Below are positions 1 to 64,000 of a stretch of 64,000 nucleotides of DNA, piece by piece. Every line of letters starts with the position of its first letter. Position 1 is the stretch's first letter. Both the position numbers and the translations under genes were made by a program. The notes beneath the pieces are model-generated. The model made no database searches and had not been told where the DNA came from. It was given only the letters and a program-made list of their open reading frames with translations. This stretch comes from Tubulanus polymorphus (Eukaryota > Animalia > Nemertea), in NCBI RefSeq assembly GCF_964204645.1, contig NC_134030.1, forward strand, positions 16,058,110-16,122,109, written 5' to 3'.

Positions 1-627
1 CCAGATTTTGTTACCAAAATTCTGTAAAAATTCTGAAAAGTTTGACATGAAATCGACAGTTACAGCGGCTGATGCATTAATTATATGCCATACGGTGCTG
101 CCACCTGGCAAAATTCCTGTGCTAGCACCAACAAATATTTCCATACAGTGCTGCCACCTAACAAAAACAACTGCTATTAACATGAATTTTGATCTGAAAT
201 TTTAAACTTCCAATACATGTAGGCCTAATATTCATTCCTTCAGTAGTTTAATTTAATAGTTATGAACAGTGCCATATTCTAGCTTTGAGAAATTACAGAT
301 TATTAGAATAAAACTATGTTATAAGTTCTTTCAATAATCTAGTAATCAATTATTCAATTTCAATTACATATCATTATGAACTGACCCAACTCTAATGATT
401 TCATTCTTAGTGTTTAATTTTTACAAATATTGTTGACAATATTATAATTGATTTGATATACAGTTTAAGTCAAGTAACCAAATAACATTGACTCTCATAT
501 AGAATTAGTTTTCAATGTTCATGGAATGCACCATAACTAACCGGGTATTGTTTTCAAGATAGGCACTTGCGGTGGTGAGAGCTAGACTTGCTGTGGATCG
601 TTTCCGCCATCCACAGCATTTCTGAAA

Positions 628-1621
628 GCAACTTGCTGTGGATAAAAAATTCTGAAATTCGAATCCTGTACCCTTACTCAAATCAGAGCGTACTTTCAAA
701 GTCCTCAATTTACAAATGCAGTCATACCTCGATTTAACACCACCCTTGTGAATTCCTGATTTTGGCGGTAAATAGAGTGTGGCGGTTAATCGGGGTTTAG
801 GTCGAGTGACTCAGATACCTAGTTTATACCTACTATCTGCTCAGATGTATATTGATGTGATGAATTTTAAGAAATATCTTAAAACACATCCTTTCAAAAT
901 CAAAGAATTTTTACATAACAAACATTGGGGCACATCATGAAAATATCGTAGGCTAAAAGTAGGAATGGCATCACATGGGACATTTACGGTACATACTACG
1001 ATATTAATCACTGATCGATTAATAAATAGACATCGCTATCCCGTATGCCGCCTATCGCCGTAAATCATTGTCCGATTCAATCGCAGGGAGAAAATGCTAT
1101 TTTCTGTTGCGATGGATCTTTATTGCAACTTGCTGTGGATAAAAAATTCTGAAATTCGAATCCTGTACCCTTACTCAAATCAGAGCGTACTTTCAAAGTC
1201 CTCAATTTACAAATGCAGTCATACCTCGATTTAACACCACCCTTGTGAATTCCTGATTTTGGCGGTAAATAGAGTGTGGCGGTTAATCGGGGTTTAGGTC
1301 GAGTGACTCAGATACCTAGTATATACCTACTATCTGCTCAGATGTATATTGATGTGATGAATTTTAAGAAATATCTTAAAACACATCCTTTCAAAATCAA
1401 AGAATTTTTACTTAACAAACATTGGGGCACATCATGAAAATATCGTAGGCTAAAAGTAGGAATGGCATCACATGGGACATTTACGGTACATACTACGATA
1501 TTAATCACTGATCGATTAATAAATAGACATCGCTATCCCGTATGCCGCCTATTGCCGTAAATCATTGTCCGATTCAATCGCAGGGAGAAAATGCTATTTT
1601 CTGTTGCGATGGATCTTTATT
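628..1621. repeat. Recent head-to-tail tandem duplication, 2 x 497 bp
   Basis: 628-1124 and 1125-1621 nearly identical (only a few substitutions seen). Confidence 0.95.
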
Positions 1622-2017
1622 CTTCCCTTTTTTCTTTTGCCATTAATGCAATTCGTTCCGTCAGTGCAATATAATGAAATAATTTTAATTACCGTACCTT
1701 ACTAGAGGGACAGACTTGCAACACAGTGATGTCATTTGATCGATGAACGAGGTCAGCGGTATGGTTTTATGTTGGCATATCATAATATAATTAAGGATTG
1801 ACTTACTCAACTTTCACAATGGCGGTAAATCGGGAAATTTTGTAAAACATTTGTATAGGATTGTACTAGGAGGTAACGTTGACAGTGGCGGTATGCGAGG
1901 GGTGGTAAGTCGGGTTTTTTCCTGTACATTTTAGATATGAATGTTCTGTTTCCCATTAAATCCAGGCTGTAGGTGAGGTTGGCGGTGAATCGGGGGCGTT
2001 AAAACGAGGTATAACTG
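1216..2017. mobile_element. Tc1/mariner-pogo-type MITE
   Basis: TIRs CAGTCATACCTCGATTTAACACCACC / GGGGGCGTTAAAACGAGGTATAACTG followed by TA; left end duplicated at 719. Confidence 0.75.
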
Positions 2018-2019
2018 TA

Positions 2020-2250
2020 ATAGTAATTCAATTTCTATAGCACCCATTTTACTGTGATACAATGTTGAAAGGCACTTTCCATTAAATCGGTATCATTACC
2101 CCCATCTTATTTCTCTTCTATTCATCAGTCATCTTTCCCTGAGAAGTAACATCCGAGCAGTGAAAAGGCACACAGGAGTCATCTATCAGGCTAGGACCGA
2201 TTTACTCGGGTAACACACGGTAAGGATGTACTGTGGTCAAGTGTGTTGCT
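2020..2250 (-). mobile_element. Degenerate SINE-like fragment
   Basis: Reverse strand resembles a SINE body and 3' tail (…gtgctatagaaattgaattactatta); recalled similarity only. Confidence 0.35.
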
Positions 2251-2533
2251 ATCATATATCCGAAAACTCATAAAATATATTGATATCCATGGTAAAATAA
2301 GAATTCTACATAGTTTTGGTCCTAAAAGTAGAGGAAACCTCTATTCTGTGTAAAATGGAATGTAACACAACATGATGGTTTTAGCTGATTGAGGTGTTTG
2401 TGATGTCAAGTTGTGGTTTTTGTCGTATAGGGGGTGGACATGGGACGCCCTCAAGATTACTATTGAAAAGTGCCTGATGAAGACTATTACTGTGTCTAAC
2501 TGTACAATAGAGATCAAGGTTTTTTGCACCTAC

Positions 2534-2661
2534 CTCACCAGTGCCCTGAGCTGCTTTCAATTTTTCTTCAAAAGATTTTTTCATATCCTCAACTTGTTTA
2601 TCATTTTCTTTCAATTGCGCCTCATATTCCTCGGCTAATTCTTTCTTTAACTGTATTAATT
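2534..2661 (-). CDS. KIF28: Kinesin exon 11 (coiled coil [21 protein letters not shown]...)
   Basis: ttgtag| acceptor in the correct phase; donor either GTAGGT (exon end 2534) or GTGAGG (exon end 2539). Confidence 0.8.
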
Positions 2662-5600
2662 CTACAATGAAATGAAACAATAGTCCAATCCGTCTATCAT
2701 TCCCAGAAAATTAGTTTGTTATACTCACATAGGCTATATCTGATATGAACTGATGAAAGCGTTATATAAAAAGTAGATTAATTACCAATCCAAGCCCCCA
2801 TACTGATCTATTACATGCTGATGTATATTAATCATTAGACAGATAATGATCATTAGATTTGTTACAAGTTGGTAACCAGCAAAAAGCAAGAGGTCTACTG
2901 ATCATGAACCTTTGGAGGCTAGTGAACTATGGATAAATGTTCGTAAGCTACTTTATGCATAATTTTAATTTAACAGATGAATAAAGTTACTTCATCTGAA
3001 TAAATCTTGATTCCAATATTACATTATATTAGGTTTTAATCTACACGTATTAAGCCCAAGCCAGAGAACTTTTATCCTTGATTTTCCATACGAGCTCCCA
3101 GTTTTTGAATAAAACACATTAAAGCAGTTCATTCCATATTAAATGATTATTAGCTGATCTACTCAGACATTTTAATCAAAGTAAAATCTCAGTAAATGCA
3201 GAAATTTGTATAGAGCAGTGGCAATTCCTTACAGATCAAGCTAGTTAACAATTAGCTCAATAAGTTAATACAATGTATGTCAGTCTTTTCACGGTAGCCA
3301 CTTCTGCTGGTGGTGAAAAAATCAGGAATTACACTATCTCTATACCTAAGTGAACACTTAACACAGAGAGGTGTTCACTGAATAGAGGCTGCACATATTT
3401 GCATCATGCCACCTACCAGCAGTTTGAGTAACTAACCCCAAATATGAAGCATTAATCCAAAACCAAGTAAAACACAATTTTTTAAGTAATATGTGCTATG
3501 ATTTGTAGTAGGCCTATTTAGGTAAATCCTTTAGTCTTATATTATAGTCAATATATTAGTCAATATTTAGTCAATACTTTGCTAAATCAATATGATCGAA
3601 GGACTTTTAATTCGTAAATTTACTAAATCTCAGATAAAAGTATTCATTATAACGATAAAAACTGTCCATTCGTCATTGTAGTCACCAATTAACCTAAGGA
3701 CTATTCAAGACTTATATATAACCATTGAATGAACATGAGTTATGTACATATGGTATATGATGAACACTTGTACTGATAACAATGAGTCTACTAGCAAATC
3801 TTTATCAACTAGACATTCTGGGATAGAACCACTGTTCACTATACAGAGGTACAAGCCATAGTCAACAACAGTTCTTAGGCTAATGTGTTAGTTCCCATAG
3901 CATTTAGGATATGTAATACCTAGGGCTGATAGCTAAATTTGTCAAGACAACTTTTTTGAATTATTATCATTTCGACCCTGTTCCTTAAATGAGGTCATCT
4001 TCAAGGTCATATCACTGAAAACCTGAGTTTTTAGAGCCTAGTTCTTCCACAAGGTCACTTTGGTCACAGTGAAAAAAGTGTTCACTATAGCAAGGCTGCA
4101 AATAATTTTTCAGAGTGCCTGCTATGTGACAGGCACCATGACTTTGGTGCCGGGCAATAACATTTCAGTGCCTGTCAATTAGGGGAAGCTTTAAAGCTTG
4201 GAATAATGTAACATCAAATGCTTAGTTCTAAGAAACAAATTGTTGAAGTCACATAATATAATATATGAATTCATTATTGTAACAAACTCAAAATTTAATT
4301 AAGACTTTGAAAACAGAAGACTGAGCCAATAACTTGCATGAAAGGCCATTAAACTGTTAAATCCATTTTTTTACCCATTTTCAGTAGAATTCTCTTCTTT
4401 CTTTACTACAGATCGTCATTTTAATGAATCACATGATCCAATTGTATCAAATTCAATTCTTCGTGTCATTTACTTCAGTTGGAATATTAGTCCAAACTGC
4501 GAGTACATGATGCAGCAGCGTTCAGTGTAATAGTACTTCTACTGTATGGCTCGTACAAGCAGTTCAGGGATTTTTCGGCATCAGTGGTTGTAACCGACAG
4601 ATCGATGAGTACTCCGGACATCCCATGAAATTTCATGGGCCATTGACCGTGACTGACTGCTTATTTACAGCCTTGCTATAGAGAGGTGCTCATTTAATGA
4701 AGGTTCTGTTTAATGGGGTACCGGCAACGCTACTGTGGCAAGCAGAATTCCGCCATAATCCACCAGGTTCGCTAGTGTACAATACGACGTCAACGTTGGA
4801 TTTCTTCTCAAACTCAATTAAAATCTAACAATAATTTCTCAAATTCTATGCATGATATATGAAAATCATGGCATGTACATGAAGTCGACAGACCAATCAG
4901 AGTTTATTTCGATGTCTGATTTTTCCCAATCCTTGGATTGAAAGCCCGAAAATTGAGATCAAAGTTACTTGAAACTGAACTCAATTTGATCGAAAGCGTC
5001 TGATATCTCAGTGGCGCCATCTGACGGGATAGCTGGTGTGCCGGTTCCCCCTTGAAAATAAGTAGGGAAAATTTTGTTCCAGGGAGGTGTTCACTAAATA
5101 GTGGTGTTCACTAAGGGAGGTTTTACTGTACTTTTCATAATGACGCAGTCTGTGAGCACTGAATGTGGGAAGTAACAATCGGGGTTTTGACCTCCCCTAG
5201 AAAATTTCTTCATTCAATGCCCCATCTAAGATATCAAAATAGCTGTTACTCGCACTAAAGTTTGTGAATAGTCACCTATATTTTTATACCGGTCACTTAC
5301 ACTGCTGACATATAAAGCCACGCTCACACGCACACGACTTGGTCTGGGCCAAATTGGCGTGAATCAAGCCAGAGTTGAGTTCAACAACATCAACAGCAAA
5401 CAAAGGCTATTACAAAAAAAGCTTATCAAAGCAACACCACGCACCCAGAGCTGCCAACCTAGATTTTACCTTTTATTGAACACATGTCCAAGTTTATCAG
5501 TATTTTCAAACATTTTCCAGTAGTCCCCAATTTTCAAACCAGAAGATGTTTTAAGTCAGTATTGAGGTCTTAAAAATCTGTATTAGGGTAAATTACATCA

Positions 5601-8600
5601 AACAAAATTTAGTTTCCCGACTTCTGACACTGAACTAGTGCACCATCTTCATCTTAGTACAAATGGCACACTTGTACAGTCATATTGAGAGTATAATTTG
5701 AGTTGAGAAGTATGATTCTGAGAGATTTGAGTGAAAGAATGATGCAATTCGCCATGAAAATGATTAAGTTCAGTGCTTCATCTAGCATTAAACAAGAAAA
5801 TTAATTTTAGAAATTTATTTGACGCCTGCGAAAAAAATGTAGAATTTCTGGGCTAAGCTAATGTGGAATTGCAAATTTGAAATCGAAGTTTTAAGAAATT
5901 TGGGGAATGATGAGATTTGGCGATTGGGTAGATGATACAGGTCTTCGACTCTAGTAGTGGTTTAAATTTTTTTATTGAAAATTCTCAATAATTGATCGCG
6001 AACTTGCGACCGACTTCATTTACTTATGCCTCTAAGCTGGTCTGCAACTTCATTGCCTCCATGGATGAAGAAAGAGCTCTTCTAATGTCTGCTTAATCAT
6101 GACTTCGAGCATATCGTGTGGCCTAGCCAGCCGGCCCGGTCCCCGGGCCACGGGTTTGGCTGTCACTCGATATCCTAGAGTCTTGAGTCTGGGTGGGTTG
6201 AAGTAGACATTGTCATTTAAAATAACATGCTTATGTTGTTCTGTATGAATTACCCGTGTGTCATGTATGTTGTATTAATTTATTTTAAAATTTGTATTTA
6301 TTGAATTTGGGAATTTTATCCCAGAATTTCAATGTAATAAGGATCAATAAAGAATTGAATTGAATTGTCACCTAATACACATGCCATCAGAGGACACGGA
6401 GCCGTATATGACAGCTATGCTATTATAAATTGCTAATCTCACGAAACTTGCATACTCCTAATATCAAACATATTTTCTAAAACGTTTGAATATTGAAATT
6501 ATATGTTTACACATTTTCATATTGACCGCTTGTAGCCGCTGATGAAATTCACGCCGGCCCTACACACATCGTAGATAGCTTCGTCATTCCACCGGCATGC
6601 CCACGTCAGGGTCTGACTTTTATATCAGACTTCCGCATCGTGTATACATCCGCCATTTAACCGAATAATCCGATTATGATTGGCAGTAGTTTGGAAGTCA
6701 GCCAATTTCCTGGAAACTTTAACTAGGCCACGCGTCTGAGGCACATTTTCACACGATGCACACTGACTGCAGTACATTTAAATATAACCACTGATCACAT
6801 GAGCTACTATCGTTGATATCATACGAAATATTTTTTTTATAGCCGTCGCAGGATACTTACTAACATTCGATGCGAAGGCTTATTTTGAAAGCCCTGACTC
6901 ATTACTCGTGACTGACAAGGGCAGGAGGGCAGACCTACGGCAAGTGATGAGGGCATAAGGGCGGGCATGGGACACATCTGAAGGGCAAAAGGGCAGCTAT
7001 TTTAGGGGGCGGGGCGGACCGCCCCTCTATTTTTGGCTAGATGAAGCACTGAAGTTTTTCCATAAGTTATCAAATTTTTTTCAGTATTCACAGGTGAATA
7101 AAATTCAGTGACAATTTTTCTAAAACCCGAACGCCGTATTTTCACACGTAATTACGGAACAGTTATGGAAAAATCAACGTATCAATACGTATCAATATAT
7201 CGAACCAGCAAACCCAGCTATCAAACAAACTAACCAAATCCAGCATTTAGTCAATCCAAGTAGCCCTCCCCAACTACCACATAATGCAACTAGGCCAATC
7301 CAGTTACCATTTAACCTTAGTAGCGCTCCTCATGCTATATCCAGGTAACCTTACCTTCTTCAGTCATGTTTTTCTGACTATCGTCATCTTCATCATCATC
7401 ATCATCATCATCACCACCAGATGTCAACGGAATTGTGATTTGCCCCGATTCTAGCATCTCTTTCAATCTATCATTTTCTTCTTTTAACTCTCGGATTAAT
7501 TTCTCAGTTGGGTCTTCATTTACGACGGCTTTCGTTTTAATCTGTTTTGCACGATCAGCTGTTGGTAAACAATTTACTTCTAGAGACTGGTACTTATTTG
7601 AAGTTATTTTATCCAATAAAATAAAATTGAATTGGATTTGACAGAATATTGACAGATTTTTGGCAGAATATAATTTGATTGAATTTGCAATTTGAGCACA
7701 CGACTTATAAGCATTTCAAGGTCACCCATAGGATATGAAAATAAGCTATTTTCCTGATCCTTGCGCAATTCTCAAGGATGAATTTTTTGTAGTGCTGATA
7801 AGATTCTGCTGAATCAAAGAGCCCGGGAATGAAAACAGAGGCGTTTGACAAACGAGGAAACATTAGAATTAACAACATAGCTGCAAAGCAGCGATAACGG
7901 GTCTTCTACACAGCCTTGTTCGCGTCGAACACGAATGCATGTATGTTGACGCGGCTCCACCAGGCTATGAAAGTGAAGGGAATTTAGAATTCTGCTCAAC
8001 GGTCAACACGGTTTTATAAAATGAAGGTCTACAAACAGTCAATTGGGCTTACATGTAACCACCATGGATGATTGGACCAGATGGTTATTTGACTCTGGAA
8101 AATCGATTGTTAGGCCTTATTTAGTCTTTATGGATTTCGAAAAGCATTTGATAAGGTACATCAGCGATTACGAAACAAGCCTCTGGGAAATGGTATCAAT
8201 GATGGGTCACTGAAATGGCTCAGCAGTTTTATCCAATTGAAAACAGGGGGCCGAAATCAACAGAACTGTCTATTCTTGGAAATAAGTAGATCTAACTAGT
8301 GGAGTCACTCAAGTTAGTATCCTAAGTCGTCTTCTCTTCACAGTCCTGATAAATGATTTACAGAGTAATCCGAAATGTACAGGACCGAGTAAATTTCCAA
8401 AGCGACCTAAACAAGTTTATCCCACACATGGTCAGAGACATGGAAGCTAACCTTCAACCTAAAAAGGTACAATATGGATATTGGATACAGGGTCATATTA
8501 TACCTTTGTGTTCGAGAGAGAAGATTACTTTGATCGAATGAAGATTACTCATTACAACGAAAAGACTATTTAGTTCTACGTTCCACGAACATCATTTTCT

Positions 8601-11600
8601 TTGGAATGAAAAACTAATCGATTGTACAATATAATACTTGTTTGAACAAAAAACTTTATGTTCCGACAAGAAAATTTAGTTTGAATGAAAACAATTCTGT
8701 GCGATCGAACAATATACTTTTTGTTCATACGAAAAACTTTTTGTCCCCACAAAAAATTTGTCAGACAAAAAATTTGTTGGGAATATTGAGAAAACTATTT
8801 TGTTCGAGCGACTTTTTCAACCAAAGTTTTGTTCGATCGAAAAAAATATTTTTGGTTCGAACGAAAAGATGTATGTCCTAAAAAGAACATTTGTTTCGAA
8901 TAATAACAATTCTGTTCAATCAAATATTATATGCCTACTTTTTTATCGAGCAGAAAACCTTTTGTTCTGATATAAAAAATTTGTTCCAATAAAATGCTAT
9001 GTTGTTGTTCGAACGAAAAACTTTTTGTCCCAATATAAAAAATTGTTGAGTGAAAACAATTCGAATGAAAACAATTCTGTTCGATGGAACAACATCAACG
9101 ATGTTCGATCGAACAAAATCAATTTTGTCCACCGAAAAAAAAAAATTATCAATTCGAACGAAAAAGTTCTGGCACAAAAATTTATTCGAACAAAAAGATA
9201 TTCAAATGAAAAAGAGATCTTATCATCCGGGGCTTTGTAGTAAAGTCATCAGGAATCAATAAAATACAAGTTTCATTAATGCTGAAAACTTCAACTGAAA
9301 AAACTCTGGTTGATAAAGCTTGCTCAGACGAATGCTAACAGCTTTTCAAAAGAAATCTTCATTTTAGCCTATGTTGGCCTACGTACGCGGGTAGGCCTAG
9401 CATCCGGACAGAGGAGGCTTAGGCCTATAGCGCTTTAACCCTCCTAAACATCGTATTCCTACACCTTTATTTAATAGGGTTAGGTCTCATGGTGTATTAG
9501 ATTTGTAAAATCAATTTCATTTTCAGATGAAGATACATATCTTTCGTACTAAGTGTCTAAGCTGTCCTGATTTTCTATTGTAAATTTTGTTTGAAGTTCA
9601 ATCCATGTGTCCGTTGATGAACACAACAATTATATTGTGTTCGTTTGAAACAGTAAAGCACGTAGGCCCAAAGGTCGCGTAGGACCTCAATAAACACTTC
9701 AAGCGGCCTAGAATCGATCTTCTATCACCCGCGGTATTGGAAACACTGAATCCGAATATCAAGCGTGAGTTCAGCTTACGGACAAGAAAAGAATGTGTTA
9801 TATACAGATACTCTGTGGATTTGGTAAAATCGACAAATAGAATATTGATATATGGTTAAAGTCCGCGGCCGAATCACTGGTAGTAATAAATTCATTTATT
9901 TTGATACCTCGTCAACACTACAGCTTTTCTCCACTGCATCTGTTCGGCGTGTTTAGTTTAGGCCGACTGCTCACCGGTACTTAAATGATTCATCATAATA
10001 AATATCCGGCAAATTTGGTAAAAGGATATTAGATTGTTTGACTATCTGTATGAAGCCCACGGCCAGATCACTGGGAGTAATAAATTTATTCGTACTTGAT
10101 TTGATTCTCATGGCGAGGAAAACTCGCAGCGGATCAGTGGAATGACGAGGTAAAGACACACGTTGATTATCGATCTTTACAGCTCAATAGTGCTTATGAT
10201 ATTTATAATATTCAGAGTCGTAAATATCATGTGGATCAAGTATACTGATGAAGAAAATGGGTAATTTTTAAAATTACTGTCTGAAGACCGCGACTGAATG
10301 TGAAGGCTTGCGGCAATAAATTTGTTTATTTACACTTGAATTGATAATCGAAGTGAGGACCAGCCTGCAGATGATTTCGGGATGACGACTCTAAAAAACA
10401 TGTCGCCTCATTGATTGGGGCTCAATTTTCGATGTTTACGGCCTGACAGTACTTTTGTAACGTTGATTCATCAAAATTGCAGTATCTGTAGATCGAGGTG
10501 AGTTAAATGAAATAAAATGGATTCTATCGGAAACCGCGCTAAGGTAAGATAGCCTTTGCAGTTTTGACGTCAATTGTCGAAAAAAAATAATAAACACGCC
10601 AATATCAATAGGGTTTTCTGTGATGTAACAGAAAACCCTAATCATGCAAATATCAATAGGGTTTTCTGTGATGTAACAGAAAACCCTACTTATTAGGCTA
10701 ACTAGTGATGGCCGAACCAGCAGCAATAAGCACCGAAGATGCGAAGCCCCTAAGGGGGATATGGGGGATCTACCCCAAGAACATTTTGAAATTTTAAGGA
10801 GAATTTGGCGCATCTGTGGCCGATTTTCCAATGACAAAATAACACTGCTGCCACGCAGTTGGTCAATTGTTGTATTTGTCTTGAGTAAATGAAAAGGATG
10901 GCTCCGACAATATCCAAATCACTAGAACATGTTCATACTTAAATGCAATTGTCAATAAATAGTTGAGTCCCAAGAGGAGCCCCTATCTATAATCTTCTTA
11001 TCTACCACTCAATACAAGCACACTGTACCTGAATCAAAACAATGACTACTTTTATTGAGCACGTATGCTATGCTTTGTTGAATGAAATGAAGCGCACCAC
11101 TGCAGATTCTAAATATAGATTTCCCGCGCAGCGCTTTAACATGGTTATATATTATTGATCTGTAAAGTGGGTTTGAACAACAGCGATGTTTCGCAATGCT
11201 GTTGTAAAAAAAATTTCAGCGATCTAACTCTACTTTTCCCCAAGACCCTAACCCCTTCCCGCCATCATTTTCTCAACAGATCAACATCAATCTCAAGAAT
11301 GATAAAAATGGACCTCCAACTGCGGAAATCCGCGTTTCCACAAAAAAATTTTATCCCTGAGAACCTATCCAGGGCTGATCTAGAGGTTTGTTTCTGGGGG
11401 TCAGACCCCTGCATCCCTATAGTGGTTGCCCCTTCTGTATCGGCAGTGATCGTTTAAACCTGAATATTTTACAATTAGAAACAGACCCTCTAAGAAATTT
11501 CATCAATGAACAAAGGAACATCCACGGACATCATGCCAGAGGCGAATCCAGTTTACCATCCGTGCCTCCTGGGAGGTTACAAAATTTGCCCTTCAAAAAT

Positions 11601-14600
11601 CAAAGCAGATTTTTCAAAAAGGCTTATGGGAAAATTATGTTGTCAATATACAATCTAAGGCAGCCCGTCAAAATTAAAGCGATTTGCTTTTTTGATGAAA
11701 TATATCTGAAATATTGAAGATCCCTTCCCAAAGTACACTGATCACGAATGTGGCAAACCATTAGAAACTACAGGTCTAAATAAATTGCCCATGTGCAAAG
11801 TGGTTTACCTTGAAAACTTGAGCTTGATTGGCAAGGGCATTGCTAATGAATTTTTTAAATTCTTGAGTTCCAAGTTCCATTTCATATTATTTTGTAGTAA
11901 AATCAGGCCAATAACATACATTTGTTTATGGTCCATGTCCAAAATTTGGAAGGGGACAGGCAGGTAGGGAAACTATATCTTATATTTTGGAAAAATATTT
12001 TTCACAATAAGAAAAATATGAAGATAAAATTCATATGAGATCACCAAGCAGAGGGTGGCTGATGTCTTAACAACCTCTTCCAATGTAGGGCCACGGAAGC
12101 TAACATTCCGGTAACAAAACCGTAAAAAAACAGTGTATGTAAATGGATTGATTTAAACCCTGGATTTTACCACTTAAAGGGCAAATGCCATCAAAATTGT
12201 ACTAACCGCGATTTCTTAACCAGAAGAAACTTAAGTACACATATAGCGACCTGAGATGTGACTTATTGAAAAAAAGAGCACAAATTAGCCGTAATAGTTA
12301 GCGGAATAGCTTTCTATTTATCCTTCACTCCGTGCGTATAGTTCATATTCAACCCGCGGGTGGCGCTATTTATGATGTTAACTATGACAATCAACACGAG
12401 CACAAGTGCCCGCTAGTACGCGTAGCCTATGTATAATCGATAAAAACATCATTTGTTCACCGTATTCACTGACCTACAGTGCTACTCACTTATATACGAT
12501 TATCATGGCATATACAAAGGTAGCAACACTTACAATGGCCAGAGTTTATTTATTGTTTAGTTATTGTTTATTTATTTATTTGTTTATTAATGATAAATTA
12601 TAATTACTTTATTAAAGAAAAGACTGTTTGTTTGAACACCACTTGAAACAATGCATTTATACACAGGCTAGCAAGCGTTATGGTATCACCATATAAAAGT
12701 GTTTACTGTGCGAGCATGTGTGTGTGTTGCAGTCTAACAGTCTATTGATAAGTGCTCCTGCATATGTGAAGGCATACCACAGAAGTGTAAGTGAAACCCC
12801 TATACAAATGAACAATAAGTGAACGTAAGGACTTCGCCGGTAGGACTTCGCCACAAAAGGCTAAAAATATCCGTAAACCCTTAAGTATCAGGCAACAATT
12901 ACTAGAAGACTAATAGCAATGAATCATTTTACAAAATCACAAATAAAGAACTCATATAGAAATTCCAAATTATATTTTTTGGAAAGCTATGGGGCTTGTG
13001 TTTAGTGACTTTCAGTAGAAATGTAGCTGCAACTGTTCAATTCTGAAATTCTTGAACATGTTAATGCCAATGCAGCAATATTACCAAGGCGTACGACTTC
13101 GATAATCCAAGGAAAGTGTGGAGAAAAGAGATAGAGAAAATAGAGTGGACAGTGCAGTATTCGAACCTGGGCCAGCAAATTACAAGCGTAGCAAGTTTCC
13201 ATTGAATGAACTCCATGACCCTGATGGATGCAACCATTGTATTGTCACGTGTATTCTTCGTTGAATATGCGTAGTTTGCAATAGATGTAGACTGGTGCAG
13301 ACAGTTAGGTTTATTATCATTATGGTAGTGTTGTTTCTTTATTAACTTGTCTTATCTTATAAAGCTTTGTACTTTACGGAATTAACAAAGATTGATTGAA
13401 TTGACAAAGTACCACCCTTCATTATTGTTACAAAACCAAACGTTCTGCACTGACTACATATTAATAAAATAGGACGTCTAAAGATTTTTAGAAATGGCCA
13501 GAATTTTAACGTAGGATCTCTCTTATTTTATCCTAGAATTGTGACTGCTATAATCAGTTTGTAAACGGCCATTAAGGCTTCATGTTTGTCTGCAATTCAC
13601 TGCAAATAGTTACCGGTATGTAACTACGCAGAGTTATGTTTTTGACTGCTATACACTCATCGGGACAGTTCCTCACTAGCTTCACTGTGGCGATATTATT
13701 TATCAACATCGGCATATCCTATCAACTAGTTATATTGTGCCTTGAAACTCTAAGAGCTGAAATAATTGAAATTCATACACATTTTCTACATTGCCAAAAT
13801 ACTGAGTGTGGCCATGTTTGTTTCTGCTGCTTCGCGTTAATCCCACCAGTGACGAAACCGCGCGGAGTGGGGCCAATACGTCAAGATCGTTCCAGAGTAC
13901 AAAACCAGAGCTCATCAGTTGCACTTTCATGAATTAAGTTCATACGTGGTATTAAATCTAAAGACTGGTCTTAAGTTGATATATCGACTATAGAACTAAA
14001 ATGGTCTTCTACCTAAGTCATGACTACAATTTTAGCCTAATTGCATGGCAAAATAATGACTAGCCACACGCAGTTGATCCATTAATGTAAAATTCTTACC
14101 ATATCTCAATGTTGACAATGACTCATCATAATTAATATCTGCAGGACTAACAGCAGCAATCTACAAATAATAACAGCATAATAATCTAACAACATAAGAA
14201 AATTAAATAGTGCCATACTATTCTCATTCAAACATCATTGTTTGGTTTATAACTCAAACCACAGGCTCACCTTGAACATTTGGTGACTCCAGTAAATTTC
14301 AATTTTTGAAACTAAAATTTGTTTTACCTTGTAGTACTTGCCCTTTCCTATGGTTTTTGCCAATATTCGGAAATTTGGATTGATCACCAATGATTTTCGT
14401 TCATGACCACCAGGAAGTGCACTACACAATGCAAGGCGAAAATCAACTTTTATTTGCCACTGCAGTTACGCAGTCTGATCTAAAACTACGGACTCCATAA
14501 GTCATAACAACAGGTCTGAAGCCTATGAGCCCAGCAGAGTTAAAGATCCTAGAGAAATATCACCCTTGAGATGAACAAGGAATGGAATAAACAACTGCTC

Positions 14601-17600
14601 ACACCAACAATAGCAATCAAAATGATAAGATCAACAAAAAGCCTGCATCAGGCACACAGACCCATTTGGAAGTCCCGGTGCTACTTATTCAACTTGATGC
14701 CTAGAAACTTTTTACTCACGGCCCACTGAGCCATTGATTCTTAGCCAAAACTGTATGAACAAACCTCCTGGCAAGTAGCCAAGAGGAGCAACACGAAATG
14801 ATAAGTTACAAAAACTAAATATTAACCAGCAAGAGACCCCCAAACCAATTTATGTAGTGATGATCCTATGCGTTTTTCTCTAGAAGGCCATAGAAAAAAT
14901 ATGGCGGATTATTGACTCAGTTCCAGGGGGTCATATAGAAAAATCAATGCCGATCAATCCAAATTAGGCAAATATAGGCAAAGGAAAGGGTACAGTACTT
15001 GAAGAATATATGCTTCATTTGAGAGTTCATTAGCTGTACATAGTATTTCCATTAAAAAAGGAATCATTGAATGTGAAGTTACTTAATTGAAATTACTATC
15101 ATGTTATCAGGTTTAACTCAAAACCAATCAATTTACACAGAAAAATCTAACAGTAAAATTCTAAACACCTCAAAAGAATATATACTTTTTCATACTGGGA
15201 GGTTGCACATTTCTGATTTTAACTCCTTTAAGGGGACCGCCAGCCAATCACAAAGATGGCAAAATTGATAGAATCTCCATCAGATATTTACCATAATAGT
15301 TTTACTGTTTCCACCCAATGCATTTTTCAACAATTTCGTCAAAACGGAATCTCGAAATGGAACTGAAAATATATAAAGCTAGTTTTAACAAAGTTTACAT
15401 TATGAGACCACTACGAGTATACTCCAGGCCTGTCACAAAACAAGTCGTTCAGATTTCCAGCAGAGACATATTGAAGCGCCAAAAAGAATGATCATCTAGG
15501 TGGTGGAAAAAATACGAGCAAATTAGCAGTTACTTTTGAACTTTATAATCCTTGACAATCAGACGATTTCAATACCCAACATCCACAGCGAACTAATACA
15601 AATTTGACATAGGTCTGCTATTCAACACCCTTATGAACATTTTGTATAAAGAAACCAATCACCAAGAAACTGACAAAAATTAAAGAATATTTCATGCGTT
15701 ACTAATTTCTAGATCATGGTTACAAAATGTAATTCCATATTTGACTCTGCTGGCGGTAAGAATAATTAAACTCGAATGTTACGGAATAAGACTGATGTTC
15801 CCACATCAGATGAAATGCCTGGGGGTAAAATACACCCTGAACATAATTTCTTTGGATATAATTTCATAGATAAATAGGTGCATATTCACATACCATCTAT
15901 TCAGGCACGGATTCAGACGGTAGCACCGCATGCATGTGCTACCGTCGCGAAAATCCTTTTTGTGCCTTTTTTTTTAATGTCCAAATTAGAAAAGGGCACT
16001 TTTTTACAAGACGAGGTAGATCATTTTAAAGAAAAAGCCCATAATTCTTCAAGATTTTGTCTTTATTACGTTGAAACTACATCTCAATGCAGTTAATTTG
16101 CTAGAAAGCACTTCGTGTCAGGACTTAAATTCCTTGGAAATCGCAGCAAAAAGCAGATTTTCAAAATTTCAAAATGCCCTTTTTATAAGTTGTGCTACCC
16201 TCGACAGTGTCCCTGGATCCGACCCTGCTATTGGTATAAGAAGGAAAACCCCAAGCCCTTAGGGCTGAGCCTGAAAGGGGGATTGCCCCGGGAAAAAAGG
16301 AATTAATAGACTTAGTGATAATTACATGTGAAGATAATAATTCTAATAATGATAATAATAATAATAATAATAATAATAATGCTTAACCTTTGATATAGAG
16401 GATCTGAAATCTTAGCATTACCCGTTTGCTCTAGGATAACCCATCCATTAAATTTCATGAAGTTATCATCTTCTCTTATACATGAGTTTAGAGCCAAGAA
16501 ATAAAATTAAAAACTGGTTTGACCTAGAGTACCCAAAATATAATCTGTTACTAATCTCAGCTTATACAACAAATGTTGAATTGTAGGAAAATGTGTAAGG
16601 AGCACAGAAATCATTGCAAACTGCTGAGTTTATACATGTAGACGGAATATTTTCAATCAAATTTAGTTTATTCTATATTCGTCGATTCAGTTACAGATTT
16701 ATTTTTGTTGCATGTTTTTGGCGCGTACACGCCCTCTGTAAATTCAGGCATTCATAACTTAGCTTTGGATCATGGTTCCCGAAACAAGAAACAAGCTGCC
16801 AAATTCTTCTGTGAGTAACTTACATAATATCAATATATATATACATATATTAGCTTGAACTATCCTTTGTACTTCAAGTTAAATGTTAAATCTGTAGTGT
16901 AAATGTGCCTTGAAATATGTTTTGTAGAAACGGCAATAAAAGAAAGAATGATACCAGTTTAGAAAATTAGTGGTTTAATCATATCGACTCGGGCGACCAT
17001 ACAGACAGATGGACAGAAAATGAAAGGAATGCAGTATTCCCACACATTGTGAGGATAAAAATTGGGTAACTCAATTCTATTTTAGGGGATATGTCCTATG
17101 ACATGCTGATGTGACTGCCGGAGCTGTTCTATTGTTGTTATTGTAGGCGCACAGTACTGGTGCACCACCTAGAATCTTTTGATCTATCGTTCTTTCTTCG
17201 TGTAGTGTCCGTCGCGAATAAAAAGAGGTACTGTTTAGCAACTCAGTTCTTTTGTGTAGTTATTTCGTAGGTTCACAGGAATCTTTGGGCCCACCAAACT
17301 GAGGAGACCCCAAATCATTACACTAATAATTATCAAATATCAACCTATGACATACAACTTTGATATTTTTTTACCATTACCTTATTTCATCTGCGAATGA
17401 AGACTAATGAGTAAGATAGCTGAAAGAGTATGAATTGACTGATTGAAATCCAATCTGATATGTTTCTCAGTCATTAATTAGAAAAAGATCATTCTCACAA
17501 TCCAGGACTGAGCGAGCTGCCAATGAATTGCTTGAGGCATCCATGGCCTTGACACAGTAGGATGTAGAGCACGGGCCTTATACCTTCTTGTGACGCATAA

Positions 17601-20600
17601 GTAGAATTATTCTGTATTCAGAAAGATTTACATTGTAACAATGTAAGTTTTAAAATGGTTATGATTGTATAGGCTATTTGGCGGTAATTTCATTTTCTGT
17701 TCATTTTTATATCTTCACATGAAAGGAGAAGAGCCAACCCCATCTTAGCTGCCCAAGCTATGCACTAAATAAAAAAATATCCATTATGAATTGTAGGTTG
17801 AATCGTGTTAAAAAGAAATCCTAGATGGATGGCCATCCTAGCAACCATACTTTACAGCCGATAACGTCAATTTTCAATAAAGGGGTCGATATAACACCCA
17901 CCCAAATCCTCACACTAAACTTCATTGAAATTCATCAGGAATTGCAGGTTGTATCGTACTTAAGATAAAATCGAAGTTGAAAGGCCACCCTGGCTGCCAT
18001 AGGCCTATTCGAAAGCCGATGACCTCCAAATTCAATAGGGGTAGAGAGTTTACCTGCCCGATCCTCACACGTTACTTCAGGGATGAAAACGGAGTAGTTT
18101 GAAAAACGTGGAAATAAATAAAACGACTAGGCCAACTGCTGGCTAAGCCAGCAGGTGCCAGTACCAGATGTGCGAAGCCCCTTATGAGGGGTTTTGGGGG
18201 TCCCCCCATGAAAATTTTGAAATTTCAAGGGGTTTTGGAGCATCTGAGGCCCATTTTCCAGCATTGATTAGGCCTAATGACAAAATAAGACTCGTTTGTC
18301 GTTTATGTCTGGGTGGAGTCAATGAAAAGGATGGCTCCGACAATATCCAAATCGAGACCAGTTAGGTTGGAAATCTCCCGCGCAACGCTATTATATACAA
18401 TTCTTGATTTGTTGAAACTGGCTCTGACAGGTGGCTTGATGTTTCGCAACGATGTTGTATATGAGCAATTTAGAGATTGTAGCACCGGTAAAGATGCTTT
18501 TACGGTCTGTTTATTAAGTGCGCTATGATCTCAACTCACAACTTTTCCTCAAAACTAAAACCACTACCAGGTACCCCCCTCTCCTCCATTTTCTCAACGG
18601 ATCTACACGAATCACAAGAATGATAAAAATAGATATCCAACTGCGGATTTCCGTGTTTACACATAAGATTTTCATCCCTGTTCCTTGTTCAGCTACAAAC
18701 GTAGCCTTATCACCATAGCATGCTTGAACATAAGAAGGCAAAAATAGGCCCATGCTCACTGATTATAATTTTTACTTGAAGAAATATCATTTTTTGAAAA
18801 TACGAGATTTCACCCTCTGGACAAAAAGCAGAATAATGAAATAAAGATGTCATGAAATAAATTTGTGGGTTAGGGAACATGAATAATTTTTTCAATTTTT
18901 ATGTACATAAGTATAGGATCACGCTGCTTTTTTATTGGTTTTAGGGTGACACGATTTTCCAGTCATATTACAATAGACTCCTCTCAAATGGAATCCTATT
19001 TAGTTGAAAATCCGTTCAACTCCGCATATTTTGAATTATTTTCTGTCTCCTATTTTAGACCGTACATTTAAATTCCGTCTACTCGAAATTACTCTACCGG
19101 AATATTCGAAATGACATTCAAACTCCTCTCAACTCGAATATCAGAACGACCTCCCAGCAGCAAACACAAGTATAAAAAAAAACACGCATTTGTTTACTGC
19201 TGTAATTAATAGGCTACTGGTAACAGTAGAACAGGCCACACTACATATAATGTCAATACATCGCTCATGGAGACATTTTTCTTTTAATACCTCAACCTAC
19301 TGAGCACCAATAGGGAGAGACCAGAAAAGAACCTTCGACCAAGAAACTCTTTCGCCACCATGGTTTGAACCCATAATTCGAGTTGAGCAAAATGGATAAA
19401 GTTTTGATTTCAGTGAATGACAATAACCACCAGTCAGCCATTTTAATCTTATTGGGCAAGAGATGTATCTGGGCTAGGTACATGAATTAACCAAATATCA
19501 AGACACCCTATAGAAGTATATTCAAAACTCCCCAAAATAACAGGACATAGGATGGACGACGAAGAGTGAATGCAATAACTAATTCAGGTCCCAAGTTAGA
19601 GTAATCACATAAAATGTTGCAACGATGTATTTGAGTACCTTTAACATTTTTTCCAGATGAACGGGCAGCTAATGCGGCAATACAGTTGCCTAGTGATGAC
19701 AATGATTGGTTGATTGCAGCACCCTCTTTTAGTCGATCTCCTGTGGCTCCAGTGCTCTCAGCTCGTTCACTGCATCATAGAAAAGTGTTCATTAATTATT
19801 TCTGAAACAATGGTGAAGTAATGGATGAAACATTTTTGTTTTCTATAGTCAGAATCATGCTCTATGGTCAGTCAGATGTATATTTTCAGTCAGTAATTCA
19901 GTTATGCATCAATTTACTGTTATATTAACCTTTTTCATTGGAGTTTTTGCCACGATAAGATTTTTTCGCCTTTATGGTTTGATTTGTCTGAGTTCATTAT
20001 TCTACTATATTTCTATATCCCACTGACATATTGCGCTTCACTGAATTAAGCATCCAGAATATAAATGCATGTTAACATATATTCACACCTGTTTAGTTTT
20101 ACTATAACAGCAAAACTAATTCAAAGTTGTGTGTAAAATCTTTCTGTGCATTTTGTCATCCAGTGTACACACTAGATGGTTCTTGTAAGTTAAAATTTAC
20201 ATCTCGTTATACTAGGATTACAATCTAGGCTTACTGGGTATATCATTAATCAAAATAAATTTTTTGACGCCTTATAAAACGTTACCATTATGAAACCTAA
20301 ACAATGTTAACCATTCAGCGTCATTTTACAAACGACAGCCGTAAATCGATGTGCAAAACGTCACAGGTCTATGTGTACACAAACAAGCTATCTGGCAAAA
20401 TATTATTGACATAGATGTAGAATGGCTTCCTGTGATTATATAATGACCTATATTTGAACGTCGAAATGTTATATTGCATTGAATATCATTAGAAGACGTA
20501 TTGTAATAGTAAAGGATGTATGATTATATCAGAAGCGGCAGGCATGAATAGAAATGATAAGTAAATCGCATTATTCGGTTAAATGGCGGATGTATAGACG

Positions 20601-23600
20601 ATTTGGAAGTCTGATATAAAAGTCAGACCCTGACGTGGGCATGCCGGTGGAATGACGAAGCTATCTACGATGTGTGTAGGGCCGGCGTGAATTTCATCAG
20701 CGGCTACAAGCGGTCAATATGAAAATGTGTAAACATATAATTTCAATATTCAAACGTTTTAGAAAATATGTTTGATATTAGGAGTATGCAAGTTTCGTGA
20801 GATTAGCAATTTATAATAGCATAGCTGTCATATACGGCTCCGCGTCCTCTGATGGCATGTGTATTAGGTGACAATTCAATTCAATTTTTATTGATCCTTA
20901 TTACATTGAAATTCCGGGATAAAATTCCCAAATTCAATAAATACAAATTTTAAAATAAATTAATACAACATACATGACACACGGGTAATTCATACAGAAC
21001 AACATAAGCATGTTATTTTAAATGACAATGTCTACTTCAACCCACCCAGACTCAAGACTCTAGGATATCGAGTGACAGCCAAACCCGTGGCCCGGGCCCG
21101 GGGACCGGGCTGGCTGGCTAGGCCACACGAAGTCATGATGAAGCAGACATCAGAAGAGCTCGTTCTTCAACCATGGAGGCAATGAAGTTGCAGACCAGCT
21201 TAGAGGCATAAGTAAATGAAGTCGGTCGCAAGTTCGCGATCAATTATTGAGAATTTTCAATAAAAAAATTTAAACCACTACTAGAGTCGAAGACCTGTAT
21301 CATCCACCCAATCACCAAATCTCATCATTCCCCAAATTTCTTAAAACTTTGATTTCAAATTTGCAATTCCACATTAGCTTAGCCCAGAAATTCTACATTT
21401 TTTTCGCAGGCGTCAAATAATTTTCTAAAATTAATTTTCTTGTTCTCTTTATTTTGTTTATTTGAATGTTATATTTGTTTATTTTGTAATCGACCATATT
21501 TTCATTGGTCTGAGAATAGATAGTTGTGGGTCACAATACGGTGATAATAATCTTTATATCGCTCTCGTCGACAAACGCCTCCACACATTTACAATCACAG
21601 GGAATAATAACTGTTGCTGAATCACTTTTGATGCCATGAACTTCAAATAGATGCCCAGGAGAAAAGCTACTAGAGCAGAGCTTTGTATTGTGTAAGCCTT
21701 GTTTCTCATTCACAGTGTGGGGGATGGGTAAGATTTTGTATCATAGCAAAAAGAGGTTCTGTATAAAGAGTACCTTCCAGCTAAATCCACAAGGTTACAC
21801 ACAGCAGTTTTTGCACGTTCTTCACCAGCTTCATTCTTAAATTTCTGAGTGAATATAATTCCCACTATAGTATGAGCTCTACTACTGGTTGCATTCATAT
21901 TAGTAGCTGCTACGGTTCTGTTGGTCGTTCCTTCTTCTATTCTAGACTCTATCTCCTTATAACTACCAACAGGAACTATCTTCAAACTCTCAACTACAAA
22001 TGATATAAACAAGAATAATGAAAAATAAAGGTCCAATTGCCCTGTGGCTCAACATCAAATTATTGAGTGCATATTGTCAAAAATATTATACTAAATATAA
22101 ATCAATTTGGATTGAAAATGTACGAGGCTGACAATATGGGCCTGTGGATGTATGAGAGTGCTGTGTATATATCATTGGCGAGTCACTGTGCTATATATAG
22201 ACTCGCTCAGGTGATTTCTAACACACAGAGCCATATACTGTCCCCTATATTCGAACACACATGGCTGACTGCTGGCGTGCGAATAAACAAATGTATTAGC
22301 AACGCAGTATTAGATTGACCGGAATTTCACAAGTCAGAATCCATCCATCCACAAAATGTCAAATAAAGGACAATGGGTCCAGTGGGATCAACTGAGTTAG
22401 ACATTGTAGTTTTGAGCACAAAAATGGATTTGTACTTGGATTTGCAATAACGAACTGCTGATAAAGATGAAATCATGGTGCACTTTGTAGCAAGCATGTG
22501 CAACTTTGATGATATACATGGTAATGGGTTTGCCTATGAGTCAGGTACATGGTAGAGAACAGTTCTTGATAATGTCACAGGGAAAAAACCCTTCTAGAGG
22601 GATTTCCAAGTGATGCCCTTGTGAAGGGCTCTCTCTGTGATGTCATGAAACTAGGTCAAGCATCGATTAGTAGAATGGGTGAAAGATTCATTGAAATTTT
22701 ACACATTTTTTCCTAGCACATCCAAATGGCTTAGAGCTGATGGACGAAACTTGCCAAATTCAATTCCACCACCTATTTCCCTCCATATGACAAAATATCA
22801 GCTGTCTATATCGATTGGTTTCAATTTGTGCCACCATGAGCTAACAGAAAGTTACTTTCAGAACCATTCTATAAGGATCAACACAGTTGATCCTAAAAAT
22901 ACAAACCTATACAGCCTTTCTTTTTCCTAGAAATCAAAACAAATATTGGCTATGATTTTTTCTTTCCTAAATATACAAATAAATACCGACTTGGAAGACC
23001 CGCTATGAGACCTGCCATTGGTGTCGTCATACTTGCTAGTTCAGATACTTTATTAAATAGGCTACTCAGTTATATTCGTAACAACGAACATTATAAGCGA
23101 ACATACGATACCTAGTCGAATGAAATGCTCGCCATTTTGTTTTGGGTTCCACATGAGGCTTTCAAAATGGGCTTTTCCAATTACATCAGGAGCGCTGAAA
23201 TTCCTGGAATTTCCCATATATCCCACAAACAGCCTATCACATTCATTGTAGCTCAGGTAACAAGGTCAACTCAAAATAGAAACGAGAAGATTTAGGGGGT
23301 TGATAAAGTGAGGGGCTGTAGGTCGAAAAGTACATTGAGATCACTCAAACAAATAAATTGCCCATGGGCAAAATGTGGTTTACCTTGAAAGCTGGAGGTT
23401 GTTTGGAGTAAGGGCATTGCTTGAAAAAACTTTTTAATTCGTGACTTCAAATTCTAGAAGTCTAGGCGCGGCGCGGCAGGGAAACATTTTTATATTTTCA
23501 AAAACACATTTTTCACAATATGAAAAAATATTCAAATAAAATTCATATGATGTCACATATCAGAGAAGCTAAAGCACCGGGCGTAGTATAAGATCATTTT

Positions 23601-26600
23601 AAATCCTGGGATTTACCACTATAATATTCAGAGCTGAACCTATACCTATAGTTTGCTGGCTAAGTATTTTCAGGTCACAAGAAATTACAATTTATTACAA
23701 ATTCTATCAAACAGAAAACACAATGCACATCTTCCGCTACGATGATTATTCAGCCTGTTATCATACCAAACGTGCACACGCCAAGCAGCATTACAGCATC
23801 ACCATATAGAGGAGGTATATGTATGAGCGTGTGTTTGTGTGTGCAACAGTATAATGTTTAGCTCTCTCGCGCACGTGGAGGCCTTGGGTAGTGAACGTTC
23901 GCTTCACTTCAATCTCAATCAACACACCGGGTATTAACATGAAACAATACCTATGGCGATATGTGAAATAATTATTTCTCACCAGCAATGAGCATTTAAA
24001 ATTCTCACATATACGGCACCTAGTCCAATGAAACATTCGCTATTAATGGCTTTCCCATAATTATTTTAGCAGCGCCGGAATTCCCCGTATATCCCAAAAA
24101 CAGCCAATCGCATTTGCTCGTAGAGACATCTACCCTTCAATCGAGGTCATTGCAATTTTATACGCAAGAGCTAAGAATTTTCCCGCCAAACAGTTTTTCG
24201 TCGAATTTAAACAAAGTTGACCATGTCATCGACGGAGGTTCGTCATGTCTTCAATCGCATCGATTATACGTCGTTTAACCCGAGAACCAATGAAAAATGC
24301 GCACATGAAAAAATGTACCGCGATTTTACAAGAATTGGCTCAATGCCAACCTCATACTGCTGACAAAGGTAAACCAAAAAGGCAACACTTCCAGGAGGGA
24401 TTGAACTTTTATATATTTCAATTCCAAGTATGCAAATTGTCATAAGTAAAAACGTGCCATTACTTAGTGCAAAAAAGCAGAGTTTGTGCGTGTTTTTCAA
24501 GAATAAGTCCCCTAAAAATAACTCAATCACTATGAAACTTTGTGGGCTCAGAACTCAATAAGCCAAACCATGACACCAAAAATCAATGCAATTGGTCCAA
24601 CAGTCAATATTTGTTCCTTGTTGAGACATCGGTACTCTATTCATTTTCAATGAAAACTGCTTGCACCAGACCGTTTGCATAGGCAAACCTACGGTTCGCC
24701 AAAAATGAAGGGAAATTAAATGCAACTTTTTTAATTACATCAGAGTGGATGTATGAAAAAGCAGGAAATGTCTCAAACACTGTAGAATTCCAATATGAGT
24801 ACAAGTCGTTTCATCAGGTTGGTTTATTTCAACTGCAAACCAGCCATCTTGAAAGGTTGAACCTATTGAAATAATAGGGTTCTTCCCTACATGATCCAAT
24901 GACATCCTAAATAATTTCAAAAGATTCTATCCACTGATTTCAGTCTGTATCTCATAAATTTCATTTTTTGGTTGAAAAATTGTATTCCCTAAAAATACTT
25001 AGCTGTACTGACATAATAGCCAAGTTGCTTTAGACGACTGGCGCCCGCCATAAACAACTTTGAGAGTAAGCCAACCATCAGCTGGCGCAACCTACCCTAC
25101 TCATCTTTGTTTTAGATACACTCAAGATAGCGGAGATGGTTGGGAGGGTATATTCGGTGTGTCAGTACAGGTAAGTATTTTTATGGAATACAATTTTTCA
25201 ATCGAAAAATGAAATATTCCCGTCAAAAAACGTTCCCTGTACTGATATAATAGCCAGAATACCACAGAAAAGGACGGCTGGGCATCTCCAAGTCGTCGAC
25301 CAACCAAGGTCTAAAATCCTTAACGATTTACTACAGTAAAAACATGGAAAAACACTCGTCCATTACAAATCCATTATCGTGAGACCGGAGAGCTTTCCAT
25401 CCACGTCGCACGAGAAACCAAAGAGATCGGTAACTACGAGGCCAACCCTATGTTTCCCGTAAAACTACAATAACACTATATACAATCTGCCCTTGTGCCA
25501 ACAATTATAGCTTTCTACTGCTCTAAACAAAAAATCGGAGTTTACGCAACCCCTGAACGATGACCCTTAAATTACTATCATCGATAAAACTATAAACAAA
25601 AAGAGCCATGCCTTGAACGCAAGGTCTTCGATTAGACCTACGCGTATATACACACACACAAACCATGCGTGTGTGGCCCGAAGGTAACACTATGGTTTCC
25701 GTATCTTATCTGAACACTAATCTTGTAATACTTCCAAAACACTGTGTCTCAATCCCCAGGACCCGGCAAAAATGGATCTGTGGGGACCGTAATATCAAAC
25801 TATTTTGGGGGTTTTCTCATCCCTTGAGCTAAAACCACAGGGCCCACTGCAGAGAGGCTACCTGACTGCCCCGAAACATCCCTCAGATAAAACGAGGAGA
25901 ACGTGGACGGCACGACCAGAAAGCTGCCTTGCAAACCTGGTCTAGAGAACCTCCGGTGAAAAAGGCCCAGGACGTGGCCAACACTCGCACCTGGTGCGAA
26001 ACCACCTCCTGAGAGGGCAGGGCACCTTCATGGTTTAACGCCTCCTTAATCAATGATGTAATCCACCTAGCCACAGAGTCCCTTGAAATGTCCTTCGAAC
26101 GATCCCCCACTATTGGGAGAAACAATGGTCTTTTCCAAATACCTCTTCAGGGAGCGCACTGGACACAACATCCTGTCGGGTAAGTCTCCTGAGACCCTAT
26201 GCCCCAGAGCTTCTACCCTCCATGACCTAGCCGCTGCTAAGGATTTCTGATTCTTCGCTATGAAGGATAACACCGGACGAAGTATCAGGTATCTATCCTC
26301 GGGCCCGAAAACTATATGGCCCAGTCTGGCCAAGAGTGGGTGGACTTCTGAGCGACGAGCGGCCATAGCCAAACAAAGCAATAACACTGTCTTCATAGTT
26401 AAACGTGACAAGAAAATCTCCCGAAACGGTTCATAGGGAGGACGCATCAAATACTTCAGTACGACTGTAAGATCCCATGGAGGAACCTCCCTCACCTTTC
26501 TGGGGCGAGCCACCGTAAACCCCGCAATCAATTGGGAAATTCTCGAGTCCGTGGAAACCTCTGGGACCCCGGCGGACCGATGCGTATGCGAAATAACTGA

Positions 26601-29600
26601 TCGGTACCCTTTAATAGTCACCCCTTTAAACCCTTTCTGATTAGACAGAAAATGAAAAAATTCCACTAGATCTGCTACAGCGGGACGGAGAGGATCCACC
26701 TGTCTCCCAGAGCACCAATTGCGAAAATATTCCCACTTAGCATCATAGACTGTCCCTGTCGAGGGTCTCCTGGATGCCAGAATAAACGAGGCAGGCCTTT
26801 GCAAAAATCCCTGATCCGCGAGGGATTGCTGGACAGTGGCCAAGCGTGAAGATCCAAGAAACTCACGTTGGGGTGAGACTTGAACCGCCCCTGGGATAAT
26901 AGTCAGAAAAGTTTGGAGCCGACGCGGCTGATCGCACAGAAGATTCAGAAGTCTCGGCAACCAAGTCTGAGCTGTCCAGCCTCCACCCGCTCCAACACCC
27001 GATTTATCAGGGGAACAGGGGGATAAGCGTAGGCATGAACATTGTCCCACTCTAGGGAGAACGCATCCACGGCCCATGCCTGGTCGTCAAGGAATGGACA
27101 GATGAACACTGGGCACCTGGTGTTGAACCTGGTAGCAAACAGGTCTAGATTGGGCCAACCTACCAGTGACCTGACTCGATCCGCTACCGGCTGAGACAGT
27201 GTCCACTCAGTGGGAATCGGCTTGTCCCGACGCGACAACTGGTCAGCCAGCACATTCAATTTTCTGGCTAGATGGGATACCGAAAGCGGAATCCCCTGCG
27301 CCTGAACCCATAGAAGGATCTATGCGGGTAACCGCGTTAAAGTCCGAGACCTCGTTCCCCCCTGATTCAAGAGATAGGCTTTGACCGTCGAGTTGTCCGT
27401 GGCCAACCACACATGGCGCCCGGACAGTCTCCTGTGGAAGAACTGCAATGCTTTCTGCACTGCTAACAACACCAAATGGTTTATGTGCAAACCTCTCTCC
27501 CTCGACGTCCAGGCTCCCGACTTCCGAGAAGCCTCGAGATGGGCTCCGCATCCGTAAAAACTGGAGTCTGTGAAAAGATAAATTGGCGCCTTGAGTGGAG
27601 CTAGGGACGTGCCTTTCAGAAGGTTGAAAGTTAGAGTCCACCACATGATATCCGCCACCAGGGCTGCTGGAGGCACCGGGAGAAGACCGTCCTAGCATTG
27701 ATTTGAATTCGATCAAGAACTTTTCCAAAACTGCTGTAGTGGACAACTGAGACCAGTACCGCGCCGACCAGGGAATCCCCTGAGTCAGGCCGGATACCGC
27801 TTCTTTGAGTTTGTGTACCCTTGGTTCGGCTGGATAAACTAGACCGAGTTCAGGTCGAAGTACATCCCCAGATATACAAATCTCTGAGTGGGGACCAGAT
27901 ACGACTTCTCCAGATTCACCCTGAAACCCAACTGGTTTATTAAGGCCAAGGTTTTCTCCAACCCTTCCTGGCACTCCCTTGCCGAATCCGCCACCACCAA
28001 CCAGTCGTCCAGGTAAACGAATAGACGTACCCCTTGTGACTGAAGGTGACGCTGAACCGTTTTCACTAACTTTGTGAATAACCAGGGGGCGGCACTGAGC
28101 CCGAACGGAAGAGCGCGAAATTGGTAAGTTTTTCCTTGCCACTTCACCCTGAGGAATTTGCGGGACCTCGGGTGTACAGGGACCTGGAACTAAGCATCCT
28201 TTAAATCTATCGAGTTTTATCTTTCTTAAAGAATTATTTTGTAGTCAAATAAGACCAAAGATATACATTTGTTTGCGGTCCACGTCCAAAATTTTGTAGG
28301 GTACAGGTAGGCGCGGCAGGGAAACTATTTTATATTTTCAAAAAAATATGTTTAATATAATATGAAAAAATATTCAAATAAGGCCATCCCAAAATAATTG
28401 TCTGTTTGCCGCAACACCGACTGAACTTTTCAGGATGAGTCGGTAGGAAGGTAGAAATCTTTTTTTGCAAAATTTTTGGGCAAAAAAAAAAATTTTTCAC
28501 CTTTTTTACATGGAAACAATATCGCAAAAAATCATCTACGTTGCGCACAGGAAATTTGTCTAATAGCGTAGATTTCAAGAATTATTCTAAAATTATAACT
28601 TTGTCCAGAGCGTCATCTCTGTCTTAAAAATGAAACAGTACATTGAATATGTGCGCGCTTTTACGTTACCAGCTATTCCTATAGTCACTATTAGAATGAA
28701 TGGCAGCTTATTGGAACACTGCCAGTTTCCTGGAAACTTAAACTAGGCCACATGTCAAGGCATGTTTTCGCACGATGCACACTAGAATTCAAACATATGT
28801 TCCTCATAGTCGGTCGGCCATGATGTCACATATCAGAGGGTGGCTGAATATTGGGTATTGGAAACCTCTTCCAATGTTGGCCACGGACGCTAAAATACCG
28901 GTACAGAAGAAATCGGCTATTAGATCGTTTTAAGTCCTGGAATTTACCACTACAATATTCAGACCTCGACAGACCTTATAGTTTACTGCTTAGTAATTTC
29001 AGGTCACAAGAAATTACAATTTATTACACATTCTGAACAGAAAACACAGCGCTCATCTTCTGCTATGATTATTCAGCCTATTTTCATGCAGTGTTGCCAG
29101 CACCAAGCTTTGCTATATCCGGAAGTATTTATTGACATACACAAACTTGCGAGCGCCTAAGGCGCGAAGCAATTTCGGGGGGTTTGGGGGTCCCCCCCCA
29201 AAAAATTTCAGAAATTAGAAGCGTTTTCCGAGCACTTAGAGCGATCGTGAACCCATGAACAACTTATTATATTCTGGAAGGTAATGGCTATTTCCAATGT
29301 GGCACATCCTCATTCGTTGACGATCAGCATCTTCTCACGCATTACGGGTCGAGTCCTGAATTATTGCAGTTCAAATGCGCCGATGAACGCTCACAAATTC
29401 AAGATCGTAGCGCTTGAGCGCTTAGTTGGCAAGGAAATATTTAAAATTTCGTTAATAATCAATTTATCCGTGAATATCATGCAACTCATTTTCCGGGGAA
29501 CTATCGCATACGGGCCTATTGAAAATAAAAAAAATGGAACATTCAAAAAAGGACGGATCATAGATAGTTTAGGCCTAAGCCTATATAGATGATCATAGAT

Positions 29601-32600
29601 GTGTAACTTGAAGGGACGTACCTATGAATGCTCTGATAAAGATGATCTAATACAAGCGCGGCGCATCAGCAAGTCAAGTGGTGGTTACAGTACAGAAGTT
29701 TATTGAACTCCAAAATTTTACAATACACATTCGAGTATAAAATCAATAAAGTTATAAGCACTACTCTGTATACTTACACAAAAGCCGCTCGACCGCAGAG
29801 CTGCGCGGCGTCGTCATGACGATCGGTGGTGGTGCAATCATCACAGCGAATGCGTATGGGTGGCCGTTCTAATAAAAATTTACGGCATTTTCGCGCAGTA
29901 AGGAGGAGAAAATTTTTCGGATTTTTTTTTGAAAGTTTCGATTTCCGGAACTCCGGAAATTTCCGGAAGTCTGGCAACACTGTTCATGTCAAACATTCAC
30001 GCGTTACAGCATCACCGTAGTGTACTGTACGAGCTTGTGTGTGTGTGGTGTAGCACTCTGCGTGCATGTGGAGGCCTCGAGTAAGTGAATATTCGCTTAC
30101 ACCTCAATGTCAATCAAAACAATCACCGGGTATTATAATGAAACAATACCTATGGCACATGAGTGAAATAATTACATCCTCACCAGCAATGAGCATTTGA
30201 AATCGGCACGTATACGGCACCTAGTCCAATGAAACGTACGCCATTCTAGGGCTTTCCCATAATTATTTTAGTAGCGGCAGAATTGCCCGTATATCCCAAA
30301 AACAGCCAATCCCATTCGCTTGTAGAGACGACGCCCCTAATCGAGGTCATTGCAATTTTATACGCGAGAGCTAAGAATTTTCCCGCCAAAAACAGTTTTT
30401 CGTAGAATTTTAATTCAGTTGACCATGTCATCGACGGAGGTTCGCCATGTCTTCAATCGCATCGATTATACGTCATTTAAGCCGTGAACCAATGAAACAA
30501 ATGCTCACATAAAAAAACGTACCGCGATTTTACATGAATTGGCTCAATGCCAACATCATATCGCTGACAAAGGTAAACCAAAAAAGGGACGATCGATGGA
30601 TCACTCTCACCCGTAAAAATGTCGATTTAGCCAGTAAAGTTAGTCGATGATGACCATCTTTCTACGCGCCATAAAACAAAGATGAGTAGGTGGCGCCAGC
30701 TGATGGTTGGCTTACTCTCAAAGTCATTTATGGCGGGCGCCAGTCGTCTAAAGCAACTTGGCTATTATGTCAGTCCAGGGAACGTTTTTTGATGGGTATA
30801 CAAGGATTATGCCTTAATAGCTATTTTTAGGAACAAATACCACCACAAGTCAGCCACCTTAAAAGGTGAAATATCAGAAATATATAGGCTTTTTTCCTAC
30901 ATGATTGGACAACATCCATAAATTTCCAAAAGATTTCATTAACTGGTTCAGGCAGTATCTTTTACACAAGAATTTTCATCAAAATAGCCATCTTTAAGAA
31001 CTTAGTTGCGGCGACCAGTCAGTCATCTTGATGAGTGGAACCTCCAAAATGAAAAGACTTCTTCCCATCATGATCTGACATGTCATAAAATTGCAAAAGA
31101 TTTAATCCACTGGTACAAGCTTTATCTTGTACACACAGACGTTTTCCCAATAGGTCCTCTAAAGTAGAGACTCCAGGGCTTTGCTAAGTCCGATAAAATA
31201 TTGTGACAAATAAATCAGAAAAGTTAAAACTGATTATTTTCGATCCCACTTTACCAGCTATTTGCTAAATCATTTAATGGAAATGAAACTCATGGAATAA
31301 TATTTATTGCAAGTAGCCCTTTCCAGTGTGACAATAAACCGAGGCAAGTCTATAGTAATTTATTGTTCGTGTTCAATCTTTGTAATCTGTTCCTTTAAGT
31401 ATTCATGTGTGCTCTATTGTCACCACACAATAGAGGGAAAACTATTTGATGTATGGTTTCTAAGCCGCCAACCCCTGAAAATTGATTTGAGTGACATCGC
31501 CATTCAGGTCAGGAAACAATTTCAGGGACGCCCTAAAATTTCAACTTCTTAACCTTAAATGAAGCACTTATCTTGTGCCAAGGGGATAGAGCTGCGTCCT
31601 GAACGAATGTTTGTAAAAAAGCACGGAAAATATTCAGGAAATCTAATTCAGTGTTTGGGAAAGTCAAGCGCCACGGTGTTCACATGCCTTATCATTTAAT
31701 ACCCGAGGACCAACTGTTAGCCCCAGTGTTCACTTGCCTTATCATATTACTGCAATGGCATATATTGATCACTTAATCCCCTACCGCTAGCGAAGAATAG
31801 CTAACTTTCTGTTGAAAATTTTGAAATGTTCAATAGTCTGTGACACTTGTTTCCCGAGAATGTTTCCCGAGAGAGCAGGACGAACTTTGAAATTCTATGA
31901 CTGTCTCGCAAAATCTGGGGTGTCTGGCAGCTCTGTGGTTATATTCTAAAAACATCAAAAATCTTGTCCATTTGTACGGCGTTTCAATGATGTAATTAAG
32001 CATAGCATAGCAAATCACTACACAGGTTTTTTTATCAATATAACCGCTGGTATGCCTAAAATAAATATTTCCCTAAGAAAATATGTAGGCCTCTCTAGTT
32101 TGCGATGTCACTAAACAGGCACATGTTATAGTGATGTCATTCATTGATGTTGGTGATACTTAAGTTCCCATGCTCCAGCCAACCGAAATGAGGGTATTAA
32201 TAAAAAATCTGCCACGATAACTTTCTGCATGCACAGTGACTGGCAATTCACGTGAAATTTTAGAGTTCAATTTGGAGCAATTACTGTCAAGATGATCAAT
32301 AACAAGAAAAACATTTCTTAAAATGGACTCAATGTTGGTCAGTGTGAACTTTTAACAGGAGGCCCACGGGCCTGATACCTTCATGATGCAGTAGAAGAAG
32401 AATGATCCAGTATTCAAAGTTTTACATATAGATTAACATTGTAACGATGTCACAAGTTTTAAAATAGTTAAGATGGTATAGGCTATGTGGCGATAACGTT
32501 CATTTTCTGTTAATATATCCTTACATCAAAAGACAAGCCCATTTCAGCTGCCCTAAAGATCACACTACATTAAAAAATGCATTAAGAATTGGTATAGGCA

Positions 32601-35600
32601 TCATGCTGAAAAGAAATCCAAGACGGCTAGCAACCCTGGGGGCCATACTTGAACTCAATTTTCAATAAGGGGTAGACATTTCATCTACCAAAACTCTTAC
32701 ACCTAGTATCATGAAAATGCATCAATAATTGCAAGCCGTTTCGTGCTAGAAATTCAAGATGGCTGACCTGGCAGCCATTTTTGAAAGCCGATGACCTCCA
32801 TATACAAAAGGCATGGACAGCTTACCTACCCTGATCCTCACACCAAATTTTGCGGAAATCCATCAAGAATTGCGACCTGCATTAGTGCAAACAAGAAATT
32901 CAAGATGGCCACTGCAATGGCAGTCATATTTGATTACCAATTACTTTTTTTTTAACAATAGGGGTGGTCATCTCGCCAGACCCAACCTTCAAGCGAATTC
33001 TCAAAGCGATTCATCGCAAATTACTGGCGAATTACTGTGTCGATTTAATTCCATTCCAGAGGTCCTGGCTTACGCCTATGCAATAGGAGTCAATTAAGAT
33101 TTGTCTCTCCACATAAATTAGTGGGACTATAATGGACCATTTGTTGACACTAACCTTTAATAAACTTCATATGGATACAATGAAGATAATTCCACCCTAT
33201 AATTCACTATTCAACGATCGACGCGCAGCTTAAACATGGCGCCGTCATTCAATACACCAGTCATAATGAATCTCTACGCATATCAAAATCACACTTGAAT
33301 TACAAGTGTTGACTTATGATAAACGATCGAAATCTATAGCAATTTGATAGGGAAAATAGCAGCACTATAGTTAAGAAATGTTGATAAACCACCTCCGACT
33401 GTCTAAGTATTTAAAAGCTTAATAAGATTAAAGTATTTATTCGTTTGACAAATCTTCGTCTAGCTCCCACCAACAAGTTATAAATGGTGACACGAAAATG
33501 ACGTCATCGACTCACTACCATCTTATAACCTGGTAAAATCAGTCCAGTTAATTCTGGAAGCCCTGCAAAGGGTGTTAAACATTAGTATTCATTATCGTAT
33601 CTACACGATAGCATGTTCATGTTATGGTGCTCAGATTTCTACCCGCCCTGTGGGTTATTTGTCAGTTCAAATATAATACAAAATTACTTGATTCTTAGAA
33701 AATGACTGAAGTGAAAGTGACTCAGCGAAATCGATCTGTTGGATTATATTATCTTTTTTAAATAATTCAATTATTATTTCAATTTTTGTTATTGTTGTGA
33801 TTTGGTAGTGGGTTTCCCAGTACTCAAAATATAAAGATTTCTCTGAATATGATTTGCTCATATCCTACCTTTCTAACTGGATTGTACACAAATATGTTAA
33901 ACAAGAAGCCCAAGGGCTTTGACGCTACAAATATCATTACCAGACGGGTGTCTGATGCTAGTACAGTGGAACTGGCGTAAGTCGGACACTTCCGGACCAC
34001 TGAAAAATGTTTGACTTAGAAAAATTCCGATTATGAGAAAGTCAGATTTTGGTAGTTTTCTAAGAAAAATCCGAGTTAGCTACAGATTAAAAACCTAACC
34101 CTAACAACTGATTGACACAGGGTCAATAATCTATTATGATAGCCGACTACTATTGTAAACATATGAGTCGGTCGAGAGAAAAATCGATCTACCAGTGTAA
34201 AAAAAGAAGCGCACCGGTGACAATCTTTTGAAAAAAGCCGACTTTCCGACTTCTAGCCCTAGGATCCTTCTTTGAGACAGATTTTGATAGGAAAATGAAC
34301 TGAAAAAAAGGGACCTTTGAATTTTGGCTGATTTTGACGATTTCCTGACTTAAAGCTGTCCGAATTACGCCAGTTCTACTTGTACCTTGAGCCTACCATA
34401 TAGGCTAACTGACAAATGATTTTACAGTTCCTAAAAGGGTTCCCATAATTAGCCACTGAGCTGCTATTACATGGTAGGCCATTGCTTAGAATTGACCACC
34501 TAAGCATCAAAAATGAAGCAGTTCACATTCCCAGCCAGTAAGGAGCTCGAGTGCGTTGGAATCAATCAATTATTGCCGTGGTCACTTGCAGGTTCTAATA
34601 TGTTGCCAGGGCAAATTTAATTCAATTTCATTTAGAAATGTGGCATTCAATAAAACGTGATTCAGTAAATTATTTCCGCGGCTTTCGCTGCTGCAGTTCC
34701 TACACCACTGGTGCCAGAGTGAAAATATCAAAAACAGTGAATAAGAAGGATAAGCTTGAGTAAGGCTTAACTCATCTTGGTGGCACAATCAGAAAAAGTG
34801 TTTTCCTAGAGTTAAAAAGAAGCTCTTTGAATTATCTTATCTTTTTAATTTACCAAAGAATCCTTTTTTTGGATGCTGTCGTATTTTGAGTCCACCTTTC
34901 GATTGTTTAGGATTTAACAAATCTCTGACTTGTTCATTGTAAATCTCCAGCATACTGAAGGTCACCTGTCAAAATGATCATATAAAATGTTAATGAGTGG
35001 TGACACTAGTTCGACATACTGCAAATAGAAAATACTATTTCTAGGCATTGACACTTATCTAATAGGACTGAAAATCAGGTCATCCCATGTGAATAATTTG
35101 TTTGCAGCAACACGGACCCAAGTTTTCAGGGGGAGTCGGTAGGTAGGTAGAAATTAGTTTTTTCACAAAATTTTAGGGCAAAAAAAAGACAATTTTATCA
35201 TCTTCTACATATGAAAAACAAAAAACAATATCACATATTGGCATTGTGGATGGGAAATTTATTTAATTTCCTAGATTTCAAGAATAGTTCAAACATTATA
35301 ACTTCATCTGGAGTGTAATCCACGTGTTTAAAATGAACATTATATAAATATAATGAACATATATGCTCTACAACATTACCGGCTTTAAAAGAGTCACTAG
35401 AATGATGAGCTGCATATTTGAACACTGCCAGCTTCCTGGAAAACTTAAACTAGGCCACAGGTCAATGCAAGTTTTCACCCTATGCACACTTGACTAAAAA
35501 GAACGTAGCGCATACATCGGCAGTGGGTTGGTCAAAAATGATCTATTTCAATCTATTTCAATGAATCCCAGAAAAGTTTTCACTCAGTACCACTGAAGTC

Positions 35601-38600
35601 GGGAAGGTTGGGTGACGGCAAACAGACAATTATTTCACTGGAAAATAATATGAGCAACAAGATGGAACTTTTATAGGATTGTTTCAATAGCATGTGAGAA
35701 AACTGTTCTAATAAATGAATATCAAGGATAAATAAAACTATTGTTGCAGATAACACTGCAGAACTAAAATGAGAGTGCTATCCATGTGGTTGGGTTTCAA
35801 ATCTCACCTTGATGGTAACTTTCTAAAAGCGGAGAGGAGTGCAGAATGGAATCAGGGGGGGAAGAGCGCAGAATAGCGTGTCTCGAGTATTTGTGGATTA
35901 GACGCATACATTGGCCTATGAAATTTTTAAAATAAAACTTGAGACAATGACCAACACAAGAATGACATAATATCAATTAATAATAATGATTTAAATTGAA
36001 AATGTTTAATCCCCATCCGTGTGACCAGGCTATGGGGCATGATTCCCTTTATCTGGATTCGACCTGTGGCAGGTTTGGAGACATCGACACTGATTCTATC
36101 TATATAAAATGAATGTTGAGACAATAATGTTTGAATCATCGCTACGAATATCCATTACCAACTTGCAAGCACAGTCAAAAGCTTCAAACAATCATTTTCA
36201 TCATATTCATTTAATTAAAGCTTATAATAATACGTTTCTATAGAAACCAAACCAAATTTTTTTTTTTTCAAATAGATGGCCGTGTCTTAAGGCATTAAAG
36301 GCAACATTTTTCCAGACACACAGAAAAATCGAATATGCAGCTTGTTAAGAAGTTTGTTGAGTAATTGTTATATTCAAGGCACTGACTGTGGAGGACAAAA
36401 TACAACAACAAAACTATTTTATTCGACTCATTGGCAATCTTGATGGCATGCCTGGTTTAGATCTAAACCCCAGGCATAAATGAACAAGTCGATCGTGTTA
36501 TTCTGGGGAGTCACATGCGTATTACTCCGTAGGATTTAGTCACAAATACCCTGTTAGATGAATACACAGTATCAAATGATATTTCAGAATATTATTTCAA
36601 TAACGATTTGTAAACCGAGAAGAAACCGGACGAGATTTCTGTGAGACCTAATGCTCTGCTCCATAAATACTTGAGACACACTATTCTGTGCTCCGCCCCG
36701 CGATTTCACTCTGCTCGGCCTCTGCACTCCGCTCTGCTATTAGGTTAACCACCTTGAGAGACTAGGATAAATTAAACATTCTCATACACAATGTTTCATT
36801 TGATTCCATATGAATAGCTGATGTGAATGATGGCACTAACAATTTAAGCCGGTTTTGTCAAATCGCGGAATCACGGAATCGCGGAATATTCCAAAAACAC
36901 GAAATTTATTCATTTTTACTATAGATAGTAACCGCGTTTTTTCATGGGATACCCCTTGTCTGACAAGGCACCGGACGCATATTTTCATTACCAGTACCTA
37001 TGCGATAATCTATTACTATCGTCACTCAACAAATTAATGATAATTCCAAATGAGAAAATGGAGAACCTACGTAGGCAATTGATACACATTATACATATTT
37101 TTGCTCTGGATTTTTTATGCGTCTCGTGCATCTAAATTGACCTTTCTTCGAGTGTGGTGAGAAGAGTTAATAAAAATTCAATGATATTAAACACTATATA
37201 TAAAATGGTATCTTTTTAACTCCATAATTTGTGAAGAGAAAACTGTTACTCATTGCTTCCCGTTTATATTCCTTGGGACTAAGATACGTATCAACGGTAC
37301 TAGACAGCATTTTCTGGTAAAATTATTACCGCGGTACATGTTTGGTCGTAGCACACATTCACGTTTGCAGCCATCTAAAACTACATATGGCCCAACCTAG
37401 AACGACCGTGCTCAAATCTACTCGGATCGCAAAAAGTTGATTAACTTCGATAACTGATGTTTGCCTTGGTGCCGATCTCTTTGTCCGACTACATTGACTG
37501 CTGCTGCAGCTGGTTACTGGCAGCCAGTGAACGGTATCATAAAAGAATGTCGGATAAAATTGCGATTCGACACCGGATATCCCCGCTAAAAACCCAGTTA
37601 TTATTTATAGTGATAGTGAAGAAATTCCGTTTTTAAAAAATTCTGCGATTCCGTCATTCCGCGATATGACAACACCTAATTTAAGCCATCTAACCAACAG
37701 ATTTATTATCACTAAAAAACCTTGTTATGATTACAAATCATAGTGTTAATGATCTTATGAAATGATATCAATTTTATTCAAGTCATTTTTAGTGAACCAA
37801 GCAGTTCATCGAATCAATAATGATTTATTGTTACATAAGAATAAAATGGATTGGGGTCTGGTGGTGATCAGGTGTGAACAAGGCTACTAACTACTAACTA
37901 CAATTGTCTAACAATCATCTCACTGGGACAAGTGATATGAATTATATAACCGATGGCCTATAGACCTATCTACCAACTGTGCTCCCTAGCCTATATCCCA
38001 GTGTACCAGTTACCTACAGTACCGGTACCGAGAGTAGCTCAAACTAGGATATCAGTGGGGCAAAATACTCTACCAACTCTAGTTGATAGTCACATAGCTA
38101 TTCATGATTCTTAAATGGAAATAGGAATATGTACAAGCTATTTAGTCCAATGGGCCTACATTAGAGTATAAGCAAGTCTGTGAGTTATACAGTCATAATC
38201 TGGTACTAAAAGTGGTTCAGAGGATTCACCCAGGAAGAATTTGTTTGGTTAAAAACAGGTTTCTATCCATTTTACAGGGCAATAAATTTGCTACCCGGAT
38301 TTTTATTCAATATTTCCATATACACGGACATTCACACTTAGGTAGTTGTACCAGAGTTAGACTTTATAACATCTTTTAAAGAATTATAAAATTCTAAAAC
38401 AACTTAAAAGCTAAAAAATACCTTTCAGTCTGACAAAACCAAAAATAAAACTGTAAACAACAAATTCCAAACATGAATTAAAATCATTTTTCGAGCATAA
38501 AATACATATATTTGACTTGTTGCCAGGAGAAGTATATAACAGGATTACTTACTTCATATTCAACTTTCTCGCCCAATGCCTTTTTTGCATCAATCCCATT

Positions 38601-41600
38601 GAAAATCTCTTCACAAAATTGTGGAACAATACCTTGAAAAATAATATCAAATATTTTGTTAAGCTTAATTTTCATCTAAGAACAAAAACAAGAATTCCAT
38701 ATATTGGTATCATTCAACATTTCTTGAGAAATTCATCCTCACTAGTATAGGATTCATTCATTGAAAATCCAATTAACACTCAGTAAACAGGTGTGAGAAA
38801 CAGGATTCATGGACTAAATGAATTGATGGAAACCAGAGATTCAAGTTCTTAATTCTAAGAAATTCTACATACCTTTATTACTACCATAACCAACAACAGA
38901 CCAACTCTTTCCAGACCCAGTCTGACCATATGCAAACAACGTCGAGTTATATCCTTCCCATGCATTATTCAAAACACCACAACCCAAATCATCAAAAACC
39001 TTCCTCTGCAAAATATTCATTAAGTTTAAGGCATCTAAATCCGTAACACAATTTACTGAAAAGTAGCCCTCACAAGCCTGAATTCCCAGTGTATACGTGT
39101 GTGTGTGTGTGTGCGTGCGTGCCTGTGTGTGTGGTCAATTCTGATCAAAATAAAAAACCAAGATGGCAACTAAAGCTTCCATCCAACTGACAGTAACGCA
39201 GACTCCTTTCCTCTGTACTTATACACCAAGCATCCAATCAACTAATTGCCTTCAGCTGAACATAGGGGAATTTAATTACCACTTATGTCCCCGGAGCCAG
39301 GTGTAAGTGGATCCACGACTGACCACATCAATCCCGGAGGTAAAACAACCCGAAGGTCAACTTCGAGGTCCATCAAGCCCCTAGTCAAATCATCTCATTG
39401 AAAGAAGCATCGAGATCTGACCCTCAGTCCTCTGCAATATTGGAATAAAAAGGCGAGATCTCTCACCCCTCCTGGACTCAACTTGTTCTGAATAATAACG
39501 AAGGGCCTTCATGGGACAAAGGGTCCAGTGTGGTAGATCCTGAGATACCTGATTTTGGTTCTTAGCAAAAAATGACAGAAAAGGACGCAACTGTACTTAC
39601 ATAAAACCCAGGCCAAAGATGATATGACCCGGATTCAAAGTCAGGCATGCAATTCAGAACTTGCCGCCATTGCTAGTAACAGTAAAAAGGTCTTTTTAAT
39701 CAAGTCTGACCAAGACACCTCAGCCAGAGGTTCAAACGGTTTCTCATCAGATATCTCAGGTCTATCCATAAGTCCCACGGCGGGAACCCGTGAAGCACCT
39801 GAGGCCTAGCTATTGCCAACACAGCAATAAGATTCAATATTCTCAAATGTACCATGATATCAGAAATACTAGCTTACTGATATCCTTTTATCGTTACCAC
39901 TGACAAATGTAAGTGATTGAACAAAAACTGAACTAAATCCCTGAATTGTGCTTCTTGTTTACCTGGTCCAATAGCCTAATTTGATGATCAAGGGAGTCAG
40001 AGGAAAGGCATACGCTGACAGCCCATCCCAAAGGAACGAGAGAGCATCCTCCTCCAATCAAACTGATCAGGATAGGAGGTTCAAACACAGCGCACTTCCA
40101 GTTGAAACTAATCGCCAACAGATCTCAGAGCAAAAAGCCGATCAATGCTCAAACCCCATTCACCACCTCCTCACCATTCACCTGGAATGGCTCTCCCCTG
40201 ACGTGACAATGCCTCCGCTAGCCCATTCAGCTTTCCTGCTATTTGTGACATGGACAATGAATTGTCTTTGATAGAAACCAAAGAAGAATACTGGGCTGAA
40301 ACAGATTCCACAACCTCCTCCCCTTGATTCATCAGGTTCAGACTGAATGAATGAATTGTTTTGGGATAAGTCATGCGCAACTTCGGGACCCGTACAAATT
40401 TGTTACAAAACAAAAGATCTAAGATGGTCTGTAGACCACCTGAGGCTTTTGGAACTGAGAGAAACAGAGGCTTTTGGATTTGAGAGAAACAACCGCAGAA
40501 TGAAACTTTCTTGACCAGTTGAAACACTCCCCTCTCTAGTAACTCGACCGAGGCCGGATTAAGATGCCTGACCGTCCTTTGGATGCATGTTAGGGTGGTC
40601 CACTGCCAAGGGGGGCTGAAGACGGAAACTTTTCCGGGCACATGACCCAGCAGTTTACCAAACGCGCCTCATAGCCCCTTTGACCGGGGGATGTTTTCTA
40701 CCACCCTTTTGAGGTCTCTCACCTCCCTGCCAACTGTTCGTGGCCTAGTTGGTATAACGGAAGTCCATCAATCGAAGGACTGTATGATCTGAAAGTGGAG
40801 GAAGAGGCTCTAGACCTTCTCCTCTTGCAAGGGGTCGGGAGTCCTGATAGCACTTTGGTCTCTCTTTGACCTTAGCCATCTGCTCCCCAACCACGGTAAA
40901 CTTGGTTTTTCCCCACTCCATACAATGGATGATTGTGCTGTGTCCTACCGCCTGCGTAGGACAAAAAGTAAAAATAAATTGCCCATGGGCAAAGTGTGGT
41001 TTACTTTGAAAGCTAGAGGTTGTTTGGAGTAAGGGCATTGCTTGAAAAATCTTTTTTGATTCGTAACTTCAAAGTTCTAGAAGTATATACTATATTCTAT
41101 CTTTCTTAAAGAATTATTTTGTAGTCAAATAAGACTAAAGATACATTTGTTTATGGTCTATGTCCATAATTTTGTATGGTACAGGTAGGCACGGCAGGGA
41201 AACTATTTTATATTTTCAAAAAAATATTTTTGCAGTATGAAACAATTGCCTCAAGGGTCACTATGGCCAGACTGTCAGCTTTTCATAAAATGGCAAATGA
41301 TGCATTCTGTGGGTTAAATTTGTCCAAATACACTCCCAGCTCATACAATCCCAGGCTAATGTCGTGTTTTCATAAGTAGCACAGAGAGCGAATTGAGCTG
41401 GCAGGAACAAATACCTCAGATAAATCTTTTCCCTTTCTCTAATTGATTTGAATGCGGAATAGAATTGAATTTTCTAAAATTGTTCTGAATAAAACAAACT
41501 TGAACTGGATTTGTTGTTTTGTTCAATAAAGTAAAATTGAATTGGGTTTGATGGTTTTTTTGCAGAATAAAATTTGATTGAATTTGCAGTTTGAGCACGT

Positions 41601-44600
41601 GGCTAATTATCATATCAAGGTCATCCATCAGATTTGAGAAAAAGCTATTTTTCCCGCACTTTGCACAATTGTCAATGATATTTTCTATAGTGCAAATAAA
41701 AATATTCCTCCAAAAAACCAAATCAACTAAAGATTTCACAGAAATCGATATTGAAATACAATTTAAGATCTTAAGATAAAACCCAGAAGTAAAACGGTAG
41801 TTTACCACGGGTTCATGTGAACACCTGCTGATCTTTGCGGCTAAGCCAATCATAGAGGAGTCTTTGCTTTCTGATTGGCTTTTTAAAACAGATATTTTTG
41901 TGATCAGATTTTCGCGAAAGAGCTCATATAAATTTTAAGGATGCCCTCTTTTAAAATTCAGCTTCAAAGGGGTTAGAGAAAGGTTAATGCTCTCATGAAT
42001 GATTTGTATGAATATATGCTCAGTTGCACAGTCAAAGAGCCTTTGCTCTGGAAACCATGTCATTTAAATTCGCTCCATTTGTATAGTAATAGGCTCAGCC
42101 CACGGCTGGCCTAAAAATATTTAAATAAAATTCAGGTGATGTTTCATTTCAGAGGGTGGCTGAATTTTGAGTCTTGGAAACAAAACCTCTTCCAATGTAT
42201 GGCCGCGGAAGCTAAAACCGGGGCGTAGTATTAGATCGTTTTGAATCCTAGAATTTACCACTACAATATTCAGACCTCCAACTATACCTATAGTTTGCTG
42301 GCCTAGTATTTTCAGGTCACAAGAAATTGCAATCTATTACAAATTCTATCCAACAGAAAACACAGTGCTCATCTTCTGCTATTATTCAGCCTGTTATCAG
42401 TACAGCAAGCAGCATTACAGCATCACCATATAGTAGTCAGTGTGAGCGTGTGTTTGTGTGCGCAACAGTCTAATGTATAGCACTCCCGCGCAAATGGAGG
42501 CCTTGTGTAGTGAGCGTTCGCTTCACTTCAGTCTCAATCAACACAATCACCGGGTATTAAAATGCAACAATACCTATGGCATTATGTGAAATAATTATAT
42601 TCTCACCAGCAATGAGCATTTAAAATTTGCACATATACGGCACAATGTCCAATGAAACGTTCGCCATTAATAACTTTCCCATAAATATTTCAGTAGTGCC
42701 GGAATTCCCCGTATATCCAAAAAACAGCCAATTACATTCGCTCGTAGAAACGACGCCCCCCCAATCGAGGACATTGCAATTTTATACGCAAGAGCTAAGA
42801 ATTTTTCCGCCAAAAACAGTTTTTCGTCGAATTTAAACAGAGTTGACCATGTCATCGACGGAGGTTCGTCATGTCTTCAATCGCATCGATTTATACGTCG
42901 CTTAACCCGAGAACCAATGAAAAAAATGCACACATAAAAAAAGGTACTGCGATTTTACATGAATTGGCTCAATGCCAACCTCATACTGCTGACAAAGGTA
43001 AACCAAAAAAGATATTTTTCAATACCGTTATCCGTGGTTTTCTACGGATCTGCGAGGAATTCTCATCTCTGATTGTTATAAGCGCCAGTATAGACCTGGC
43101 ACAGTATCAATATAGTATTCAATTCCCTTACAAGCACACAGCCTATACAATATACTGTAGGGTAACTCCACGTAATTTCGGAAGACCACATAAATTCGGA
43201 AGTTTTTTTTCTACAGCATCTCCGCGGTCGCGGAGAGGGAATACCTACGTGGATTAGGCCAAATTAGATATAGGGGAGGTAGGTTGGTATTTCCTGGGAA
43301 TTCCACGGGATTCCGCGCCATTTTGATGACGTAGTACGCATTTCTTTCTGGCACACGAAATCAGCGCGGCAGGGCGAAAAAGTCAGTCATGTAAGTAAAT
43401 TATTGATTCGCCCCGCTTTTACGGAATTTCGTGGCAGCCGATACGTAAACACTGCCAAGAAGTTCTAGGAAGTCGATAGTTTGTTTATAAACATTCATTT
43501 TCTATCGGAATACGCTCATCGTAAAAAAAACGGCGATTTTCAAGAACTCGCTCGCCTACACATAATTTCGGAAATCCCACACCCAGCTTTCACGGCTCTT
43601 CCACATAATTTCGGAAGTTCCGAAATTATGTTAGATTAGTTACGCGTATGTTTACACAGCTGTTATCCACATTAAATAAAACTGTGATGCTGATTAGTTA
43701 GGCCTATCAAAGAAAGAAAGTCAGGTTTAGAACTATTTACTCTAGGCTCATTCATTCATGAATTCAGGTAGGGCTACTACCATCCAGATTCAGTCAAAAT
43801 AAGATCTGTGTCTAGGCTGTCATAACAAATTACAGAAACAATCTATCCAGGCCTAACGAAATATTTTTTTTAAATTTTCTTTCACCTCGGTTCATAATAA
43901 AGAAGGTCATGTTTTCATTTCTTTTTTATAGAATGCCAAAAGTGTATCGAAAGTGGACGGAAGCTCAGATGCGTGAAGCCATTGAGTCCGTCAGAAATGG
44001 CTCATCAGTTTTATGGGCGGCTAAGAATTTTGCAGTTCCAAAATCAACTCTGCACGACCGTGTTAGTGGCAAAATACCGGCAGATTCAAAACTAGGCCGG
44101 CCGACACATTTAACGGAGGCAGATGAGAAAAAGCTCGCCGATTTTGCCAAAAACAGGGCTGATTTGGGATACGGATTCTCAAAGAATAATTTTCTGAAAT
44201 ATGCTGGAGATCTTGCGTTGAAACGTGGAAAACCGTTCAAGGAGGTGCTTGTCAATTAGCCAACATCATTAGGATTTGTTATTTGAAAGCATGAATTTAA
44301 TAATGCAGTCTTTTCTTTTAGATTGTCCCAAGTGATCAGTTTTGGGCTGGGTTTAAATCCAGAAATCCGTCAGTAACACTGCGCAAGCCCGAAGGCACTG
44401 CTGCCATCAGGCATCAGTGTATGAATGTAAAAAAAGTGGGGATGTTTTTTGGAGCAGCAAAATGTGCATTGGCAGGACTTCAACCAATGCACATCTGGAA
44501 CATGGATGAAACCGGCCTGCAGTTTTCCCATGTCCCTGGGAAAATAGTTGCTAGGTATGAAAATTGAACATTAGCTCAATGATAATTCTAGACATTGTGT

Positions 44601-47600
44601 CAATAGATAGGTAGGCTAATATTCCTCAGTGCAATATGTAGATATATACCTATACATACCCGTACATTTTTTCACTATCATGCATGATTTTTAACCAATT
44701 TTTTAGTCAAAATCTCGAACTTTCAGCAAATAAACTAACATATTGTATCAATTGTGGCATTTATTATCATAGTTTAATGGAATCAATGACCCTTTGAATC
44801 AAATACAACTGTAAATTTGTCATAAAATGCACACCAAGTCCTCTGAAAATATAAAACAGATATCTCATAAAGGTTTGATAATAAGACTAAGAATTGTGTT
44901 TCATTCACAGAAAGGGAAGCAGATATGTGCAGGCACGCATTAGTGGCAATCGTGAAACTATTACCATCATGGCTTGTGGTAATGCGGCAGGGCAGATGCT
45001 AGCACCGAATGTAATTTTTAAAGGGAAAACGGCAGCATCACTGCAGTCTGTTGATTCCAATCGAGCACCTCCCGGAACTACGGTGTCTGTTTCTGAAAGT
45101 GGATGGACAAAGCAGGTTACAAATAATAGGCCTATACATAACCAGGAATCAACAACTTACTTTTAATCTATCTAACTTTCCATAATTTTTATCATAATAG
45201 GGAATCGCAACACTGTGGTTTAAGAAGAGCTTTTTACCAGCAATCGGCCGAGTTCGCCCGCAAGTTTTGATATCAGATGGTCATAATAGCCACAATTTCT
45301 TAGAATTGGTGGAACTGGCTCGCGAAAATAACATCAAATTAGTTGAACTCCCAGAGCACACATCACACTGGCTACAGCCTCTAGATCGGTAGGTCTTTTT
45401 GCCCTTATTGATTTATACAATCTAATTTAATGACTGCGGCGGTATGTGTTCTTTTTTAGATCGTGTTTTAAGACATTAAAGTCCTCATGGAATCGCCTCT
45501 GTCAAAACTTCTCAAATCAAAATCCAGGTCGGATCATTAACAAGAGTTGTTTTTTTGAAATCTTTACACCTACTTGGCAGAGTATCTCGCCTAAACACTT
45601 AATTAATGGATTCAGGTCGTGCGGGATTTATCCATTCGATCCTTCTATAATTCCACCAGAGGCATTTCTTCCATCTACAACTACAATTGCAACAGTCATT
45701 GCTGATGTGAGTTATTTTCTATCCGGGTCATATGATCTTACCAAGTTGTTATTTGAATACAATGATGTGTATTGGTATTCTAGATCGCCGATCCTACACC
45801 ATGTAGTGATGTTCCGTTGTCGGAATCAAATAAGGTATGACTTTTCACACTAAAACATACAAAACGTAAATATAGACAAAATCATTTAAAATATCTTGCA
45901 ATGACCTGTAACCTTAATTACTATCTAGAATCAATCAACGAGTGAAAATCCATCTCAGGTGTGAAACAAAAAACTTTATTAATTATAGGTTCATTGTTTG
46001 TTAATTAGTATTATTATTTTACCTGTGTTGGAATAACAGATTCAGATTGGTTCTATTGTGTTCTTTGTTGTTACTTACACCTAATGATTTTACATTTCAG
46101 TTTTCAAGTGCTGACGAACAATCAACAAATATCCTTTTATTTTTCATGATTTGTTTTCCTCACATTACATTCACATCTAAATGGAGTATTCACATATGTT
46201 TATGAAATATATCTTTCAGTTTTTAACAGCGGAGACAGAAGCGCCACCTATATTTCCTTTTGATAACAACTCGTCCCCAGGTAACAGAGAATTTAGAATG
46301 AATTAAATACAAATATTTTTCCATATGAGATATCTCATTTCGATTCTCAAAACATTATCAGCTGATCCAGATCACGATGTTTTGGATTACCCTGTGGTCA
46401 CACTAGCAAAAAAGAAGAGAAAATGTGAAGAGAAGAGATACTTCATACTTACTGCTGACGATGCCTATGCGAATGCGGTTGCTAAGCAAAATCTAAAAGA
46501 AAAAAAAGAACAAGAGAGAATTGAAAAGAGGCAAAAAAGACTCACTACAACTGTAAGTTAAAATAGTGCTGCAAATAGGTTATGGTTTTAATGTACCATT
46601 TATTTACATTTTTCCTGTCACGCTCTTTTTGCAGATTTCATCGAGACCAGAGGCATCAAATATTCCAGTAAGTAGATAACAAAACCATTTGAGAATGTTA
46701 ATTCAATGATTCATTATTTGTCAATGAAAAACATGCATTTCAGGGCCATGATGATCAAACTCAAGATGATGATCAAATTCCTGAAGCAAGTATGCCTAAA
46801 ATACAAGAAATAAATATTAGGTAGGCTTGTAGAATTGTAGTTTAGATCTTGTTTGTATACTGACTTGAAAATGGTCGTTTTCTTTTAACAGTGAGGGTGT
46901 CTACATAGCACTATACCAAGAGGGCAATCGTGGACGAAAACATCTTTATTTTGGAGTGGTACGATTCCTTGAAATTAGTTCTGAGAACAAATGCATTCAA
47001 TGGCTTACCCAATTCATGAAATCTGTTTTCAGATCTTAGAGATTCTTGCCTTTGGAGACGTAGTGATGGTACAGTTTCTTAACCAACCATGTGAAACTAA
47101 AAATTCATTTATATGGCCGGATGTAGACATCATCAAGGAGCACCCCACAGAAAACATCATCTATGATTTAAGCCCTCCAAAAGTCATCAACAACAGGATG
47201 CAGCTAGAGTTTCCAAAAGAAGAATTCCAAAATACGATGGACGTGTTCGCTACATTCTAAAATCAAAATATTTTTGTCAACTTAATCAGTGGAATATATG
47301 TTTTATTTCTAATTTATGGATGTAAATGTTAGGTTTTTGGTAAGTTTTTAGTTTTATAGGTACAAATCTTATTTTTTTATGAGCCTGATATTTTATTATT
47401 CAGGTAGGCATATAAGTTATTTTTTCAAAATACATAACAGCAATAATATATGGGTTGTGCAATACGAATATGTTATGAAATATAAAAGTTTGAAATACTT
47501 AACTTCTGCTTCTGTTTATTTGTTTACCCTCAATCAGCTGATCGGCTAAAATTGCGCGAATTAAAATAGTTTAATTATTGGATTCGAACATCAATCACCT

Positions 47601-50600
47601 GCTAACACCCCTACTTTACCCAAATGGCATTGTCCAACTAGCGTTGCCATATTGCTATGAAGCATCAGTATTTTTTAATCTCATCAACTTTATATAAAAA
47701 GAATTTGTTTTATATAAAAACATTGTATGAAATGACATATACATTGATTAATCGTCGTAAAATTTGCGCGAAATTAAAATAGTTTAATAATGGGATTCGA
47801 ACCTCAATGACATTGCTACCACCCCTACTTAACCAAAATGGCATTGTCCAACTACCGTTCATATAGCTACCTCCCCTACTTTACCAACATGGCATTGTCC
47901 AAGAACGACGCGTTGTGAGTACATATAAATGATAACAAATATTTTCGTTATTTCGTTTCCGAAATTATGTGGAGTGCTTCCGAATTTACGTAACCAGGTA
48001 TTCCGAAATTATGTTGTCTCTTAAAATGACATAAATTGACATATCTTTTAAAGGGAACTCGTTTTAAACGATTCCTTAATGATCGCAGAAATATGCGGCT
48101 ATGAAAAAAAGTGCTATTGGCAATTCCTATAGTCGAAGATTAATGCCCGTGAAATTAGTTGATTAAAAAACGGCTTCCGAAATTACGTGGAGTTACCCTA
48201 ACGCCTAATGCATCACACAGGAATGTGTTGGCAGGAATGTGAGTGCAGCCTGGTCTAGAACCAGCAATTGGCTATATAGTAGACATTGACAAGTATGGTA
48301 CCAACTGCATCAATCAGGCTAATCACTCAGCTGGGTGAAAAATGCTGAATGCATGTACCTTAGACATATAAAAATCAGGCCGGGTTCAGGCATTCAAGAG
48401 TTCTAAACTTAGAGGACAAATCTGAGAGAGTACATGTATATGTTTTGTTTGAAAAAAAGGGGAAAAAATAACAATAACCAGAAGAAATACAAGGACAGGC
48501 GGTCAGAGAACCTTAAAAATAATCTTGAGGGATAGAATAGGGTTTTCTGTGAAACAGCAGAAAACCCTTAGGCCTATAATAATCATGAGGAATATGATAG
48601 GGTCTTCTGACAATGGAGTAGGCCTACCCTCAACGGCATCGATCAAAGATTCCATGTTACAATCCACCAGGTTTGCGAGTGGTTACTCAGTTACTGCACT
48701 TCTATTTCTTCTACATTTCAATTAAATTTTGATCAACTTTTCTCATAGTAGTAGATAATTTTAAAGTGTAATAGCCCCAAGGGGCACAGTGGCAAATGGC
48801 ATCATAAATGGCAAATGATGCATTCTGTGGGTCATATTTGTCAAAATACACTCCCCATCAATACCTATAATCTTGTGTTTTCATACACAAACAGGGAGCT
48901 GGCAGGAAAAAATACCCCAGAACAATCTTTTTCCTTGGTCTCATTGATTTGAATGCAGAATAGAATTGAACTGGATTCCGAATGATCACCAGATTAACAG
49001 CCTGTGAAAGTAGGCCTAGCAGAAAACCTAGAATTTTCTAGGGCCTACAAAAGAAGCGACATGTCTAAGAATGCAGACAAATAATCCTCGGTGAAAAAGC
49101 CCATTAAACGGCCATCATATTATCGAGTGAGCTATATGAATATAAAAGAATGAAACGCAAAGCCAGTCGGGTCTTTTTCCAAGTGGTCTACAAATAAATA
49201 AAGGTTAGATTTCTAATGGATTAAATCCTACCTGGTCACAGAATTTATGTCCATTTGGATGATGCAGGTCTGGCCCAAAGAATCCATCTGGTTCTTCTTT
49301 ACAGCCGTCAAACGACCAATAACTGTGGTCAAAATTAAACGTTTTTTTTGTTTCTCCACTATGATCCTCTGGATCCATGATGTAGGTTGTAGGTCCTTGC
49401 ATATCAATAATCAACTTAGCATTACGAGACCTCTCTCGTTTATTGTAAAAATTATGAGTTAAAGAGAACAACTACAGTATAACGTCTCTATAGTGAGAAA
49501 AATGTTCATGGGACCACTGAAATTTATTTTTACCGGTATTGAAAACCCAGTGCCAGGATCCCTGATTCTTTTTTGGATTTTGTACTTATTTTTGGAAGGG
49601 CAAAGAACAAGAAAAATAAAGATTTATTTTTTGTCTTGTTTTTGCATTTATTTTCTGAAGGATTAGAAATAATAAAATAATTTTCTTACATTTCAAGCAC
49701 CTCTCACATTGATTTTCCTATTCAAATGACTGCTTGAAAGAAATTAAGTTATTAAAGAAATGATTTAAACAGAATATTCTTTATATAGGTGGCATTGAAG
49801 ACAAATGCCTAAGTAAAAAGAGAGAAATATATCTAAAAACCATAAAAACTCATTATTTGTAGTGTCAAACACAAGAAATCATTTTCATTTTTTAGAAATC
49901 AGACTCATTTTTATTTTTTTCCACGACCAACAACTGGCAGACTGTCCTCCAGGCAGACCATACAAAACGGCTGTACAGTTGTAAATGAATTTTCAACCTC
50001 CTTCACTCTCTCATCTTCCTCCTCAACCTCCGATTCAAAATAGCTATATGAAAACATAAGACACCATTTGAAAGCTGACTGTACAATATTGTACCTATTA
50101 GAAATCTGTTGAATTGCTGAAAAATGGCATAAAAATCAGATATAAATATCAATACAATGAAAGTCGAAGTGTCCATAGGCCTACAGCCGCAAAATATTCT
50201 CGCGGTGACGTATTTTGACTCAATAAATTTAGTTGAATTGATTTGGAGAAATAACATTATCAACGAAACAAATTTACCGGCTATCCTCCGAACTCCCCCC
50301 TTCAATTTCTACCACCTCCTCCTTGCCACATATCATTGATGGAACCTGCGATATCGGAAGATTAAGTGAAAGCTCCACTTATCACCGTTCGGTGTCATGA
50401 GAACCCTTTTTGGCGATTAACAAAAAGCACGCCGGTGGCAGAGTAGGCGCAGCCATCTTGACTGTTGTACTAAGTACTAAGAACCACTGACATGAAACAT
50501 ACGCGTACTTTTATTTTTCTATAATGTAATGATCTTTTTTTGTACAACGGCTGCCAAGAAAATAAACTTTCATTTTTTTTAATAGCAAGTTTGTTTTAAT

Positions 50601-53600
50601 CGAGCGGGCACGGAAATAAAAAACTAGGGGTCCAGGGACACCATGGGAAGTGGTTTCACTTGGGAAGTGGTTTCAAATGCTCAACAATCAAACGATTTCA
50701 ATATTCAATGCCCCTTAGTGACCATATACAAAAACCAATGACCTTGAAACTCACCAAAATCTCAGAATATGTCAGCAGCTATGATTTTGTAATCGATTGT
50801 GATAACAACATATGCTTCGTTACCAATTCAATAAAGAAATACTAAGTTATTCTACTATTCAACGCCCCCTGGTGACCATATGCAAAACCCAATGACCTTG
50901 AAACTCACCACAATCATAGAACATGTCATGAACTACAACTTTCCAATTGATTGTAATAACAAAATATGCATAGGTACAAATATAATATAGAAATACTAAG
51001 TTATTGTATTATTCAACGCCCCCTGGTGACCATATGAAAACCCAATGACCTTGAAACTCAGCACAATCATAGAACATGTCATGAACTACAACTTTGCAAT
51101 GGATCATGGTAACAAAATAGCCCTACGTACCAATCTGATAAGGAAATACTATGTCATTCTACTATTCAACGCCCCCTGGTGACCATATAGAATATATTAT
51201 GTCCTTGAAACTCACCACAATCATTGACGATGTCATGAGCTACAACTTTGCAATTGATTAAGTAACAAAATATGTGTAGGTACAAATATAATATAGAAAT
51301 ACTAAGTCATTGTATTATTCAATGCCCCCTGGTGGCCATATACAAAAAGCAATGAGCTTGAAACTGACCAAAATCATAGAAAACGTTATGAGCTACAACT
51401 TTCCAATACATTGTGGTAACACAATATGCTTAGATATCAATATAATGTGGAAAAACTTTTTCCCACCTACGAATGAGCACTGATGACGCCAAGATGGCCA
51501 CCAATTGTGCCATAATTGGCTGATCAAAAATACATGTCTCAGGTATACAACATCCCTTTTCAAAAATACCCATCAAAAATTGCGATGAGAAATGGCAAAC
51601 CTGTAAGAAGCTACAGGACTCAGAATTTGGGCCAAAATTTAAATTTTTGGCCACTAAAAAGGTCATAGGACGGCCATCTTGAGTCCGACCGACCCAATTT
51701 TTCTTATGTTGCTGGGCCCTTGGGGGATTCAAATATATACAAACAATCAATGTAATTGATAAAAGCGTCTTCAAAATTTCCCTCGAAAGCTTCGAAAATG
51801 TGTAAAAAGTGCTGATTTTGGCGAACAACAATGGCTGCCAGTCGGCCATCTTGAATCTGACAGGGCCAGTTTTTGGCCTGAACATGTGTCTAGGGTAGAT
51901 ACAAACCAAATATCAAGACATTAACTTGAAGCGTCTTCAAAACTTCCTAAAATAACTGGATTCCTTCTACGGACGGACAGACGGACGGACGAACGGCGGA
52001 CGAAAAGTGAACGCAATAGCCCGCTGGGACTAAAGTCCCCAGTGGGCTAAAAATGTTTTTCATTTTATGATATCTTTTTGGTGATTGCCCACAGGAGGCG
52101 GGGAAAAAATTTTTCCCAATCGGCAATTGCGCCAAAACCACGGCGCACCATCCGTACTCCAACTAATTTAAAAAAAGGCCTAAGTTGAAATATTCAATTT
52201 AACAGAATTAAATTGAAAATAAGAAAAATTTGGTTTCGGGCAGAGGTGTTAACTAAATAGAGGTGTTCATTAAGGGAGGATTTACTGAACCCAGGTAGAG
52301 GCAGATTCAGATCTTCAGGTTAGACTGGAAGGATACTATGCACTCTAGGTGAAATGCTTGACAATCTGACAACTTCAAATCAACACCCCTAGGTGAAAAT
52401 AACCAGGAGCTAATGACCTCGAAACTTACCACAATCATAGAACATGACATAGCCTAGGAAAAACTTTCCAATTGACTGTGGTTATCAAATAGGCCTATGC
52501 ATAGCTACATAGAAATACCATGTTATTACACTATTCATTGGTGAATGCACAGGGCCTACAGAAACCAATGAAATTCACAATCATCAGAGAACAACATGGC
52601 TAAGTTTTGCCGGCGGTTACATGCGTTTAGAAAAGCTACCGATAAAGATGGTCATTTGGCCTTAGAGATAAGGGATTTCAGTTGTTTCTGTCAGAGCTGT
52701 CTAGAGGTTGATCAAATTAGGACTCAGTTTTAAGACTTATCATTGGTGGTTAGACGATGCAAAATAGGTTATGGTACTGGATGATGTTGCGTGGAAAACA
52801 TGCCTTATCTACCTGGATAATGTAGTGGTGTTTAGTCATGATTTACCAACCCATCTGATGCAGTAACAAGAGGTATTTTGTTGCTTTCAGAAAGCCGGTC
52901 TCAAGCTCAAACCGAGAAAATGCTCTCTTTTCCAACGGCACCTCAAGTTTATCCGTTTCCCCAGTGACATCAACTCCCCCTATGTATACTCGTCCACTAT
53001 AGAGTATTGGGAGGAAATGACTTTTCGCGGGCGAATGTACATGGAGGCAAGAAAGAAAGAGATAGGGAGGGAGGGAGCCAAAAAAGCGATCGTAAGTCAA
53101 CACCAGATGGGGAAAAGCGAGGGTCCATCCAGCCACAATACGGACTCATCATCCACCGGGTCTTCAGGCAAACTGTGTAGTGTCAGATTATTACACTGGT
53201 GTCGCTGATGTCACTGAGAAACTATCCGTTTCCCCAGTGACATCAACTCCCCCTATGTATACTCGTCCACTATAGAGTATTGGGAGAAAATGACTTTCGT
53301 ATTCCGATTGAATATGTGAGGACCCAGATGATCAGATCAGGCGACTATCTATCCTTTTCCCCCTTTCTCATGCCTCTCTCCTCCCAACACTCATCAACAA
53401 AAAAGAGAGAGGGATAGGAAGGCAGCTGCTTCTTGATGGTAGACTACCACAGTGCATGTTCAACCCGGGGCAAAAACCCACCCAAGAAAAAATTAGATAA
53501 GCAATAAAGATGAAAGCAGACAATTGCGTCAATTGATACAAAATATAACCAGGGGTGGGAAGCCTCAGGCCGAACTCGCGTGAACAAAGTTAACTAGGGT

Positions 53601-56600
53601 ATAAGTCACCCTGAGAACGAGGAGAAAATTCCCAAACGCCCGAGCCAAACAAGGTTTAAAGAACCGAGGTAAAGACCTGCAGAGATCTCTAAAGATCCAA
53701 GGGCAAGAAATTTGCCGGTTGACCAAATTGTGAGTTTGAGCAGCTGCTTCTTGATGGTAGGATTCCGCAGTGCAAGTTCAACCTGGGCGGCAAAAACCCA
53801 CCCAGGTAGCCAAGAAAAAATTAAATAAGCAATAAAGATGAAAGCAGACAATTGTGTCAATTAATACAAAATATAACCAGGGGTGGGAAGCCCAAGGCCG
53901 AACTCGCGTGAACGAAGTCCACTAGGGTATGAGTCACCCTGAGAACGACGAGGTAATTCCCAAACGCCCGAGCCAAACAAGGGTTAAAGAACCGAGGTAA
54001 AGACCTGCAGAGACCTCTAAAGATCCAAGGGCAAGAAATTTAGTGTATATCACATGCAGTGGATCAGATAACAATGATAAAAGCTTACTATAATACAAGT
54101 GTAGCAGCCTGAGATATCTCAATAATAACAATAATAAAATGTATGAATTTGTGAGCAGTATTCGCTGTTAATAAGAAGACATACTAAAACCAAACTACGT
54201 GTAACACATTCTAGCCAAAAATGTTACCGGCCTCGCTAGCCATATACTTAGCTAGCACAAGCCATTAACCCTTAAGCCATTGCTTGCCACAAAATTTTTT
54301 CTGTCCAACATCGCTTGTTGGCACAAATCTTTACTGCCCAACCTCACTAGTTGGTGCAAAATCTTAACTGCCCAACCTCACTAGTTGGCGCACAATCTTC
54401 ACTGCCCAACCTCACTTGTTGGCGCAAAATCTTCACTGCCCAACATCACTAGTTGGCGCAAAATCTTAACTGCCCAACCTCACAAAATCTAAATCATTAA
54501 ACTTCCAAATCCCAACCTCACTAGTTGGTAAAGAAATAAGACTGATAAACAGAATGCTCACCAGACAAAGGTCGATCGATCAGGCTGAAGACTTCAGGCA
54601 AACTGTGTAGGGTCAGATTATTACACTGGTGTCGCTGATGTCACTGAGAAACTTTGGGGCATGTATTAGGCCTAAGTTAGGCCGGTGTCGAAACCGACAG
54701 TGCCAAATGCGATAGAGTCAGAGATTGGCCGACCCCAACGTTAGTTGCCGAATGGCGTAGTTTCCTTGGTCTCTTGACATACCAATAGACATCAGCGTCT
54801 AGGCTTGCCCGAGGACCACCAACCAAGGACTAAGTACAGTATGGACCTCTCTGACCACCTCACTAAGTCACACAACATTGTTCGTAATCGACTCGTGTTG
54901 GCACAAAGGAGTCAGAAAATGGACTATGACCGTTTCGCAAAACACGGAGGTTACAAGGTCGGGGATCGCGTGTGGCTGATGAGCCACTTTTTGAAAAAGG
55001 ACCAGGCACCTAAGTTCCACTGGAAATGGAAAGGGCCTTGCATTGTGACCGAGAGACGATCAGAGGTGAATTACATGGTTGTCCTAGAACCAGGCACCGA
55101 TGAGAAATGGGCCGGTACCTTAAATCAAAGGGTTAAATCCTATATATAGATATACCCTTGTATAGGCCTATAACCGTGTATATATTTTCTTAGTTTTAGT
55201 AAACAGTATATTTTCATTTGTAACTGGTGGTGACTAGGATTTCAGACTCCGTTGCACCTCCTGATGGTATGCTTGGGACCACCCACCTTGCATGATTCGG
55301 GTGGTATCTGAATAAATAAAATCCCCCACCTTTAGTCTTGTCGTTGCAGCCAACTCATGTTTTGAACTATTTATCATTTCTAGTATGGACTGTATCCAGT
55401 TAGACCAGTTATCTAGCCTCCACGAAGAGACACAGACCCAGCAGGTCTCGAAGAAGTTTGTTCCACCCTTCATAGACAGGATGCGACCTTCAGCGAATTA
55501 AGAGCAAAGATGGGCAGACTTAATAAATCTGCCATAGAACAGTCGTTTGTGGAGGATCCTGGCCGCATAGTTACCGGTGCGGTAGTAACCGGCCTCAAGA
55601 CAACCATGACCAGGCGTTTCCGGCTGAAGATGAGTACAGCAGCATTTGAGTGCATCAGCCAGGCACTAGTGGACACTCTGACCGGATGTGGTGGCGACTC
55701 GTCACACCTCTAGCTGAAATTTCGAGACTCGAAGCAGAGGGCAGTCGAGGACCTACTAATCGTGTTGCTGGGAGATTCAATGTTTACGAGGCTGAAGGCC
55801 AGCAGCAGTCTGATTCCCATTTGTCACCCTGGAAAACGACTCAGTGATTTGAGGGAGTACCTCCCGCATGTATACTTTAGGGCAAGAGGGATTGTTGTCG
55901 CGCATGGAATGAACCATGTCAGTGACTATGGCAGGACAGGGGAGGAGTTTGTGGATGTTGTAGCGCTTCTCAAGAGCAAGCACCCTTCTGTCCCCCTTTT
56001 CCACCTACAGACCCCTGTCCCTCACTGCTGGCGTGGTGAACACAATCGCGTAAATCAATATCAACCGGGTTAACATCTTCGCCCTCCATGCAAGGTTCCA
56101 ACAGGCCGACCATCCGGATATTTCGGATTCTGATTTTGTGGGGAACCACTACAAAAAGTCAGCCATGCACTATGTCTGTCGGGAAATAATCCTTGTGCTA
56201 GATCGCGTCTGAATGTGTTTTTTAACGAATAGGACTATTCTGTACGAATCGGTACATAGGACATATTCCATCACACCACCCCCCTTTCAACTTGTTCAAA
56301 CTCCTATTTGAACAGGAATGTATAGTCAACATATTTACACAAATTCAAACAATAATATAGGCCTAGTCCTCATTGTACAATATTTAAGCTCCAAACTTCT
56401 CGGCTCTGGATAGAGTAGACATCTAACACGACTTCTAACACTAGTCGTTATATTTCGCATTGGGGTTGCATCTCAGTGATTAGGATATAATATGCAGCTG
56501 TCGATCTCCACTGGTTTGTGGTTCGTTTTCAGGATGCACCTTTTGGTAGATACATGTGTAACCCAAATATCAAGACATTAGATTGAAGCGTCTTCAAAAC

Positions 56601-59600
56601 TTCCCAAAATACAAGGGCGTAGCCACCGGTGCGACAACTGCGACATATGTCGCACCTATAACTGAAAAACCCATTGGGCCTATGCTAAAACGTCATAATA
56701 AACGTTATTCTGTGTTTACATGGGGGGGGGGTATCAAGTTCTTTTGAAGATGTCAGTGGTGCTAATACAGAGGCGTTGGTAATGCACTTGAGATTTTCGG
56801 TGTAGGCCACATCCAACCCAGTGACTCCAGCAAGTTTTGTTTTGTTTTGTTTTACGGTATCACATCTTGACCATGTACCTGATCTCACAGTATCAAAGTT
56901 GCCGAATTCAGAAGACTTTCTTCATATTACTTTAGAGCGACTCAAACCGGTATTCTTCTGGTTATATTTCACAGATTCTGTCGGTGTTTTTTGTTCATGA
57001 AAAATGGACCATAATAAAGGATTTGACCAAAAAAATTCTGCTCAAGTGCCCAGACATGGAAACCGAGAAAATCGAGAGAGTACCGGTATTGATGTACAAT
57101 AAGCTAACATCAGTTTACTACGTATTCATCAATAAATGGTGAAGGGCAGATCCAGCCTACCACTTAGGCTATATCGAGAAGTACTCAGGTTTGCAATTCT
57201 ATTTTTCTAGTTCGTGATTTTGACAAGCTCTTGTACTAACATAAATGTTTTATTCCGGGCAAGTATTCTGGAAGTAGTATGAAAATGGTCTAAATGAATC
57301 TAAACGAAAATAATTAACTTCAAGGGGGATAGATTTTATGCCCCAAATATGCTTAAAGATTGCATCTCAGAGCCTTGAAAAATCAAAATTTTCTAGGGGA
57401 GTGCCCCCAGGTCCCCCGTTTTGTGCTATGATATATTTGCCCTTCCAGTTCAGCAGGACTCAGAAACCGCTCTGGGTTGGTGAAACATCTGGATCCGTCC
57501 CTAGACCATAGATAACCTAAGAGGCATTATATTATCTACAGAAAAATTATTAAAATATGAGCTCTCATAGCCATCAGAATGCATCTCAGACGTTTTAATG
57601 TTCAAAATTTTCTTGGGGGAGGGCCCAAACCCCCTTCTAGATATCGCGCCTTCGGCGCTTGTTTGGATGTGCGCTCCGGATTGTCACACCATTGAATTTT
57701 AGGTGGCTACACCCCTGAAATAACTGGATTCCGTTAAGGACGGATGGACGGACGAATGGATGGACGAACGGAGGACGACGGGCGAAAAGTGAACGCAATA
57801 GCCTGCTGGGACTTAAGTCCCAAGTGGGCTAAAAACCAATGATCTTGAAACTCACCCACAATCATGGAAAATGCTACAAGCTACAATTTTGCAATTCACT
57901 GTGGCTACAAAATAGGCCTATGCCTGGGTACCAATACAATATCAATACAAAGTTATTGAGCTATTATAGCTTTGCAATTGATTATTGATAACAAAATATC
58001 CATGTTCCAGGTACCAATAGAAATAGGCAAATTGCTTCTATATTCTACTCCCCTCGGGGCGAGAACGAAAACCTGGGTAACCCCAATTCCTCGTTTAAGG
58101 AGATCTTATGTCAGTACGCCTTTTAACATTTATCAAATATCACGACTATACGTTAAAACCTGTTGATACTCAACAAAACACCTTTTTCTATTTACAAATG
58201 AGGAGTGCGATGGCACTAAGATGGCTGCCGATTGTCCCACACTTGACTGATCATAGAACCTATCTGATACGTCTAAGAGCAAAGAGCCCTCTCAAAGAAA
58301 AACAGTCACGAATTTCAATGTGAAATGGCAATCCATCTGGGAAACTACAGGTCTTGGAATTCAGGGTAAAAATTACCTTTTTGGCCACATGACAGCACAA
58401 AGGTCACACCAAAGGCATCTAGTGTCTGATCAACCCAATTTTTCTCATACTAATGCACCTTGGGGGGATAAAAAAACATATGCATAGGATCAAGATAGGC
58501 CTAATTGATCAAAGCATTTTTAAAATTTTTTCAAACACTTTAAAAATGTATAATATGTACAGATTTTGGTGAAGATTCTGATCGGGCTTGTTTTCAGGCG
58601 GAAGATGCATCTAGAAAACATTTATAATACCATAGGATATCAAGACAATCCATTGAAACCTGTTTAAAACTTCAAAAATTACTGGATTCCATCTATGGGG
58701 GGATAAAAAGTGAATGCAACAGCCTGCTGGAACTAGTCTCAAGTGGGCTAAAAACTAGTTGATCTTAATTCAATGCGAAGAGATTTATCCTATGACGATG
58801 CACACTAGTCATGGCGGATTTAGGGTAGCTCTACCTCACATGCCTAGCGTGGCACTCAAAAATCCGAAATGCCCTTTTAGGATCAAGGCAGAAAAAAATC
58901 AAAATGAATGTGAAAACTTTTCGAATGTCTTTTCAGGCACAATTTCTTTAGGTAGGTATGTTCATGTCCGCGCGTGGCGCCACTATCGATTGTGACGACC
59001 ATTATTGATTAGGAAAAGTGTGATGCGCGTTTTTACTACGCGTTTTGACATCGCGTAGTGAAATCATTCATAAAACCTGTCTATCAATGCAAATGAGCTA
59101 AAATCTTTTGGAATCAACCAATAAGATCGATCTTTATCACTTGGGGGTTGGTTTAGTGTATAAATCCGCATTTTAGTCGAAGAAAATAGAAATCGAAATA
59201 TACCCTTTTTCAAGAGCAAAATTCGTCAGCTTAGGACCCGGAATAAGCGACGAATCATCAGGAATCGGAAGGTTTAGGATCTTAAAATTCAAATACTGAA
59301 GACCGCATGATTTTATTTCGTGTCGGGGCTGAGCAATCGCTGCCGGAAAAGTCGATGTCTAAGTTTTGCGTTGAAGCGAGCGATACAAAATGGCGGCCGG
59401 CACTTGTTATTGAATGACGATGCGCCGTGTTGCTCGTGATGAGATCAATATTCAACAATTATTCATCGGTCTAGCGGTGAATTATTGTATTTATTTTCCG
59501 ATTCATAATTATTCATCACTATATTTCTGAATATTAGGATAGATTTAGCGAAATGATCGGCAATTTTTTTGCGCGCGGATCGCCACTACGCTCCCGTCGG

Positions 59601-61444
59601 TAAAGCGGCTGTTGAAAGAGGGAGGCGTCTAATGGGATGAATTGAGGCTTGTGACGGGCAAAAATAGAGGCGCGTGATGGGACAGTGAGGCTCCCGAGGG
59701 GATTTTCCAAAAGCAGCAAAATTGAAATATATATAAAATATTGTTGAAATTTAGCTCAAAACAAAACAAATGGATTATTATTTAGTTATTATTAGTAGTA
59801 TTATTACTATTGCTTGGTTAATGTTTCTAAACTGATTGATTTTATTATGATATCATGAATATATTTCAAATTTCAGCGTTTTGAGCTAGGCCAAGCCTAA
59901 TTTTCTGCTTTTCTTAACTAAAATTCATTTAGCAAATCATATATAAAATTGGTATATTAAAATCAATTTGCAATAGGAGCCTATGGCTATAGACCTAACT
60001 GACAGGCCTTGATAATCATGTTTATTCATTTCAAAAATTATGTAGTGAAAAAAGTAATTTCATCTGAAATCATATCTATATTTCTCAATATTTCACATTT
60101 TTTCTTGCCGTTACCATGGAAACCTAATAATAATAATCTATATAATAATAGATATTCCTAGATAAACTTAGGGCAAACATAAACTATTGATAACTAGTTA
60201 TTCTATCCTTTTTCTACATCATAACTTTTGATCTAACATCGATATTTTCATTATTTTACCATTTTTCGGCTGGTTTCCATGGAAACCATAGGCATTTGGA
60301 ATCAGATACAAATTTTGGGTCTTTCAACTGTCACCTGAAAGTGCTATGAGTGTATTGCTCTTTAAATTTCTAATCTATCTCTTTTAGTTTAAGAGATATT
60401 GAAGTTTGTTTACATGAAATATTGCCTTCTTAGATCACAGTTTTTGTGTATTGAAACATGAAGACACTTTTCGCTCAAATTTTCAAACTTCAATTTGCGA
60501 TATCTCAAAAACTACAGAAGATAGGCCTAATTCAAAAATTTAAAAAGCATATTGTTATTTGAGCCCTCCCCATTCCAACAAGCTTTCTTTCAGTAAGATT
60601 GGAGCTATTTGAATTTTCTATGGATATAGGCCTAGCTACTTTAGGGTGTGCCTCAAACAATTGTTTCTTTAGGGGCCCAAATGGTGTTTGGGGTCCTCGA
60701 TGGTATTCAATTGTACGTTTTCAGAAAGGGCAGTCTAAAAGTGTGAAAAGGGCCTTAGAATAGACTGAATATGTTGAATCAAAAGCAATTGAAGAAAAGA
60801 AAGAATATTACAAGAATCAATAGAAATTTCTTGCCTTGGGACATTAAAAGATAGGCCCTAATGCCGAAACAGGTAGGCGGATTTTGAAATATGACAGCAA
60901 TTCACAGCCAGAAAAGGCAAAATTGAATCTTATTTTTACTGTAATGGGCAAAATAGGGCATCTGTTTTTAGCTTAATTTAGCTTAATAAAGAGAATCAAG
61001 TAATTTATTCTATATGGCCTTAAAAACCTGTCTACATTATTGGGACTTAAAAACCTGTCCCTCTTCTTGATTGATTGTAGTACGAAATTGTAGGCCTAGA
61101 GCCTACACTAGGGCCTAGGCTACTTGTTTTGTGTACGTAGTAGGCAAGGCCTCTGTCTGCGTAGTACCGGTCCGGTACCGTAGAGTAGGCATGGGCTACG
61201 GTCTCCAGTAGTTAGTTACCATTATCATTACTTAACTGTTAGGCCTAAAAGTTTTTATAATCGGATTTTATCTAAAAAAGGAGGATGTGATAGTGAAAAC
61301 ATACGATCGTGAAACTATTAGGCTAAATCATCCCCCAGAGAGAGAAGAGCTCTACATACAAGTGTTGTTAGAGGTTACGTGACAAATTGAAAAGGATATG
61401 AAAGGCCGCAGACGAACGGCAACTTTTAGATTCTCTTCGCTCAT
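2534..61444 (-). CDS. KIF28: Kinesin-3 family motor, KIF28/KLP-6-like; 11 coding exons in window, 3' end outside window
   Basis: Exons 61444-61400, 49444-49232, 39005-38873, 38632-38553, 34965-34854, 21993-21774, 19769-19639, 15362-15292, 14160-14100, 7558-7355, 2661-2534 join in one frame with matching phases (0,0,1,0,1,2,1,0,1,1). Motifs: [22 protein letters not shown]-loop [19 protein letters not shown], switch I NATSSRAH, switch [33 protein letters not shown], neck [21 protein letters not shown]28 subfamily is from recalled similarity, not a search. Confidence 0.9.
4091..4675. mobile_element. hAT-like MITE with 6-bp TSD
   Basis: TIRs CAAGGCTGCAAATAA / TTATTTACAGCCTTG; flanked by CTATAG on both sides; inserted in a GTGTTCACT..AGAGG motif of an older pogo-type MITE ending at about 5130. 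Confidence 0.75.
5771..7051. mobile_element. Non-autonomous DNA transposon, perfect 16-bp TIRs, 5-bp TSD
   Basis: CAGTGCTTCATCTAGC / GCTAGATGAAGCACTG, AAGTT on both sides; AGGGC-rich right subterminus; interior 5791-6675 is an inverted copy of 20564-21444. Confidence 0.88.
7355..7558 (-). CDS. KIF28: Kinesin exon 10 ([29 protein letters not shown]... poly-Asp)
   Basis: aacag| acceptor, |gtaagg donor; 204 nt; kinesin-3 neck. Confidence 0.93.
8020..8490 (+). mobile_element. Decayed CR1/L2-like LINE RT fragment
   Basis: Frameshifted translation gives DWT...DFx[15 protein letters not shown]...LKWLSSF...TSGV.Q.S.L...LF...DLNK...W...WKLTFN.KK. Confidence 0.7.
8505..9240. repeat. Degenerate array of (T)TCGA(A/T)CGAAAA / GTTCGA motifs, probably a TE interior
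   Basis: Dozens of short TTCGAAC/TCGATCGA palindromic cores spaced about 20-25 bp apart. Confidence 0.6.
11778..12175 (-). mobile_element. Helentron-like non-autonomous element, copy A (partial)
   Basis: Starts AAATAAATTGCCCATGTGCAAAGTGGTTTACCTTG like copies B and D; shared internal blocks. Confidence 0.65.
14100..14160 (-). CDS. KIF28: Kinesin exon 9 ([20 protein letters not shown])
   Basis: ttgtag| acceptor, |gtaaga donor; 61 nt. Confidence 0.95.
15292..15362 (-). CDS. KIF28: Kinesin exon 8 ([24 protein letters not shown])
   Basis: tttcag| acceptor, |gtaaat donor; 71 nt. Confidence 0.95.
15902..16227. mobile_element. hAT-like MITE with 5-bp TSD
   Basis: CAGGCACGGATTCAG / CTGGATCCGACCCTG; CTATT on both sides. 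Confidence 0.75.
16335..16380. repeat. (ATA)n microsatellite
   Basis: Direct observation. Confidence 0.9.
19639..19769 (-). CDS. KIF28: Kinesin exon 7 ([31 protein letters not shown]...)
   Basis: tgcag| acceptor, |gtactc donor; 131 nt. Confidence 0.95.
20564..21444 (-). repeat. About 880-bp inverted copy of 5791-6675
   Basis: Reverse complement aligns end to end with scattered substitutions and two small indels; no TIRs at its borders. Confidence 0.93.
21774..21993 (-). CDS. KIF28: Kinesin exon 6 (switch I NATSSRAH ... NLVDLAG)
   Basis: ttgtag| acceptor, |gtactc donor; 220 nt. Confidence 0.95.
23351..24380 (-). mobile_element. Helentron-like non-autonomous element (HINE/DINE-type), copy B
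   Basis: Minus strand: TTTTT-GGTTTACCTT ... AAGGTAAACCA followed by palindrome TTGCCCATGGGCAA and a T-rich end; no TSD. Confidence 0.75.
25883..27077 (-). pseudogene. DIRS tyrosine recombinase (frameshifted)
   Basis: [40 protein letters not shown] (catalytic R), [23 protein letters not shown] (HxxR) in the next frame. Confidence 0.9.
26945..28210 (-). pseudogene. DIRS pol: RT, RNase H and N6-adenine methyltransferase-like domain (frameshifted)
   Basis: [81 protein letters not shown]. Confidence 0.92.
28213..30585 (-). mobile_element. Helentron-like element copy C (truncated) nested in DIRS, itself carrying two MITE insertions
   Basis: Colinear with copies B and D, ends CTGACAAAGGTAAACCAAAAA; interrupted at about 28381-28800 and 29089-29982. 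Confidence 0.75.
29089..29982. mobile_element. hAT-like MITE with 6-bp TSD
   Basis: CAGTGTTGCCAG / CTGGCAACACTG; TTCATG on both sides; paralogous empty site in copy B; TTCCGGAA subterminal repeats. Confidence 0.85.
32355..33097 (+). mobile_element. Helentron-like non-autonomous element with internal CAAGATGGC-containing repeats
   Basis: Begins AACAGGAGGCCCACGGGCCT; homologous copy at about 17570-18070. Confidence 0.55.
33964..34382. mobile_element. Tc1/mariner-pogo-type MITE
   Basis: TA-CAGTGGAACTGGCGTAAGTCGGAC / GTCCGAATTACGCCAGTTCTACTTG-TA. Confidence 0.8.
34854..34965 (-). CDS. KIF28: Kinesin exon 5 ([17 protein letters not shown]...RQHPKKGFF)
   Basis: gacag| acceptor, |gtaaat donor; 112 nt. 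Confidence 0.95.
35079..35640. mobile_element. MITE (related truncated copy at about 28381-28800)
   Basis: AATAATTTGTTTGCAGCAACAC / GTGACGGCAAACAGACAATTATTT imperfect inverted ends; colinear with 28381-28780. Confidence 0.55.
35813..36751. mobile_element. Foldback MITE with ~85-bp imperfect TIRs
   Basis: TGGTAAC...GCAGAATAGCGTGTCTCGAGTATTTGTGGA is the reverse complement of TCCATAAATACTTGAGACACACTATTCTGTGC...GTTAACCA; CCTTGA on both sides. Confidence 0.65.
36850..37677. mobile_element. Mutator-like (MULE) MITE
   Basis: TIR GGTTTTGTCAAATCGCGGAATCACGGAATCGC / GCGATTCCGTCATTCCGCGATATGACAACACC; 9-10 bp TSD AATTTAAGC(C). Confidence 0.8.
38553..38632 (-). CDS. KIF28: Kinesin exon 4 ([11 protein letters not shown]...VEYE)
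   Basis: ttcaag| acceptor, |gtaagt donor; 80 nt. Confidence 0.93.
38873..39005 (-). CDS. KIF28: Kinesin exon 3 (P-loop: [23 protein letters not shown])
   Basis: ttgcag| acceptor, |gtatgt donor; 133 nt. Confidence 0.95.
39270..40970 (-). mobile_element. Second, heavily deleted DIRS-type relic
   Basis: YR pieces ([35 protein letters not shown]) homologous to 26067-26400; RT N-terminus [28 protein letters not shown]; ALSR..WAIPGEW. Confidence 0.8.
40972..43010 (-). mobile_element. Helentron-like element copy D (with ~870-bp insertion 41241-42112)
   Basis: Same ends as copy B (TTGCCCATGGGCAA hairpin; AAGGTAAACCAAAAA). Confidence 0.75.
43160..48198 (+). mobile_element. Full-length pogo/Fot-like (Tc1-mariner/pogo superfamily) DNA transposon
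   Basis: Perfect 25-bp TIRs GGGTAACTCCACGTAATTTCGGAAG, TA on both sides, subterminal CATAATTTCGGAA repeats at both ends, transposase gene inside. Confidence 0.95.
43933..47260 (+). CDS. DD35D pogo-type transposase (HTH-psq, CENP-B-type HTH, DDE_1, C-terminal extension); 13 exons, about 640 aa
   Basis: Exons 43933-44244, 44322-44554, 44911-45115, 45201-45388, 45460-45706, 45784-45834, 45929-45958, 46220-46280, 46362-46552, 46635-46667, 46744-46820, 46892-46958, 47033-47260; all introns GT-AG; 1923 nt with no internal stop; [26 protein letters not shown] with 35 residues between D2 and D3. Exons 6-12 are less certain than 1-5. Confidence 0.88.
49232..49444 (-). CDS. KIF28: Kinesin exon 2 ([10 protein letters not shown]...[12 protein letters not shown]...KFCDQ)
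   Basis: Preceded by ...TTTTTAC acceptor, ends CAG|GTAGG; 213 nt, phase 0/0. Confidence 0.92.
50700..51432. repeat. ~154-bp tandem repeat, about 5 copies (relics also at 52380-52600 and 57836-58060)
   Basis: CAACGCCCCCTGGTGACCATAT recurs at 50706, 50860, 51014, 51167 and 51320. Confidence 0.9.
51470..52053 (+). mobile_element. Helentron-like non-autonomous element with (GACG)n and terminal hairpin
   Basis: GACGGACAGACGGACG...AATAGCCCGCTGGGACTAAAGTCCCCAGTGGGCTAAAAA; same end at 57835 and 58755. Confidence 0.7.
53422..54040. repeat. ~300-bp tandem duplication inside the SDR element
   Basis: 53422-53712 vs 53741-54040. Confidence 0.9.
54300..54530. repeat. 34-bp minisatellite (TTGGCGCAAAATCTTCACTGCCCAACCTCACTAG), about 6 copies
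   Basis: Direct observation. Confidence 0.9.
55762..56073 (+). pseudogene. SGNH/GDSL hydrolase-like ORF remnant
   Basis: VLLGDSM (block I), HPG (block II), VVAHGMNHV (block III GxN) with typical spacing; no methionine start, upstream ORF 55510-55713 may be a frameshifted N-terminus. Confidence 0.65.
56612..57717. mobile_element. hAT-like MITE with 5-bp TSD inserted into a Helentron-like element
   Basis: CAAGGGCGTAGCCACC / GGTGGCTACACCCCTG; AAATA on both sides; empty site paralog at about 51944-51965. Confidence 0.82.
61400..61444 (-). CDS. KIF28: Kinesin exon 1 ([15 protein letters not shown])
   Basis: ATG at 61444; canonical kinesin N-terminal KVAVRxRP; followed by U12 donor ATATCCTTTT. 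Confidence 0.92.
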
Positions 61445-61758
61445 CTTTGTTTATTCTCTGTGAAGGTTTAGTCCAGATTTGTGTCTTTTTTGCACCTGTT
61501 GACCCCCGCCACGACTTGGTTCGCGGAAGCCGGACAGTGTCGGTGGACGCCGACGGGTAGGCCTACCCTTCTCTAGCTTGCGTTGCGGGTAACGCGGTGC
61601 GCGGTGGCAGATATCTTCTGGATTCGACTTCGTCTCTCGTTTACAAAGTTTAAGCGTGTTTGTTGTTTATTAAGCCCTAAATTCGAAATATTCCAGCCTT
61701 CTGAATTAAAGCATAGGCCTAATAAAATACAGGGTGAATGGTGGATCGCAAACGCTCT

Positions 61759-61773
61759 GTTGCCAATGGAAAC
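61759..61773. promoter_or_regulatory. RFX X-box-like motif upstream of kinesin ATG
   Basis: GTTGCCAATGGAAAC 315 bp upstream of the ATG in a CpG-richer region; second looser GTTGCGGGTAAC at 61582-61593. Confidence 0.5.
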
Positions 61774-62680
61774 TGGTAAACGGCAATTTGATGTTTGGGC
61801 TCCTACTAAATACTGACTGGAGCCGACTGGAACCGACCGGAGACGACTGGAAACCGACTGGAGCTCCAATCGAAAATAAATGAAGACAAGAATGTTCATC
61901 AATAACATAATCATTTTATTAACATTATTTCTATACATGACGATGAAACTTTTAATTTTTTTTCAAGTTCAATAGACAATAGAAATTATTTTCTTATTAT
62001 ATTTCTATCATCTATCCATATGAGTTGCATATGAGCTATCCACGTTCCCGTCTCGACCCGTTACTGTCTCGACCCGTTCCCGTCCCGACCCTACCGTACA
62101 ATAGCGCCACCGCAGTCGATAATTTGAACTAAAACACTTCGGCGCGTATCGGATTCGTTTTTCGCATGTTATAAATGGTTGAAGAACGATCAGTGAAACA
62201 TACCAACAATTCTAAAAAGTCAATTAGATTTTATAAAACTTTTCATTAAAAAGATCGAATGAAGAAAACGCCTCCAATGTCAACAGAGGTAAAAATTCAA
62301 GATGCGAAGTTAGCAATTTCCAGTCGAGATTTCCTCCCAGAATATTACTGAAGTGGGTTTAAACTGTTTTCAAATGTAATGTTGAATAAATCATACGAGT
62401 TTAATTATTTTGGTTTCAAGTTTCAAATGATATCAACTTTCGGCTTCAAATCTCTCAAAACTCAGTTCTAAAAATGACCCCTCTCGGCCGGGGGCATTTT
62501 GTTTAGGGTACATTTTATTTTGCCATTAATCAGTTCGAATTCATCAAATTTATGAAGAAAATTAATGTATGAATTTTGCAAAAAAATAAAGATGATTGTT
62601 AAATTTATAACGCGTTGTCTTTCTCTACCAGATCCCGTCGGTCTTTCTCCGATGGACATGTTCCGGTCTCGACCCGTCAC

Positions 62681-64000
62681 CTGTCTCTACTCTCTAGACA
62701 GTCCCGTGGACGCTATGTTCCCGTCTCGACCCTTCACATCTGTCTCTACTCTCTACACAGTCCCGCGGACACTATGTTCCCGTCTCGACCCTTCAAATCT
62801 GTCTCTACTCTCTACACAGTCCCGTGGACCCTATGTTCCCGTCTCGACCCCTCACATCTGTCTCTACTCTCTACACAGTCCCGTGGACCCTATGTTACTG
62901 TCTCGACCCTTCACATCTATCTCTACTCTCTGCACAGTCCCGCGGACACTATGTTCCCGTCTCGACCCTTCAAATCTGTCTCTACTCTCTACACAGTCCC
63001 GCGGACACTATGTTCCCGTCTCGACCCTTCAAATCTGTCTCTACTCTCTAGACAGTCCCGTGGACGCTATGTTCCCGTCTCGACCCTTCACATCTATCTC
63101 TACTCTCTGCACAGTCCCGCGGACACTATGTTCCCGTCTCGACCCTTCAAATCTGTCTCTACTCTCTACACAGTCCCGCGGACACTATGTTCCCGTCTCG
63201 ACCCTTCAAATCTGTCTCTACTCTCTAGACAGTCCCGTGGACGCTATGTTCCCGTCTCGACCCTTCACATCTGTCTCTACTCTCTACACAGTCCCGCGGA
63301 CACTATGTTCCCGTCTCGACCCTTCACATCTGTCTCTACTCTCTACACAGTCCCGTGGACCCTATGTTACTGTCTCGACCCTTCACATCTATCTCTACTC
63401 TCTACACAGTCCCGTGGACGCAATGTTCCCGTCTCGACCCTTCAAAACTGTCTCTACCCTCTACACAGTCCCGCGGACACTATGTTCCCGTCTCGACCCT
63501 TCACATCTATCTCTACTCTCTACACAGTCCCGTGGACGCAATGTTCCCGTCTCGACCCTTCAAAACTGTCTCTACCCTCTACACAGTCCCGCGGACACTA
63601 TGTTCCCGTCTCGACCCTTCAAATCTGTCTCTACTCTCTACACAGTCCCGCGGACACTATGTTCCTGTCTCGACCCTTCAAATCTGTCTCTACTCTCTAC
63701 ACAGTCCCGTGGACACTATGTTCCCGTCTCGACCCTTCAAAACTGTCTCTACTCTCTACACAGTCCCGCGGACGCTATGTTCCCGTCTCGACCCTTCAAA
63801 ACTGTCTCTACCCTCTACACAGTCCCGCGGACACTATGTTCCCGTCTCGACCCTTCACATCTATCTCTACTCTCTACACAGTCCCGTGGACGCAATGTTC
63901 CCGTCTCGACCCTTCAAAACTGTCTCTACCCTCTACACAGTCCCGCGGACACTATGTTCCCGTCTCGACCCTTCAAATCTGTCTCTACTCTCTACACAGT
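62681..64000. repeat. 59-bp tandem satellite/minisatellite, at least 22 copies, runs off window
   Basis: Unit CTGTCTCTACTCTCTACACAGTCCCGCGGACACTATGTTCCCGTCTCGACCCTTCAAAT with few variants. Confidence 0.97.

Follow-up and report, generated by a model that had tools for sequence, protein, structure and literature searches.

Within the 64,000-nucleotide stretch of Tubulanus polymorphus DNA analysed here (the window), a 1.7-kb segment at positions 52951-54653 interrupts the reverse transcriptase (RT) region of another retroelement, and the question raised by this locus is what kind of element this segment could be and how it may have entered its host. The host sequence on the left (52342..52949, plus strand) is a decayed Ty3/Gypsy-like pol with RT (...YLDN...) and has paralogues that are 91-93% identical, and on the right (54654..54800, plus strand) the RT goes on (LGHVLG...WPTPT...FLGL). 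The window's own RT flank has stop codons, and the class of the host, a decayed PR-RT-RNaseH pol, was read from an intact paralogue. A host paralogue fragment spanning the insertion site matched RVT_1 (E 4e-20), and a long open reading frame (ORF) in a host paralogue matched both RVT_1 and RT_RNaseH. Four uninterrupted paralogues (L048, L049, L050 and L052) read ...ctcaagttt/ttggggcat... at this point, showing that removal of 52951-54653 restores the host exactly. Compared with these empty sites, the insertion was accompanied by neither a target site duplication (TSD) nor a deletion, and its boundary is ambiguous by one T. The initial annotation had proposed a seamless, TSD-less insertion into a Gypsy RT, and the four paralogues bear this out.

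Inspection of the segment verified the split direct repeats that had been claimed, at the positions claimed, with the minus-strand order A1-body-B1A2-spacer-B2; on the plus strand this reads B2, spacer, A2, B1, a 1.3-kb non-coding body and A1. All of these parts are assigned to the minus strand. In the sense orientation, A1 (54592..54653) is the 5′ terminal repeat, and its edge reads ...GAGAAAC(T), a sharp end that is repeated in nine copies. Its internal copy, A2 (53162..53223), is 98% identical over 62 nt. The 3′ terminal repeat, B2 (52950..53024), starts directly behind the flank with (T)ATCCGTTTCC, a sharp end repeated in ten copies, and is 99% identical over 75 nt to its internal copy B1 (53223..53297), which abuts A2 with one T common to both. 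The previously reported length of 62 was thus confirmed for A, whereas B, for which 77 bp had been given, was computed at 75 nt. The spacer between A2 and B2 (53025..53161) measures 137 bp, and every copy, whether composite or solo, contains it. The body (53298..54591; 1294 bp) holds an internal duplication of ∼320 bp (53422-53713 and 53740-54041) and, adjoining A1, a 34-bp tandem array (54290-54483). Its description as ORF-less holds in practice, as the four longest ORFs of the element (63-97 aa) had no match in Pfam and no coding frame conserved among the copies of the family was found. A search of the element against Rfam at a permissive threshold returned only sub-threshold chance matches.

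The A2/B1 joint (53206..53245, not assigned to a strand) reproduces the circle junction within the element and is presumably the site at which the recombinase acts. As initially annotated, it consists of two inverted arms (17 and 18 nt) that flank the bases TATCC; with 73% complementarity, the arms can be followed out to 30 nt. Folded as single-stranded DNA, the joint had a z-score of -5.75, and none of 200 shuffled sequences folded as well. The idea that this hairpin is an integron attC-like site in single-stranded cDNA was set aside, the paired arms amounting to one duplex half-site and not to a two-arm site.

Genome-wide, 73 matches of the family were detected, and probes for B and A had 23 and 18 sites, respectively, against none for reversed-pattern controls. 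Both repeats occur in multiple copies and move jointly as a composite: six loci or more keep the A2/B1 joint, with no more than 2 mismatches over 40 nt, and L003, L005/7, L008, L013/16, L014 and L023 have retained the composite module. The ends are sharp, being identical to the base in ten copies on the left and nine on the right, while the flanks of the copies were mutually dissimilar when compared over 300 bp. The right flank begins with T in seven of the nine copies, the base preceding the left end is variable, the left flank has a weak GAA-like bias, and the five two-ended copies have no TSD. The compiled junctions therefore agree with what had been expected of this type of element. At least four copies have a common colinear non-coding body with the 320-bp duplication and the 34-bp array; the bodies of L002-L005, which lie in unrelated flanks, are colinear at 88-92% identity, also with the body in the window. 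In addition, there are diverged subfamilies of 1.4-1.6 kb at 68-79% identity. Between the window and L005, all 212 positions of A2, B1 and B2 are identical, as against 89% of the spacer and 92% of the body, and among the copies the spacer is 87-90% identical versus 95-100% for A and B. Judging from these sequences, the gene-less family amplified after the loss of coding capacity. Since the copies differ by 6-13% and the family is small, it may no longer be active. Furthermore, three solo B-spacer-A units of 274 bp (L015, L018 and L020) were found, in which both arms are present. Two copies on C9 (C9:9597554-9616023 and C9:6801856-6822339) are split by 16-18 kb, and both splits are taken to be nested insertions. 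Together with C6:7846911-7853378 and the region upstream of C5:14023413, they make up the long candidate copies.

The same genome holds coding Ngaro elements with a tyrosine recombinase (YR). The L036 family (7.15 kb) encodes a zf-CCHC gag, RVT_1 and ALOG+Phage_integrase, and had no methyltransferase match. It is laid out with a B of 72, a spacer of 127 and an A of 55, and its joint is a 15-6-15 palindrome. The combined A and B joint of the 1.7-kb element proved to be colinear with the L036 joint (z = 6.3; exceeded by none of 2000 shuffles). When the first 16 recombinase loci were searched, blastn and blastn-short with the element and its A and B parts gave no match, and nhmmer with a profile of the termini module gave nothing significant. 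A homologous coding family was reached via a 3-mismatch match of the A probe that adjoined a YR match. In this sister family, represented by a copy of 8.9 kb on C10 (C10:9179240-9188152) and a decayed one on C5, the A2/B1 region is ∼79% identical to that of the 1.7-kb element over 85 bp and lies 0.5-0.6 kb from the YR ORF. The RT (a 589-aa open frame) and A1 have the expected order and strand. Both copies look damaged, with stops in the RT on C5, and a TAG in the YR and a rearranged joint on C10. A further locus of 6.5 kb (C6:7846911-7853378) has one B and one A probe match, each with a single mismatch to the 1.7-kb element, and, in the expected orientation, part of an Ngaro RT with a stop; it had no recombinase match. 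As regards the autonomous partner that had been predicted, elements with RT and YR do have the A1...B1A2-spacer-B2 layout, and one family has homologous A and B repeats beside the YR, but the genome-wide search with the A and B probes did not find an intact partner with near-identical repeats.

Taken together, the split-repeat architecture, the copy number, the sharp and TSD-less ends, the exact insertion, the homologous termini near RT and YR genes and the paired changes by which the arms stay symmetric support the initial reading of a miniature YR retroelement. We consider it highly probable that the 1.7-kb element belongs to the Ngaro-type (DIRS-order) lineage of tyrosine-recombinase retrotransposons, with the minus strand as the sense strand. 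Since it has no ORF with a Pfam match and no shared coding frame, its place in this lineage must be a non-autonomous one.

Conceivably, the element could move purely as DNA, with a recombinase excising and reinserting circles through the inverted-arm site in a Crypton-like manner, and the split repeats being a relic of a retroelement ancestor. TSD-less insertion with ∼1 nt of microhomology would fit any YR-mediated integration, the solo 274-bp units with both arms could move as minimal DNA substrates, and an RNA intermediate of the 1.7-kb element is suggested by its architecture only. However, subfamilies that are 20-30% diverged have retained the B2-spacer-A2-B1 module in full. For a DNA route, a complete internal site that points the same way as the ends would be superfluous, and such a site would be prone to self-deletion. 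Moreover, conservation of A and B spans all of their 62-75 nt, far past the 17-18-nt arms, and all coding relatives carry RT. We therefore regard DNA-only mobilisation as improbable.

It seems very improbable that the element is the dead remnant of a coding Ngaro after internal deletion, with no amplification of its own, and that the other copies represent independent deletions or segmental duplicates. The low copy number and the failure of our search to find an active partner would be in agreement with such an origin, but independent deletions would not yield identical breakpoints, and at least four copies have the same colinear body, duplication and array in unrelated flanks. Also, several diverged subfamilies are of equally small size. 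An explanation by two unrelated elements with terminal inverted repeats (TIRs) and the same ends, i.e. MITEs of 274 bp and 1431 bp that are adjacent by chance, is hardly credible. Each B...A unit does have imperfect terminal inverted repeats of 17-18 bp at its two ends, and the 274-bp unit also occurs alone; this explanation is already contradicted by the recurrence of the tandem composite at six or more independent loci, by the lack of a TSD both in the copies and at the empty site of the host, and by two coding Ngaro families in which the identical composite layout adjoins the recombinase gene. More generally, a TIR DNA transposon was rejected as TIRs flanked by a fixed-length TSD are absent. 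A Helitron, which would have 5′ TC and 3′ CTRR ends, a subterminal hairpin and an insertion point between A and T, was likewise rejected: the ends read (T)ATCC... and ...GAAAC(T), with a variable base before the left end.

A gene-less Ngaro-type element is not unprecedented in kind, since TOC1 and SIRE/VIPER are non-autonomous YR retroelements and solo AB repeats are already known. TOC1, an element of ∼5.7 kb from the PAT/TOC group, is likewise a non-coding retroelement of the YR order that relies on coding relatives; by description it is set apart from the 1.7-kb element, which is of Ngaro type, far shorter and resident in an animal genome. In Chlamydomonas reinhardtii, TOC1 has been called a non-autonomous DIRS retrotransposon (PMC9940879). 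The SIRE of Trypanosoma cruzi is the A2-to-B2 region of the VIPER split direct repeats, is very abundant in that genome and is debated as mobile or as a remnant (PMC6681497). This region corresponds to the solo units described above, which are, in contrast, few in the present genome, where the full A1...B1A2B2 non-coding element is also present. TRIM and LARD elements are comparable in being short and gene-less, in keeping only terminal cis-acting repeats and in being amplified by the proteins of a partner. TRIMs, however, have true LTRs, a DDE integrase and 5-bp TSDs, whereas the 1.7-kb element lacks a TSD, its repeats are split and its junction site is a palindrome. Cryptons resemble it in recombinase-type integration at short microhomology without a real TSD, but they encode the recombinase and have neither RT nor long split direct repeats (PMC3212892). 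The closest layout is that of Ngaro elements such as those of the zebrafish Ngaro1 type, with A1-[internal]-B1A2B2, no TSD and scattered solo AB repeats. Split direct repeats of the order A1-ORFs-B1A2B2 together with solo AB repeats are known from the Ngaros of Cafeteria burkhardae (PMC8547959), and integration of YR retroelements proceeds without TSD and with short identity at the junction (PMC3266345). The 1.7-kb element differs from Ngaros in being gene-less, in its length, against their 5-9 kb, and in an interior made up of a duplicated non-coding unit and the 34-bp array. In the open-access literature, we found no named non-autonomous Ngaro. The element is well suited as a natural example of a type that has received little study. 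For the annotation of animal genomes, it implies that short 'TIR-like' repeats that lack a TSD may derive from YR retroelements rather than represent MITEs.

To our knowledge, no integration route of retrotransposons is less well understood than that of DIRS/Ngaro elements, and we know of no recombinase site of theirs that has been defined biochemically. In the genome studied here, the junction sites of three related families can be compared side by side, and the gene-less 1.7-kb family and the 274-bp solo units contain little besides cis signals. The inverted arms differ among the three Ngaro families and yet are symmetric inside each, so that the arms covary between families. The joint had been described as an att/lox-like site, and this stands as far as the inverted arms and the central TATCC are concerned. 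A role of TATCC as a lox-like overlap cut on both sides was not supported: it is on the B side in every copy, and the crossover therefore maps to the point where the A arm meets TATCC. In all three families the crossover lies at one fixed point, where the A arm gives way to the central bases; these are always on the B side, with only 1-2 nt in common with the target. In a lox/att-type exchange across a mismatched overlap, the central bases would be expected on either end. In some bacterial single-exchange systems, the joint is completed by replication or host repair. The fixed polarity would fit a recombinase that completes only the pair of strand exchanges on the A-arm side and leaves it to replication or host repair to finish the joint, a tentative reading that we consider possible but rather unlikely. 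If it were true, the 274-bp A-spacer-B unit and the 1.7-kb element could serve as naturally occurring minimal substrates in studies of how YR retroelements integrate. Binding of the recombinase to the arms and its cleavage positions are predictions from the symmetric paired changes in the arms and the fixed crossover point, and these can be tested.

By analogy with the published DIRS/Ngaro model, in which an internal copy of the junction is required for retrotransposition (PMC7192593), mobilisation of the 1.7-kb element in trans would involve an RNA step. The transcript would begin within A1 and stop within B2, and the RT of a related coding Ngaro might then copy it in trans; that the gene-less family is reverse transcribed at all is suggested by its architecture. 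The internal B1-A2 joint could serve as the template by which the missing ends are restored and B2 is linked to A1, recreating the inverted-arm site. Subsequently, the recombinase would act on both arms, with the crossover into the chromosome at the A arm/TATCC boundary and a need for about one common base (T). The solo A-spacer-B units may have arisen by recombination between the duplicated repeats.

On the minus strand, the 1.7-kb gene-less element at 52951-54653 reads A1-body-B1A2-spacer-B2, the order that had been proposed for it in the initial annotation. In plus-strand coordinates, repeat B (75 nt) occupies 52950-53024 and 53223-53297, and repeat A (62 nt) occupies 53162-53223 and 54592-54653. 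There is one mismatch between the two copies of each, amounting to 2 of 137 repeat positions. B2 and A2 are separated by a spacer of 137 bp, and B1 and A1 by a body of 1294 bp. A2 and B1 have one T in common, and their joint (53206-53245) consists of inverted arms of 17 and 18 nt around TATCC, which lengthen to 30 nt with weaker complementarity; as single-stranded DNA, this joint forms a hairpin (z = -5.75 versus shuffles). No ORF of the element matched Pfam, and the Rfam search returned no match. The body contains an internal duplication of ~320 bp and, adjoining A1, 5.7 copies of a 34-bp unit (54290-54483). This unit has a small palindrome of its own (CCAAC...GTTGG), and its number is highly variable, with 5.7 units in the window versus an array of ~770 bp in another copy, L003 (L003:2343-3108). 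Tandem repeats just inside A1 were also present in coding Ngaros of this genome (L036 9476-9729 and L054 1077-1381).

Conceivably, such an arrangement of repeats could be a chance tandem. A genome search, in which copy counts are lower bounds, returned at least 73 matches to the element in 268 Mb. The B2-spacer-A2-B1 module recurred in L003, L005/L007, L008 and L013/L016, with a diverged version in L014 and L023, and the 40-nt joint was found with at most two mismatches at six loci. Probes for the ends hit 23 (B) and 18 (A) sites across the genome, versus none for reversed-pattern controls. All 10 left ends begin with TATCCGTTTCC directly at the flank and all nine right ends finish in GAGAAAC(T), while the 300-bp flanks showed no similarity among themselves and none of five two-ended copies had a target-site duplication (TSD). 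Furthermore, the non-coding bodies of L002-L005 are colinear and 88-92% identical, and they contain both the internal duplication and the 34-bp array, the latter being much longer in the 2.3-kb L003. The recurring module, sharp ends, unrelated flanks, lack of a TSD and colinear bodies contradict a chance tandem, and the element is a mobile family. Since several subfamilies at 68-79% identity are equally small (1.4-1.6 kb), these colinear bodies also showed that the gene-less form itself was amplified and diversified. Comparison of the window copy with L005 gave identity at 212 of 212 positions over A2, B1 and B2, against 89% in the spacer and 92% in the body, as would be expected if A and B act in cis. 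At three loci, L015, L018 and L020, a B-spacer-A unit stands alone, with exactly these same ends.

The insertion into its host could be read to the base. Translation of the flanks gave a decayed retroviral-type RT, with YLDN and 11 residues not shown here before the element and LGHVLG...WPTPT after it. More than 25 paralogues of the left flank occur in the genome at 91-93% identity, and four uninterrupted ones read ctcaagttt/ttggggcat, the slash marking the site. Removal of 52951-54653 therefore restores the host exactly, without duplication or deletion and with a single T as the only host/element ambiguity, which verified the seamless, TSD-free insertion initially proposed. The site lies where the RVT_1 match ends, and the order of domains in an intact host paralogue (aspartic protease, RVT_1, RT_RNaseH) is consistent with a Ty3/Gypsy-like pol.

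Among at least 33 Phage_integrase matches in the genome, one young family of ~7.15 kb (L036, L037, L041, L042 and L046; for example C6:12368097-12375247) encodes a zinc-knuckle gag, RVT_1 and an ALOG+Phage_integrase protein. On the strand opposite to these genes it reads B(72)-spacer(127)-A(55)B-body-A, which is the layout of the window element in nearly equal dimensions, and the inverted pair at its A/B joint is perfect over 15 nt and encloses six bases. The two joint regions aligned colinearly (z = 6.3; 0 of 2000 shuffles above); blastn and nhmmer detected no similarity between the families. The recombinase ORFs of different L036-family copies show 97-100% identity, and the protein has a zinc ribbon at its N terminus as well as an ALOG domain (Pfam E 2.6e-19). 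On C6, two copies stand 9 kb apart in opposite orientation, and the target sites resemble the family's own joint (GATAGTATA).

Closer termini were traced from a 3-mismatch A-probe match on C5, 0.6 kb from a recombinase match. This locus, L053, has B2, spacer, A2 and B1, followed by a recombinase ORF on the opposite strand, and its A2/B1 region is 79% identical to that of the window element over 85 bp. A second copy of this sister family (C10:9179240-9188152; 8.9 kb) carries B2-spacer-A2/B1 (L057), recombinase, RT and A1 (L054) in the expected order and strand; its RT, an open frame of 589 aa, is 48% identical to that of L036. Both copies look damaged. In addition, a 6.5-kb locus at C6:7846911-7853378 has one mismatch each to the B and A probes and, on the strand expected, a fragment of a Ngaro RT; no recombinase match fell inside it. 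The objection foreseen in the initial annotation, that no YR- or RT-encoding element shares the repeats, therefore did not overturn the proposal, although an intact coding partner with identical repeats was not found in the genome. The element has the A1...B1A2B2 order, lacks a TSD and has termini homologous to those of coding Ngaros, yet it encodes no Ngaro proteins, and so it is a non-autonomous member, as originally suggested. This annotation is clean and well supported. TOC1 of Chlamydomonas has been termed a non-autonomous DIRS element (PMC9940879), solo AB repeats were described for Cafeteria Ngaros (PMC8547959), and SIRE is the name of the same (A2-B2) region of VIPER (PMC6681497). Non-autonomous YR retroelements and solo AB repeats were known before; in the open-access literature we found no paper naming a non-autonomous Ngaro. 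Current activity is doubtful because the family is small, its copies differ by 6-13% and both sister-family copies look damaged.

The added value of the element is that three junction sites can be read side by side. The left and right outer arms, TGATGTCACTG and CAGTGACATCA in the window element's family, TAGTGTCACTG and CAGTGACACTA in the sister family, and TGATCAGTGTGGATA and TATCCACACTGATCA in the L036 family, are exactly self-complementary within each family and differ between families. Two arm positions changed between the first two families, on both sides; such paired changes that keep the symmetry argue that the arms are either bound symmetrically, as a pair, or required to pair with one another. 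Each of the three families leaves its central bases (TATCC, TGTCC and GTATAA, respectively) on the B side throughout, and the A end finishes at its arm. Immediately beyond the A arm, the host starts with the same base as the centre in 7 of 9 copies of the window element's family (T) and in 5 of 5 of the L036 family (G). Judged from these junctions, the crossover maps to the boundary of A arm and centre, with 1-2 nt of identity, which resembles what was described for DIRS1-like elements, namely a short identity at the junction (PMC3266345). The att/lox-like palindrome of the initial annotation was borne out in its inverted arms around TATCC; the junctions do not show TATCC to be an overlap region of the lox/att kind, cut on both sides. 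A need for an internal copy of the joined ends has experimental support for DIRS-1 only (PMC7192593); for the window element's family, we infer an RNA step, trans-mobilisation and recombinase binding from the architecture.

In the C10 joint (L057:1745-1790; C10:9179485-9179530), the segment between the outer arms runs in the opposite direction to its C5 counterpart: its sequence, TGTCACTGGGACAACGGGCAGTTTCTC, matches the reverse complement of the joint in C5 at all but one base, and a short deletion follows. Such an inversion would be consistent with recombination, or a template switch, across the palindrome itself. The left flanks of L005 and L008, which are independent insertions, have the eight bases AATGAATG in common directly before the element, and in several further left flanks GAA or GAT precedes the end by 3-7 bases. 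These weakly recall the A-arm end GAGAAAC and suggest a preference for pseudo-sites.

Other recombinase loci (L031, L032, L033, L035 and L043-L045) have inverted repeats and an internal complementary stretch, as in L031 (7259-7342 versus 7465-7548; 2904-2954 versus 7217-7267). This layout is DIRS1-like, not Ngaro-like, so both types of YR retroelement are present in this genome. Long tandem arrays adjoin YR retroelements at L035:6765-8795 (period ~290 bp, 95-99% identity) and L046:1197-2759 (period ~118 bp, 88-94% identity), and the same 118-bp satellite forms the right flank (9886-9991) of the Ngaro copy in L046. Within the window, 27821-28216 on the minus strand weakly resembles an RT (29% identity to that of L036, with two TAG stops) and is probably another decayed retroelement.
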